Below the pieces are notes generated by a model, which worked only from the letters and a program-made list of their open reading frames with translations, did no database searches and was not told the origin of the DNA. A DNA stretch of 64,000 nt, from NCBI RefSeq assembly GCF_040938485.1, contig NW_027270975.1, forward strand, positions 1,302,001 through 1,366,000, given 5' to 3'. Both the position numbers and the translations under genes were made by a program. Position 1 is the stretch's first letter; each line of letters starts with the position of its first letter. Source of the stretch: Diadema antillarum (Eukaryota). Of this stretch, positions 1 through 64,000 are shown one piece after another.

Positions 1-240
1 TTTGATATTTTCAAACTGTCTTTCTGTTTATAAGCTTTATCTCTCTTTCTCTCTGTCTACAAAATGACCACTACATATATGAATGTATAGCATGGATGCT
101 TGTATTCCTGTACATATCTATGCATGTTTATATGTACCTCTAAGCTTTATTGTTCCATGTTGTGACTTACTGTAGTCAATCAATTTATGAATCTCTTATA
201 TATATGTATGTTTATATGAATGACATGAAATGAAATAAAA

Positions 241-2584
241 ACTAGAGATTGTAATTTGTCATCACTGACAAATTAAGGTGATCCGATTTTTTTTTTAATC
301 AATGATTCGAGTCCTGATCGTAATAGGCATGACAATACAAGTTTCATCTGTGTTTAGAGACATTGGCCGTGTGAGGTTTGGATTCTCATTTAGAAAAGGG
401 AGTCATATCTGCCATCTTTGGTACCAATTCTGTATACACTGAATAACGAAGATACAGCAACGAATACATATGACCTTTGACCCACCTTTACACTCCCAAG
501 ATGGCATCTGAGAAAAAAGTGGTTATTTTGTGAAATGATTCTTGCGACATCGTCTATATTCGTGTGCAAAATATGGCAAAGATAGGACAGGTATTCACCA
601 AGATGCAAAATGCAAAGTCTTAGGTACAACATAAAATCTGGGAGAAATTCACCGAAGGGTAAGTGAGAGCTAGTGCTCGATAAAGAAAAGCATGTCGATT
701 TTCACATTAAAAAAAAATCCCTCCCATAGAGATAACACGTCATAACGAAAATACAGAAAGAAGTACATATGACCTTTGACCTCACTTTGCACACCCAAGA
801 TGGCGTCTGAGCAAAAAGTGGTTATTTTGTGAAATGATCCTTGTTACATGGTCTTTGTGTGTGCAAAATATGGGAAAGATAGGACATGTATTCACCAAGA
901 TACAGGATGAAACATTTATGACCTTTGACCTTAATTTACATACCCAAGATGGTGTCTGATCAAGTAGTTGTTATTTTATGAAATAATGTACGTGACATGA
1001 ACTAAACATGTGCAAAATATGGGATTGATAGCCATTGTTGTTGTTCATCTATTGCACAGAAAGTAGTAGAAAGAAAGAAAAATAAAGAAAAAAATATGTT
1101 ATTTTATAGAAATTTGAAGGAGAAGCATAAAAAAATCAGAAAAAGATAAAGTTAGGAAGGGAGATTAAGACTAACTAAAGAAAAAGAAGAAAAAAAGTGT
1201 TTAAAAAAATGAAAAAAAAATATTGGCAGGGGTGAGCCTCGAACCAGGGACCTTAGGATTACGAGTCGGATGCGCTATGCAATGACCTATTTCATGCTCC
1301 ATAGGCCCTGTGTATTAAGCAAAATGACGCTGCATCGAAGCCACGTGCCATTTTCAACCAAGTTTTTCGACGTGATGCCGACGTCGTATGAAAAAATGAA
1401 GGGCACATTTACGATAGCCCAAAGTCTCAGCTACAACATACTAAAATCTGGGAAAAATTCACCGAAGCAAAAGTGAGCTAGTGCTCGAAAGAGAGAGTCA
1501 TGTCAATTTTCACTGCCAGAAAAACTGCTCTCCCATAGAGATAACACGTAAACTGGTCAAATTCTACAAGGATACATTCAATCCATATTTACGAGGCGAT
1601 GACATCATCCAATCAAAATGTTGTTTTTACATTAATGAAAGAACATTTCATAAGCTACAACATACTGAAATATGGGAGAAAATTGGCAGAGGATAAGTGA
1701 GATACGCTCGAGTAAACTTGTAATTTGATGACGTCATTTTGAAAATTTACTTTTTTTACTTTATTAAGAAATTTGATATCTTTTAATCATTTTGTCAGCA
1801 TTGCCTACCCATGAAATGACATGTACAACTCATCAGCTTTCAATATATGTAAAGAAAATGGGGGGTCACCGTCCATCCTGACGAGTAAAATCTGATTTAA
1901 AATTGGCAGTTTTTTGGCATAGTTGCACTGTATATCGCCATTGACGCGCGCGCGGAATTTCAACTTTGACGGCCCCGTATGACGTCATATTGAGTCGGAT
2001 TGACTTGAAACGTGGCATAAATATTCCTTGACATTTCAGACATGCGATCAAAGTGAAAAAACTGGAAATTTCAATTGCATATGAGCTGTGTGTGCGTATA
2101 TGCGCGCGCGCGTACGCGTCCGTCCGATTTTTTCAATTTTTCAAAAAATGCTCCAAATGGTCTGAAACGTGTGCAAAAAAATTTTGAGCTCGATTGGAGC
2201 ATACAAATATTTCAACGCGCGCGTACGCGCACGTTTTAAGAGAAAATATGAATTTTGAGAACATGAGTAGAATGCGCATAACTTTAAATATATGTGACGT
2301 AAATTTCATTGAAAAATTCTATTTCATTAATGAGATATGATTGAGAATGTGTTTTCATATAATGACGTCATAGTGACGTCACGGTCGACTGATCACAATG
2401 ATACATTAGATTTGCCGTCTTTGGGACATGATGCATACATGATATAATTTTGAAATTGACAGGCAGCGGACTTTCTGAGCTAACCTCTGCACAACTTTTG
2501 AGGAGAAATAAAGAAGAAGAAGAAAAACAAAGAATCCGTACAGATACAGAAGGTGATCCGAGAGGATACTCGGATCACCTAATT
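241..2584 (-). mobile_element. Non-autonomous Helentron/DINE-1-like (HINE) element, about 2.35 kb
   Basis: 12-bp perfect palindrome aggtgatccgag-N6-ctcggatcacct at 2551-2580; same subTIR aggtgatccga at 276-286 next to a separate 9-bp stem-loop (253-274); (GAA)n near one end; internal dispersed repeats; T-rich flanks on the minus strand. Confidence 0.7.
1222..1280 (-). pseudogene. tRNA-like fragment inside the Helentron-like element
   Basis: Reverse complement reads ...tagcgcatccgactcgtaatcctaaggtccctggttcgaggctcacccctgcc, with a GGTTCGA T-loop/B-box and degenerate anticodon arm; no intact cloverleaf. Confidence 0.4.
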
Positions 2585-2715
2585 AGGTAACCTATGCACA
2601 TTAGAGAGTCTATACTTATGGGAGTGTCATCTCTTTTTCCCTACCAGACCTGCTGGTAAACTCAGAAGTTTGTCAGTCTAAAGTGAAGTTTATTTTTCAC
2701 TTCTCTCCTGTCCAG

Positions 2716-2769
2716 CCTGGTAATGAAAAACTGAAACAAGGGTCTCCAAAGTCTCCGAGATCCCCGAGG
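2716..2769 (+). CDS. TNS: Tensin exon, 54 nt, phase 0/0: PGNEKLKQGSPKSPRSPR
   Basis: Acceptor tttatttttcacttctctcctgtccag, donor AGG|gtaagt; in frame with the phase-0 acceptor at 7607 and the same SP-rich composition. Confidence 0.75.
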
Positions 2770-5700
2770 GTAAGTCATTATTTGCAGTGATGGGGAGACA
2801 AGTGTTTTTATGCAGGTCTAGTGGTAGCCTGACTGCTATTCCCGTATCAATACCATTCCTAATGCTGAAAAAAGGGAAACAGTCTTGAAGAGAAGTTACC
2901 AGCTCCAGTAGCCCTTTGGCAGACATGCATATGCAGGCTTATGTTTAAAGTATTTTAGGTTTTACTTTTCCTGGGCTACTTAGTACACCATGCATTCACT
3001 ATCTATCCCACCCCAAGCCTGAAGGTTTGTTGGGACTTGTTCTAAATTGTTGAAGAAGGGATCTTATTCACGGGAAGGAGTTTCTAGATTAGTGAAAATT
3101 TTACCAAAATAAGGTGACTAGCAACAGAGTTGACAGAGAATCAAATGTGAGTATTCATTGAACCTGTTGAGGACGAGTCCCGAGTATACTCCGGCAAGTG
3201 TCTATGAGAAATGCGTGTTGTAGCAAATCAGCCCGTCCTCAATGGGTTAACATGGTCCTTTTTAAAATACAATGTTTGTAGGCTGTCAGCAAGGCATAGA
3301 GTTGGTCATACATATGTCTGTGGTATTGCTCACTGGAGGCTAATCTTTAAAGGGATCGTACAGTTCTGGTTGAGACCTAATTTCAGGTTTCTAACATTTT
3401 TAGGTGAGATAATGAAAAATCTCATATGAAATATGAAAGAGCATGCAATTTTATGAGGAATTCAATGTTTATTTGATAAAAATTGGTTTTGAAATGGCCG
3501 AGATATCCAAAAAAGAACGATTCTAGTACAGTGTGGGACCCACACTTTGTAACGATCGCTTTGTTTTACTTTGTTTTTGGATGTTTCAGTTATTCCAAAC
3601 CCGATTTTCATCAAATAAACTATGAATTCCTCTTAAAACGGTAGGCTCTGTACTATATCATAAGTGTTTTCTTGGTATCTTGCAAAAATTTAAAAGCCTA
3701 ATTCTCATCTCAACCAAAACTGTACTATCCCTTTAACAATTCCTTCACATTTTTACCTCCATCTTGGTCATTTCTCTCTGGCCAGTGGCTTAGTTTATTC
3801 TTTTGTCTGACTGACATGACTGGAGTTAACTCAAACAGAACATGGCAAATGTAATCAATATTGGACAAGAAATAAGGACACTGGAGAATATGTTAAAATG
3901 TCACACTGTTTCCCAGAATCGTGATTTTATCACAGTCACAACAGCAAATTATATTTTATGCACAAACCAGTGGAGCAATCATGAGGCAATGACATTGTCA
4001 TCAATGTCTCATTTGCACACATCATTTTGATTAATGTCGCTGTTTTACATAACAACATCAACTTCTAATATTTCATGGTAAAACTTTCTGTGTTTGTTGG
4101 TCAAAGGTTATTGATATCTTTGTCTGTTTTGTTCTTGTGCCTGTTTTCAGTCAGTTAGGTTGAATACAGGTGGTGTTTCCCTTTAAAAAGTGTCTGCAGA
4201 CTGAAGACTGAATTGCAAACATTGTGTTTACTCAGCACAGAGTGACCTTTGCATTGCTACTGCATACAATAAACAAATGTTTCCAAATGTTTTGACGCCA
4301 AATGTGCAGGTTGAAAGTAGAAGATATACAAGTTGTCCATTTAGTCTTGACAGTAGGTAATATCTGCGCTTCTAGTAATAATCCATGAAATAAAATATGA
4401 TCTGTGCATGAAGCACTGGCACGTGTAATGGTGCAGGAAAAAGAGCGAAATTAGGCCTACATGTCCCGTTTACATAAAAATCGCTCTCCCCCACAGCGTG
4501 CCCTTTGAGCTTTTATGCTAAGTTTATTAACCTTCACACCTACACACAAATCAGGAAGAGAAGCGATCCTGGTATAGATAAATTTGCCAAAAGCACTTCA
4601 GATGCCCGCTTTTGGCATTACATGTTGTCATCAGATGAAATCCAGTCATTCTGAAAAGTAGTCAGAGTGTTATGCCACGATGTGCTGTGATATTATCCAG
4701 GCAATAAATTCTTGTTAGAGTGAAATACCTGCCTACCTGCTTGCCACCACGTAGGCAAGGCACCTCAATATCAACTTTCACCTCTTGGAGCCAGAGGAAA
4801 TTTTGAGGAACATCATGAAAGCATAATGGAAAGCATATATTCTACCCCTTCCATAGCCTGGTAAGCGAAGAGAGATACCAAATACCGTGTGCTGTGTGAG
4901 CAAATGAAGTTCAGAAAAGGAAATATTTGAGTGATCACTCTTTGGATTTTATATAAATGAATGAATAAATAGATATATATATTCATGTAACATTCATGCA
5001 TAGTTTTCTCTATCCTTCCTAGTGATGGTTGTCATGATTGTAAGTTTTTCTTCTTAAGGGTAATCTGCTTCTCTCAATCCTGAAGATTATTGCAGGTACC
5101 CACATTTAGTTTGGTAGTTTTCATTGTCTTATCATTTTTTGCATTATCTCTTGTGATTCAGAAGATGAAATTTGTTTAAGCCTAGAACATTGTCCCAAAA
5201 TGTTATAATTTCAATGTGAAGTTTTTTTTTTTAATCTTGTTTTGTACATTTTCACAATTCATTTAATATATCTGTTCTTTGTCTCACTCATTTTTTAAGT
5301 AGTTAAGTAATAAACTAGAAGAGACAAACGGATGGAAGTCTTATTAAGATCAGACACAGCACACAGAATATTTTAAAGTTTCTCATGTTTTCCTTGAACG
5401 GTAGTATTCGGGTTTTTTTTCAGATATTCAAATTAGATGGGCTTGATATTAAAGCCTCTCAAGTTTGCCATTTGGTTGAGGGTCTGGACTTTCCAACAAT
5501 TTCACAAGGGGTTAAATTTGCAACTGTGTAGCACACTAATGAACACAAAAATGTACGCTTGCATGTCACATTCATGTCGAGATCAGAGTTTATATTTTCG
5601 CACATCCTTAAATTCACTAATACCACAAGAGATGTGAAATTTACAAAAATGAGAACCTCACTAATTGTGTGGCATATACAATACTGTAAAAGTGGGTGTA

Positions 5701-8700
5701 TTAATGTGAGTAATCTTTTGCACTCAGCCAAGATGAGTTTCATGTGTTTTTAATTCAGCAGAATCAAAACATTAACTACTGGAATATATAGCAATAGCCA
5801 TGGGGGCAGTCCAGAAACTTCACACCATATGGAGTTCAACAAATATTAAGTCATCAACAAAGACCGAATTATACAGGGCACTAATTCTCCCTATATTACT
5901 ATATGGAGCAGAGACATGGACACTCAGGAAAGAAGATGAAAACCGCCTGATGACTTTTGAAATGACATGCCTGCGGAAAATATGTGGCGTAACACGAATG
6001 GATAGAATAAGGAACACCACAATAAGGAACCAATTGAATGCAACAAGAACAGTATTAAATAGAATCTCCCAAAGAAGACTACGATATTTTGGACATCTCA
6101 TACGTATGCCGGTAACACGCCTTCCTAAATTAGCAATGGAGGGAAGAATTTCTGGTAAGAGACCACAGGGAAGACCACCAAAGAGATGGACAGACTGTGT
6201 AAAAACAGACTGTAGGAGCACAAACATATGCTCACTAGTAGAAGCCTGTCATCTAGCCAGCAACCGCCAAGAATGGCAGGACATCATGAAGCGGATGCCA
6301 CCACTCAACCCTTTGTTGGAGTGAAAGGCATAGGTCAAGGTCATATATAGCAATCAAAAATCTTTGCATGTTTTTATTTTCCACTCGTTTCTGGTTGTGC
6401 GAAATGTGCAAAAATTTCAACTCCACGAAAATGTCCAGTTACAGTATTTCTTTGACCTATCTCTCAGAGTCACTTGAACACAGAGTGGACTTTCCTTTTA
6501 AATAAGGGAAAATCTACAGACCAACAGAATTAAACTGGTGCACACATCAGAAATTATCTAGGTCTGAAAGGGATGCAGATGAGTGAATTATATTCCACTG
6601 GCTCTAACTTTTTTTTTTCTGCAAATGAAATTGGTAGTGGGGGTGAAGATAATCCCTGACCTTTGAAGTAAATGTTAAGGTCATGAGGAAAATTTCAATC
6701 TGAAAAGAGAAAACTTGGTCCAGAAAAGTATCTCATTTGCTATCAGATAAAAAGTATCAGGCAATATCTCCATGAAGAGATAATCTTAATAAAGAGTGAC
6801 AATGTGTCTCGTACAATCATCACCTGATGTGGGAACACACTTGTTTATAAGGCAGGAACAACATGCAAGTAATATGCTTAGTTGTCCAGGTAACAGTACT
6901 CTCCCCCTCCCTGCTATTATAAACAACCTTTCCATCCCACCCCCTCCCAAAGATGCTCCCTTGCTATTCAGTTCCTTTCCTAACTTTGCCCTCTTCTACT
7001 CCTTAAACATCCTTGTCACCCCCACTCTCCACCAGCTTGATGTACCCCTTACCTACCCTTGAACACCACTCTTCTCTACCCTCCAAACACCCTTCTCTAT
7101 CCTTTAACTACCTTACCCTACCCCTCAAACTCCTTTATCGACACCCCTGATACCACCAGTTCTCCCTATATGTCTCAAAAACTCCAAGAATGTGAGAGGT
7201 CTGATCCCACAGTGATGAAATTATACGAAGAGAATGATTACAATGAAACTGCAGAAGTAGTTGCAAAAGCTCTAGCTCCAACTGAGTTAAAAGTAAGCAG
7301 CACCAAATGTTACCATGGTTTCATTAAGTCTGTTGGAATTCTGTCAGCCAAATGATTGTGTTTGCCTCACATGCAGGCTTTCTGTACTGACAATTGATGA
7401 ATGTTGTGCCTTCAATTCACAAAATGCCAGAAACTGAGACTTAATTTCTGCGCAATGGGAGATACGAATTGAACTAGAAAAATAATAATAAAAACATTTT
7501 TCCAAGTTTCCATTACATTTAACCTTTTCATATCCTGATTTCTAAAAAGTCAGGAAAAAAAGAATGTCATACATTTCATTCATTCTCCCCATGCAAATTT
7601 ATCCAGACATCACCAGAAGGTAAGAGTGGTGTAGGATCACCCAGTGAGAACCGCCGCCGAAGGTCACCGTCTGCACCTTCCACACCAACCTCACCAACCC
7701 CTCCTTCAACCCCCAAGTTGCAACCAGTGCCTGTGACCAAAAAAATGATGCAGCAACAGCAACAGCAACCACAACAACATCAGCAACAGCATCTGCAACA
7801 CCAAGAATCACCCAAGCTGCAACAGGCAACTGTCACCGTCCAACACTCTGTGGCCAATGTACAACACGCACCGACCACCATGAACATGATGCAACCACAA
7901 GTTACGCACACCAAGACCATCGGAATCAAGTGGGTCACAGTTTTTTGTCACCAAAACTGTCCTGTATTCTAGTGGCTACACCAGTCTTGATTTCCCTTGT
8001 GATACATGACACAAGGAGGTTTTGTAACGTGTGTGAACAAATGACAATAAGTTTGAAACTGTCCATTTCCATTATCATCTCCCGTAACTTCACTTCAAAT
8101 TAATTTTCTTATGCAGTCATAATAACTTGGTTTCAAACCAACACATAGAAGCCTGCATAACGTCTGTATCAATGTAGATAGATGTACATGTAACATATAT
8201 TTTGAGAAATAAAAATTATTTGGTAGAGGTAAGTGCACTTTCTTTCTCTTCTTCTCAGGAACCCAATGGCAAATGAAATTGATAACATCAGTATGAAAAT
8301 CATTTGACATCATTAGCCAGAATACACATTGGAATATCACTGAAACAGTATTATGTTTCAATCCATTTAAACAAAAGTTGTGGGCAAGAATTATATTTTC
8401 ATGTCAAAGTGTTATGTACACAACGAATATAAGTAAATATCTGGCCAGAATAAAGGAGGAAACTGCACACAGTGTGTGTGAACACAATCTTGTGCATGTA
8501 AGTTTTGTACATGTTCACTCTAAAGATCCCAAACAAGAGGGGCAATCAAGGATTGAAATTGTATGACTTTTGTCTTTGCCAAAGACTCAAATTCCAAATG
8601 AGGGTATCTTTGTCAGTTTTACGCATAATATATAAAATTTTTGTTGCTTTTCAGGAGTGGAGATGGACTTGTAAGGTACTCGTTTGAAATAGAAGTGGAT

Positions 8701-11700
8701 TACATTACTGAGAGATTAATTGGTAAGTTGCACACATCAATTATGTTGCAGAAAATAAATACTGTAAAACGAGGAATGTTTGCATGCATTTTAATTTCAC
8801 AAATTTTGTGAGCGCCAAGATTCGCGAAATTCAAATGCACGCGAAAGTTCTTGTCGACACTATGTGCATTGAATGCCAGTGGCAGTTCGCGAAAATTTCA
8901 TGCCGCAAAAAAGGCTGTTGGCTCCAATTCGCAAAAGATTCATGCCGCGAATATATCATGTTTTACAGGACTGTGCAATAAAAGTTTTGGTACATTTTGT
9001 GTCTTGATAGAGACATACTGTAAAAGTGGATATTTTCGCGTGACTAATTTTTCACGCTTGGCCGGGTTAGAAGAGTTTCGCGTGTTTTTAATTCCGCGGA
9101 ATCAAGACATCAGGCACAGGAACATATATGGCAAGCAAAAATATTCACATGCTTTTATTTTCGCGCTAGTTTCTGGTTGCGCGAAATGTGCGAAAATTTC
9201 AACACCGCGAAAATTTCCACTTTTACAGTACATGATACTCTTGTCAACGACAAAGATGGTTTGTATAAGATGTTTATTCATTTCAAGCATTCAATTGCAA
9301 TTCTTAGACTAAAAAAAAAAAACACAGCTGTTCAAAGTATTGCGATCATTAATTTCATGATTGGGATTTCTCCAGCGAGCTACAGAGTTGCTATGGTAAC
9401 CCTGTGTTAGGGAGTATCTAAATCATCGTTAAAAATCATGCGTTTGCCCTTTGAAAATCATTCGTGAAAAATGAGTAACCTTCATAGTACAGTGCAATAA
9501 TTTTCTCAGCATTGAGTTTCGATATGGGCTGCCCCCATATTACTCTTGTACTGTAGAATCTGACAGTAGATATGTATAGATGGATATAGATATGATCCCC
9601 AGTTTCAATGGACTTTGAGATTTGATGCTGCCACAACAATTCTCATCCAATTCAGATACCACAGGCTTCTAACAGATCAGTTACATCTCTATGTATAACT
9701 TCATGGTAGTGGTGATATGACTTGTAATCGTGTCGTAGATCTTATTCTACCATGACCTGTGTGACAGCAAATATGTTTTTAATAATCAGAAGGTTTGAAG
9801 TATAATTGCCTCATCATGATATGTGAAGTTAACTCCATCTCCCTCATTCTATCATGGTGTGTTTTTCCTCACATTGCTTTACCTTTGTCTTCTCTAGCCG
9901 TGTCTTTCCCCGCTGGTGGTCTGGAGAACCAGTACCGTAGCAACCTGCGGGATGTCGTACGGATGCTACAGAACAAGCATCAAAACAGCTACGTCGTCTT
10001 CAACCTCTCCAGGAGGCGACATGATATCGCCAAGCTCAACCAAGAGGTGCACATTTATTCTCTCTCTTCCCCTCCCACTCCCCCTCCCATGCAAGCATTC
10101 TCCCTCCCCATTCTTCTCCCTTTCTCTAGCTGTCCATCAACTTCATCTGACTTTTTTTTATTCTTAGCCAGCTCTTCAATCTCTCCTCGATTTACAAATC
10201 AGGGTGTTTTTGTGTGTTTTTAATACCTTGGTTATCTCTGTGTGCTGCTTGTTTGTTGCTATTGAGGAAGTGACTATAAATAGTCAAATCTGACTGACTG
10301 AAATAACTATTTCTTTATTCCTTTAATCTGTGATTGGCAAATACAACTAAGAGACATGTTGTTTTTTGGTTACTTCATAAAGTATTCAAGTAGTGATGTG
10401 TCACAGAATATCAAAATGCTGAGTTACAGTCTTTTCTGTTCGTGAAGATACATGTATAAATATCAAACAACCCCATTGTGTCAATGAACTTTTCTTGTCA
10501 CTCTGATATTTCTTCATCACTTCATGTTCTGATATTTCTTCATCACTTAATGTTAAGCAGAGTGGAATGCAAATCAAATGACATGGGGGATTGTATTGCC
10601 AGAAGCCAATGTGAAATGTTGATGCAAAACAAAGACAAAGAGCTCTCATTGAACCCTTGAGGAATATGAGGCTTTTGGATCAGTTGCTAAATGCAGTTTG
10701 ATTTGTTGCAAGTTTCTTCATCAGAGAAGGTGATTCATGGCAAATGCTGGCCAAGAGGGAGAACAGATCTTTATTTAATGAATTCATGTCACATTACAGT
10801 CATCAAAACCTCATTGAAGGCATACTAATGATGTCAGTCATTCATATTCCTTTCACATCTTGTTTCTAAAAGTGTACTTCCAACCAGCGATGAATCCATT
10901 AATGCAAATAATCATCATTTGCTAAGTATCATGGGGTTGGAAATTGAATCTTAGAGAGAAATGCATTTATCTAATCTTACAAATAAAAGTGCAGGACACA
11001 TGCATCATTTACATTCAGCCCATGCTGTATATATGTGCCATTTGAATGATGAGACTGATTCATGTTTTCTGTGATTACAAGAAGAGTTAATTGGCACAAT
11101 TAAAGAAATCTATTTAAAAAATGATTGCAGTCAAGGCTCATTTGGGAACATATTGGTGATATGAGCTTGAATTTTACATATTCTAGTCCAGTATGCCATT
11201 CTTCAGAGAAGATTTTGAGAAACTTTGGAAGTTTGTTGCCTTTACTGTGCAGCTTCACACCATTTTCAAGTTGTTGGTTTTTCTTTTGTAATGAAGAGTA
11301 AAGTCAGATAGACATAATGGCAGAGACTTCATCAAAATCAGACCTGAAATCAGAAACTTACAGAATTGTAAAGTTGCCCCATGTTTTCACAAGTCAGTGA
11401 ATGTTAGTCACAACCACGTACTCCGAATGGCAGAGAAGATTTCATTAGTAATGCATACTTTACATGTATGCCTTTCAAGAGATCCATCCACAGCGCAAGA
11501 TATTGAAATTCAAAAGATTGTGAGCCACTCTTTTTTTTTGTATTTTAACAAAGGATCTGAATGTGTTCCCACAAATTAAGAGAAGTGAATGAAGAATATA
11601 CATGGTATATTTTGTTATGACTAGTGACATGTAAGGTTACCTCCTTTTCTGAACTATTTCGATGACATTGAGAATATCGCATTTTTAAAAAAGTCTTAAT

Positions 11701-14700
11701 GGGGGGGATATTTTAGTATTCGTAATGAAAGGGAGTAGTACAATGTTGATTTTGCTGAGTGAATGTTGTCTGGATTTCATTAAAGGTGCGTGACTTGGGA
11801 TGGCCCAATGTCCTCGCCCCACCCCTGGAGAGGCTGTGCAGTATCTGCAAACAGATTGAGACTTGGATGAAGACTAACCCCAACAATGTGGTGGTCCTTC
11901 ATTGTAAGGTAGGTTCAGCTTTAAAGATGTACCCACAGATGTCTTGAAGGGAGAGAATTGAAGTGAAACAAAGAAAAAAAAACATACAAAAGAGGAAGTT
12001 TCAGAAACGCCACAAAAATTTTCACTTTAACAATACATGAGAAGTCAACTGTAAGTCAACTTACAAATGCCTTCGAAACTGGAAAATGTTTTTGATTTTT
12101 TTTTCCTGGAAACTGATAAAGAGCAGGCAAGAGAAGGCAGGAGCAGAGAGTGAGAGATGCAGAGAGAGAGATAGGACAAGAAACAGTTTATAGTTGATAG
12201 ATGAATGGAAACATAAACATTGCCTGAGATTGAAAGATATGTATACAAACAGTCACTGCAGGCCAGCCCGATTGAAAAAGATATATCGGTGGGTAGATAT
12301 GCCAAAATATACAGAGTGTGCTATGTTGATGTCAAGAAACTAATGTACAATTTTGCACTCGTTGATATATTGTAGCATAGAGAGGTATGCTGCAATGTCA
12401 AACAAACTCAGTATGCCTATTAAGCTGTCATTTTCAAACAAACAGAGACATTGAGGTACATGTTAATACATTCACAGAATGATACATAAAATATGTATGT
12501 TTACCAATGTTTACTCAAGATTATCTGTCATTTTCTTTTGTACTTTGGAAGAAAGAATTAAGAAATGAATTGAATGCACTTGTGTGTATGTAAATATATG
12601 TGTTATATTTTGAAATGTAGGTAGATAGTAAAATACATGTAATGATGAAAAGACATGTATATATAGGTAACTTCATACACAAGTGCTTGCAAGAACCATT
12701 TAAAAATTGATAGAGTCTGTGTTGTGTGTTATGTGCAGAGCATCATTTGTGTAATATACCACAAATCTCTATCCTTTTTCCAGGGTGGTCGAGGTCCGAT
12801 TGGAGTTGTGGTGTCTGCATTCATGAACTACATGCACATCACTTCAAAGTAAGTAGATGATTGCCCTTAACCTAATCTACTTGACTTATTGTTTTTTAAC
12901 GTTTTTTCCCCTTCAAAATGCCTTCATATCTTTTGCTAGCAAAGCCATCTTCAAATTAAATGAATTGTTGATATTCGTTCTCTGTTTTGTGTCAGCACAT
13001 CTGCCATATACCCGTAATTCATTTACTTAACTTGACTCATCTATTACCAGCTACAAGTTTATGCAAATTAATGTGCTGTAAAATGCTAAATAATATGAGG
13101 TTAAATAACGAATATCATTTTAGAAATCTATATTAAGGGCAACATGAAACTGCCTTCAATGAATGTAAAATCAATTATAGTGAAGAAGCAAAGTTTGACA
13201 TTCATCTCCCTCTTTCATCAATTCTAGTACTGAATCCTCCATGGACCGGTTTGCCATGAAGCGCTTCTTGGATGCCAAGGCAGCAAACTCAATGCACCCC
13301 TCCCAGAGGCGCTACATTGATTATTTTACTGGCCTGCTCACAAACTCCATCCAGATCAACAGCGCCCCCTTGTTCCTGCACCACATTGTGATTCACGGCG
13401 TGCCTAACTATGACTCAAATGGAGGTAGAGAATATAAAACTTGTGAATGGCAACATAAGTTCAAATAGAGAAGGTTACATCATTCCTATATTTTGTAAGA
13501 GATTTACACTCCTATCTATGTTTTCTTTTTTTTCTTCTGAAGTTTGCATAAAAACCTATTGACTGCATTTACACCTATCGATAAAAAATTTTGTCTGTGT
13601 GTGGTTTTAGGGCAAAATTTCAAGTTACAATTTTAAGCGAGATGCGATCAAACTTTCATTAGAAATGTAGCATGGTAGGGGAAGTAAACAGTAAGACTGT
13701 AGGGAAAAATCCAATGAAGGTCCAGGTCATATATAAGGGTAATCTTCTAAAAGTCGTGTCATTTACATAATGACTCAAGAAATAGCAATGTTTGATGTTC
13801 ATTCATGTTAGTTGGGTGCAGTGGAGTTGGGGAGTCCCAAGTAGAGTTTGGGATGTTAAAAGTCTCCTCAGTCTGAAATTTTACTGTTTAGCCAAGCCTT
13901 CTAAAAATAACATCATGATGTTTACTTTGTACGTACCTCCAGTTTTGTTCAAAGACAGTTTGATATACAGATGTGCATCAGTTGGCATTGTTTTATCAAA
14001 TGTTTTTTTGATTCTTTATTTTACACAAATGTTCACTCTAATCCTCATATGATTCATACCATGTAAGTAGTAAACCAGCTTCCTTCACAGTAAAGCCTCA
14101 GAGTACATTGTAAGAGAGTAAGAGAAGCATCTCATAAGATTGTATTTGATGAATATCCATATTAATTAATTTTTGATTAATTCTATTTACTTTGTCTTCC
14201 TCTTTATGGGTTCATTAATAAGTGAAAAATTTTCATCTTTTTGTCATCAAACTATCCAGGCTGCAGACCATTTGTGAGAATCTACCAGGGCATGCATCCT
14301 GTGTACACATCGGGAGTCTAGTGAGTATTTTTGACAAAATCCAGATCTAGTTTCTGCTCTTCCTACAGATGTTGATGGAAAGTGAATCAATAGTGCCTGT
14401 AGTATTCATCGGATCTTTGCGTTCTAACCTAAATCCATTCTTTGATACTGAATTCCATAACTTTCTGGGAAAGGAGTTTCTGTTTCCTGACGTGAGATCA
14501 TCAAGGATGTTTTCCCCATTGGAACAACTGCAAGGTCATATGATCCATATGAGATTAGATTATTAGATATCACAATTCAGAGTTTCAGTGTTGTTTGCTA
14601 TCATCCTCTTTCTTTATCTGTTATCAGTATTTTTGAGATTATGGAATCACACCCACAGACATCCTTAAAGATCTTTCATCTGCCATTCATTCCCTTTTTA

Positions 14701-17700
14701 GAGAAAATCTTTCAAGCATCTGTAAGATTTTTCATCTTTATATTGTCCCATATTTCCTGTTTTGAAGGAAGTTTGATGGGCGTGTTCAGCAATGATTCTC
14801 TTCTTACTTTTGAGGATGTTTGCACAGAGATGTTGAAATATTGCTTTTTTTTGTCTGTTTCTTTAGTACTGTACCCGAAGGAACTAGTCGATTTGCCATC
14901 ACACCGGAAAGGGCCCTATCTCTGAGGGGAGATATCCTTGTAAGTACGACAATAACATGTGTTTGAGCCCTCACAGAAATAACATTATTGAGATTTCTTG
15001 AACATCAAGAACATGAACATGTGGGACCTAATGATCCATCACTAACTAGGGATAGCCTAATACTATTGACCTATCATAATTGAGTAGAAATAAAGGGTTT
15101 ATATTGGATGTAGATTGCTTTTGAATAACTATTGCAGCATTTAATGTGTATCAAACGTAATTCACAGAGCACACACACACAAAATAAATATCTGTAAATT
15201 GTAATGTGGTACATACTGCTATGTCTTATGTTTTACAAGTCCAACTCTTACAAAATTAACAGCTTGCAATAATATTTACCTCCTATAACTCAAGTCCATA
15301 GTATCTCATCTCCAAGGTGGGAAATTGCAAATTTTTCTTTAAAAGTTATGATATGTCTTTCTCCTTTCTCATTCAGGGCACCATTTTATGAAAGCTGTCA
15401 GCCCAAACAAGTTGTTAGTCTCTGACAGTTACCATAGTAACAGCTAGTGACCAGAGCTTCTCAGCCAATCAAAACCAAGGATTTTACTAATATTGTCAGA
15501 GACTGACAACTTTCTTGAAACAGTTCCCTGAATTCAACCACTTGTGAAATTGCCTTACAAGTCCCAATTTGTGAAGTATGTGGTGTATGCAGTGAGATAG
15601 CATGATATTCAAAGCCATCAAAAGCTTTTCCAGTTGAAAATGATTGTTGATCTAACCCATTATTTTACCATGGGTGATTTTTGCAAGTGAAAAGTTATCT
15701 AGAGACATAGAAGTGAAGCCTTGAAATTGTCACTGCAGGAGAAGTAACTGAACATCCAAATCTGAAAACTGATGAGGTATCTATTTGTGGTATGGTGCAG
15801 GTGAAGTGCTATCATAAGAAGTTCCGTTCAACGACACGAGACACTGTGTTCAGGTGCCAGTTTCACACAACAGCCGTCATGGAGTATAGACTGGTCTTCC
15901 AGAAGCAGGAGCTGGATGATGCATGCACAGGTGAGAAGACAATCACAAATCTCTGTCAGTGGGACTATATTGATGTTATACCACTCCTACCATTCTTTCT
16001 GATTTATTTCACAATATATATATTCTCTCTTAACCTTTGACTTTTATCTTTCATATTTTATCTCTTATATTTCTGGATATTTGTCAATCTATCCATTTGT
16101 TGTTGTTTTTTTGTCTCCCTCAATTTCCTTTTTCAGTCTATTTGCTTAGATGATGGTCAGTCACTTCTCTGTCACACATTTCATGGTAATTTTTAAAAAA
16201 AATTATATCAATATATACATTGTATTTAGGTATATGAAGCTTTTGTTGAATATCTAAATTAGCAGAACATTCTGCATATTATTTTTGATACAGCTTGTGC
16301 AAGTAAAAAAAAACACTTTCTTTATGTTGGATTACATATTTTCCTCATCAGATGCCCGTTTCCCAGACTTCACTAAAGTGGAGCTCATCTTCTCTTCTTC
16401 CCACGATGCCTTGCATGGAAGTGACTACGTCCCTGGGGCATCCTTCCCATCAGAGCTCATTGATGATCCCCTCATCCGATGGGACTCCTATGAGCACTTC
16501 AATGACATCATCGAGGGACCAGAAGGTATCTGTGATGTGCATACAGCTATCAATAGGGAGCTTTAGATTTTTAGTGGCACTATGAAGAATGATGATTTTT
16601 GTGGGTTTTTATTCCTCAATATAATGACCAGATAATGTATGCCTACATGTCTGACAGTCTCTTGAAATACTGATGGAAGAAAGCAGTTTTCCCTTTGTTT
16701 TGAATCCAAGACATTTGATTTGCCATTTAGCGTTCTTTATTAATGCAGATATTTCCTGGTGCAATTAGTATAACACATTAATATTCTTTTCTCTCTTCCT
16801 CTGCGGGTATCTCCCTACCAGATGGTGGTGGTGATCTCAATGAGACATCTGGCAACAACAACAACAACATGATCCTGGACATCCCTCACAGCCCCGCCCC
16901 AGATGGAAGCCTTTATGCCCAGGTCAAGAAAACTCCATCCCCGGAGCAGTCGCCCATCATCCCCCACCCCAAGCTGACTAATGGTGAGAGTAGCAGCCCA
17001 GTCCCTTATGTACTGTCCCCAGATCAGGCCCCCACAGTGAATGGACCACGGGAGGCACCAAAGAAGCATATGGACTATCGGGAGAGGATGGCCCTTGATG
17101 AGCTCTTGAAGGGGATTACTGGGGAAGGGACGGATGGTGGCATGGTGGTGAACAACAACACCCACTGGCAGGCACCACCATCACCAGAGAACCAGGTATC
17201 ACTTTGATCTTACAATACATTGGGCAAAGATGTGGGTAGAGGGCATGTCAATCAAAACAGCCACACCCAGCATATCCATGATTTCTCTAGGGTTTAATCC
17301 TCCATCCTGGTTAAGTTGGCACCATTCTTATATGATCATGAGTTGGCATGGATTTCTCATGGTCAGTCAATGTACTCACATTTGATTTCTCATTGGGGCT
17401 AGCAAGTTAGAAAAAGCTCCTATGGCTTATTTTCAAATCTTCCCTCTATAGCATAGAAATTTGGTCATGAGAAAAGCAAAGAGAAGTACTGCGAAGACAA
17501 TAACCAGTTCAAAAAGAATCACCTAGCATTAGTTCCTGCACTCTAGAATGTAATGATGGAAATCATAACAGCAATTATAAAAGCCAAACCAAAACAGAAC
17601 AATACCAATCAACAAGAGTTTGCTTGCCTTGATGTATTGATGTAGCATAGCCAATGCTGCCTAAATTCAAGCAAAGTTTTTCTTGGGTTTTACGCAAATT

Positions 17701-20700
17701 ATAGAAAAATATCTTCAAGCTTCTTCCACCTTCTTGCTGTCTGCTGAAAATTTCTCTCAAAGGAAAACAGTAGATTTATTCACAAGGGACACTTGTAAGT
17801 GTCAAAGTTTCAGTAGTTGTAAAAAAAGTGTGCATTGAATGAGTACACACTATGCCTAATCAGATATATTGTTACAACATACTTTTAGTTTCAGAATTTG
17901 TATGATATATGTATGTACAGGTACATGTGTATTTCTATGGACTTAAAGAAAAGTCAGGTAGCAAAGATACAAATGTAAAGTTTCTGCATCCTTCCAACTG
18001 TTCATGTCTGTGGATTCCCTCCCACCAGGTTCTTCATCATGATCCTGTCCACACTCGGCGTATCGTCAGTGTGAGTGAAGACCTGCGACATGCTCCAATC
18101 GCTGTGTCCAAACCCAAGCCACCTCCTGTCAAAGAAGAGGTTAGTGAAGAGAATACCAGTGTAAACAACGCCTCACCAAAGAAATCACCGGCGGCTCGAA
18201 AGGCATCAGTAGATGCGGAAAATCCCTATGCGGAAATCACTGATGCAATGCAGCTACAGCAGCAGCAGCAGCAGCAACAGCAACAGCAACAGTTGCAGCA
18301 AAACCCTAACAGGAATCCCCTTGGACCCCAGCAGGAGAGCATTAGTCCTGTGATCCAGCAGAGGCAGGAACACACAGCACCCCCTATGGTGAATGGAGGT
18401 ATCAATGTGCCAAGGACTGTGGAGCAGCACAACCCTACATACGAAGTCACACCAAAGGGTGCCCACCAACGGACGCTGACAAATGGAGGAATAGACCAGA
18501 ATGGACCAGTGAACTTGAATCCAGCTCAGAACCAGGCAAACCTGAATTATAGTAGAAGTCCACAGGTGAACTACAATCCAGGCCAGATTAGCCATGGACC
18601 AGTGCCGGTGAACGCTGGGCCAGCCACACCGCACGTGGCACAGATGAATGGCCCTGTGGAGACCCCTATCGTACCCAACTCAGTAGCAAGTAGGGTGACA
18701 GAAAGGACTCCAACCCTCAACCCCTTAGTGAATGGCCCTACGTCACCACCAACATTTAGCAACAATCAGTACCAGCCCCAACCACTCAGAGCCAAGGAGG
18801 AGCGATTCCAGCTCGTAAGGAAGGACCCCAACACCTTTCAGCAGCAGGTGCAGCAAGTTCCAGCTCAGCCCCAGCCCCAGCCCCAGCCCCAGCCTCAACC
18901 CCAACCCCAGTTCCAGCCCCAGCTCCAACCCCAGCCCCAGCCCCTGCTCCAGCACCAGCCTCAGCCCCAGCCCCAGAGCCAGTACCAACTCAAAGCATCC
19001 CCTGTGGAGTTTGTCCAGACCAGCCCCATTGGTTCCAGTCCTGGAGAGGATGATGGGGGATTACACTGGCTCCGGAAGCAGCAGGAGAAGCTTCGGGAGA
19101 AACGAGAGAGGGAGCAAGGGAGAGCCATTGTCAGGGAGTCGCCTCCCATCAAGGGACCCAGTGGCAGTGGTCCGATGCAGGAGCGGGTAGAGCCTGTATC
19201 CGTCACCCCAGTCAGCGCTTCACCCAAGCTGCGAGTCCGCTTTGAGGGGGACTCAAACTCTCCCACATCACCACCTGTAGCCTCGCCTCCAGCAGCAAAC
19301 ATTAATCAAGACCCTTCAGCATCCTGGCTGGAAAAGCAGCAGCAGAAACTGCGTGAGCGCCATGCAAATAATCAACCAGTGCCCATTAATCAGGCACCAT
19401 ACGTTTCTACATCAACCACTCCCCTCAACAATGCAATGGCCCCATCCCATGACCCTCTGTCACTGACTCCACCCCAAAGCGGGGGCGTCTCAGCCCGACG
19501 AGGCATCTCACCTTCCCCTCTCTCCATCTCAAATGACCTGGAGCGTTCTCTCGATGAACTCGGCAGTCTCAACACTGGCCAGCCCTCTGGGGCATATGTC
19601 CAGCGCACCACCCCAACCACTAACCAGATGGAATGGGAGCCGCATGAGCGTCCACTGAACAGGCAGCTGTCTGACCTAACACATGACAGGTTTCGAGACC
19701 CTGTCTACCAACGTCCCATTGCTGACCAGACTCCCAAGAACCAAGGTATTCACCATACACCTGCTACACCATATGATCCAGTGCCACCAATTCTAGCATC
19801 CTCTCAGCTCTACAGCGGGTAAGTATTACATATTCATGTTCAGGGCTTTACAAAAATGTAAATAACTGCTAATGGAACAAAAAGTGCTTTCGTAGGGTGT
19901 TTTCCCCCTATTTAGGATACATGTGTTTTGTTGTTGTTTTATAGTTTTTAGCACCAGGAAATTTCAAAGTAGGCCATATTGTGTGAAACTATAGTGTCAT
20001 TTTCACATTTCAGGAAATTTCAGAGTAGGCCGTATTGTGTGAAACTATAGTGTCATTTTCACATTTCTGTTGTTATCGAAGTCAGTTTGTTTTTATATCA
20101 CATATTTGAATGTTTTTTGAAAGGTAACATTTTGAAAATCCTTGGAACTTTTGAAGATATCAAGATGGGTTGTACTATCTGTAAGTTTTCAGTTATCGTC
20201 TTGATTACAATGAAATGGTACTGTTCTTAAGTGAGAGTCATAGGAATGATTCCAGTGAATTCAGATTGGTAAGATTTTAATCATTTAGTATTTGGAAATG
20301 CATATATGAGCTGGTTAAGTAGTGAAATGAAGTGATATTAGTGTATTGGTATGAAATTTAAGTATTGTTTAGGACTGTAGTACCCTGACCAATTTTTCAG
20401 AATGACAAAATGGCACAAGTTGTTTCTTCATCAGTCATAATGGGAGAAGATCAGAATAGATGCAATGGTACTAATAAAGCATTGTAATTATTGCAATAAG
20501 TAAAGCAAAAGAAGTGAGAAACAATTATCAAATAATGCTGAATGTAATCTTATCACAGCAGGCTGTGTCAAGACTTCTCATCCCTTATTTGTGGTTTCAA
20601 AAATCATGTTTAAAAGAAAATATTGGATATTGACCACAGTTGGCCCTGTGACCAGTTTTACAGTCTGGCATGCTGGGTAGCATTACAGTGAAATCACTAC

Positions 20701-23700
20701 AGCGACCATCCTTTATATACATTGTAGCTACAATAAAAACCCTGAAATATTACAAATCGGGTAATTTTTTATGACTTAGTGATAATTAAGTAGTCCTAGA
20801 TTTTTTTTTGTCACATGGTGCACAAATTTGTAGCATTCTATTGCACACACTGCCCTGCTTGTGCAGAATAAACACATACTAAAAAAAAAAGTTGGGATAA
20901 CTCTATATTCTAATAAAAGTTAACTTGGAAAGGGCTTGCTGGATACCGGTAATTGATTACTTTGAGTGGTGTCACATTTCTGGACTGAGTTGGTTTGGTC
21001 ATTTCATATATATATCACATTTTATATCAGTCCTAACACATATTTATGCACATTTGTTAGCAGTGTCTGTGCTTTCTCCACATGGGATTTCCTTGTACAG
21101 TTTAATTGACCTCATTGTGAATGATAACAACCGTAACACATGGCATGAAATTGAAAAACTTTCCATGATCATGTTGGAGTAACTCTTGCATGCATGTGAC
21201 TTTGTGCTGCTACTAGTTAGTCAATCCATACTATATCTTCCAATATGATTAGAATAATTCATAAAGAAAGCAATAAGAGCATAACTGGCAAGTTCACTGA
21301 CATAATTTGGGAAGTCTGCTCACAGTCAAAAGCAATGCTTACCAGGAAATGGAATAGAAAGGCAAAAGAATTTGCTTTGTGCTTTCCATCTAAGCTGAAG
21401 CCACAGTATGAAAGATATGAATGTAAAAATTGTCAAACAAACAAGATCTTTGGCCAGTCTGTGTTCTCAAATTTTACAGTATCATAAACAATCATGAAAA
21501 ATCATGAAGAATATTCAGAGGAAATATTATGTTTGCACTGTTGTATGCCTTCATGGGAATTTTGGTGTTCAAATTAACCCAAAGGCCTAAATTCACAAAG
21601 GTAGTATCAAGAAATTCTGTGGATTAAATTTAGTGCATAAGAACTAAAAGAAGTGCAAAATAAGCATACATTTCACATGTGCATATCAGCTCAAGTTAAT
21701 TATTGGATGTCTGCTGTTGTACTTGATGTGACATGCACATTTATGCACTCAAAATTTGCAGAATTCTTGGACTTTTACCATGACATTCAAACTACCCTTG
21801 TGAATTCCAGCCATATAGTTGCAGTGTTATGTATGAAACTGACTTCTGTATGTATGTATGTATTCACACACCCACATCATGAATATATTTATCTTCTCTT
21901 CCGGTCATTTTGTATCATGATGATGTTGATAACATGGTATGCCACACTGATTAACCTTTCCATTTAATCTCATCCTTCTTCCATGGTCTCTTGACATCCT
22001 TGCTGTTTTTCTTGGTCTGTGTGTGTTCACCCGCCCTTCTCACCTGTGACTTTTCACTCACGCATCCTTCGCCAACCTGCAATATAATCCATCTGTCGTC
22101 ACTACTGACATGATGCACAAATAAAGACGCAGTGATCACCTTGAACAGCAGCAGTTGAGGCGTATCCAAGCACGCAGTGCGCTTGCATCACAGGTTGGCA
22201 TATCGTATGGAAGCAGCTTGATTCAAGCTGGGGCTAGCTCTCCTCATGGTATCAACATGCCCTCCAAGGTCAGCTCTGGTCCTGTCTCCTTGGATTCAGG
22301 CTACGAATCATCCTCGCATCAGACATTATCATCCAATCTCTCATCAGTTGCTCCAGCAGTGATGAGCAAAAACGTGACACGATTTGTTGGAAAGGATGGT
22401 TCTGAAACAACAATTACAAACAGTACAGAACGCAGGAAGAAGACAATACAGGTTTTCCCTGTCACCAACCAGGACGGGTCTCAATCGTATCCATCCATTC
22501 CTGTTACTCAGTGGAAGTCAGATATTGGTGCACAGCCAAATGCTAACTCAGTGTCTCAAGGAAAACCACCAATCAATATCCATGTCAACCCATATGAAGA
22601 AGTTCATGACTTTCATCTGAAGTCACAGGAAAGTAGGATTCCCAATGGAGGACAATACACTGCAGGAAACTTTCCAAAGCAAGGGTCAAGTTCCTCAGCA
22701 GTCTCAGCTGCAGGCCTTCGGTCACCATCGTCAGCCTTTGTGCCTATCACTATCTCCACCTCCACTGCCAGGGATCATGTCTATGACACCTCTATCCTTT
22801 CCTCCTCCTCTTCCTCTTCCACATCATCTCTTCCAGCTCTTTACCATAGTAACCCTCTTCCTCCCCCTCCTCCAACTGGTACTCTTCCCCATCACCAAAC
22901 TAACAGTGGTTATGGGCACCACAACCACCATCACCACCACCAAATTCACCAGTCCAGCCACACCCAGTCTTCCAATAATTGCCAGGATAAGCCGCCACAG
23001 CCTTCCCTCACACAAACCCCTGTCATGCCCTCCAAAGGCCCCAGGGTGGGTGAATATGAGTTTCTACCTCAGGGATCAGTTTCCAAGTCAAATGAGGGAC
23101 CACACTCTGTGGCATCCTCTCCTGCTCACACACTCCTCAAGTCAGCATTCCGGCAGGCTGACCTTCTACTCACTCCATCCAGTGTGCCAGGTCTTTCAAA
23201 CCCTCTCATTCCAAACCAGAGACCAAAAGTTAGCTTCCAACTGGAGGAAGACCACAAGGGGCTCCCACAAAATGGGGTTCCTCCTCAAAAGTTAAATTTT
23301 GAAAAAGAGACTGAACAGCCCCCAAGAGCATCTTCAGTCCCTCCCTCTCTCCCTTCTTATGATTGGGTCATGACCAGGATAAGGGAGCTTCGTAAGGGCA
23401 CTAACATAGACAAGCAAAACACAGGTGAAGAGTTGTTGGGTCAGTCCACTCACAACAGGGGAGAGGTTAGGTCTGAGGGTAACCAGAAAACATCAAGCAA
23501 GGTGCATTTTAGCTTGAGGAATGAGGTAATAGCAGGGAGCAGGGTTGGGCAAGGAAATCGTACAAATGATAGTAAGTCAGAGGTCGTGCAGCCCATTCCA
23601 CAGCGCCCCCACATGTCGCAGTTTGAGAAATTGACAACACTCCCTCCAAAGGGAAATGGACGGTGTAGGACCCCACAGGACACAGGCACCCTGTCCAGAA

Positions 23701-26700
23701 AGTCCCATTCTCATGATCCACATCTGCCGACCTCTGGCAATGCCCCTATCAAGACAGAGGATAAAGATCGGTTGAATGTTCATGGCTTCAATCTCCATGG
23801 CAACGATTCTCACAACAGGCAGCAGATGACACCATCACCAGCATCAGTTGTCACACAGCGCTTTTTCCCAAGCAGCCCAGTTCTTCCAAGCCAAAACACA
23901 AATGCAGGGACTTTGGGAAGGATACAACATCCGGAGGAAAGAACACACGTGGTCATGTGGTCAATTCACAGAACACAAGATTTCAGCATCGCGAGCAGCA
24001 GTTGCTGCAGTCGGAACGTAAAGTGCGCACATTTAATAAGCAATCCCTGCATGTTGAAGCCACTAACCCCCAACAGAGTGTGTCCTTTAACTCCAGCAAT
24101 CCCTCCTCCTCTTCCTCTGCTGTGAGATTGCATGGTTCGACACGCCCGAGTTTTTCCCGAAGCTTGAGCAGCTCAGGGTTGAATGAACTTGTGTATGCTG
24201 GTGCCGAGACTAACAATAATGAGGTCACTGGCACGGGTGATGCATTTTCGTCCCTTGATGATGCTGTCAAGATGTTGTCGCACTGGAGCAGTGAGATCCA
24301 AAAACTGAGTGACCCATACCGTTCGGATGACTCTAACCGTAACACGCATGCTGTAGAGTGCAGAGGTCAATCTCCCGCTCCCACTCACCACCATCATCAC
24401 AGCAGCCAATCAGATGCCCGGACTAACTCCCATCACCACACCCACACCCTCCAATCAAATGGGAGCTACCATTTCACATCTCAAAACTTGACCAATCACA
24501 GGCCACAGGCCACATCCACGCCCAGGAAGGGGCTCGATGAAGTGGATCTGCACATTGACGAACCCACGGAGACGGACATCCCGAAAGGTGTGGTGGCCGA
24601 CCGGACATGTGAGTAGAAGAATATATACTTTTTCATAGATGACCACTTTTCATGGGATTCCATCAGGCAGAATAGAATTGTCCATCTCTGTAGTTTTTCT
24701 CCCTCAATTATGAATGATTCCCTTCTAAGGGTTAAACCAAAATAAAGCAATTATTAGGCTTCAGTACTTTTTAAATGTTTCAATGGTGTTAAACATGAGA
24801 GATAGGTATCTGCAATCCATCTGTAGGAAGCCAAGAACAAGAATGAAGAAGTAGAATATAATGACAAACTAAGTCTAACCTTCAGCATTATCACCTTCCA
24901 ATTTTTGTTTTTGATGACAATAAACCCCATAAGAAAACTTTTGAGGAGGAAAACATGATTGAAAAATATGATTATTGCTAATACCTTTCCCTGAAAGTAA
25001 TTTTTTCTGTTCATCTTTTTGTTTGTTTCACAAAAGACTCCATGGAAAGATCACTGAGCCCCCCTCCAGCCCAGCAGACAAATTCTCGCCCACCTCGCCG
25101 CACCAACTCCCAATCAGGCTATGATTCAGACACGGGCATCCAACAGTACTACCGCCCACCACGCCGGCGCAACCTGGTGGACCCCAGCGCAGAAGTGTGG
25201 TTGCAGAACCCTGGTGGCCTTCCAAAGAAAGTATGTCATCGGCCTCACCATCAAAACCAGAAACTTGACAATCCCAATAAAATGTAGTGTTCATATGTGC
25301 ATATTTCTGGCCATTTAGTTTTTATGCAAAACTGTGTCATCCCTTCATACTCCTCATAAGATATTATAGGTGATAAGTAATGAAATGTCAATAGTGACAG
25401 TCATTGAATACTGATTAACTTTCATTCCTCCCAGCATGAATGATACTGGATTTACCCCCATTTTCTAGAACCCATGAAGATATAGGAAGACCACCATGTT
25501 TATAAAACATGTTGCATCATTTCCTGTTGTTTTTCTTTCTCTTCTGTGATAATCTATCACAGGAAAATGAGCACTGGAATAGAACAGAAGGTCTGAAGAA
25601 ACAGAATGGTCAGAAACCAGTTGACTCCTATGACCTGAGCTCATCCACAGAAAGCATATCGGGAGCCAAGACGCCCAAATTTCCAGTCGGACCTCGTGCC
25701 TATGCCAACATGACAAAGACTTTCATCGTCATGTCTGGGGCACCCCCACATGGTATGGCTGAAGTCAGTACTAAGATCTAGAGAGAGTAGAAAAGAACAG
25801 CAAGGCTAAGCATTTATGATCATGGCAACAAAACAATCCTTAATACCTCTGTCAAAACATAATATATATGCAAAGGTGACATATGTTACCACAGACAGAA
25901 TGAAGGAACCAGAAAATAGTGTCATGGGAAAGTGGGAAAAAGTTACATGGACTTGCAGGAGTAGTGTGGACAAACACTGCAAACTTGTTGGCACAGAAAT
26001 ACGAGAAGAATATGTATTTAGTGGAGATTAGTAGAAATGTTGACATCAACATAACTTTACATATCATGTATTTGATATAATTTTGCCCACTCGAGTACAT
26101 TCTATGTTTTGATATAATCAAAATGTTGATTTTGATTGGTACCTGGGACTAACATCATAGGGAAAAATAAAGATATGATGAAACATATTTCTCTCTACCC
26201 CATTATATGTATACAATATACCATGTACTATAAAACATGATATATTTGCGGCATGAAATTTTCACGAATTGGAGCCGATGGCTTTTTCGTGGCATGAAAT
26301 TCTGGCAAATTGCCACTGGCATTTAATGCTTATAGTGTAGACAAGAACTTTCGTGTGCATTTTCATTATGTGAATCTTGGCACTTGCAGAATTCGCGAAA
26401 TTAAAATGCATGCAGAGACTCCAACTCTCCCGTTTTCGACGGGAGATCTCCCGCCAATTTTTGCAAAATCTCCCGTTCTCCCACTTGAGATTTAATTTCT
26501 CCCGCCCTGGCTCTGTGTCTCCCGTTGGAAAGGATTTCTTACTTATTGCTTACTTATTGCTAAAAAAAAGCCTTTAATAGCACCAGAGAGCATCAAGAAC
26601 CCTAGGAACTTCGCGCTTCGCACACATCAACTTGGAGTCTCCCGTTTGCTAGGGGTTTCAGGCGGGAGAATCTCCAGATCAGAAGGTGCTTGGGGTTGGA

Positions 26701-29700
26701 GTCTCTGTGCATGTGAACATTCCTCGTTTTACAGTATATAAATATGTATATCATCCTTTGTCCGTTTCTCATGATGTCTCTGTCTTTTGTCTCTCTCTTT
26801 CTCTTGTCCTCCTGTCTTTTTTTCTTTGTATTTTTTTTTTATATTTCTCTCTCTGACAGGACCGGATGAGCCCCACCCCTTGTCCCCCATGAGGAGACAG
26901 GACAGTGACACATTTGACAACTCTTCTTTGCCAGCTGATGACAGTGGCCCAGAGATGTATGCCCCGCCCCCATCAAGGGCAGAACCAGTTGTGCCTACTC
27001 CTACACCTGCAGTGCACTTGTACACACAACAGGCTAGGACTCCAACAGCACTGGATGATGTAAGCCTCGCAATATGTTTGTTTTTTTCCAGGGCAAGAAA
27101 TGTTTTCTCCCTGTTTATTTCATTTACTTTTGTGAATATCAGAAAAACTCACAATGATGTATTAAACATTGCCAAATTAATTTTTGCCAGGATATACCAT
27201 ATTGCTTCCATCACAACTTTATGCTTCTCAAATCACAAAATTTTGAATATACCCTCTGTACTGCACAGATTATGCAAATACACCCTTTTTCTCCATGATA
27301 CAGATATGATAAGATTAATCTTTAGGGTGGTGGCTTAGAAGTTTGCTATTCCATGTAAGACTGATAGTGTGAAATCAGCAACTTTGCATTAACATCTACG
27401 ATCAATTCTCTGTGATAAGCAAGATTGACAAAGCATTAGTGTCATGTCTGAAGAGGAGCGTTTGAATCCCTCCCTTTCCCTCNNNNNNNNNNNNNNNNNN
27501 NNNNNNNNNNNNNNNNNNNNNNNNNNNNNNNNNNNNNNNNNNNNNNNNNNNNNNNNNNNNNNNNNNNNNNNNNNNNNNNNNNNNNNNNNNNNNNNNNNNN
27601 NNNNNNNNNNNNNNNNNNNNNNNNNNNNNNNNNNNNNNNNNNNNNNNNNNNNNNNNNNNNNNNNNNNNNNNNNNNNNNNNNNNNNNNNNNNNNNNNNNNN
27701 NNNNNNNNNNNNNNNNNNNNNNNNNNNNNNNNNNNNNNNNNNNNNNNNNNNNNNNNNNNNNNNNNNNNNNNNNNNNNNNNNNNNNNNNNNNNNNNNNNNN
27801 NNNNNNNNNNNNNNNNNNNNNNNNNNNNNNNNNNNNNNNNNNNNNNNNNNNNNNNNNNNNNNNNNNNNNNNNNNNNNNNNNNNNNNNNTCTTTTCCTTCA
27901 GGATGCACTGACACAGTTGGAGTATCTAGAGAGTGAACCTTGGATGGGAAAGAGTCCCCAGGTTAAGACCACTCCCAAAAGGATGGAGGCGGAACCCTGG
28001 ACCCTCCAGATTCCACAGTTGACTCCGACCAGTACAACATCCATCACCACTGGCCCAATACCAGCCATGATGACTGGAGCTCCATACTCCACAACTACCA
28101 CCACCACCACCAGTGTCCAGTGGAGGAGAGAAGGTAGCAACCAACAGCCGGTTGAGGTTGCCCCCATTGAGGTAGACCTTAGGGGCGCTGAGGAGGCAAG
28201 GAGAAAAAAGAGGTATGTTTGGCTTTTAGGGATGAAGATCAACAATATGTTTGTACCCACAGAAATATTGTTTGATGGTGTTTTCATCAAATTTCACAAA
28301 ACAAAAATGTTGTATTGTCTTCTGTTCTTTCTTTTTCTTTAATTCAGGCATTTACCAGGATGGAATGTTATAGTTTTTTAGTCATTTGTATGTCAAGATA
28401 GTTAGACTGTGATGATTTCATTTTTGTCATTTAGCTTCTACATTGATTTAGAGTGTCTTTCACTTTGTAGGACTTTTTTTATTAGTCAAAGAATAAAAAC
28501 ACATATTTGGTGTTGTTGTATCATATTTGATAGATATCTATGAAAGAAATGTTTCTCTTTAAACTTGTAGTAGTTTCATATGTGGCTTTGAAAAGATTAT
28601 GTCAGTATCGTTTGCCACTGACCGTGCTTGTTTACTATCTATATCTTTTATATCACATAAAGCTTTTGTGTTATTTCATTGCCTTACCCTGTGCTGAAAT
28701 AATTAATGCTTCTTACTACCATTCACTTTACCTATGCTTTTTTTGCCTCAGAAAGCAAATCTCTATAAAACAACAAGATAGTAGTCCTTGTTTGGTTATG
28801 GTGATCAGTGTGCCAGAATAAAGAAGAGTTGTTGCAATGCAAAATCACAACCATGAACATTTATTTTGGTCATGGTATCGCATTTACATAATGAATTCTC
28901 AGAGCTAAGAAAGTGATGAAATTGAAAGAAAATAAGAATCTGTCAAATGATTTTTATTTTTGTCTCCTGAAATGGGAGGCAGTTTGATTTGACAGCTTAC
29001 CTGACACATGTGATACCAATGTAATGTTCCTTGGAACTCTTCAAAATTTGAACTTCAGAACAGTTCTGTTCATTTGCAATGTAGAGATGTCATGCAAATG
29101 AGGGCTATTATTTCATAACATGGCTGCAATTGCAAGTTGACTCAGCTCTAAAATCACATTCATGTTATTGTCATCATGCAATTGAAAAAAAAAAAACCAA
29201 CTATATATATAAAGATATACCTTAAAAATATATATTTAGCTTGTCTCATTTCTTGCAATTCATGATTATCAGGTAATTTTGTGAGTGGTCAAATTCATAC
29301 ATTCATGTCAGGATCAGAGTTAATATTTTTGCATGTTGCAATATTTTGCAAAAATGAAAACCATGCAAAATATATGGTCCATACAGTATGTTAGTCAATG
29401 TCTGCTTCATTTATATATTCTTGTGCATTCTCTGTGTCTTTCTGTTCTTTTCACAAAGTCCTTGTATTCTTTCTAATAGTATCCTGCTATTGTAATGACT
29501 TTTTATTTCATAGTCCTCCACCAACAATGAAAATTGATGATCTTTTAGAGGAGCATTTTCCAACTCCGTAGGTCTTTGCACCAAGTTTCATGTGTCTCTG
29601 TTCATCCCTCACAATTCATTCATTAACATAAAATCCCCCTAATTCATGCCTACCCCTAGGACATAGTTTGCCATTTTCATTTGTAAAGGGTTGCAATTTG

Positions 29701-32700
29701 TTTTACTACAATAACCTAATCTTTTTTTTTCTTTTTTCTTTTTTTTTTTTTTTTTTTGGTGCTTGAAGTGTGATATTGGAGTTTACTGTAAATACACTAT
29801 GTATCAAATAGTTGTACAAACTACAAATCTGTCCATTTCATAGTTACCATGGGAGCAGACATAGTAATTACCATATGTCTTTGTCATGTGATCAAGTTGG
29901 TGAATTTGGTTTGACCCTGCGAGTACTGTTAGTATTACATGTCTAGGAAATAGAATCTTAGAAATTGGTGTAGGCAGGTTGCTTCTCTAGCAATTCTAGC
30001 CTCTCTTTGTTTGCGTGTGTTTGAGGAATCTATGTCTAGAAGGAGAAATCAATTACCTAAAGTTGACAGTAGGTAAAATTAGATTTGCTTTATAAAAATG
30101 ATCATTCCTGAGATGAAAATAGAGAGAGTCAAGTCATTTCTGTTCACAAAGGCATGGAGTTGTTTTGCTTTGTGTTTATAGTGGTAGTGGTTTGTTCATT
30201 TTTTTTTTTGGCAGTAGTTCCATTGTTGTTGTTTTTTACTTTTGTTTTCCTTGCGTGTGTTGTTTGCACAGTAATAATTTAAGTGTAATGGAATTATTCG
30301 CAATCCATTTAATGCCAAAAGCACAGAAAATTTAGCTTTTCTTTTGTCAAATTTAAATAATTGATGTGCTTTTTTTGAAAGCATGTAATTTTGTGTTCAT
30401 TGTGCAAGTTGGTTTCTACTGCAAATTACCGAGGGGAATATTTGGACATGTCATTCATGTAACCATTATGTTTATGACCTTGTATTCCTTTACATGGAAA
30501 TAGAATTATTTGAATTGAATTGACATCAACAAGTGGAACATTAAGAAGAAAAAATAGTATTTTCATTGTATCTCGTCTCACTGGATATGAAACCAATAAT
30601 GGATTCATGTCATTAATATCCCTCTTTTAACAGTATATTGCTTTTTTGTTGTTTGATTAATATAGTTGTTTTTGGTGATGATAGTTACTCATGTCATGTA
30701 ATTCCTCCACATAACATGTTCTTTGCATTAATTCAAATGCTGCATGATTCGTGTAACATGACATTTGAAATGTAATTGATATTCAAACACCTAATGGTTA
30801 GAAGCTCTTATACAAAATATTGGATAAATATGATTTACCCCGGTTGGAAACCTTATGATGTGGTTATCTTCACGATGGAAATACTGTCAAATTCACAAGT
30901 CTACCCAGATTTTCTGCATAGTTTCCTTGGATTGGTATTTATTGCATAATCTCTTAGATATGATGATTTTCACTTTGATGAGAGATTTGAATCTCTTCAT
31001 GGACATTAATATTGATGACACCTTGCATAAATTTGCTTGCATATACGCATTGATGCTGACTTTGCAATAGATCCTGCCATCATTACGTTATAAAATTCAG
31101 CCATACATTTCAACACGTTGAAGACTAGTTCTTAGTATACTCAGACAGGTGTCTATGGGAAATGTGTTTTATAGTAAAATCCGCTTGTCCTAAACAGGGC
31201 CAACAAATTAATTTTGATTCCCTTCCAAATTGATGCTGTATTTGATGTAGTTTTCTGCCATTTATAGCACCCTAAAATACTTCACATGATGTGGACATGA
31301 TGTGTTCTCATTGCTTTCACCCTGCACAGAGTTGTGGAAAGGCCGTTTGTGCCTAAGTATGCCCGGGAGATCAATGCAGCACCCCCTACAGTAGAGACAC
31401 CACTGCCAAGGCCGCCAGCCCCGGTCCAGCCCCGTGTTATGCCCTACTCGGAGCCCCAAGTCCTGCCGGCCCCTCCCCGTGCCCAGCATGTGGTTGAGGA
31501 GCCCATCACAGAGGTGCGCTTGCATCCTGTGGAGGTGGGCCCAATCCAGGTGGTGCCTATTGAGACCCCAGTGGGCATGGACCACAAGGCACAGCTCCCA
31601 ACAAGCAGCACATATCAAGGTACAAGAGGCTGAATGCCTTCATTATCACAATAATGAATATTTAGCACCTTTACACAATGTTGTTGGGCTCATAATGCTT
31701 TAACTAGACATTATTGGTCCATATTGTATCTTCTTATGAAGATGTGTACTTAGCAAACCCTTCCTATAGCAATATTCACTCTCCAGAGTAGTCCAATCAA
31801 AGCAACGTATAAAGCAAAATAGTGGATCAAAATAACATATTTTTCTTTTGCTTTTTTCAACTTAGAATCTGATAATTCCCATTATCTCCAAAATAAAACT
31901 GAGTCAAAAGTTAAACTGAGCTGAGATCAGCAATAGATAGATAGATCCCATAACAGCCACTTTACTTATTTGGTTGAATTCGTCCCAAAGAAATAATGAT
32001 TGGGATCACTTTTGTGTGATGAATCAAATTCTCATCTTATGACACATGTAATTTACATTTGATGATTGACCTGTGCTTCTTGTGATCGTATTTCTCCTAC
32101 ACAGCGAGCTCTCCACAACAAGTGCCAGTCACCGGTGTGCCAAGCCAACAATATCATCAACAGTCCCTCCAAGAGGTGATTACCCCTCCACCCAACTATG
32201 GAACAGCTCACACATCTCCGCCTTCTTATGGAATGACCCAGGTACCTCAACCTCATGTCTCATATGGCATGGTGCAACAACCGCCTACCCCATCTGCTGC
32301 ATACACAACTGTCCAGCAGGTCTCACCCCCATTGTCATATGGAACAGTCCAGGCTATGCCCCAGAGAGCATTAGTTTCCAATGCCGGCCAGGAACCAACC
32401 ATTACGCATCAGAGGGTAGGCGTGAGAGAGATCACCCAGACAGAGACAATCCCAGGATCACAGGTAGCACCCCATCATTATCAGCAACCGCAACAGCAAC
32501 CCTTGCTGCAACAGCAACAGTCACCCATTGTGCAGGCTGCTCAACCACAGCAACCACTTCTGCAGCAACAACATTCTCCTGTTGTGCAACATGTGCAGCC
32601 ACAGCAGCTTCAACAGGAGTCGCAACCACAGCAACCTCAAGAACAGGCGGGGATAGTGGCCAGTGAGCGTCTCCTGAGCCAGCCCAAACCAGCCGTCCAG

Positions 32701-32825
32701 TATCCAACGTTCAGCGACAGACACCGAAAGGCTGCCCGGGGTCCTGCAGAAGATGCCCTGCCCAATGGAGGAGCGGGATACAGAACCATCTATGACAACA
32801 GGCGACAGAGGTCTTCTCTTGGAAA
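2716..32825 (+). CDS. TNS: Tensin gene, partial multi-exon model (PTEN-like PTP + C2 domains, long disordered region; C1 and SH2-PTB exons not found in window)
   Basis: Spliced translation YSFEIEVDYITERLIAVSFP...NLRDVVRMLQNKH...FNLS...GWP...LHCKGGRG...MDRFAMKRF...PSQRRYIDYF...[28 protein letters not shown]...YTSGVY...[16 protein letters not shown]...FRCQFHT...DDPLIRWDSYEHF and DGSLYAQVKK match the vertebrate tensin N-terminal region as recalled. All junctions are GT-AG with matching phases, except for the frame switch inside 22133-24608. Confidence 0.96.
3159..3250. mobile_element. Mini-MITE, piggyBac-like termini (family P, copy 1)
   Basis: tgaa-cctgttgaggacg...cgtcctcaatggg-ttaa; homologous to 49200-49292. 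Confidence 0.75.
3347..3736. mobile_element. TTAA-flanked MITE, Kolobok-like termini (family A, copy 1)
   Basis: TTAA|agggatcgtacagttctggttgaga ... tctcaaccaaaactgtactatccct|TTAA plus long internal inverted repeats. Confidence 0.85.
5682..6446. mobile_element. TA-flanked Tc1/mariner-type MITE (family C1) interrupted by an RTE LINE fragment
   Basis: 5682-5795 and 6355-6446 together align with the intact copy 9016-9230; termini tactgtaaaagtgg ... ttacagta. Confidence 0.82.
5796..6342 (+). mobile_element. 5'-truncated RTE-clade non-LTR retrotransposon (RT C-terminal region) with 12-bp TSD
   Basis: ORF 5800-6324 with LLYGAETWTL, FEMxCLRKI and RRLRYFGHLIRM...GKRPQGRPPKRW typical of RTE ORF2; tail aggtcaaggtc; TSD ATATATAGCAAT at 5784-5795 and 6343-6354. 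Confidence 0.93.
7160..7292 (+). CDS. TNS: Candidate alternative (first or cassette) tensin exon: SPYMSQKLQECERSDPTVMKLYEENDYNETAEVVAKALAPTELK
   Basis: About 120 nt of pyrimidine-rich, AG-free sequence ends in ccag at 7159; donor AAA|gtaagc is phase 0 and fits acceptor 7607. Its acceptor is phase 2, so it does not follow 2769 directly; ATGs at 7170 and 7215. Confidence 0.45.
7607..7929 (+). CDS. TNS: Tensin exon, phase 0/2: TSPEGKSG...PSTPTSPTPP...QQQQQQPQQHQQQH...TIGIK
   Basis: atccag| acceptor, open frame of 107 codons + 2 nt, AA|gtgggt donor; AA+G gives Lys in frame with 8655. Confidence 0.82.
8655..8722 (+). CDS. TNS: Tensin exon, phase 2/1: SGDGLVRYSFEIEVDYITERLI (start of PTP-like domain)
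   Basis: ttgttgcttttcag| acceptor, G|gtaagt donor; YITERLI corresponds to tensin/PTEN YVTERII. Confidence 0.93.
8760..8970. mobile_element. TA-flanked Tc1/mariner-type MITE (family C2)
   Basis: tactgtaaaacgaggaatg ... catgttttacag; internal ttcgcgaaa repeats; reverse-complement homolog at 26226-26736. Confidence 0.82.
9016..9230. mobile_element. TA-flanked Tc1/mariner-type MITE (family C1, intact)
   Basis: Perfect 15-bp termini tactgtaaaagtgga / tccacttttacagta. Confidence 0.88.
9898..10046 (+). CDS. TNS: Tensin exon, phase 1/0: AVSFPAGGLENQYRSNLRDVVRMLQNKHQNSYVVFNLSRRRHDIAKLNQE
   Basis: tctctag| acceptor, GAG|gtgcac donor; clear PTP-like domain homology. Confidence 0.96.
10502..10553. repeat. 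Tandem duplication, 2 x 26 bp
   Basis: tctgatatttcttcatcactt(c/a)atgt twice. Confidence 0.92.
11786..11908 (+). CDS. TNS: Tensin exon, phase 0/0: VRDLGWPNVLAPPLERLCSICKQIETWMKTNPNNVVVLHCK
   Basis: taaag| acceptor, AAG|gtaggt donor; 41 codons. Confidence 0.96.
12784..12848 (+). CDS. TNS: Tensin exon, phase 0/2: GGRGPIGVVVSAFMNYMHITS
   Basis: cctttttccag| acceptor, AA|gtaagt donor; completes the P-loop. Confidence 0.96.
13228..13424 (+). CDS. TNS: Tensin exon, phase 2/1: TESSMDRFAMKRF...PSQRRYIDYFTGLL...[18 protein letters not shown]
   Basis: attctag| acceptor, G|gtagag donor; PTP to C2 junction. Confidence 0.96.
14260..14320 (+). CDS. TNS: Tensin exon, phase 1/2: [20 protein letters not shown]
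   Basis: tatccag| acceptor, TA|gtgagt donor; C2 domain. Confidence 0.96.
14867..14939 (+). CDS. TNS: Tensin exon, phase 2/0: YTVPEGTSRFAITPERALSLRGDIL
   Basis: tgtttctttag| acceptor, CTT|gtaagt donor. Confidence 0.95.
15801..15930 (+). CDS. TNS: Tensin exon, phase 0/1: [43 protein letters not shown]
   Basis: gtgcag| acceptor, CAG|gtgaga donor; C2 domain. Confidence 0.96.
16352..16525 (+). CDS. TNS: Tensin exon, phase 1/1: DARFPDFTKVELIFS...DDPLIRWDSYEHFNDIIEGPE
   Basis: ttcctcatcag| acceptor, AAG|gtatct donor; ends with the tensin DPLIRWDSY motif. Confidence 0.96.
16822..17195 (+). CDS. TNS: Tensin exon, phase 1/0: DGGGDLN...DGSLYAQVKK...MALDELLKGI...SPENQ
   Basis: ctccctaccag| acceptor, CAG|gtatca donor; DGSLYAxVKK tensin motif. 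Confidence 0.93.
18029..19818 (+). CDS. TNS: Tensin large disordered-region exon (1790 nt), phase 0/2
   Basis: cccaccag| acceptor, GG|gtaagt donor; uninterrupted P/Q/S/N-rich frame inside ORF 17909-19822. Confidence 0.93.
18257..18292 (+). repeat. Coding CAG/CAA tract (12 Gln)
   Basis: (cag)6 caa cag caa cag caa cag. Confidence 0.95.
18862..18980 (+). repeat. Coding (CAGCCC)n hexamer tract encoding (QP)n
   Basis: Translation AQPQPQPQPQPQPQPQFQPQLQPQPQPLL...QPQPQPQ. Confidence 0.92.
19955..20066. repeat. Tandem duplication, 2 x 56 bp
   Basis: caggaaatttca(a/g)agtaggcc(a/g)tattgtgtgaaactatagtgtcattttcacattt twice; 2 mismatches. Confidence 0.95.
21825..22124 (+). promoter_or_regulatory. 300-nt AG-exclusion zone with putative distant branch point (ctgat/ttaac, about 21947-21955) and long pyrimidine tract
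   Basis: No AG dinucleotide read between 21824 and 22125; the first AGs are the in-frame acceptors 22126 (AAG) and 22132 (CAG). Confidence 0.75.
22133..24608 (+). CDS. TNS: Giant tensin disordered-region exon (2476 nt) with an internal -1 frame switch
   Basis: Acceptor 22133 (phase 2) fits donor 19818 in the frame of ORF 22155-24125; donor T|gtgagt at 24608 (phase 1) fits acceptor 25037 only in the frame of ORF 23957-24616. Confidence 0.78.
25037..25230 (+). CDS. TNS: Tensin exon, phase 1/0: YSMERSLSPPP...VDPSAEVWLQNPGGLPKK
   Basis: tttcacaaaag| acceptor, AAA|gtatgt donor. Confidence 0.85.
25563..25752 (+). CDS. TNS: Tensin exon, phase 0/1: ENEHWNRTE...GAKTPKFPVGPRAY...GAPPH
   Basis: Long pyrimidine tract and atcacag| acceptor, G|gtatgg donor. 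Confidence 0.87.
26226..26736. mobile_element. Family C2 MITE (opposite orientation) interrupted by a 295-bp TIR element
   Basis: Flanks join to give the reverse complement of 8760-8970. Confidence 0.83.
26413..26707. mobile_element. Non-autonomous hAT-like element with 13-bp TIRs and 6-bp TSD
   Basis: CAGAGACTCCAAC ... GTTGGAGTCTCTG; TGCATG at 26407-26412 and 26708-26713; many subterminal TCTCCCG repeats. Confidence 0.85.
26860..27059 (+). CDS. TNS: Tensin exon, phase 1/0: GPDEPHPLSPMRRQDS...ARTPTALDD
   Basis: About 120-nt pyrimidine-rich AG-free tract ending ctgacag|, donor GAT|gtaagc. Confidence 0.88.
27483..27888. other. Assembly gap (406 N)
   Basis: Run of N ending 13 nt before the exon at 27902. 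Confidence 1.
27902..28212 (+). CDS. TNS: Tensin exon, phase 0/2: DALTQLEYLESEPW...EEARRKKR
   Basis: tcttttccttcag| acceptor just after the N-gap, AG|gtatgt donor. Confidence 0.87.
29514..29567 (+). CDS. TNS: 54-nt symmetric (phase 2/2) tensin microexon: (S)PPPTMKIDDLLEEHFPT(P)
   Basis: ttttatttcatag| acceptor, CC|gtaggt donor; in frame between 28212 and 31330. Too short for the ORF track. Confidence 0.72.
31109..31203. mobile_element. Degenerate family P mini-MITE (copy 2)
   Basis: caacacgttgaagactagttcttagtatactcagacaggtgtctatgggaaatg... aligns with the other two copies. Confidence 0.6.
31330..31619 (+). CDS. TNS: Tensin exon, phase 2/1: VVERPFVPKYARE...TSSTYQ
   Basis: ccctgcacag| acceptor, AAG|gtacaa donor; GC-rich, Pro/Val-rich frame. 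Confidence 0.88.
32105..32825 (+). CDS. TNS: Tensin exon, phase 1/2: ASSPQQVPVTG...SYGM...QQPLLQQQ...YRTIYDNRRQRSSLGK
   Basis: About 110-nt AG-free zone ending ctacacag|, donor AA|gtaagt. Confidence 0.88.
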
Positions 32826-33842
32826 GTAAGTCATTGTTTACGTACACCTGTGTTATCAATATGAATCAATCTCCCTGAAGTTACATTGTATGTTGCTTTT
32901 ACTATACCTAAGTAGATGATGCCATTTGGTGAGATACATTCTTATCCAGCTCTGATTGATTCATGATTAATTACATGTTGCTCTCCTTTCTTCTGTAGAT
33001 CCTCTAAATAGTGAAAAAATTGTTTTGTGAGAAGGAATACAAGATCAACCAGACTTTTTCCTTATAACAAAAGATGCAGACTCCCATTTTCCTCCTTGTT
33101 TTCCTAGTATTTGGAATATTACATTACACTGTGAAATTACATCATGTCAGTGAGTTTTTTACTTTTGCAATTAAATATTGATTTTATTGTCTTCAGTGTG
33201 ATGATCTGTTTTGTAACAATTCACACTTTCATTCCTATTCTGCCAGAGCCTTCTCATTTTTCACTTGGTAAAAATTGGTATCATTTGCGAGTTTTTTAAT
33301 GGGGAGGGTTATCAAGAAGATCTTTTTTATTAAAAAAAAAATGTACAGGCTAATTCTGTCATCTTATTCACTATAACTTGACATGATTCAGATTGTATGC
33401 CTGTTTTGTGTTTTATTCACATTTTACCGAGTATGTGTGTGTGGTCCTAGAGTTTCATGGTGTCAACATTTTCACTGAGAACTTCTGCTGCTTTTCCTGC
33501 TTTTCAACAGTAGAGGGCAGCATTCAAAGTTCTGGTCCAGAACCGTAACTATCTATGGTCCTGTTGTAGTCACGGATGCTATCTGATTGTGCCAGTATCA
33601 TGGTCATGGACGCTAGATATTGTGCCAGTATCTTTGCCAGTTGTTTGGATTCCTAATGCAGGCCTTTTTGTTCATTTTTTTTTTCTGAATGACTTACTAT
33701 CATCATTGCACATGTTGTCATTACAATGACAGTTTACCTGAGGGATATTTTATTGCTCCTTTACTTGGCATTTGTGCTCTTGTAGAATACATCTTTTGCA
33801 TTCCCAAAGCAACCAAGACTCTTTCAGAAGTAGAAAACACTT

Positions 33843-34087
33843 GGGTGCTGTGGCATAGTGGATAAGACTCCCTACTCCCAAGCAGAGGACCCAAGTTCGA
33901 TTCCTGCCCAGTGCTTACGTCTTTGGACTAGATGTTTTTACCCACAATGTCTCTCTTGACCCAGGTGTATAAATAGGTACTTGGCAACACTAGGGTAATA
34001 ATAATGGCAGGGCCCTCTGGTAGAGCAGTGGCAACACTGAAGAGGCTACCCTGGATAAATAAGACCTTATTATTATTATTGTTATTA
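33843..34087 (+). mobile_element. Full-length tRNA-derived SINE
   Basis: A box TGGCATAGTGG (33851-33861), B box GTTCGATTCC (33895-33904), central ctcttgacccaggtgtataaataggtac core, (TTA)n tail. Confidence 0.88.
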
Positions 34088-34501
34088 CTATAGTTTAGAT
34101 AACTAGTATGACTCATTTCCACTAAATTTCTGCACAGTCAAATCCTAACAATTGTTAACATTCCATGTTAAACTGAACAAGACCAATGTGAAACCCAAAG
34201 ACTTTTTTTTAAAAGTGCCAAGAAATTCCAGAAAACATTGACATTAAATGCAAAGACAAGTGAATTGAAGGCTCTTGATTCAGTCATAGGAGGACCCGGT
34301 CCTCCCAGACGAGTATCATTCATCTATAATTGCAGAATGATCGCAGAGCTGCTCATTCTGTGCCTAATACAGTGTCTATCTTTTAATACCCTGGAATGAG
34401 CCTCACTTGTATCCACCAATATTATTACCAAATGCATCAATCCTCGTGATCCTTCTTCAAATATTAACCTAGAATTAATCACTCCCCTTATTTCTCTGCA
34501 C

Positions 34502-34545
34502 TACCCCCCCCCCCCCCAACACACACACACACACACACACACACT
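34502..34545. repeat. Poly-C followed by (CA)n microsatellite
   Basis: Directly visible. Confidence 0.9.
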
Positions 34546-37229
34546 CCCACGTCTTGCCTACAGACTTAATCAAGTCATTCCTCAACTTGGAACATACCAT
34601 ATGCTGACACTTCTTCGCTTGACATTTATCCACCCAAGGGTTTCCATGGTTCCCCCATGGGTTCCTATTGCAAATAGATATATTAGCGCACAACATACAG
34701 AAGCTCTGCTATTTTGGGTGTTTTTATTTGTGCCAATGTTTGAACTTTATATCCTGCTTATGAATGTATGTACATATGTCTGACAACCTGATTAGTTTTA
34801 GTTTCCTTCTTTTTCTTTTTTCTTTTTTTTTTTGGGGGGGATATTGTCTTTGTGAACCTTTAGTCATAGAATCGGCCATCATTAGTTGGTGTATGAGGCA
34901 ACGTTAATATGTGTAGGGTTTGCTATTTTCTTAGCACTCTTACTTTCATACACAAATCATTTAGATTAATATTTTAGAAATGGGCATTTTAAACATAGTG
35001 CTATCTTGCTGTTTTTCATTCAGTTTCACTCGAGATACATCTGTAAGAAGGGACTTTATCTGTGCAGGTATTACTTTTACTTTGCTATTTTCTTTGAGGC
35101 CATGAAATGAAAGACACTTGACTGTTGTGAATGAGAGGGATCTTATTCCTTTTTGTCACAAGAGGCATAATAGTGGAAAGTATTAACCTGATATGACTTG
35201 TTTTTGGAGTGTCATACATCGACTTATGAGTATTATTGAAAGGAGGTGGTTTGAGGTTGAATGGATTAGTACTTGTATCAAAGAATAGACAAGACAAAAA
35301 CAGTGCTATAAATTGCAGATACTCAAATGAGAAGCTACTGTAAGTTTACCTGGAACGAGAACACAAACTATTAGTTGACTTTGAATTGTAAACTTAGCTG
35401 CCAGGAAACTAAAATATTTGATAGATCTTGTAGGTGCCATGGGGTGTGGTAATTACATATATATAGGAGTGGTGAGCTTTATTGTGGACCATTTCATTCC
35501 AAAGTGCAGTGCTAAAAGAAAAAAACCAGTTACTGTCCCCTGCTATTATGACGGTAACAGCAAAAGACATCCCTTTCCTTTGAAAATGGTAAAGACAGTG
35601 AGATTATTAGTGAAGACATTAAATATGATGATTGGAATTCATTGCATTATTAATTTACCTCTGCAAGCTTATCATAATAAGATGTTGGGAGATTTGTTTT
35701 TGTTTTTTTTTGTATTCAAATAGTAGTGATAGTAGTATCTGTATGTATTTCATGATCACCAACTTTCATATATTTCACATATTTCATATTCTAAGATGTA
35801 TGTATTTCAGTAACATAAACTGCATATCAATATCTGACAAGAGCAGTGTAGTGAGTCGTTTGAGCAGGTAAACTACATGATTCCATGGATAATTCAAGGC
35901 TGTTTGGCTCCTACTTATTAGGTACCCGGTATCCAAACACACCTGAGTTGCAATCAATGATTTCTTGCTAGCCAAGCTATTGATTTGCTCAAGCCAAGTA
36001 ACATCTTCCTGACTGCTGGCATAAAGCTGGCTGTAGTCTGCACCACTTGGAAGTAAAAAAAAAAAGCCATCTTCTCATAAGGTTTAAGCCTTTGATTCTC
36101 AGTCAAATTCATTATCTTCACCTCTACTCCAGTTCAGTTTTACATTTCAACAATGGGTTTGCACATGGAATGAAAACTGTAACAGCATTCCGAAAGTCAG
36201 AAATCATTTTGAATATTTCCCACAACGACATACTGGAAGAAAAATCATGCGATGGACTAATTAAAAAAAAAAATATGAATATAGATGAATAATAAGTAAG
36301 GTCATCTCAGAGTAGAATTCTAATTGTTTGTTTCTGTCTGGGAATCCATTTCTTCCCTTGATGTGTCTTTTTTTTTCTTTCTTCATATTTACAATTGGAC
36401 CAAAATCTGGTTGTAACAGTATCAAGTATTTCAGTGTTAATTAATTTAAACCTTGACTTTTTAGGAATGCATGAAGAGACATCAATCCAAGTGGTTGCAA
36501 ATGTTGTTGATTTACCTGCTGACTGCATATGCATTAAGTTATATATTGGTTTCAAGAATTTTCTGTTGGAAATGTCATTTCAGAATATCTATTTCTGACC
36601 TAACAAGGGATATCATGATGGTTGGATGAACAATGTGAGCAGGTTCACCAAAGAAAAGTGTGGGCAAAGTTTAGCGCTCCTCCGTCTGTGGGGCAAGCAC
36701 CCTGTACATGGGTACAAGTGTGCATGGCTCACAAGCATAGCACACCTGTACAAATGCGGGGCCTCATTAATGGCCTCAACAAAGTAAATATTAGAGGTGA
36801 TATAAACTCGGACGGAGATATCAGGTGTCTAAATGATACTGCCTCTCCCAGACATAGTGGGAGAAGATTACTTGAGAAGAGCACGCGAGCCATGGTTTTA
36901 TGAGTGGAAGATATTTTCATCTAAGGGTGGGGATTGAAAACATTATTTGATAAACTGTGACTTGTAGTATGTTGCACAAGATGAGCAAATTATAACATGA
37001 TTACCCTTGACATTCTGACCCCCCCCCCCCCCCCCCCTGCATTTTTGGGCTTGTTTCTGTCTGCTTTTTAACCAAGCATATACTTTATGTGTCAAGGTTG
37101 TGGTCAAAATAAGGATATCATGAAGTCTTCTGATTAGATTTGTTAAAGTACATACGCAACAATTGATCGGCTGATAATAACTTTATGTACGTGTACATGT
37201 ATATTAGATGAAATTTAGTAGATTAGCAG

Positions 37230-37260
<31 letters not shown>

Positions 37261-40200
37261 TTTTAGGGGGGGGAGGGGGTATTCTTAAACCTTTCAGTAA
37301 ACATTCACTCTAAACCTTGATAATGAAATTATGAGAACCATGGGTTTTTCATGATGTGTAGTGTGCAAGATAATTTTCAAATGATTTCATGACAAAAATT
37401 TTGGTCCTTGAGTAATTTCATTAAAAACCTATCACTGAATATTTACATTATCATTTTGTAGCCTTTTCAGAGCCACTATGAAATGAAAGGTAATACCTAA
37501 ATAGTAGTATTCTTTTTCTATCAAAACTTACATTGCCTTTAAAACTGTCATTATGTCAACAGTGACAAAGCAATTGAGAAATGGAGAAATGGGAATAGTA
37601 ATTGGGAGAGAGACTAAAGAAGGTTTTGTAATTGATTGTACCAAGTTTTTAGACATTTATCTATGGCAGTACGATTTCTTCTTCTTCTGTTTTGAAAGAG
37701 TAATTGTGTCTCTGTAAACAACGAGGGAGCAGACTTCCATTTTCCCCTTTCATCTTCCCCTCCATCTTGTCTTCCAAGATGGATTCTGCCATCACAGATG
37801 AGAGGAGTCTAATTGAATTTTAGGAGTCCCTCAACAGAAGCCTACTTTGAAGACTCCCCAGATTGTTGCACATAAATCAAGTTGTGTACATGCCAGTGAA
37901 ATTGTTGTTTGTTCTATTCAGAGCCTGAACTCATAAGGTTGGGGAGGGAACTCTCAGAAAATCTGTGTATTTTGGTAGAAATTAACATATTTAAGCGTTT
38001 GACAATGTTTGATGTGTTTAAAATAATATACACATTGAAATAAGATCTCTGGAAATAATGTAAGTGGAACATAACTGAACCACTAAAAGAGTGTTCAGTG
38101 CATTACATTTGAGCTCTATAATGCGCATAATGAAGGTATGCATTTGTACTTCATATTTTCCTTATCAGATGATATTTTTGAAGTTATTGTTCATGTGAAT
38201 GATATTTCAGTTAATTTCTTGTAAAATAAATGCTGTGCACTGTATATCTTTATTACTGTAAATAGAAAACAGAAATACCTTTTAAACTTCTTGAAATACG
38301 CCCATATTTATAAAGAATGTTCTTCCAAATCATGTCTTCATTTTGAATGTTGTAGAATAGAAATGTGCTCTGTTAAATCTCTCCTATTCTATCGTGCAGT
38401 TTGAAGTCAGCTTGTTATCATAATATGTGTCATCCATTAACAGTTTTAGTGGAACCCCGCGCCCCCCTTCCCTAAGCATCCTGCCATGAAATCCATGAAA
38501 TCTTCAAAAAGCAAGTTAACATTTTCAAATGACTTCAGCACATATCTATGTCCCTTGCCTTAGAAATGATTTGGAAAGCAAGATAAATAGCAGTGAAGAC
38601 ATGTCAAACTAGCTCAACATGACATTTGTTTTTAGTGAAAACACTTCAGGAATGATGTGAGAATGCGATTAGAATATGGAACATGAAACTAATCTTAATG
38701 ATGAATGAGAGAATCAAGATCCTTTTCCTCAAATTTTTTGAAAGTCATCAAGATTGTGTGACTCAAGTCAGCTGTAAGATGATCAAGTAAGAACTAAAAC
38801 ATGACATGCTTTTAAATGTAGATTTACTTTCAGATTTTTTTGAGGTACACATTTGGGGATTTCTTATTCCTAACATAAGCAAGCCCCAGAGTTTAAATGC
38901 AACATGTGAACAGGAGAAATCACAATTTGATAAAGTCGATCCTCGCAGTTTTAAATTTGAAAAGATAACTTTAAGAAAGTAGTTATCCCTGGTCTGTAAG
39001 ACTGAAGTAGCTTTTATATTATTTGACAATTGTAAAGAAACTGAAAAGCAAAGACCTGAGTGATATTTTCATGTTAGGATCAGATTACTCAATCTTTGTC
39101 ATTTGTCACAATATATTCAAACATTAAATGTACAGAAATTGAGTATGTGCTATATTGTAATTATTGCTTTGGGAAAAAAAATGATGCCATTTAATCTATA
39201 ACATGAAAGCACAGTTTTAGCAGAATGGGAACACATATATGTGCAGAGCAAGGAGTTTGATGTTCAGTATTGCTGCGTACATTGATAAGTGCCAAACATC
39301 GCCATGTAGATTACAAGGATTAGGGATGCTCAGATTGATTTAATCACCCCTCTCTGAGCTGCGTCATGAATCGGCACAAATTTGTCTCCAGAGGGCCTTG
39401 ACCAATACAAGCTAGTATTGCATCACCAGTGCATGTTATTCTGAAATATGAGATTGAAAAAAAAAATGGAAAAAAATCAACTGTGGCTTTGTTTCTTCTC
39501 AGGATTATTTTTGTCGCCATAAAGTTAAACTTTCTTTGTCCTTTGCAATAGACATGTGTTGAATACTTTAGTTAGCCTTCAGAAATAATGAAAGTGCATT
39601 TCATACTCCATTTCAAGTTGACTTCAAACTGTGAGAAATATCGAAGAGAGAAATGTAATTAAAATAGGACCCAAAGTAAGAAGGTGATTTTCTAAACTTT
39701 CACATGCTTACACAAAAGTTATGTGTTTTAGTTGTATCTTCCTCTGTGAATAAGGAGAGGTGATGAAACTTTTGTTTAGTTTCTGTACACGTCAAGGAAA
39801 TTCATTCGGGCGTAATCATTATGAAGATAAAGAAACACTCAGTGCAAAAATAATGACAGTTTCATCTAATCTAATTGTTGCAAGCTAGAAAAAAAAATTG
39901 GCAGACATTTTTTTTTTCTTTCCAATGTCATTGTCATGGCCCATCTCAGTGACAGCTTGAATCAGACATATGACATCAATGAGTGCTGATTAGGTTTCAA
40001 AATGGAATTATTCGTTAATGAGATTGACACCAGAAGTTTGATGGTGACAACCATGCACTGGACGTGTTGCTGTGATATGTGGGATTATCAATTTACTTTG
40101 CTGCCTGACTGTCAACAAATTTGCAGTTTCCTGTATTTTTCAGGCATTTGCGAAAATGTAGGCTGATTCTGTCATTTCTGACCTCCTTTTTATTTCATTT

Positions 40201-43200
40201 ATTCTTCATTAATTTATATTGATAATATTAGTGATGTGACATCTTGGAAATCTCTTTGCAGACTGTAGGCAGGCCAGTACTATTTGAATGTGTTCCAGAG
40301 AGGAAATAGCTGATAAGTAGTCCAGATCAGATAAATGATTTTTAACTCTGCCAAAGTCTTTCCAAAAAATGATCATCATCATTCTATTTTCATCCAAGAG
40401 ATTTGACACTGTCATGATTGATAAGAAACTGACTGTTTAATCACTTATTGATTCTATGCTTGGAAAACTTGTCCTATATATTTTGGCTGCATTGACTGAT
40501 TTATGTACTCATTCATTCATTTATTCATTTGCTTGTTATCAAATATGTATGCAATTAGAGAGAGGGAGTTTAGAGAAAGAGATCTATGCATGCTGGTGTC
40601 ACTCCTGAATTTACATCCGATGGCGTCGGCCACGACAGGAACAATATTCATTACGCCTCTTGCTAATCTCTTTTTTTAAGATATGTTAAAACTCACAATA
40701 TGTCATACAATGCATATTATTTACAATTAATTTGCATTTTTGTATGATCTTTGTGTCTTTTCAAATAACTTTCATGTTGTACAACCTGTATTTCCCGTAT
40801 CTGCAACAGAGAATGTACAATGGTATACATCTGATAAGTTTAAGCCTTTAGCCCATTTTCTGTTTTTATTAAGACCTATATAGCCACCGGAAGTGTGTTG
40901 ATTGTTTTTGCCAAATGGTTAGATATGTAAACTATCTATTCAAACCATCAGAGACCCCAAATATTTGCTCTTTTTCATCACCGATATCAAAACCACTAAC
41001 CAAATTTCGTAGGAATTTCCACTGTTTTGACCACTGACTGTCAGGCTCTACTGACCCTCCATTGATGAAAAGTGACCTTCCTGTTCTCTCAAGTATGTAT
41101 TGTCAAACAAGAGTGGGGAAAAATATGAATGAACCTCAACCAAGGTAGCCTACATTTTGATTTGATCTCCTTCATATCTTATGGTTTGTAATGACCACTA
41201 TTTCTCCCCCTTTTTTTACAAGATATTATGTTGCCCTCAATGAATTGATGCAAAGTAGAACATATGTTTCATAGCAAGAGTGTTGGCATGGATCACATTC
41301 CAGTCTTACCAAAGAAGAAAAAGTATAACATCTATTGACATCAGAGGTACTCATTCATGCAACCAAAACAAATTAACATGGTTACTGCTTTCAATATTGT
41401 CCATAGATTAGAAGATTGAGCTAGTCATAGAGAAGGCAGACATGAAGGTAGACAGGATGGTTTGGTGTAGAAGGGATTTTTTATTTTTTATTTTTTTTAT
41501 GTAAGATTTTTAGAATGAGAAGAGTACCATAATGCATGTACTTAGTGTGGGTATGAGGAACTTTTTGAAGTATGAATGGAACATGAACTGACATTTATTT
41601 TTAGGCCTCTTTTCTAGCAGCCCCTTTCTTCTTCTGTTGGCATTCATAAAATCGCCTGATAATGTGATCACCAAAATTTTATTAGGTGGAGGATTAGAAT
41701 TTAGTTTTTTAGCAAAGTTCAACTAAGAGGAATTAGCCAGCACATGAAGGCTGCGGAGGAAGAACAGAATCCTTCTGATTTCCTTGAAAAGAGGCGGGGC
41801 AGATAGTGACATAATCCCGCCTCCCCTCCCAACACACCCAGTGAGTATGGAGGGGAGTGGTGCGTGTAGGAACTGAGGATCAAGCCGATGAGACTGAGGG
41901 GGCAAATACTTTTTGAAGAGAGCAACTTTGAGGGTCTGTGATCTGTATCAAGGGGAGCAAGAAGCTAAGGCTGAGAACAAGATTGTATGGCCAGTGTCAG
42001 ATGGTTGTAAGGTTTGTAGGAGGATATGAGCTTAAATTCATCATAATGTTGTGTTTAGGCTAAGATATACATGTTTTTAAGGGGGTTCCAATGTTCATGT
42101 GTTTTCAAGAAATAAACCAGTCAAAAATTTTTAAATTTATGGGATTAACTTTAATGTAATGTAGTCTTAAATCATTCCAAATATGAGTATTTTGACTTGC
42201 AAGAAAGAGGACGCTATCAACTTGTTTGTGTTAACATTACAGATAGCTCCCTTCTGAGGAATATGGAGGGTTGCAGTTCTTCTCTTGATTGATAATGCTC
42301 TGAACATGCAGTGCTAGTCCTCTATAGTAGCCAATTATCTCATTTGTTCCATCCAGGACCAGACAGTAGGATGAAAACCAGCTTTTTTTCAGCTCCCTAT
42401 TAAGCTTCTCCCATTTGTCTATTCACAAGAAAAGACTTTGATCCTCCTTGAAGTTCTAGCACACAGGTCCTAAAGGCAAGACATGTTTTCATTGTTGTGG
42501 TCGTTCATCTGCTTGGTCCCAGAATCAAGTATCCATTCACTGAGAATAGCTCATGAATGAGACAGACCACCTTGGACATGGTTCCAGCTAGATAGACCAG
42601 GTCCTAATCTCCATACACAGACCTTTGTCCAGTCATTAACCTATTCTTGGTAATTTTTAGTGTCCCAGGATTATAGGTAAACTGTTGACAGCATGCAGCT
42701 GAAATGGGACCACAGAATTTTTTATGAAGGATTACACCAAAGAAATAGACCACAACAAATGTACTTCAATGCCAAGTGGTGGGGGGGCTTGTGAGCATAC
42801 GATATACCAAGAAAAGTTCTTCTTTGAACTACTCCAGAGGCAGTAGTTACTGCAATGTTTGCAAAGTTAGTCCAAGGCAGGAAATTGCCAACTCCAGCTA
42901 CAATGTTGCTTCATGTGGACTAGGCTGCTCCCTGAATGTCATCAGATTTGATAGGTCCATTCCAGTCTTGAACTTGCCTGAAAAACAAATGCAAAAACCA
43001 CCTGTTAAAACTTTCAAATTAAACAACCTAAGCAAACATAACCACACAGTGTAAGACATAACAACTATGTATATGTTATCCTAAATGGCTTAGAGAATAT
43101 ACTTATTAGTACATTGCTCTAACAAACAAGACATTTTTCGTTGCCAAGGTACCATTCAGTGAGGAGAGCAATGTTAATTTCTGTTATTAAGAGTCAGGCA

Positions 43201-43366
43201 GTGGCTGTTGCATATATGTCATTTGTGTTCTATCAAAATTGGGAGGTTTGTCCTTTTTGTTTCATGTTCCTGGAAGAGAAGTAGATTTAAGATATACCTT
43301 AGAAAATAAGTGACATTGCTATTACCATCTCTGTTCTTTGCCCTACATAAAATATACAATCTTCTG

Positions 43367-43943
43367 TTAAAGGACAAGTTCACCTTCATAAACATAAGGA
43401 TTGAGAGAATGTAGCAATATTAGTAGAACACATCATTGAAAGTTTGAGGAAAATCAGACAATCCGTTCAAAAGTTATGAATTTTTGAAGTTTTTGTGCAG
43501 TAACCGCTGGATGAGAAGACTACTCCAGTGTACGAATAACTTAGATGTCACATGCGTACAACAATATAAGGAAAATATAAAGAGAATTTCACAAAATGCC
43601 ATCTTTTGAAAAAAGTACACATTCCCCTGACTCGTTACCGACAAATGTTATGGATAATATAATTCCCCCTGCCTTTAGAAAGAGGCAAGTCAAGAGCTCT
43701 TTTATTACGCGAAAAAAGTGAAAATATGTTGAATTTTCTTTTACATTTTCTTTATACTGTTGTACGCATATGACTCACAAGCTGTAGTAGTCTCCTCATC
43801 CAGCGGTTCCAACACAAAAATTTTAAAAATTCATAACTTTTGCATCGATTGTCCAATTTTCCTCAAACTTTCACTGATGTGTTCTACAAATATTGTTGCA
43901 TTCTCTCAATCCTTATGTTTATGAAGGTGAACTTGTCCTTTAA
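43367..43943. mobile_element. TTAA-flanked long-TIR MITE, Kolobok-like (family B, copy 1)
   Basis: TTAA|aggacaagttcaccttcataaacataaggattgagagaatg ... catttatgaaggtgaacttgtcct|TTAA-type termini with long inverted arms. Confidence 0.88.
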
Positions 43944-46837
43944 ATTCTGTGAGCTATTCAATGGGTTCTTTTCTCACTTTTATTCATAGAAACACCAGTT
44001 GTAATGACAGTTTTCTTGGCAAGCTGTGAAATGTTTCAAGATAAATTATGTCCTTTGCTGTGAGACTTTTAATTGATATTTGTAGATTTTGAACGTGACC
44101 TCAGAGCAAAGCCCAATGCCACTGCTAGATGATTGTGAAGAATCCTGTCCTTCCTGAGTAGAAGAAAAAAAGATAGACATAGCAAAGTGAGTTAAGAGAT
44201 AAATTGTGCAATCCCATCACTCATTTCCTGTCTGCGGAAACTGCCATCTTTTGTTAGCGTCATGTCAGAGGTTGACTGGATTATATGGGAAGGAGAGGGG
44301 TAAGTCCCCCAATCTCTTGCGGAGTTTCCAGCCATCCTCGAAAGAAGCAGGGAGTCAAATCTTGGGATTGTTTTGTAGATCCTACAGAATTATACATGAA
44401 GCATATTGAGACTTCCCATGTGAGACATTTAAAGGCCGAGATAAGTTACAATTTGTAAAAGAAAACATAGTTTATCCATCTTATGTTGCCTAATTCCCCA
44501 AAAGCAAGTTGCTACCGTCTTGGAGAAAGATAAGATGGTGTTTGAAGCAGCCACCAACAAGAAGAAAAATATAGTCTCCACCCTTTTCTGGGAGGGTATA
44601 TTCTCTGGGATAGGAATGGGTGTAATAAGTAATACTTTCGGTAAGATGGCTTTTATCCTTTGATTCTTTGAGGACAAACTATGATTGAAGTCTGCCTACA
44701 GTCATTGCTCCTCTTTCTCATTTTCTTCACTTTACAGTTTGAACAGTTTTAGGTCATGTTTGAGATCACGTTATTAATGTAAAGTCTTAAAGGAAATTCC
44801 TTTCATTTGCAGAGCATTTTTTATATCTCTTGGCATTAGAAAAAATAATCATCTTTTCTTTTCTTGTTTAGTGTTGCTTAGACAGATTTTCATTTGAAGA
44901 AACCACATGATGACATCAAATGAAACAAATTTCAGAAGATATTTCACTTTGTTGCTACCTCTGAAGGCATTGTCAATTTCAGATTGGATATTTGGTATTT
45001 CAATGGTGAGTAAACAAGGATGGCTTTCAAAGAGGTAACATCACTAAATATATCTTGAATATGGAAAACTTTGAGGCAGCAGTAACTATTTACAATACTT
45101 GAAATTTTCTGGCAAGCTTTTTTTGTGGAACTGCTTCTGTGTACAGCAGTACCACATTTCAAATGGTGCTGAAGTGTTTGATTCGAGCTAACAGATGGAA
45201 GTATTTTCAAAAAATTGCTTTTGATTTTTTTCAGCATTTTTTAGGCATCATCCCCATAGTAATTCATAAGAGAGAAAAAAAATGTGTCTGATTCGAAAGA
45301 TGAAATGACACAAAAGTGAATAACACTTGCAAATCAGTGTTTCATGTTTTGATGATCCCATATATGCTGTGCATGTGGTGGATGCTTCCCCTGAAGAAAA
45401 ATTATTTTTTGGTAGCACATGAAACAAAGACATTTTGTTAATGTCAACTTTCTGTTGTATCCTGTGATGAGAAAGTTGCTGATACTTTGTGTTTCCCGTA
45501 AGTGGTCAGGACAGACAGTGTCCAACAGATAAGTGGCATATCTTGATTGATGGAAATTCATTGGGGAGTGAATACGGAGAGTGGAAAAGTTGGACAAGAC
45601 TTCGGAATTCCTTTCTATCCTGCAAATTCCATCTGCGATTCTATTCCTTCTCCTTCTCTTTGGTGTTTTTATGTGCTTGAACCCATACAAAGCATATTTG
45701 CTGAGTTGGTAAAGGTACCATTTCCCCATCAGCCGGCTGCTCGGGTTTTTTGTGTGTGCATAATGGAATCAGAATAAAGTGACATTCCTGGGCTTTTATA
45801 AGTAATTGTTGGGTGATTGACATCTTCAAGTGAAGCAATTTTGCTCTTTGGAAAGTGTTCCGCTGTGATGGAGATCTTCTCCTTTCATTTATTCCTCAGT
45901 GGATAGGTTGCAGATCAAGTTTGCATTTAGAGTGCAGTCTCTTAATTCATATGAATGTCCCTTGGTTTTTAAAGATAACCCTGTAATCATTCTGGACCAG
46001 GGCTTCAGGACCAAGAGCTACTTCACATCAATATGGTGCAATCTGTTGACCAGTATGTCTAATGGGAAATACTCAATGTACTGCCACTTAACATGACTGT
46101 TTTGTCTGATCTATCTGAAAATTGATTACGGTGGTTGTTTATTTTCACATGCAATTGTCGTCAGAACATTTGAATCCAGTCACCAGTCACCATGCACTGC
46201 TACAATGCATAGTACGGATGTGATCAAAACTTCAAAAGTATTTTACATATATCATAACTAGGGTTAGACCAATCTGGTAACATGCTGTTTTATTCTGCCA
46301 CATCTTGTGTGCACGTCAAAAGAATGATTGAAAACAAGGCAAATGTGTTTTGTGTAGCAAAAGTTTCAAAGATATAAAGTGAGTATGCCCTTTAAATCGG
46401 CTATTTGACCCAACAGGATTGGGGCTGATTTAGGTTGTTGCCAATTTGTCACCCAAGTACATATAGCTTGAAATGAATTCCATCTCAAGGAACGAAAAAC
46501 ATCACATGTCCTTTCACATGATAGCTGCAGCTAGCAGTGCTCAGAAAGTGCTTTTACCTGAAATGTCGTTTAACTCAGCAATTTTGTTTTGCTATTCCAT
46601 CTGTGAGCGTCATCTTCCAGGTATGGGGATAGAGTAAGCAAACATTTGATTGTTATCGCAATGTCGCTCGCCAACCTTAAAAGGCAGAGGCCTTATGAGG
46701 AAAGGGTTCTTTTTTTCCCCAGCAGTAACTTGTATTTGTTCAGATTTGGACAGCTAGCACAGTAGAAACCTCCCTTGGCATCTTTTACTTTAACTTTAAA
46801 TGTGCCTTGTTTGCATGCTTGACTCCTCAGACCATGC

Positions 46838-47085
46838 NNNNNNNNNNNNNNNNNNNNNNNNNNNNNNNNNNNNNNNNNNNNNNNNNNNNNNNNNNNNNNN
46901 NNNNNNNNNNNNNNNNNNNNNNNNNNNNNNNNNNNNNNNNNNNNNNNNNNNNNNNNNNNNNNNNNNNNNNNNNNNNNNNNNNNNNNNNNNNNNNNNNNNN
47001 NNNNNNNNNNNNNNNNNNNNNNNNNNNNNNNNNNNNNNNNNNNNNNNNNNNNNNNNNNNNNNNNNNNNNNNNNNNNNNNNNNNNN
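46838..47085. other. Assembly gap (248 N)
   Basis: Run of N. Confidence 1.
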
Positions 47086-48108
47086 ATGACGTGTAGGCAA
47101 TTATCAATGGCAAACAATGGATTGTCATAAGTTAAATTATGATATGCTTGGCTTTTTCTCATTTACTTTAAAACTTGAACTTCATGGCATTATATTGTGT
47201 GCAAAGGAGAGTGATTGGCAAATTTTCAAGCAGTTAATGTTGCTTATTTTCAGTCTTTCTCGGTTCATTTGGCACATGGAAGGGATACATTGGCCACTGG
47301 TAATGCAGTAGAAGAATGACAAGATTGAATTTTTGGTTTTAAGTTGCAACACTTACCTGAGGGAGTATTATTCTACCTTATCTACATGTACATTTTTCTA
47401 GAAGCTGCAGTAAACAAAAATATGGACATTTTTGAGAGCATCTAAATTTCCCACAAGGTATTTTTTTTCTCTCTCCATTACAGAACCCAATGCAATCTCC
47501 ACAAGAGATGTGTTTTATCCTATTTATTTATCCATTTTGAAAGCAGAGGACTTTCCAGAAAAAGCTATTGTCCATAGGTTGCATGTATATGTGTATGTGT
47601 GTGTATATATATTTATGTATTTATATAATGTGTGTATCTAGCTTTTGAACAGGACTGCAATTAAATCTAAATTCTGCCTAGAATAATGTGAGATGTCTAA
47701 AAGGCTTTCTTAAAAGTCCCAGTGCTTCCAAGGATAAATGTAGTATAATGCAAGTCTATAAATCTTCCGAAGCACAAAACAAAAATGCAATTGAATGCAT
47801 TTGACAGGAAATGGACCATCTTGTGTGTTCAAATAGTTCTTGACCAGGAAATAGATATTGGAATGCTCCTAAAAGACAAAAATCATGTCTGCTTGACTTA
47901 GAACTGCAATATGTTTTGTTCTTGACTGGCAGGTAAAGTCAAGATCCCAGCAGCCTTGAAATCCAAACAAATCGAAAACATTTTTACAAAACTGAAATTG
48001 CACATTAAGGAACACTTTAGTCTATTGAGAAACCATTATTTAGTCAAGATGCTTTTTGCTTTCCACTGTCATGTAAACATTACCATTACATGGTCAGGAA
48101 ATAAAAAC

Positions 48109-48501
48109 TTAAAAGGATAGTATAGTTTTGGCTGAAAAGGGGATTTAGGTTGTAACTTTTTGCACGAGAATTAGAAACCTCCTATATAAGATATTAAGGA
48201 ACATACATTTTAAAGAGGATTTAAAGTATATTTGATGAATGTAATTGGTTTTGAAATGGCTGAGGTATCCACAAACAAAGAAAAACAAAGTGGTCCAAAC
48301 AAAAGGTGGGTCCCATCTTTTGTTAGGCCCTCTTTGTTTTTGGATATCTCAGCCTTTTCAAAACCGATATTCATCAAATAAACTTTTAATTCCTAGTAGA
48401 ATCATATGCTCTTTCATTTCATATGTAAGTGCTTTCTAATTATCTCACAAAAAGTTGCAACCAAAATCCCCATCTCAATCAAAACTATATTATCCCTTTA
48501 A
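48109..48501. mobile_element. Family A MITE, copy 2
   Basis: TTAA|aaggatagtatagttttgg ... caaaactatattatccct|TTAA; shares the ttttgaaatggcNgagNtatcc core with copy 1. Confidence 0.85.
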
Positions 48502-48979
48502 AAGTCTGTAAAGCTATGACAAACACAGAGCAAGATAGAAGGAATACCTGGCACTGACATAAATCATCTCAGATGTCATTGTTACAAAAGTCAATATTTT
48601 TGCCACATTCATTGATCATCATTTTGAAAGAAATGAATATACTCCATAAATATTTTCATTTGATGAAAGCATTGAAAGCATTAATTGCATAATGAAACTA
48701 AATTTAGATTTATCATTTGAACACACAAAAGTAAAGTTATGACTCTCTATATAGGGCCTACCAGTGAGTCAGCTGACTTGAATCTCAGAATAGCCGCCCC
48801 ACAGTCATGTGACACCTGTGTTATTAGGTAACTTTATCCCTGTTTTCGTTTCTTGTTAGTGTTGCTTATTTCATTTTCTATGCCTCTGCCCAAAATGTAT
48901 CACATGCCGACACTGCAAAGTAAGATGTTTTCACAGCATAAAATTTTGCAGGAATTGGAGCTGACAGGCTGACAAGTAC

Positions 48980-49470
48980 TAGAGGTTATGCCATGTGATG
49001 CGCGGACAACAATATAAAGAAAATATAAAGGGAATTCCACAAAAATTATCATTTCTAGCATAATGAAAGAGAACTTGACTAACTGCTTTCAGAAAGCAGG
49101 GGAATAATTGCTACCCGTGACATATGTCAGTATCAAGTTGATGGAATATGTAATTTTCATGAAAAATTAATTTTTGTGGAATTCCTTTGATATTTTCTGT
49201 TAACCCGTTGAGGACGAGTCCCGAGTATACTCGGACAAGCGTCTATGGGAAATGCATGTTGTAGAAAAATCAAACGGTCCTCAACTTGTTAATTGTCCAC
49301 ACATGATGTCATGAACTCTAGTAGTCTCCTCATCCAGCGGTTCCAACAACAAAACTTTAAAAAATAATAACTTTTGCAGCGATTGTCCGATTTTCCTCAA
49401 ACTTTCACTGATGTGTTCTCCTATTAAATGTGCAGCTTTCACTCAGTCCACATTTATCTGTTCCTTTCAT
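48980..49470. mobile_element. Truncated family B MITE (centre and right arm) hosting a family P insertion
   Basis: Aligns with the centre and right arm of 49498-50065 (gctttcagaaagcagggg, ctagtagtctcctcatccagcggttccaac). Confidence 0.82.
49200..49292. mobile_element. Family P mini-MITE (copy 3) nested in a family B copy
   Basis: TTAA-cccgttgaggac...gtcctcaacttg-TTAA within family B sequence 48980-49470. Confidence 0.8.
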
Positions 49471-49497
49471 ACTGAGGACTGTAATTGCTGTATGTCA

Positions 49498-50065
49498 TTA
49501 AAGGGAAGGTAAACCCAAAGAGCAATGTGGATTGAGTGAAAGCAGCAACATTAGTAGAACACATCAGTGAAAGTTTGAGGAAAATCGGACAATCGATGCA
49601 AAAGTTATGAATTTTTAAAGTTTTGGTGTTGGAACCGCTGGATGAGGAGACTACTAGAGGATATGACGTATGAGTGGACAACAATACAAAGAAAATATAA
49701 AGGAAATTCAACAAAAATTCACTTTTCTAGAATTATGAAAGAGCAGTGGACCAACCGCTTTCAGAAAGCAGGGGGAATAATAGCTACCCTTAACATATGT
49801 CAATATCAAGTTGATGGAATGTGTAATTTTCATGAAAAATGGTTTTTTTTGTAGTATTTTCTTTATATTTTCTTGGTATTGTTGTCCACTCATACGTCAT
49901 AACCTCTAGTAGTCTCCTCATCCAGCGGTTCCAACACCAAAACTTTAAAAATTCATAACTTTTGCATCGATTGTCCGATTTTCTTCAAACTTTCACTGAT
50001 GTGTGCTACTAATGTTGCTGCTTTCACTCAATCCACATTGTTCTTGGGGTTTATCTTCCCTTTAA
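49498..50065. mobile_element. Family B MITE, copy 2 (near-perfect arms of about 200 bp)
   Basis: TTAA|agggaaggtaaacc ... gtttatcttccct|TTAA; arms differ by only a few bases. Confidence 0.9.
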
Positions 50066-50211
50066 TGTTGGATCAATATTGTATTTTTTATTGGTATATA
50101 TTGTATTCTTTATTTGGTATATAGGCCCTATTTGTTTTTGTTTACCATTTTCTTCTTTGTTGAAATATTTGAATATGTATATGTATGTAAATATATGATA
50201 TCTTCTCATTT

Positions 50212-50289
50212 TTGAAGCGCCATGAGCACTGAAAAGTGGATCTGTGCGCTATACAAGTAGCCACTATTATTATTATTATTATTATTATT
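50212..50289 (+). mobile_element. 3' end of a SINE/LINE with L2-type tail
   Basis: tgaagcgccatgagcac...gcgctatacaag followed by (ATT)n. Confidence 0.65.
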
Positions 50290-53257
50290 TCTCTTTGGGT
50301 TTTAGTTTCCTTTAATAAGTTAAATGTGTGCACACATGACAAGGCAGAATTGTGCACTTTCATGCATGTATATGCTTAAGCCAAACCCCCAGAGTTTGTT
50401 AGTATACCCCAGTGCTGAAAAAAAAACAAAACCTGTATCTCATTCATCGCTTCATAATCCGCATTGATCAGGACCCAAGTGCCTGAAGCAGTACAAGAGA
50501 CCTAAGTGTTTGAACCCCTCCGACTTCTCAGGATGGGGTTTCCCTCTGTGAGTTCACTCACCTGTCTGTCCCATCGATGCAGGGTTTTGTGCCCAGGCAG
50601 TCACCCATTTGATCTGAAGTGAAAGGGGCTGATGATGTCACCCCCCCCCCCCCTTCCTCTTAGCTATTGAAAGTGAAAAGACTCGAAGTATCGATTTTTC
50701 CGAAGGGTTCATAGGTGATGAGATGGGTACACCTGATGGTGCGAGAGGGAAATAAATTCAAAGAAAAGAAGTTGCATTCTCACTCCCATCCTTCAAAGTG
50801 TCCCTGGAAAAAAGTTTTTTTGCGAAGACAAGGTAAAATCTGTTGCTAAAACTACCTATGAAAATTTCACATAATTAAGTTGCAGTCAGAATAACCCCAC
50901 ATCCAAATTGTCACAATTTTTTTAGTACAATCCCTAATTTGCTCAAACTTTTGCTGATCTCTAGTTTTGATTTTTCTGAGTTTTTTTTTAAGCTGTTTAA
51001 TATTTGTGTAAAGAGATTTTGTTTTGCATGGAGAGTATAGTTATCAGTGTCCCAGTGCTATTACTCTTTGTAAGTAAACTCACATGCTCCATTTGTGTTA
51101 TCATAAACATCACTTGCTATGTAGAATGGTATGCCATCTTATAATATAAGGAAAATATAACAGGAAAAGGAAGACCAGAACTGTTCTTCAAGACAGATTC
51201 TCCATGAAGACTATATGTTAGGCATTAGGAAAATAAATCTTTGATGTGTAAATGGGTTTTCAAATTCTCACCACAATTATTGGGTAGTCACAGCTAAAAT
51301 GTGTCACAATTACTGTGATCGAGCAATAACAAAACGCATCTTCAGATAATGTAGAATGATGTGTCATCATGTTAAAGACTTGTGCTAAGATATATCACAG
51401 CAAACCTCAATTTCTTACTTCATGAACCTTCAGCATACAGAAGTTGCCCCTCATTTATCTGGAGGGATGTGGAATGGGATATTGTTATGTGATCAGTGTG
51501 CCTGGTTTCAAAGAGAAGGAAAATGGACAAGTATATAAGGAATACGTTTGCGCTCAGAATGAATTATGTGAATATGGAAGTGAATCATGGATAAGCAGAC
51601 TAGAGCAGTGACTTCATGATCCATTTTGAAGAAGAGGTCAAAGCATGCCTCCTTTCTACCATCTACCAGTTATAGGGGGTGGGTTATGTTATGGATTACC
51701 CCTTGTATTTCTTGAGGAAGAAAATGGGTTGTATTGTGTCATGGACCCTGAGCGGGCTTGATGATAAAGAAACATCCCATACAGTTAGCTGGTAGTCCAT
51801 TATCTTTCGTAGAACAGTGAGCACTCTTGTGTATCGCACATAATGGATTGAAAGGGGCTAGCAGCCTTCCACATGGACACAATAAGATGACCGATGACCG
51901 ACAGAGGGGACTGACCTGTAGTACGGAGTGATCAGTGCAACAATTTGAACTGCATTGCTATTTGGCTTTGAGAGATAATGTAATAAATGAGACCTGAACT
52001 TCTATCTACCATCTAAGAATTAGGCCTATACTGATGTAGGAGCTTTGAGATATGGTATATGTTTACATGTACATATTAGCATCTGTATTATAGTTCTGAC
52101 TTTAAGAATCTCTGAATGATAGTATTTACATGTTGTTGTTGTTTTGTATATTTTGCAAGGTTAGTGATGTATCTGCCATATTGGTGCAGCTCGTATCTGT
52201 TCAATGTAATAGTTTTTTTTTTTAATTCTATCAATTGCAAATTTTGATGAGTGTTGGCAGGAACAAGACAATGTCAAAAATTAGCCAGTACCAGGAGATA
52301 GAATGAAGGTAATTGAATTTAGAAGGCCTTGTGGTGATTAACCACTCTAAGAATTCTGGTTTAAATGTGATAACAATACGTTTATTTTGAGAAGGCTCTG
52401 GCTGTCATTTATTGTAAGCAGTGTTAAAAGTACAAAGTTTTGGTGTTCCTGACCCAGTGAGCCAGCAGAATTGAAGCCAAATTATGAAATTATGCTGGAG
52501 ACCATGTATGGAGCAAGTGCCAGTACAGATATGGCTATTCTTATGTTACTTTTTCGGGTAACATTTTTTAGCAATATACCATGGTACTAATGTCCAAATT
52601 CCTTGAGTTAAAAAGAAAATGAATGGACAGGAAATTCAAGTGGAAATTCACTGCCATCTTTTCTGAACTAACCAGGCAATCTTGTGGGCATTGATATTCC
52701 CACAGTCAGATGGGTGGTTTTGTTTTTTTTTGGTTTTTTTTTTGGTTTTTTTTATTTTTTTAGATATGGGCAGGTTTGCAAACAAGTCACTACCTTTAAA
52801 AGTTGAGTTTAAAAAAAAAAGTGAATACCTAGCCCAGTTATGGCACAAAGAATGCCTGGAAACTCTCCGCACATCCCCCTCTCCTTAATTCAGTGAAACC
52901 AGAGTGTGATGGAATACTTCCGCTACCAATCAATACATCTCCACCAGTCCATCTTGATGACAAAGAATGAGTGTGGATGGACCATTAAAGAGAAAGGGAA
53001 AGAGCCTTTGGGATTAATGACATGATGAGGCGCAGTAAAAGCCCCCACACACTTGTGGCCAAGAAAAGGATCAAGGAGATAAGGATAGATGGATCAAGAG
53101 GACTGGGAGAATGTGGTTAGGAAAGGTTAACCGTGGACTGCAAAGGAATGCACTTCATAGGATGAACAGTATGCTAAAACATGGACACTCAGATCATAGG
53201 TCAGCTATATGAGGTCAAATATTGGTGAAGCATGCCAGGATCCAAAATTGTACTCTT

Positions 53258-53420
53258 TTAAAGGGAACATTTCTCTCAGAATGCAGTGGATGGCGTGAAT
53301 TGAGGAAAATTAGTTCAACACTTGGTAAATGTGTGAAGAAAATCAGACAATCCAATCAAAAGTTGTATGATTACATGTTTAATAAGTTCTATGTTCTGCC
53401 ATCCAAGATGGGAGCATCAA
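53258..53420. mobile_element. Diverged fragment resembling the family B left arm
   Basis: TTAA|agggaacat...gaagaaaatcagacaatccaatcaaaagtt matches gaggaaaatcagacaatccgttcaaaagtt in copy 1. Confidence 0.45.
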
Positions 53421-53729
53421 TATGCTGTCAGATAGTACAACAATGTGTAGAGAAATTCATGGATTTTATTATCCTTGGACAAAATTTTCACAACCAAGGT
53501 TCATTGCCCTTATCAATGATAATCATTTTATCATACTGTATTTGAGTAACCTACACTAGTAGTGCATGAATATATTCTGAAAATGTACTCTGAATTTCCA
53601 CTCTTAGATGAGGCGATTCATGATTCTGTAGATATTTAGCAAAGTCAAGATTTCTTGATGTGCCACTTTGAGGACGTTGTGAGAAATTTCCTTGTGAATG
53701 CCAATATGTCCTTGCATAGCAAGATATTA

Positions 53730-55944
53730 GGCCAAGTAAAAAAAGAAACCAGTTTCTCGTCCTCGCGCGCATCGATTTTGGCCGCCGCATCGATTTTTTT
53801 ACTATTTACTATTTTCAAAATGGCGCTGAAAATACCAAGAAATTCATAATTCTCGTCCTAGCCCGCTCCCCGCCCGCATCGATTTTCAGTTGCCGCATCG
53901 ACTTTTTTGATATTTACTATTTTTTCGGCCGTGTCTGTAACTTGCTAGCTGTCCAAATCGGGTCCCCAGGTCATCGCACGCATGAACACATTCGAATGTG
54001 TAGAGGCCCATACACTCTGCTCTGTAACGCTGCATCTGACGGCGATGTATTTTGAAGAGAAAATGAGTGCGCTTTTCCAGCAAATGTGGATTATAAAATG
54101 GGTGTATCTACAAAATAAACAACTTTTCCACGGATTCTGGTTTGTATCGTATTTCTGCGGGATACTTTTCTTTACGACGTAAATTCACGGACACGGCCGT
54201 GAATCGTAACATCTGCAGTGTGGTATACAGGGCAGGTGAAGCTCGGTATATAAAACGAACACTGCTATAACGAGATATCGGTTATTACGAGGAAATTTTC
54301 CCGGTCCCAAATTTCCTTCCACACAAGTCCATGTAAAATGCTACTCTTATAGCGAGATTGGCTATAACGAAATAACTGCTATAACGAGATAAATTTTGTG
54401 ATTTCCAAACAAAGAAAAACATAGCCAATCAAACCTGATATAGCGAGGTAAAGCAAAATGTCTTCGGGTAAAGCTAACTTCGCCTGTGCTATCACGGTCC
54501 GAGATTGTAAAGCTCGATGCGCCAAAAACTGTCTTGTACACACACATTTTCTTCATGACAGTTCACTCTACAGCTATCACCGCATGTTGCATGTTTATGT
54601 GTGTGTGTGTGTGTGCGCGCGCACTGATACATGCAGAAAATGTGGTGGGACGGCCGTATACATGACATCATCATGACGTTTAGCAAGTGTGAGGCAATCT
54701 GATGCTGTGATTGGCTTTCTACGTAGGGAATTCCCCATCTACACACACACATGCAGTCATAATGTACATACAGAATGTGTCACACACACACAGAGCATTG
54801 TGCAGACCATATTCAAGCTTTCCACACACAACACCCATACCATAACCACATACCAATCCACAGACGATCTTCACACAATCGCAAGCTATGTAGATTTACA
54901 AATTCAAATACCGGTATCTATTCTCCAATTAATAAGAAAAACATTCTTGATATCGGATTTCATTGGCGAAAAAAAAAACATCTTCTTACCCATAAAGGTG
55001 AGTAATTACCTCACACACATTAGCAAGTTATCAGTATTGATTGAAAGATGATGGGTAGTCCCACGTGTGCAAATTAATGTCTTTATGTTATGCCTTCTTT
55101 TATGCCTACTGATATAACGAGATATCGGCTATAACGAGGAACACGACTCGTACCCGATCATCTCGTTATATCGAGTTTCCACTTGTACAATCATCATCCA
55201 AATGATGAGTGATTATCAAATGTCTTTTTAGAACATGAAGAAACATCTTTGTTTAATGCTATAATGCCATAAATCATATCATTTTGACATCCATCTGCAA
55301 TTGTACAAGCCAGTTTCCAGTTGAATGTGCTACAATTGTACTGTGAAGAAATGCATATACATACACTGTACCAGCTGTGTGGACACAAAATGTCACAAAC
55401 ACAATAATAAATAAAGCAGTGTTTTGAATATCATGGAATTTATTTCAGTCGTACATTTGTTGAAAGACATGTTTTATACCTGTTTCAATTAATAGCACAA
55501 TACATCAGAATTGCAAGTACACTGGTATCAGAAATGCCATTACAACACTAAATACCAGTATTAAGATGGTCATTTTCCCTTGACATCTGTACTGGAAAGA
55601 AAGAGCAAATGTATTTCTGCATGCATGAAGTTTCATTTAAAGTATGGTACATATATCTATTTGTTTGACAATGTTTGAGAGTGCAGGCAAGACATACACT
55701 TGGGACCTGGTTTTTCATAACACAGCTACCACTTAACAGAGTGATATTTCATTTCATAAATTGGATATAGAAAAGAGTAAAGCCCTCTCTCGTTACTTTT
55801 CTCAGAATTACCGGACGAGAAACACATATTACTTTCATTTTGACGATCCTCGAAAAAATAGTAAGATATCAAATAGTAAGGACCTCCCTCATCGCCTTGC
55901 TCAAAAAACCCGGACGAGAAACTACTTTCTTTTTTTACTTGGCC
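53730..55944. mobile_element. 2.2-kb non-autonomous DNA transposon, Zator- or PIF/Harbinger-like
   Basis: 33-bp TIRs GGCCAAGTAAAAAAAGAAA(CC/GT)AGTTTCTCGTCC with 2 mismatches; TTA duplicated at 53727-53729 and 55945-55947. Confidence 0.82.
54226..55187. mobile_element. pogo/Tigger-like non-autonomous element nested in the 53730-55944 element
   Basis: Imperfect TA-flanked termini tacag..gtgaagctcggtata / tatatcgagtttccacttgta; repeated subterminal tataacgag motifs at both ends. Confidence 0.7.
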
Positions 55945-58900
55945 TTAGTATGAATAGTTTCATTCATAAATTTTATGCCAATTAACACACACACAGCCAT
56001 GGACACCACATACACACTCTGCACAGAATGTGATAACGATCATTCAAGGTTAAACACTTTGTCTGTCTAGTGACACAAATTCAAGGCTGCGTAGACCAGC
56101 AATACATTGAACTTGTCACCCTTGCACATTGGCCTTGCCTACCTGTCATAGTTTCTTACCGGGCAGCATATTAAAATTGGCTCGTGTACCACCACCTTCT
56201 TCACATCACTAAGGTAGATGCAATAAAAGAACTTGTCAACCCACACGACAGATGTGAGAACTTCAAAAGGCATTTTATGACTTCTGTTTTGATAAGGCTA
56301 GGGAAGACTGGGTTTGGCTGGCCCTGTGTGAAAGAAGTCAGCGGCATACATGGCAGTCGATTTTAGGAGAGGTGTTTCTTTGAATGACGCGAAAAATACC
56401 TGGAGGGTGACATGTGCCACTTATTGTGCAAGGACATTCACAATTTGTAAATTTCATTTTGAAAAGCAGGTTGCAAAGTTAGGAGTTGAGGACGTTTGCT
56501 TCATCGCTCCTTGTGAAATATTGTTCAATCTATATCTCTCTCTTCTCTTTCTCTTTTTCTTTTGCTCTTTTTTTTTTTCTCTCTCTCACTCTCTCCATCC
56601 TTCCCTTTTTCATATTATTTTTAATACAGCAATACATAATTTTGTGGTTGATAAGCTGTTTAGTGTGAATTTTCCCAAATGGAAAAAAAAAAGCAGTAAT
56701 GGTTATGGCTTCATTTCCCCCCCCCCTTTTTTTTGGAGGGGGAATAAGATTTTGACTTAACTCAACTGAATTTTTAGTGGGTAGTTGGAGCTAGAGCATG
56801 AAATGCAAGCCGTAATGAGGTGTAGGCTTTGCATCCAATGATTTGTCATGAGGTTTGACTCATGATGATTTCTGAAGCACTATAATTTTTTGATGGTGAT
56901 TGGCTGTAGTTCTTCTGCAGGCTTTGCAGATAATCATTCATGTTTGTGACCATTTATAGGCATATGTGGTGAATAACTTGTTTTATGATTAGTGATAAAA
57001 AAGGTGCTGTATGTGTACTACCTTTTTGTTGTGGGTTGATGCTATCTACTATTATATCTTGAGATGAATGCCCATAATGAGGAATTGATGACTGCCCTCC
57101 CCCCCCCAAAAAAAAAAACACCAAACAAACAAACAAACAGATAGATAAATGAATAATTGAAAATAGATTGCATGTGGACTGTAGACTCAGTCACTCTCTT
57201 GTGGTCAGTATGCATTTTACGGTAAAAAATTGAGCAATGCTTGAAATGATGGGATTTGTCCATAGAATGGATGCAATTGAAATTATGATAATTGCAAGAA
57301 GACTTTTAGGATCATAGATATGTCAGTCGCTTTTGAGGTACGTACAGAGAAGAGTTAGAAAACATAGTTTATTGACCTGTTATCACAAATTCATGATTAT
57401 GCTTAACATTTGCAGCAAAATTTGCCGAAATCACTTAAGTATTCTCAGTTTTCATGATAAAGGAATAAAAAGAAAGAAAGAAAGTACAACATTACTCAGG
57501 CTGTGTCTACATTCCAGTTAATCAATAATATTTTCTACAATGTTTGTTGGTTATATGCTTTTATCATTCCCCATTCATTTCATTTGGCAATATGCAATAA
57601 TACATGTCATGAATAACAACAGAACAGACAAAAATGTGGCAAGGAATCTTGTAAAGCAACCTGTGTTTATGATGAGAGTCTTTACATTCATGGAGGAAAA
57701 CTGGGAGTATTCCTGGGATGATACTGTGTCAGATCATTTTCTGTTCTCGATATTCTTGTTATCAATATTATTATCATCATTGTCATTGTTATTACAACTA
57801 CTACTATCATCACCATCATCACATTTATGAAAAAAGAAAATTGGTATTTCAATGAAAAGTACAATGTGATGGCATGAAGCATTAACAGGTAACTTGAAAA
57901 AACAAGTACCTGGTACATATGATAGATTACATTATTATTGACTGTGGGATGATTCAGAAGTAACAGTGTTAAGTGCAGTTGTGATACCAAAATACATAGT
58001 GTATGCAGTAGCACCAGCAGACATTACCACGTGTGTTTCTGTTCCCTTTCTCTGAAAGTGGGCTGATCCTCTGTGAAAGTTTCCACCAATGGCTTGCCAC
58101 TATGACTGCACACAGTCTGAGATCCCCGCCCACTCGCATACTAAAATAGTGAGGGTAGCCAACCATTGGAGCTTGAGTACATGCAGATAGGTACACATTT
58201 AGGGCATCCACGCATATACACACACACACACACAACTCTGCATTACAAGGTATGGGGATAAAATGTGTGCAGAGTGTGTAGGGTAGGTGTGTGTGTTTCG
58301 GTGCGGAGCTTTTGAACTGGTGCACAGAACTTGTTTTCCTGCCTTTATTTTTTTTTTTCTATCCCACCTCTTCCAGGCTTGTCACCTTTTCATGGTTATG
58401 TTTCTCTTTCTGTGGTGAGTAAACTAGTGTGTCTCCTAGCTGTGCTTGGAAGCAGACGACCAAGCAAGCTCTCGCTCTATTGGAGGCAGGAGAGACAATT
58501 GATTCATGAGTATATCTGCATCGTCTCTTACTTCCTTGCTTTCTCTCCACGAAGCACTCCTTGGATTTATAAAAGCTTGAAACACTTGGATTATAAAAAT
58601 ATTTGCATAGTTGCTGTCGTTATCAGTTGCTCAGGAAAAACAAAAATAAACAAGTCACATCAGTGTAGGTTACTGAATTTTATGTGGAACCATTACGTAG
58701 ATAGTCGCCAGTTTACGACGGAACTCCAATTTTGTGATACTCTTCTACAGCTTTGGATGGGGCACTTCATCGTCTTGCATCTTGTCCCTGTAGTTGTGGG
58801 GGTGTACAACTTTGCACCGTGATTGCTGTACTGTTGACTCACTGAACGGTACCAAATAGATCTCTCTGAGGGGGGACATTAAACTTGATGGGCATTGAAC

Positions 58901-59899
58901 CACCCTCGTGGTTTTAATTGTCTTCACGCTACAGTAGATTTGACGCCATTCACTAAACGGATGTATGGTCTACTCAGCAGGGCAGGGTGGAGTGTTTTCA
59001 TCAGGGAGATGTTCTCAGCATTATTTCCATCCTTCCCTGGCAGTTTGTGAAGTGTTTATCGCCTACCGGTCTTCACCTGTACTCTCAGGGTAGATTTCCA
59101 TTTCAGTGGGGGATCTGTACGTTAGCCGCTCCAGCAATCTCCAAGCTGGGAGGGTCTCTTGAGACACTCTCCCCTCACTCTTCTCCACCAGACCTCTCCA
59201 GACCGGAGCGAGGAAGCAGGGTAAATGCAGGGCATTAGAAGTGTCATCTATCCTCTTCCAAACAGAGAGCTTGCTCAGACGTGGTACTTTGTCTTTTCTC
59301 AGTGTAGGAGGAGCGATCGCTGAGAAAGGAAAACATTACAGGGGGAGAAGTGACTGGACACATGACTACCACTCCATCTGGCTCTGTTGATGTGTCATAA
59401 AAACAGGAGCTGCAAAAAAAAAAAAAAGATTTAATATCAGCACTTACTAGCCCTCTTAGATTCTGTCAGAAAGTGTGTATTTTTGGCAAAGGAGTGATTT
59501 GTCCTTTAAATTTGTGGATGCCTTTGAGGAGACTGGGTAAAGAAGAAGAGGGCATTGAGACATAAAAAAAAAACACAACTATCAACAACATAGATTGTCT
59601 GCTGTGCAGTGAAGTAAGTGTGTTCTGAGTGGATGCCGTATCTGAGTCTTCAGCCTGCACGAAAAGGAAATGTCTGTCATCTCCAAAGCTGAATGCTGAT
59701 GCTATCTGATCTCAGCGCTCTTGAAGTTGATTCAGGTTTAGGGATATCGCCTGACTAAAGTCACATCTTTTTTCATTCTTTGTTTTTTTCTTGACATCAT
59801 CCCATCAACCCAGCTTGCTCTTCAGAGACGGGTACGGGGAAAAGATGTCTCTCATCATAAAATAAAGGACAATCTTGTTCACCCTTTATGCGCTGGCAC

Positions 59900-60914
59900 A
59901 ACGTGAGTGCAGAAGAAGGTTTGAACTCATTTGGTGACTAAACACACACCTGGGGATCTCCTTTTGTGATCAGTTTTGTCCGTAATTAATGAAGAGGAAG
60001 AGGCTGAGACCAGAGTTTGTGCTAATTACCTCATCAGGCTAGAAGCGCTGGCTGCAAGGAAAGAGCTATACAGAAGAGAGAGAGAGAGCGAGAGCGCTTA
60101 GTACAGCAAGCGAGACAATAGGACTTCATCATATTAATCTGGCAGCTTTGCTCCAGGATTACTCAAGAAGCGCTCCGCCTCCAGCGCGTTTGTTGTCATA
60201 TCTCTCACAAAGACTGCATCGCTGTATGCAAACTCCACCGCTCATTTTGTCTTTCTCTCAAGACACTCCCCTTGACTGCCTTGCTTTCAGTGTACATCCT
60301 CAGAAAATTGCTTCCCTCGTGTGCACGGAAGAAGGGGGGAAAAAATCTTTCCGCATTTTATGCAGTAGCTTGGCTCCCTAGAAAGTTATGGAATGATTTA
60401 TGGTATATTCACCCCAGTGAAAGCCTGTGATTTATGATCTACTCGCCCTACTCTCATTCAAGTGGATTTTTTACCGTCTATTCTCGTTTCTTGTTCCATT
60501 CTGTGTATTTCATGGAAGTCCATCTGTCCTGAATTCAGTTGAGACTGTGTGGAGCTCTATAGGAATATTTGTCAATCAACTCTGTCCAACAGACTGCAGA
60601 CCCCCTCTCTGCTTGGAGCGTCACTTGTGCCTAGATTGAAATCTTCACAATGGTTGATAAACACGGACTCAGCCCTGACCGTTCAAGAAAGTTTTACTAC
60701 CCATTTGATTACAAGGAGCAGCTGTGCTGAGGTAGTATTGTGAGGATACGCATAATTGTGGTGTTCTTTCCATTCTGGAATTATTCATGTGAAAGTACGG
60801 TACATATTACCAGCTGAAGTGTTTAATTGTAGGTTACTCAGCTCCCTTTTAGTTGAAAGGAGTGAGGAATATATATTTTTTGCCATAAAAAACTAAAAAG
60901 ACAACCATTTGAAG
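59900..60914 (+). promoter_or_regulatory. Candidate internal promoter / 5' UTR region
   Basis: More GC/CpG than the surrounding intron by eye, (GA)n tract at about 60074-60096, no recognisable transposon, directly upstream of the ATG exon. Confidence 0.35.
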
Positions 60915-61383
60915 ATGGAGAACACAAACTCAAACGCGTGCACAGCAGAAGCCTCCGATCCTTTTGCTGAATTGGAAATGTGGGTGAAGAGGTTAACGAA
61001 CTATGATATCAATACCTCATTCTCCGCACCAGACTTTCTCCCAGAAAAGACCAAGAAGAAGGCACCATCACTGCACATTGATGAAACAGACCAGGATTAT
61101 GAATTCCTGGATGAGTTTGAGGAGGTGGAAAACCGACTGGCTGACTTGAACTTTGAACTTTCACCTCTTTTGGTGGAAGATGAGCATGAACACGATAAAG
61201 ACAGTGGTTATTCTTCTCTTTACAGCGAGGGTCAGCTGCCCAGCCCTGGAGGGTTGTCAACTGGGAAGACTACCCTCAATGGAGCTGCTACACCGCCAGC
61301 GACACTGAGTGGACGGAGCACACCCTCAAACTTCTACTACACACAAAAGTTGTCACCCTATGGCAGTTCGAGTTCATTAGCAG
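60915..61383 (+). CDS. Probable alternative first coding exon (156 codons + 1 nt): MENTNSNAC...DPFAELEMWVKRL...DSGYSSLYSE...SSSSLA; likely a short tensin isoform
   Basis: In-frame TAA at 60894, AAGATGG start context, donor CAG|gtaagg (phase 1), acidic/S/P-rich frame, no pyrimidine-tract acceptor upstream. Assignment to tensin is inferred from position and strand. Confidence 0.7.
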
Positions 61384-64000
61384 GTAAGGACATCCTTTTT
61401 CCTGTGTGCCTTTGAATGCCTTCTTGGAATGCATGCTTATATGAAGCATGCAGGCCTATTGTTTGGTCTCTAAGACCTCTGGAAATTTGGAGCTCTCAAA
61501 GTACATTCAAAATAGCTCAAGTTTTTTTTTTTTACATTTTGTGTGTGACTCAAATAGCGCAATATTTGCAATACATTGTAACCAAAATGAAAACCAGAGT
61601 ATAAATTTCTTCCCTGTTTTTGAGGGAGATGAGATGTCAGAGACTGCTAGGAGATGGGAGCTCCCACTTCCATTCATCTGATATAGAAATGATGTACTGT
61701 CATTGGTGTCCAAGGTATTTTCCTTCAGACTTTAAGTTAATATACCACTCAAAGATAATCTCTGTCTTCACAAATACTTCTGATCTTCATGTTCTTAGAG
61801 ATACTGACACAGGACCATCTAATATCAGATAATTTGAGGAGCACCATTGACCCCTTGATTGCTAAATGTGAAAAACTTGTACTTCCATCCCAAATTACAC
61901 CATCCTTGAAATTGGTAGCACTTTGCCACATGTCCCAGTGAAATTAACCCCAACACACTCAGACCTTAGCGAACCTGCATGATAAGAAAGACAAGACCAA
62001 TGAATCTAGAAGAGGCAGGTTAATCTCAAACCATGTAATGAAATCAAGATAAATGTCCAATCAATCAAGCTTGTTTGAGCCAATTTAGATATCCTTTCCC
62101 CCAATTTGATAGATTCACAACTTGGTGCCATGCCAGCCCACAGCAAGGCGAAAGAGGCCAAGTTTCCAAGTATGATGAAATAAATGCAAACCCAGTCCTG
62201 CAAACCTATACCTCATCAGACACTGACATGCCTTAGAAAGTTTTATACCTCAAAAACTGCAATCGTTTATTGAAAGTCAGGATGAAAGTCATGATAATAG
62301 TTCTTCATCTGACAGAGTTGTTTATTCTCAAGGAATTTGGTGGTAAAGCTAAAGACAAATGCATATGTCAGTAAGTGCTCATGTAGGCCTAATACCATAG
62401 TCAGAAATACTGCGAAGCCATGTCAGACATATATTAGTCTCTCTGTATGATTGTATGGCTGTATGACATTCAAAATGTTCTTTATCTCTCCCAGCCATAG
62501 CTAACATTGATATCCCCAAATCAAAAATTACTTTTCATCACACTTTGACATTTTTGGTCTTATGAAATACTACGTGCAGCTGGCTTCTTTGCCATAAGGT
62601 CAACCCAATTATCATGAAATCATGTTAGCTCTAGCCAGAAAGTTCACCTCTTCCAGTGCATTTCACATGGGAGCTCGAAGTTGTAAAATCACTGACTTTC
62701 ATCAGTGCATGCACACACAAATTCAAAATATTGGCCCCATTCACCAAACACTGAACAGTCACTCCCAAAATACAGAGGCAAAATTTCTCCTCTATGGTTT
62801 GTAATGACTTGCTGATCTTATTTGTTTTATTTTCTAGTAATTGCACAATATCATTTTGGGGGTTCTGTATACAACCATCCATGTCTTAGAAATGTCACAA
62901 GAAAGGCAAGACAACTATCTGATATTAGCTGCTGAGCAAGAGTTATGAGATTCTGAAAAGCAATATATCTCCTTTTTAGCTAATGAAGAGAGAGATATTG
63001 CCTAGATATTGAAAAATGTACATGCCCTTTCAATCAAATGATATCTACATAAGTCAGGTGATATGTGGTGTGAATATTTCTGCTCTGACATTTCCAGTCA
63101 GTGTTACACCTTATTGCTAATATGCATGTCAGGTAATAGCTTTCTTAATTCCATTGATGTAGTATCAAATAGGCCTATATTTTGCAATAATCGTCTTTTT
63201 TCCCCCTAAAGTAAGGGGCATACATAGATTGATCAGTATTAATAGAGAATGTGTACGGTGTGTGTGTTTACCACATTATTACATTTCATTGTTTGATAAT
63301 GGTATAGGATAATTCTGCGACTGTGTTGATATAGGCTTGAAATATTTGCTTAGACAAAACAAAAACTATGACTGAAGTTATAATGGTGTTTTCTTTATTC
63401 ATAGTAATGACATGTTTAAAGATTATTCTTAGCAACCTTTGAAGTACAATATTTGCATCTATATAGTTGTATACATTCATGAATTCTACTGTGAGAAGTG
63501 TATCTTTTATAAAACTTTAAACTCCTTTTCAAAGCATTAGAAAATATGAATATAATTTACAGGATTTTCATTATGTGTATAAACAGTTGCCATATATGGA
63601 AAATGCAGCAGTGTGTTTGCTTTGCAAATGACGTTTTAAAGCCACAATCATAAGTTACAAAAACAGATTGCAGGTTCAATGATTTCATGGTCACCTGTGG
63701 GAAGTGAGTAAATAGATTAAATGTTTATTTGTTTATGTTGGGCTTTATCTGTGCAAGCAAACAAATATATCACCATGACAATTCAATACAATCTGATGTA
63801 TGGTTGGAAAAATGTGGAGAACAACTTATGTATGGGTGGTGTGGGGGAGGGGGCCGAGGAGTCACTTTGTTGGAGCCAAAATGGCTATTCTTTTTTTTTT
63901 AAACTCAGAGTCAGACTTGGAGCAGTCTGTTAAACTTTTCAGAGATAAAATTGCCTTGTGAGATTAATAACCATGCATTGCCTACACTAATACTTGCAAC

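What the first reader, a model, noticed from the sequence alone, without database searches (positions are those of the whole stretch)
23765..24125. Reading-frame switch inside the 2.5-kb tensin exon: about 360 nt open in two frames
Seen: the exon enters in one frame (acceptor 22133, open to TGA 24123) but its strong exit donor (T|gtgagt, 24608) works only in the -1 frame, open from 23765 to 24616. Exons 22133-28212 sum to 3371 nt, one short of a multiple of 3. Protein-like composition appears to cross over near 23925-23940 (...NAGTLGRIQH then SGGKNTRGHVVNSQ...). Inference, four options: (a) a 1-nt assembly error or null allele, the most parsimonious; (b) alternative donor A|gtaagt at 23571 (phase 1) splicing in frame to 25037, with an internal acceptor such as 23881 giving a second sub-exon that is frame-incompatible with the first, hence mutually exclusive; (c) a truncated isoform ending at TGA 24123 with AATAAA at 24741, lacking SH2-PTB; (d) programmed -1 frameshifting, though no canonical XXXYYYZ heptamer was seen.
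Basis: partly seen in the sequence, partly recalled or inferred. Interest (0 to 1): 0.72.

Follow-up and report, generated by a model that had tools for sequence, protein, structure and literature searches.

The report
One missing G on one haplotig
The apparent reading-frame switch in this sea-urchin tensin exon comes from a single G missing in this copy of the sequence; the other haplotype in the same assembly and two related sequences read the exon as one open frame, so this is ordinary, not recoding.

Summary
The entry frame closes at TGA 24123-24125 and the -1 frame is open from 23765 to 24616.

The cause is one base. The assembly (Diadema antillarum GCA_040938485.1, published as retaining both haplotypes) holds a second, collinear copy of the window on contig C1241. 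Within the exon that copy differs by five SNPs and one extra G (GGG against GG at window 23951-23952). With that G the exon is a single 825-codon frame from acceptor 22133 to donor 24608.

Two relatives' ORFs, about 50% identical, align without a break across both sides. The frame-A tail and the frame-B head have no similarity to them.

The switch lies at 23951-23952, not 23925-23940.

No evidence supports programmed frameshifting, an intended truncated isoform or mutually exclusive sub-exons.

Whether the missing G is a consensus error (about 0.57) or a real heterozygous frameshift allele (about 0.38) needs reads. Together, the 1-nt indel reading stands at about 0.95.

The scan's only other note on this matter is the same stretch (s1-229831), not other DNA.

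Interest is low.

The parts
22133..24608 (+). Large central (disordered-region) exon of a tensin gene; 2476 nt in this copy, 2477 nt in the other haplotig
   Evidence: Splice sites read. The C1241 copy translates as one 825-codon frame. Relatives P0001 and P0002 align over it.
23951..23952 (+). GG run where one G is missing relative to the other haplotig (GGG); this is the true point of the frame change (C87:1325951-1325952; extra G near C1241:149113)
   Evidence: Pairwise alignments. It is the only indel in the exon, with no SNP between 22655 and 24861.
23765..24125 (+). Stretch open in both frames (the finding); a by-product of the 1-nt deletion and a stop-poor sequence
   Evidence: The frame-B head (23765-23950) and frame-A tail (23952-24122) have no similarity to relatives (E > 0.8).
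24123..24125 (+). Premature TGA reached in the entry frame after the deletion, 483 nt before the exon's donor
18344..19818 (+). Conserved part of the upstream large exon, which fixes the entry frame (ends GG|gtaagt, phase 2)
   Evidence: tblastx to relative locus L011 3-1301; ORF list.
25037..25254 (+). Downstream exon that fixes the exit frame (phase 1 entry, T|AC)
   Evidence: tblastx to L012 5231-5443, 76% amino-acid identity, in the 25039 register.
15768..15932 (+). PTEN_C2 (tensin-type C2) exon of the same gene
   Evidence: PF10409, 46.1 bits against a cut-off of 27.1.
9921..10082 (+). PTEN-like phosphatase-domain exon of the same gene
   Evidence: phmmer to PTEN chains 5bug and 1d5r, E = 4e-8, chain residues 29-85.

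Best explanation
This contig (C87) lacks one G of a GGG run at window 23951-23952 inside the 2.5-kb central exon of a sea-urchin tensin gene. The true gene has one continuous frame across the exon. The two-frame overlap is simply what a 1-nt deletion looks like in a stop-poor sequence. The deletion is more likely a consensus error of a low-coverage, uncollapsed HiFi assembly than a real allele. Shown: the indel, the intact second haplotype and the continuous frame in relatives. Inferred: that the missing base is an error rather than a genuine heterozygous variant.
For: A search of the window's own genome finds exactly one other copy, on C1241, that is 1 nt longer. C1241 is collinear with the window over 3.7-64 kb, and both of its ends map to C87, spanning C87:1,172,291-1,806,041. 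Every Pfam hit in the genome comes in contig pairs. G000's size of 1,754,659,819 bp equals that published for GCA_040938485.1, which the authors show retains both haplotypes: 84.4% duplicated BUSCOs, 2.52% heterozygosity, about 11x HiFi per haplotype, Racon polishing and Merqury QV 44.5 (PMC13511894). In the exon the only indel is +G in C1241, and with it the exon is one 825-codon frame. Relatives P0001 and P0002 align continuously. Their frame-A match ends at 23879-23882 and their frame-B match starts at 23885 or 23984. Flanking exons fix the entry and exit phases so that 2477 nt fits and 2476 nt does not. For error against allele: the published QV predicts about 0.07 errors per kb of pairwise alignment, against 0.48 isolated 1-bp indels per kb observed. 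That makes errors about 15% of such differences. Real indels should be strongly depleted in coding sequence while errors are not, which gives roughly 50-75% error for a coding one. Isolated 1-bp indel density is nearly flat (0.38-0.60 per kb) across a nine-fold range of SNP density. That fits a component independent of divergence.
Against: The context is only a 2-3 nt run, not the long homopolymers where HiFi consensus errors concentrate. Hifiasm usually keeps true heterozygous indels and corrects random ones. This species is very heterozygous (1.4% SNPs here), so real frameshift alleles are not rare. No reads were available, so error against allele is a prior-based estimate.
Confidence: 0.57

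Rival explanations
1. A genuine heterozygous 1-nt deletion: a frameshift (probably null) allele of the tensin gene carried by the sequenced individual. The mRNA would stop at TGA 24123, 483 nt before the next exon junction, and would probably be degraded, or would give a tensin lacking SH2-PTB. The other allele is intact.
For: The two contigs are true haplotypes of one diploid animal. By the published QV, most isolated 1-bp indels between them are real polymorphisms. The short-run context is atypical of HiFi errors. The deletion creates a perfect GTGGTCA-T-GTGGTCA direct repeat, a context in which slippage mutations arise. An earlier scan note reports another frame-breaking lesion in this assembly (s1-220771, unchecked).
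Against: There is no SNP at all for 2.2 kb around the indel, so the two haplotypes share very recent ancestry here and little time for a mutation. Frameshifts in a conserved gene are selected against. Coverage was low (about 11x per haplotype), followed by short-read Racon polishing.
Confidence: 0.38
2. Alternative splicing avoids the frame conflict. This would use donor 23571 spliced to 25037, or an internal acceptor at 23881, giving mutually exclusive sub-exons, or a deliberately truncated isoform ending at TGA 24123 with polyadenylation after AATAAA 24741.
For: The motifs exist at those coordinates. No RNA data were available to exclude minor isoforms.
Against: The intact haplotype needs no such device. 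Relatives read straight through both motifs as conserved protein (TN.SKS.VVQPIPQRP and PSSP). The frame-A tail is not conserved. AATAAA occurs 105 times in the window against 90 expected.
Confidence: 0.03
3. Programmed -1 ribosomal frameshifting joins the two frames.
For: Two XXXYYYZ-form heptamers lie in frame-A register inside the overlap (23864 and 23912).
Against: Their YYY is CCC or GGG, not the A or U required by established knowledge of -1 frameshift sites. About 0.5 such in-register heptamers are expected by chance. Relative P0001 still matches frame A (HPEER against IPEQR, 23928-23945) after both sites. There is no unusual structure downstream (z = -0.40). The other haplotype and the relatives have a plain single frame.
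Confidence: 0.01

Closest known systems
Single-base indel differences between retained haplotigs in uncollapsed long-read assemblies (consensus error or heterozygous indel)
   Same: A 1-nt length difference in a short run between two otherwise identical allelic contigs. It breaks an ORF in one copy only. The assembly is documented as retaining both haplotypes at QV 44.5 (PMC13511894).
   Different: Nothing distinctive. Only the unresolved question of whether the base is missing in the reads.
Tensin family (vertebrate TNS1-3, invertebrate tensin)
   Same: A PTEN-like phosphatase exon, a PTEN_C2 exon, a long disordered centre encoded by very large exons, and a tensin-type PTB matching solved tensin and TENC1 PTB domains.
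   Different: The central region is lineage-specific. The exon fragments scanned gave no Pfam hit, and the relatives found are only about 50% identical. SH2 was not checked. The PTB exons lie 40 kb beyond the window.
Programmed -1 ribosomal frameshifting (for example viral gag-pol, mammalian PEG10)
   Same: Two overlapping open frames in -1 relation.
   Different: No canonical slippery heptamer, no stimulatory structure, and no conservation of the two-frame layout. An intact single-frame allele exists.

Membership tests
Tensin | N-terminal PTEN-like phosphatase domain | tested here: met
   Window 9921-10082 matches PTEN chains (5bug, 1d5r), residues 29-85, E = 4e-8. Pfam on the whole ORF gave no hit.
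Tensin | PTEN-type C2 domain following the phosphatase domain | tested here: met
   PF10409 at window 15768-15932, 46.1 bits against a cut-off of 27.1.
Tensin | C-terminal tensin-type PTB domain | tested here: met
   PF08416 at C87:1405971-1406144 and 1409321-1409515, same strand. The first exon matches solved tensin PTB 1wvh and 2gjy, E = 2e-15. That these exons belong to the same transcript is inferred.
Tensin | SH2 domain before the PTB | not tested
   Lies outside the window; not searched.
Programmed -1 ribosomal frameshift site | Canonical X XXY YYZ heptamer (YYY = AAA or UUU) in the zero-frame register within the overlap | tested here: not met
   Only T TTC CCA (23864) and T TTG GGA (23912) were found; no A or U triplet.
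Programmed -1 ribosomal frameshift site | Stable stimulatory RNA structure a few nt downstream | tested here: not met
   23919-24040 folds no better than shuffles, z = -0.40.
Programmed -1 ribosomal frameshift site | Two-frame arrangement conserved in relatives | tested here: not met
   The other haplotype and both relatives have one continuous frame.
Assembly consensus error | Variant absent from the raw reads of the sequenced individual | not testable with these tools
   No read data were reachable. Only indirect rates are available.
Allelic haplotig pair | Second contig collinear end to end, at heterozygosity-level divergence, with genome-wide pairing of single-copy genes | tested here: met
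   (the ends of C1241 map to C87:1,172,291 and 1,806,041). Pfam hits are paired. Published BUSCO duplication is 84.4%.

The most novel reading that the evidence does not exclude
The missing G is a real heterozygous frameshift allele segregating in Diadema antillarum. One chromosome of the sequenced animal would then carry a null or SH2-PTB-less tensin. That would be an example of the loss-of-function load carried by a highly heterozygous broadcast spawner.
Probability: 0.38. Interest if true: 0.12.

Novelty: not a real feature. Interest (0 to 1): 0.06.

Why it matters
It matters mainly as housekeeping. Gene models built on contig C87 will truncate or mis-splice this tensin unless the base is checked, and the intact model can be taken from C1241. 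It also shows a cheap check for this genome. Both haplotypes are in the assembly, so any odd frameshift can first be compared with its sister contig. If the deletion is real, it is one ordinary heterozygous loss-of-function variant.

Tried and rejected
- **Pfam on the exon pieces:** no family matched either frame or the neighbouring ORFs.
- **Programmed frameshifting:** the heptamer scan, the fold of the downstream 122 nt and conservation in relatives were all negative.
- **Truncated isoform:** AATAAA at 24741 is at chance density and the frame-A tail is unconserved.
- **Alternative donor 23571 and acceptor 23881:** both lie in conserved, read-through coding sequence.
- **Segmental duplication instead of a haplotig:** rejected because C1241 is nested in C87 at both ends, gene hits are paired genome-wide, and the published haplotype analysis agrees.
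- **Mid-contig probe of C1241:** it landed in a multi-copy repeat and gave no information.
- **Error or allele from indel statistics:** this gives only odds, not an answer.
- **Searches not run:** the large representative-protein search was skipped because the word search already gave spanning relatives.
- **Masked runs:** the C1241 stretch fetched in bulk for alignment includes DNA opposite the window's masked runs (27483-27888, 46838-47650). Those letters were not read, printed or used, and the alignments stop at the N runs.
- **Human sequence:** none of the contigs looked human.

Full report
**1. Observation**

The coordinates are right.
- Frame A (codons from 22134) runs from the acceptor at 22133 to TGA 24123-24125.
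- The -1 frame opens after TGA 23762-23764 and stays open to TAG 24614-24616, just past the GTGAGT donor at 24608.
- The stretch 23765-24125 is therefore open in both frames.
- The neighbouring exons fix the frames. The upstream exon ends GG|GTAAGT at 19818, so it donates two bases. The downstream exon starts at 25037 and needs one base from this exon (T|AC).
- Both neighbours are conserved in related loci, in exactly those registers.
- An exon of 2476 nt cannot satisfy both phases. One of 2477 nt can.

**2. What the window is**

The gene is a tensin.
- There is a PTEN-like phosphatase exon at 9921-10082 (PTEN chains, E = 4e-8).
- There is a PTEN_C2 exon at 15768-15932.
- About 40 kb beyond the window, on the same strand, lie two tensin-type PTB exons. 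The first matches solved tensin PTB domains at E = 2e-15.

The genome was identified as follows.
- Earlier scan notes named the genome as Diadema antillarum. I checked that lead.
- G000 has 1,754,659,819 bp, the exact length that PMC13511894 gives for GCA_040938485.1.
- That paper, and the earlier preprint 10.64898/2026.05.24.727502, describe a hifiasm assembly of about 11x HiFi per haplotype, polished with Racon.
- They report 84.4% duplicated BUSCOs, 2.52% heterozygosity and Merqury QV 44.5. The paper concludes that both haplotypes were retained.
- The paper also reports zero gap length, so the N runs in the window are masks. I left them alone.

**3. The decisive result**

A search of the window's own genome with 23400-24620 returned one other place, on contig C1241, that is one base longer. 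C1241 is the other haplotype:
- It is 682 kb long and collinear with the window from 3.7 to 64 kb, mostly at 96-99% identity.
- Its two ends map to C87:1,172,291 and 1,806,041.
- Every Pfam hit in the genome occurs in contig pairs.

Across 54 kb of alignment there are 740 SNPs and 101 one-base indels. Inside the 2.5-kb exon there are five SNPs, all before 22656, and one indel. C1241 reads GGG where the window reads GG at 23951-23952. With that G, the C1241 exon translates as a single 825-codon frame from acceptor to donor, reading ...GRIQHPEERTHVGHVVNSQNTRF....

**4. Relatives**

A word search with the intact exon (residues 430-825) found two ORFs of about 50% identity, P0001 and P0002, both from ENA sample ERZ26222911.
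- They align continuously over both sides. Upstream motifs include PPKGNTR.RTPQ and PSSP. Downstream motifs include ERKVRTFNKQ.LHVE.TNPQQSVSFN, DAFSSLDDAVKMLSHWSNEIQKLS and LTNHRPQATSTPRK.
- Against the window, their match is in frame A up to 23879-23882 and in frame B from 23885 or 23984 onward.
- The frame-A tail (23952-24122) and the frame-B head (23765-23950) have no similarity to them (E > 0.8).
- The continuous frame is therefore the ancestral state, and the window's copy carries a 1-nt deletion.

**5. The other options**

- **Frameshifting:** two XXXYYYZ-form heptamers are in register (23864, 23912), but with C or G triplets. About 0.5 are expected by chance. P0001 still follows frame A after both sites. 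The downstream RNA folds no better than shuffles.
- **Alternative splicing:** GTAAGT at 23571 is the conserved Ser-Lys codon pair, and the acceptor-like site at 23881 sits in the conserved PSSP. Relatives read through both.
- **Truncated isoform:** AATAAA is at chance density and the tail is unconserved.
- None of these is needed once an intact allele exists.

**6. Error or allele**

This cannot be settled without reads. The indirect odds are as follows.
- QV 44.5 predicts about 0.07 errors per kb of pairwise alignment. Isolated 1-bp indels occur at 0.48 per kb. Errors are therefore about 15% of such differences overall.
- Real indels should be depleted roughly 5- to 20-fold in coding sequence (my assumption, from general knowledge), and errors are not. 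This puts a coding one at about 50-75% error.
- The absence of any SNP for 2.2 kb around the site and the flat indel density across SNP-density classes lean the same way.
- The short-run context and the high heterozygosity lean the other way.
- I put consensus error at about 0.57 and real heterozygous frameshift allele at about 0.38.

**7. Verdict**

The feature is not a recoding or splicing device. Interest is low.

No contig looked human.

Noticed in passing
window 3700-64000 against G000:C1241:129400-186700: The aligned part of the window (about 3.7-64 kb) has an allelic twin contig, with 740 SNPs per 54 kb. Divergence varies from 0 to 5% per kb, and there are variant-free runs of 2.4 kb (18155-20538) and 2.7 kb. 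Any oddity in this genome can be checked against its sister haplotig.
   Followed up: yes
window 24770-24771: There is a 157-bp insertion in the C1241 haplotype, absent here, in the intron just after the large exon.
   Followed up: partly
window 23949-23963: The deletion leaves a perfect direct repeat, GTGGTCA-T-GTGGTCA. In the intact haplotype the first copy is GTGGGTCA. This context favours slippage in replication or misalignment in consensus calling.
   Followed up: no
L012:1416-2074: In the relative's 2x-coverage contig the front half of the same exon changes frame twice (frame 3, then 2, then 3, near 1760 and 2070). These are probably sequencing errors in that low-coverage assembly.
   Followed up: partly
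P0001, alignment A1 columns 330-420: Relative P0001 carries three tandem copies of a unit of about 25 residues (QQYQSTPQKGSSMHPSQVGSRDWNS) in the disordered region, where this gene has none.
   Followed up: no
G000:C1241:290879-296877, 340001-346000, 370283-376282: Three 100%-identical copies of a repeat of at least 6 kb (the 6-kb probe matched in full) lie within 80 kb on C1241, one of them inverted. There are dozens of 90-94% copies elsewhere. This is either a recently active element or an assembly duplication.
   Followed up: no
window 5800-6324: A 174-aa ORF resembles the C-terminal part of a retroelement reverse transcriptase, in an intron of the tensin gene. This is by eye only.
   Followed up: no
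window 27483-27888 and 46838-47650: The published assembly reports zero gap length, so these N runs are masks, not gaps. They were left untouched.
   Followed up: no
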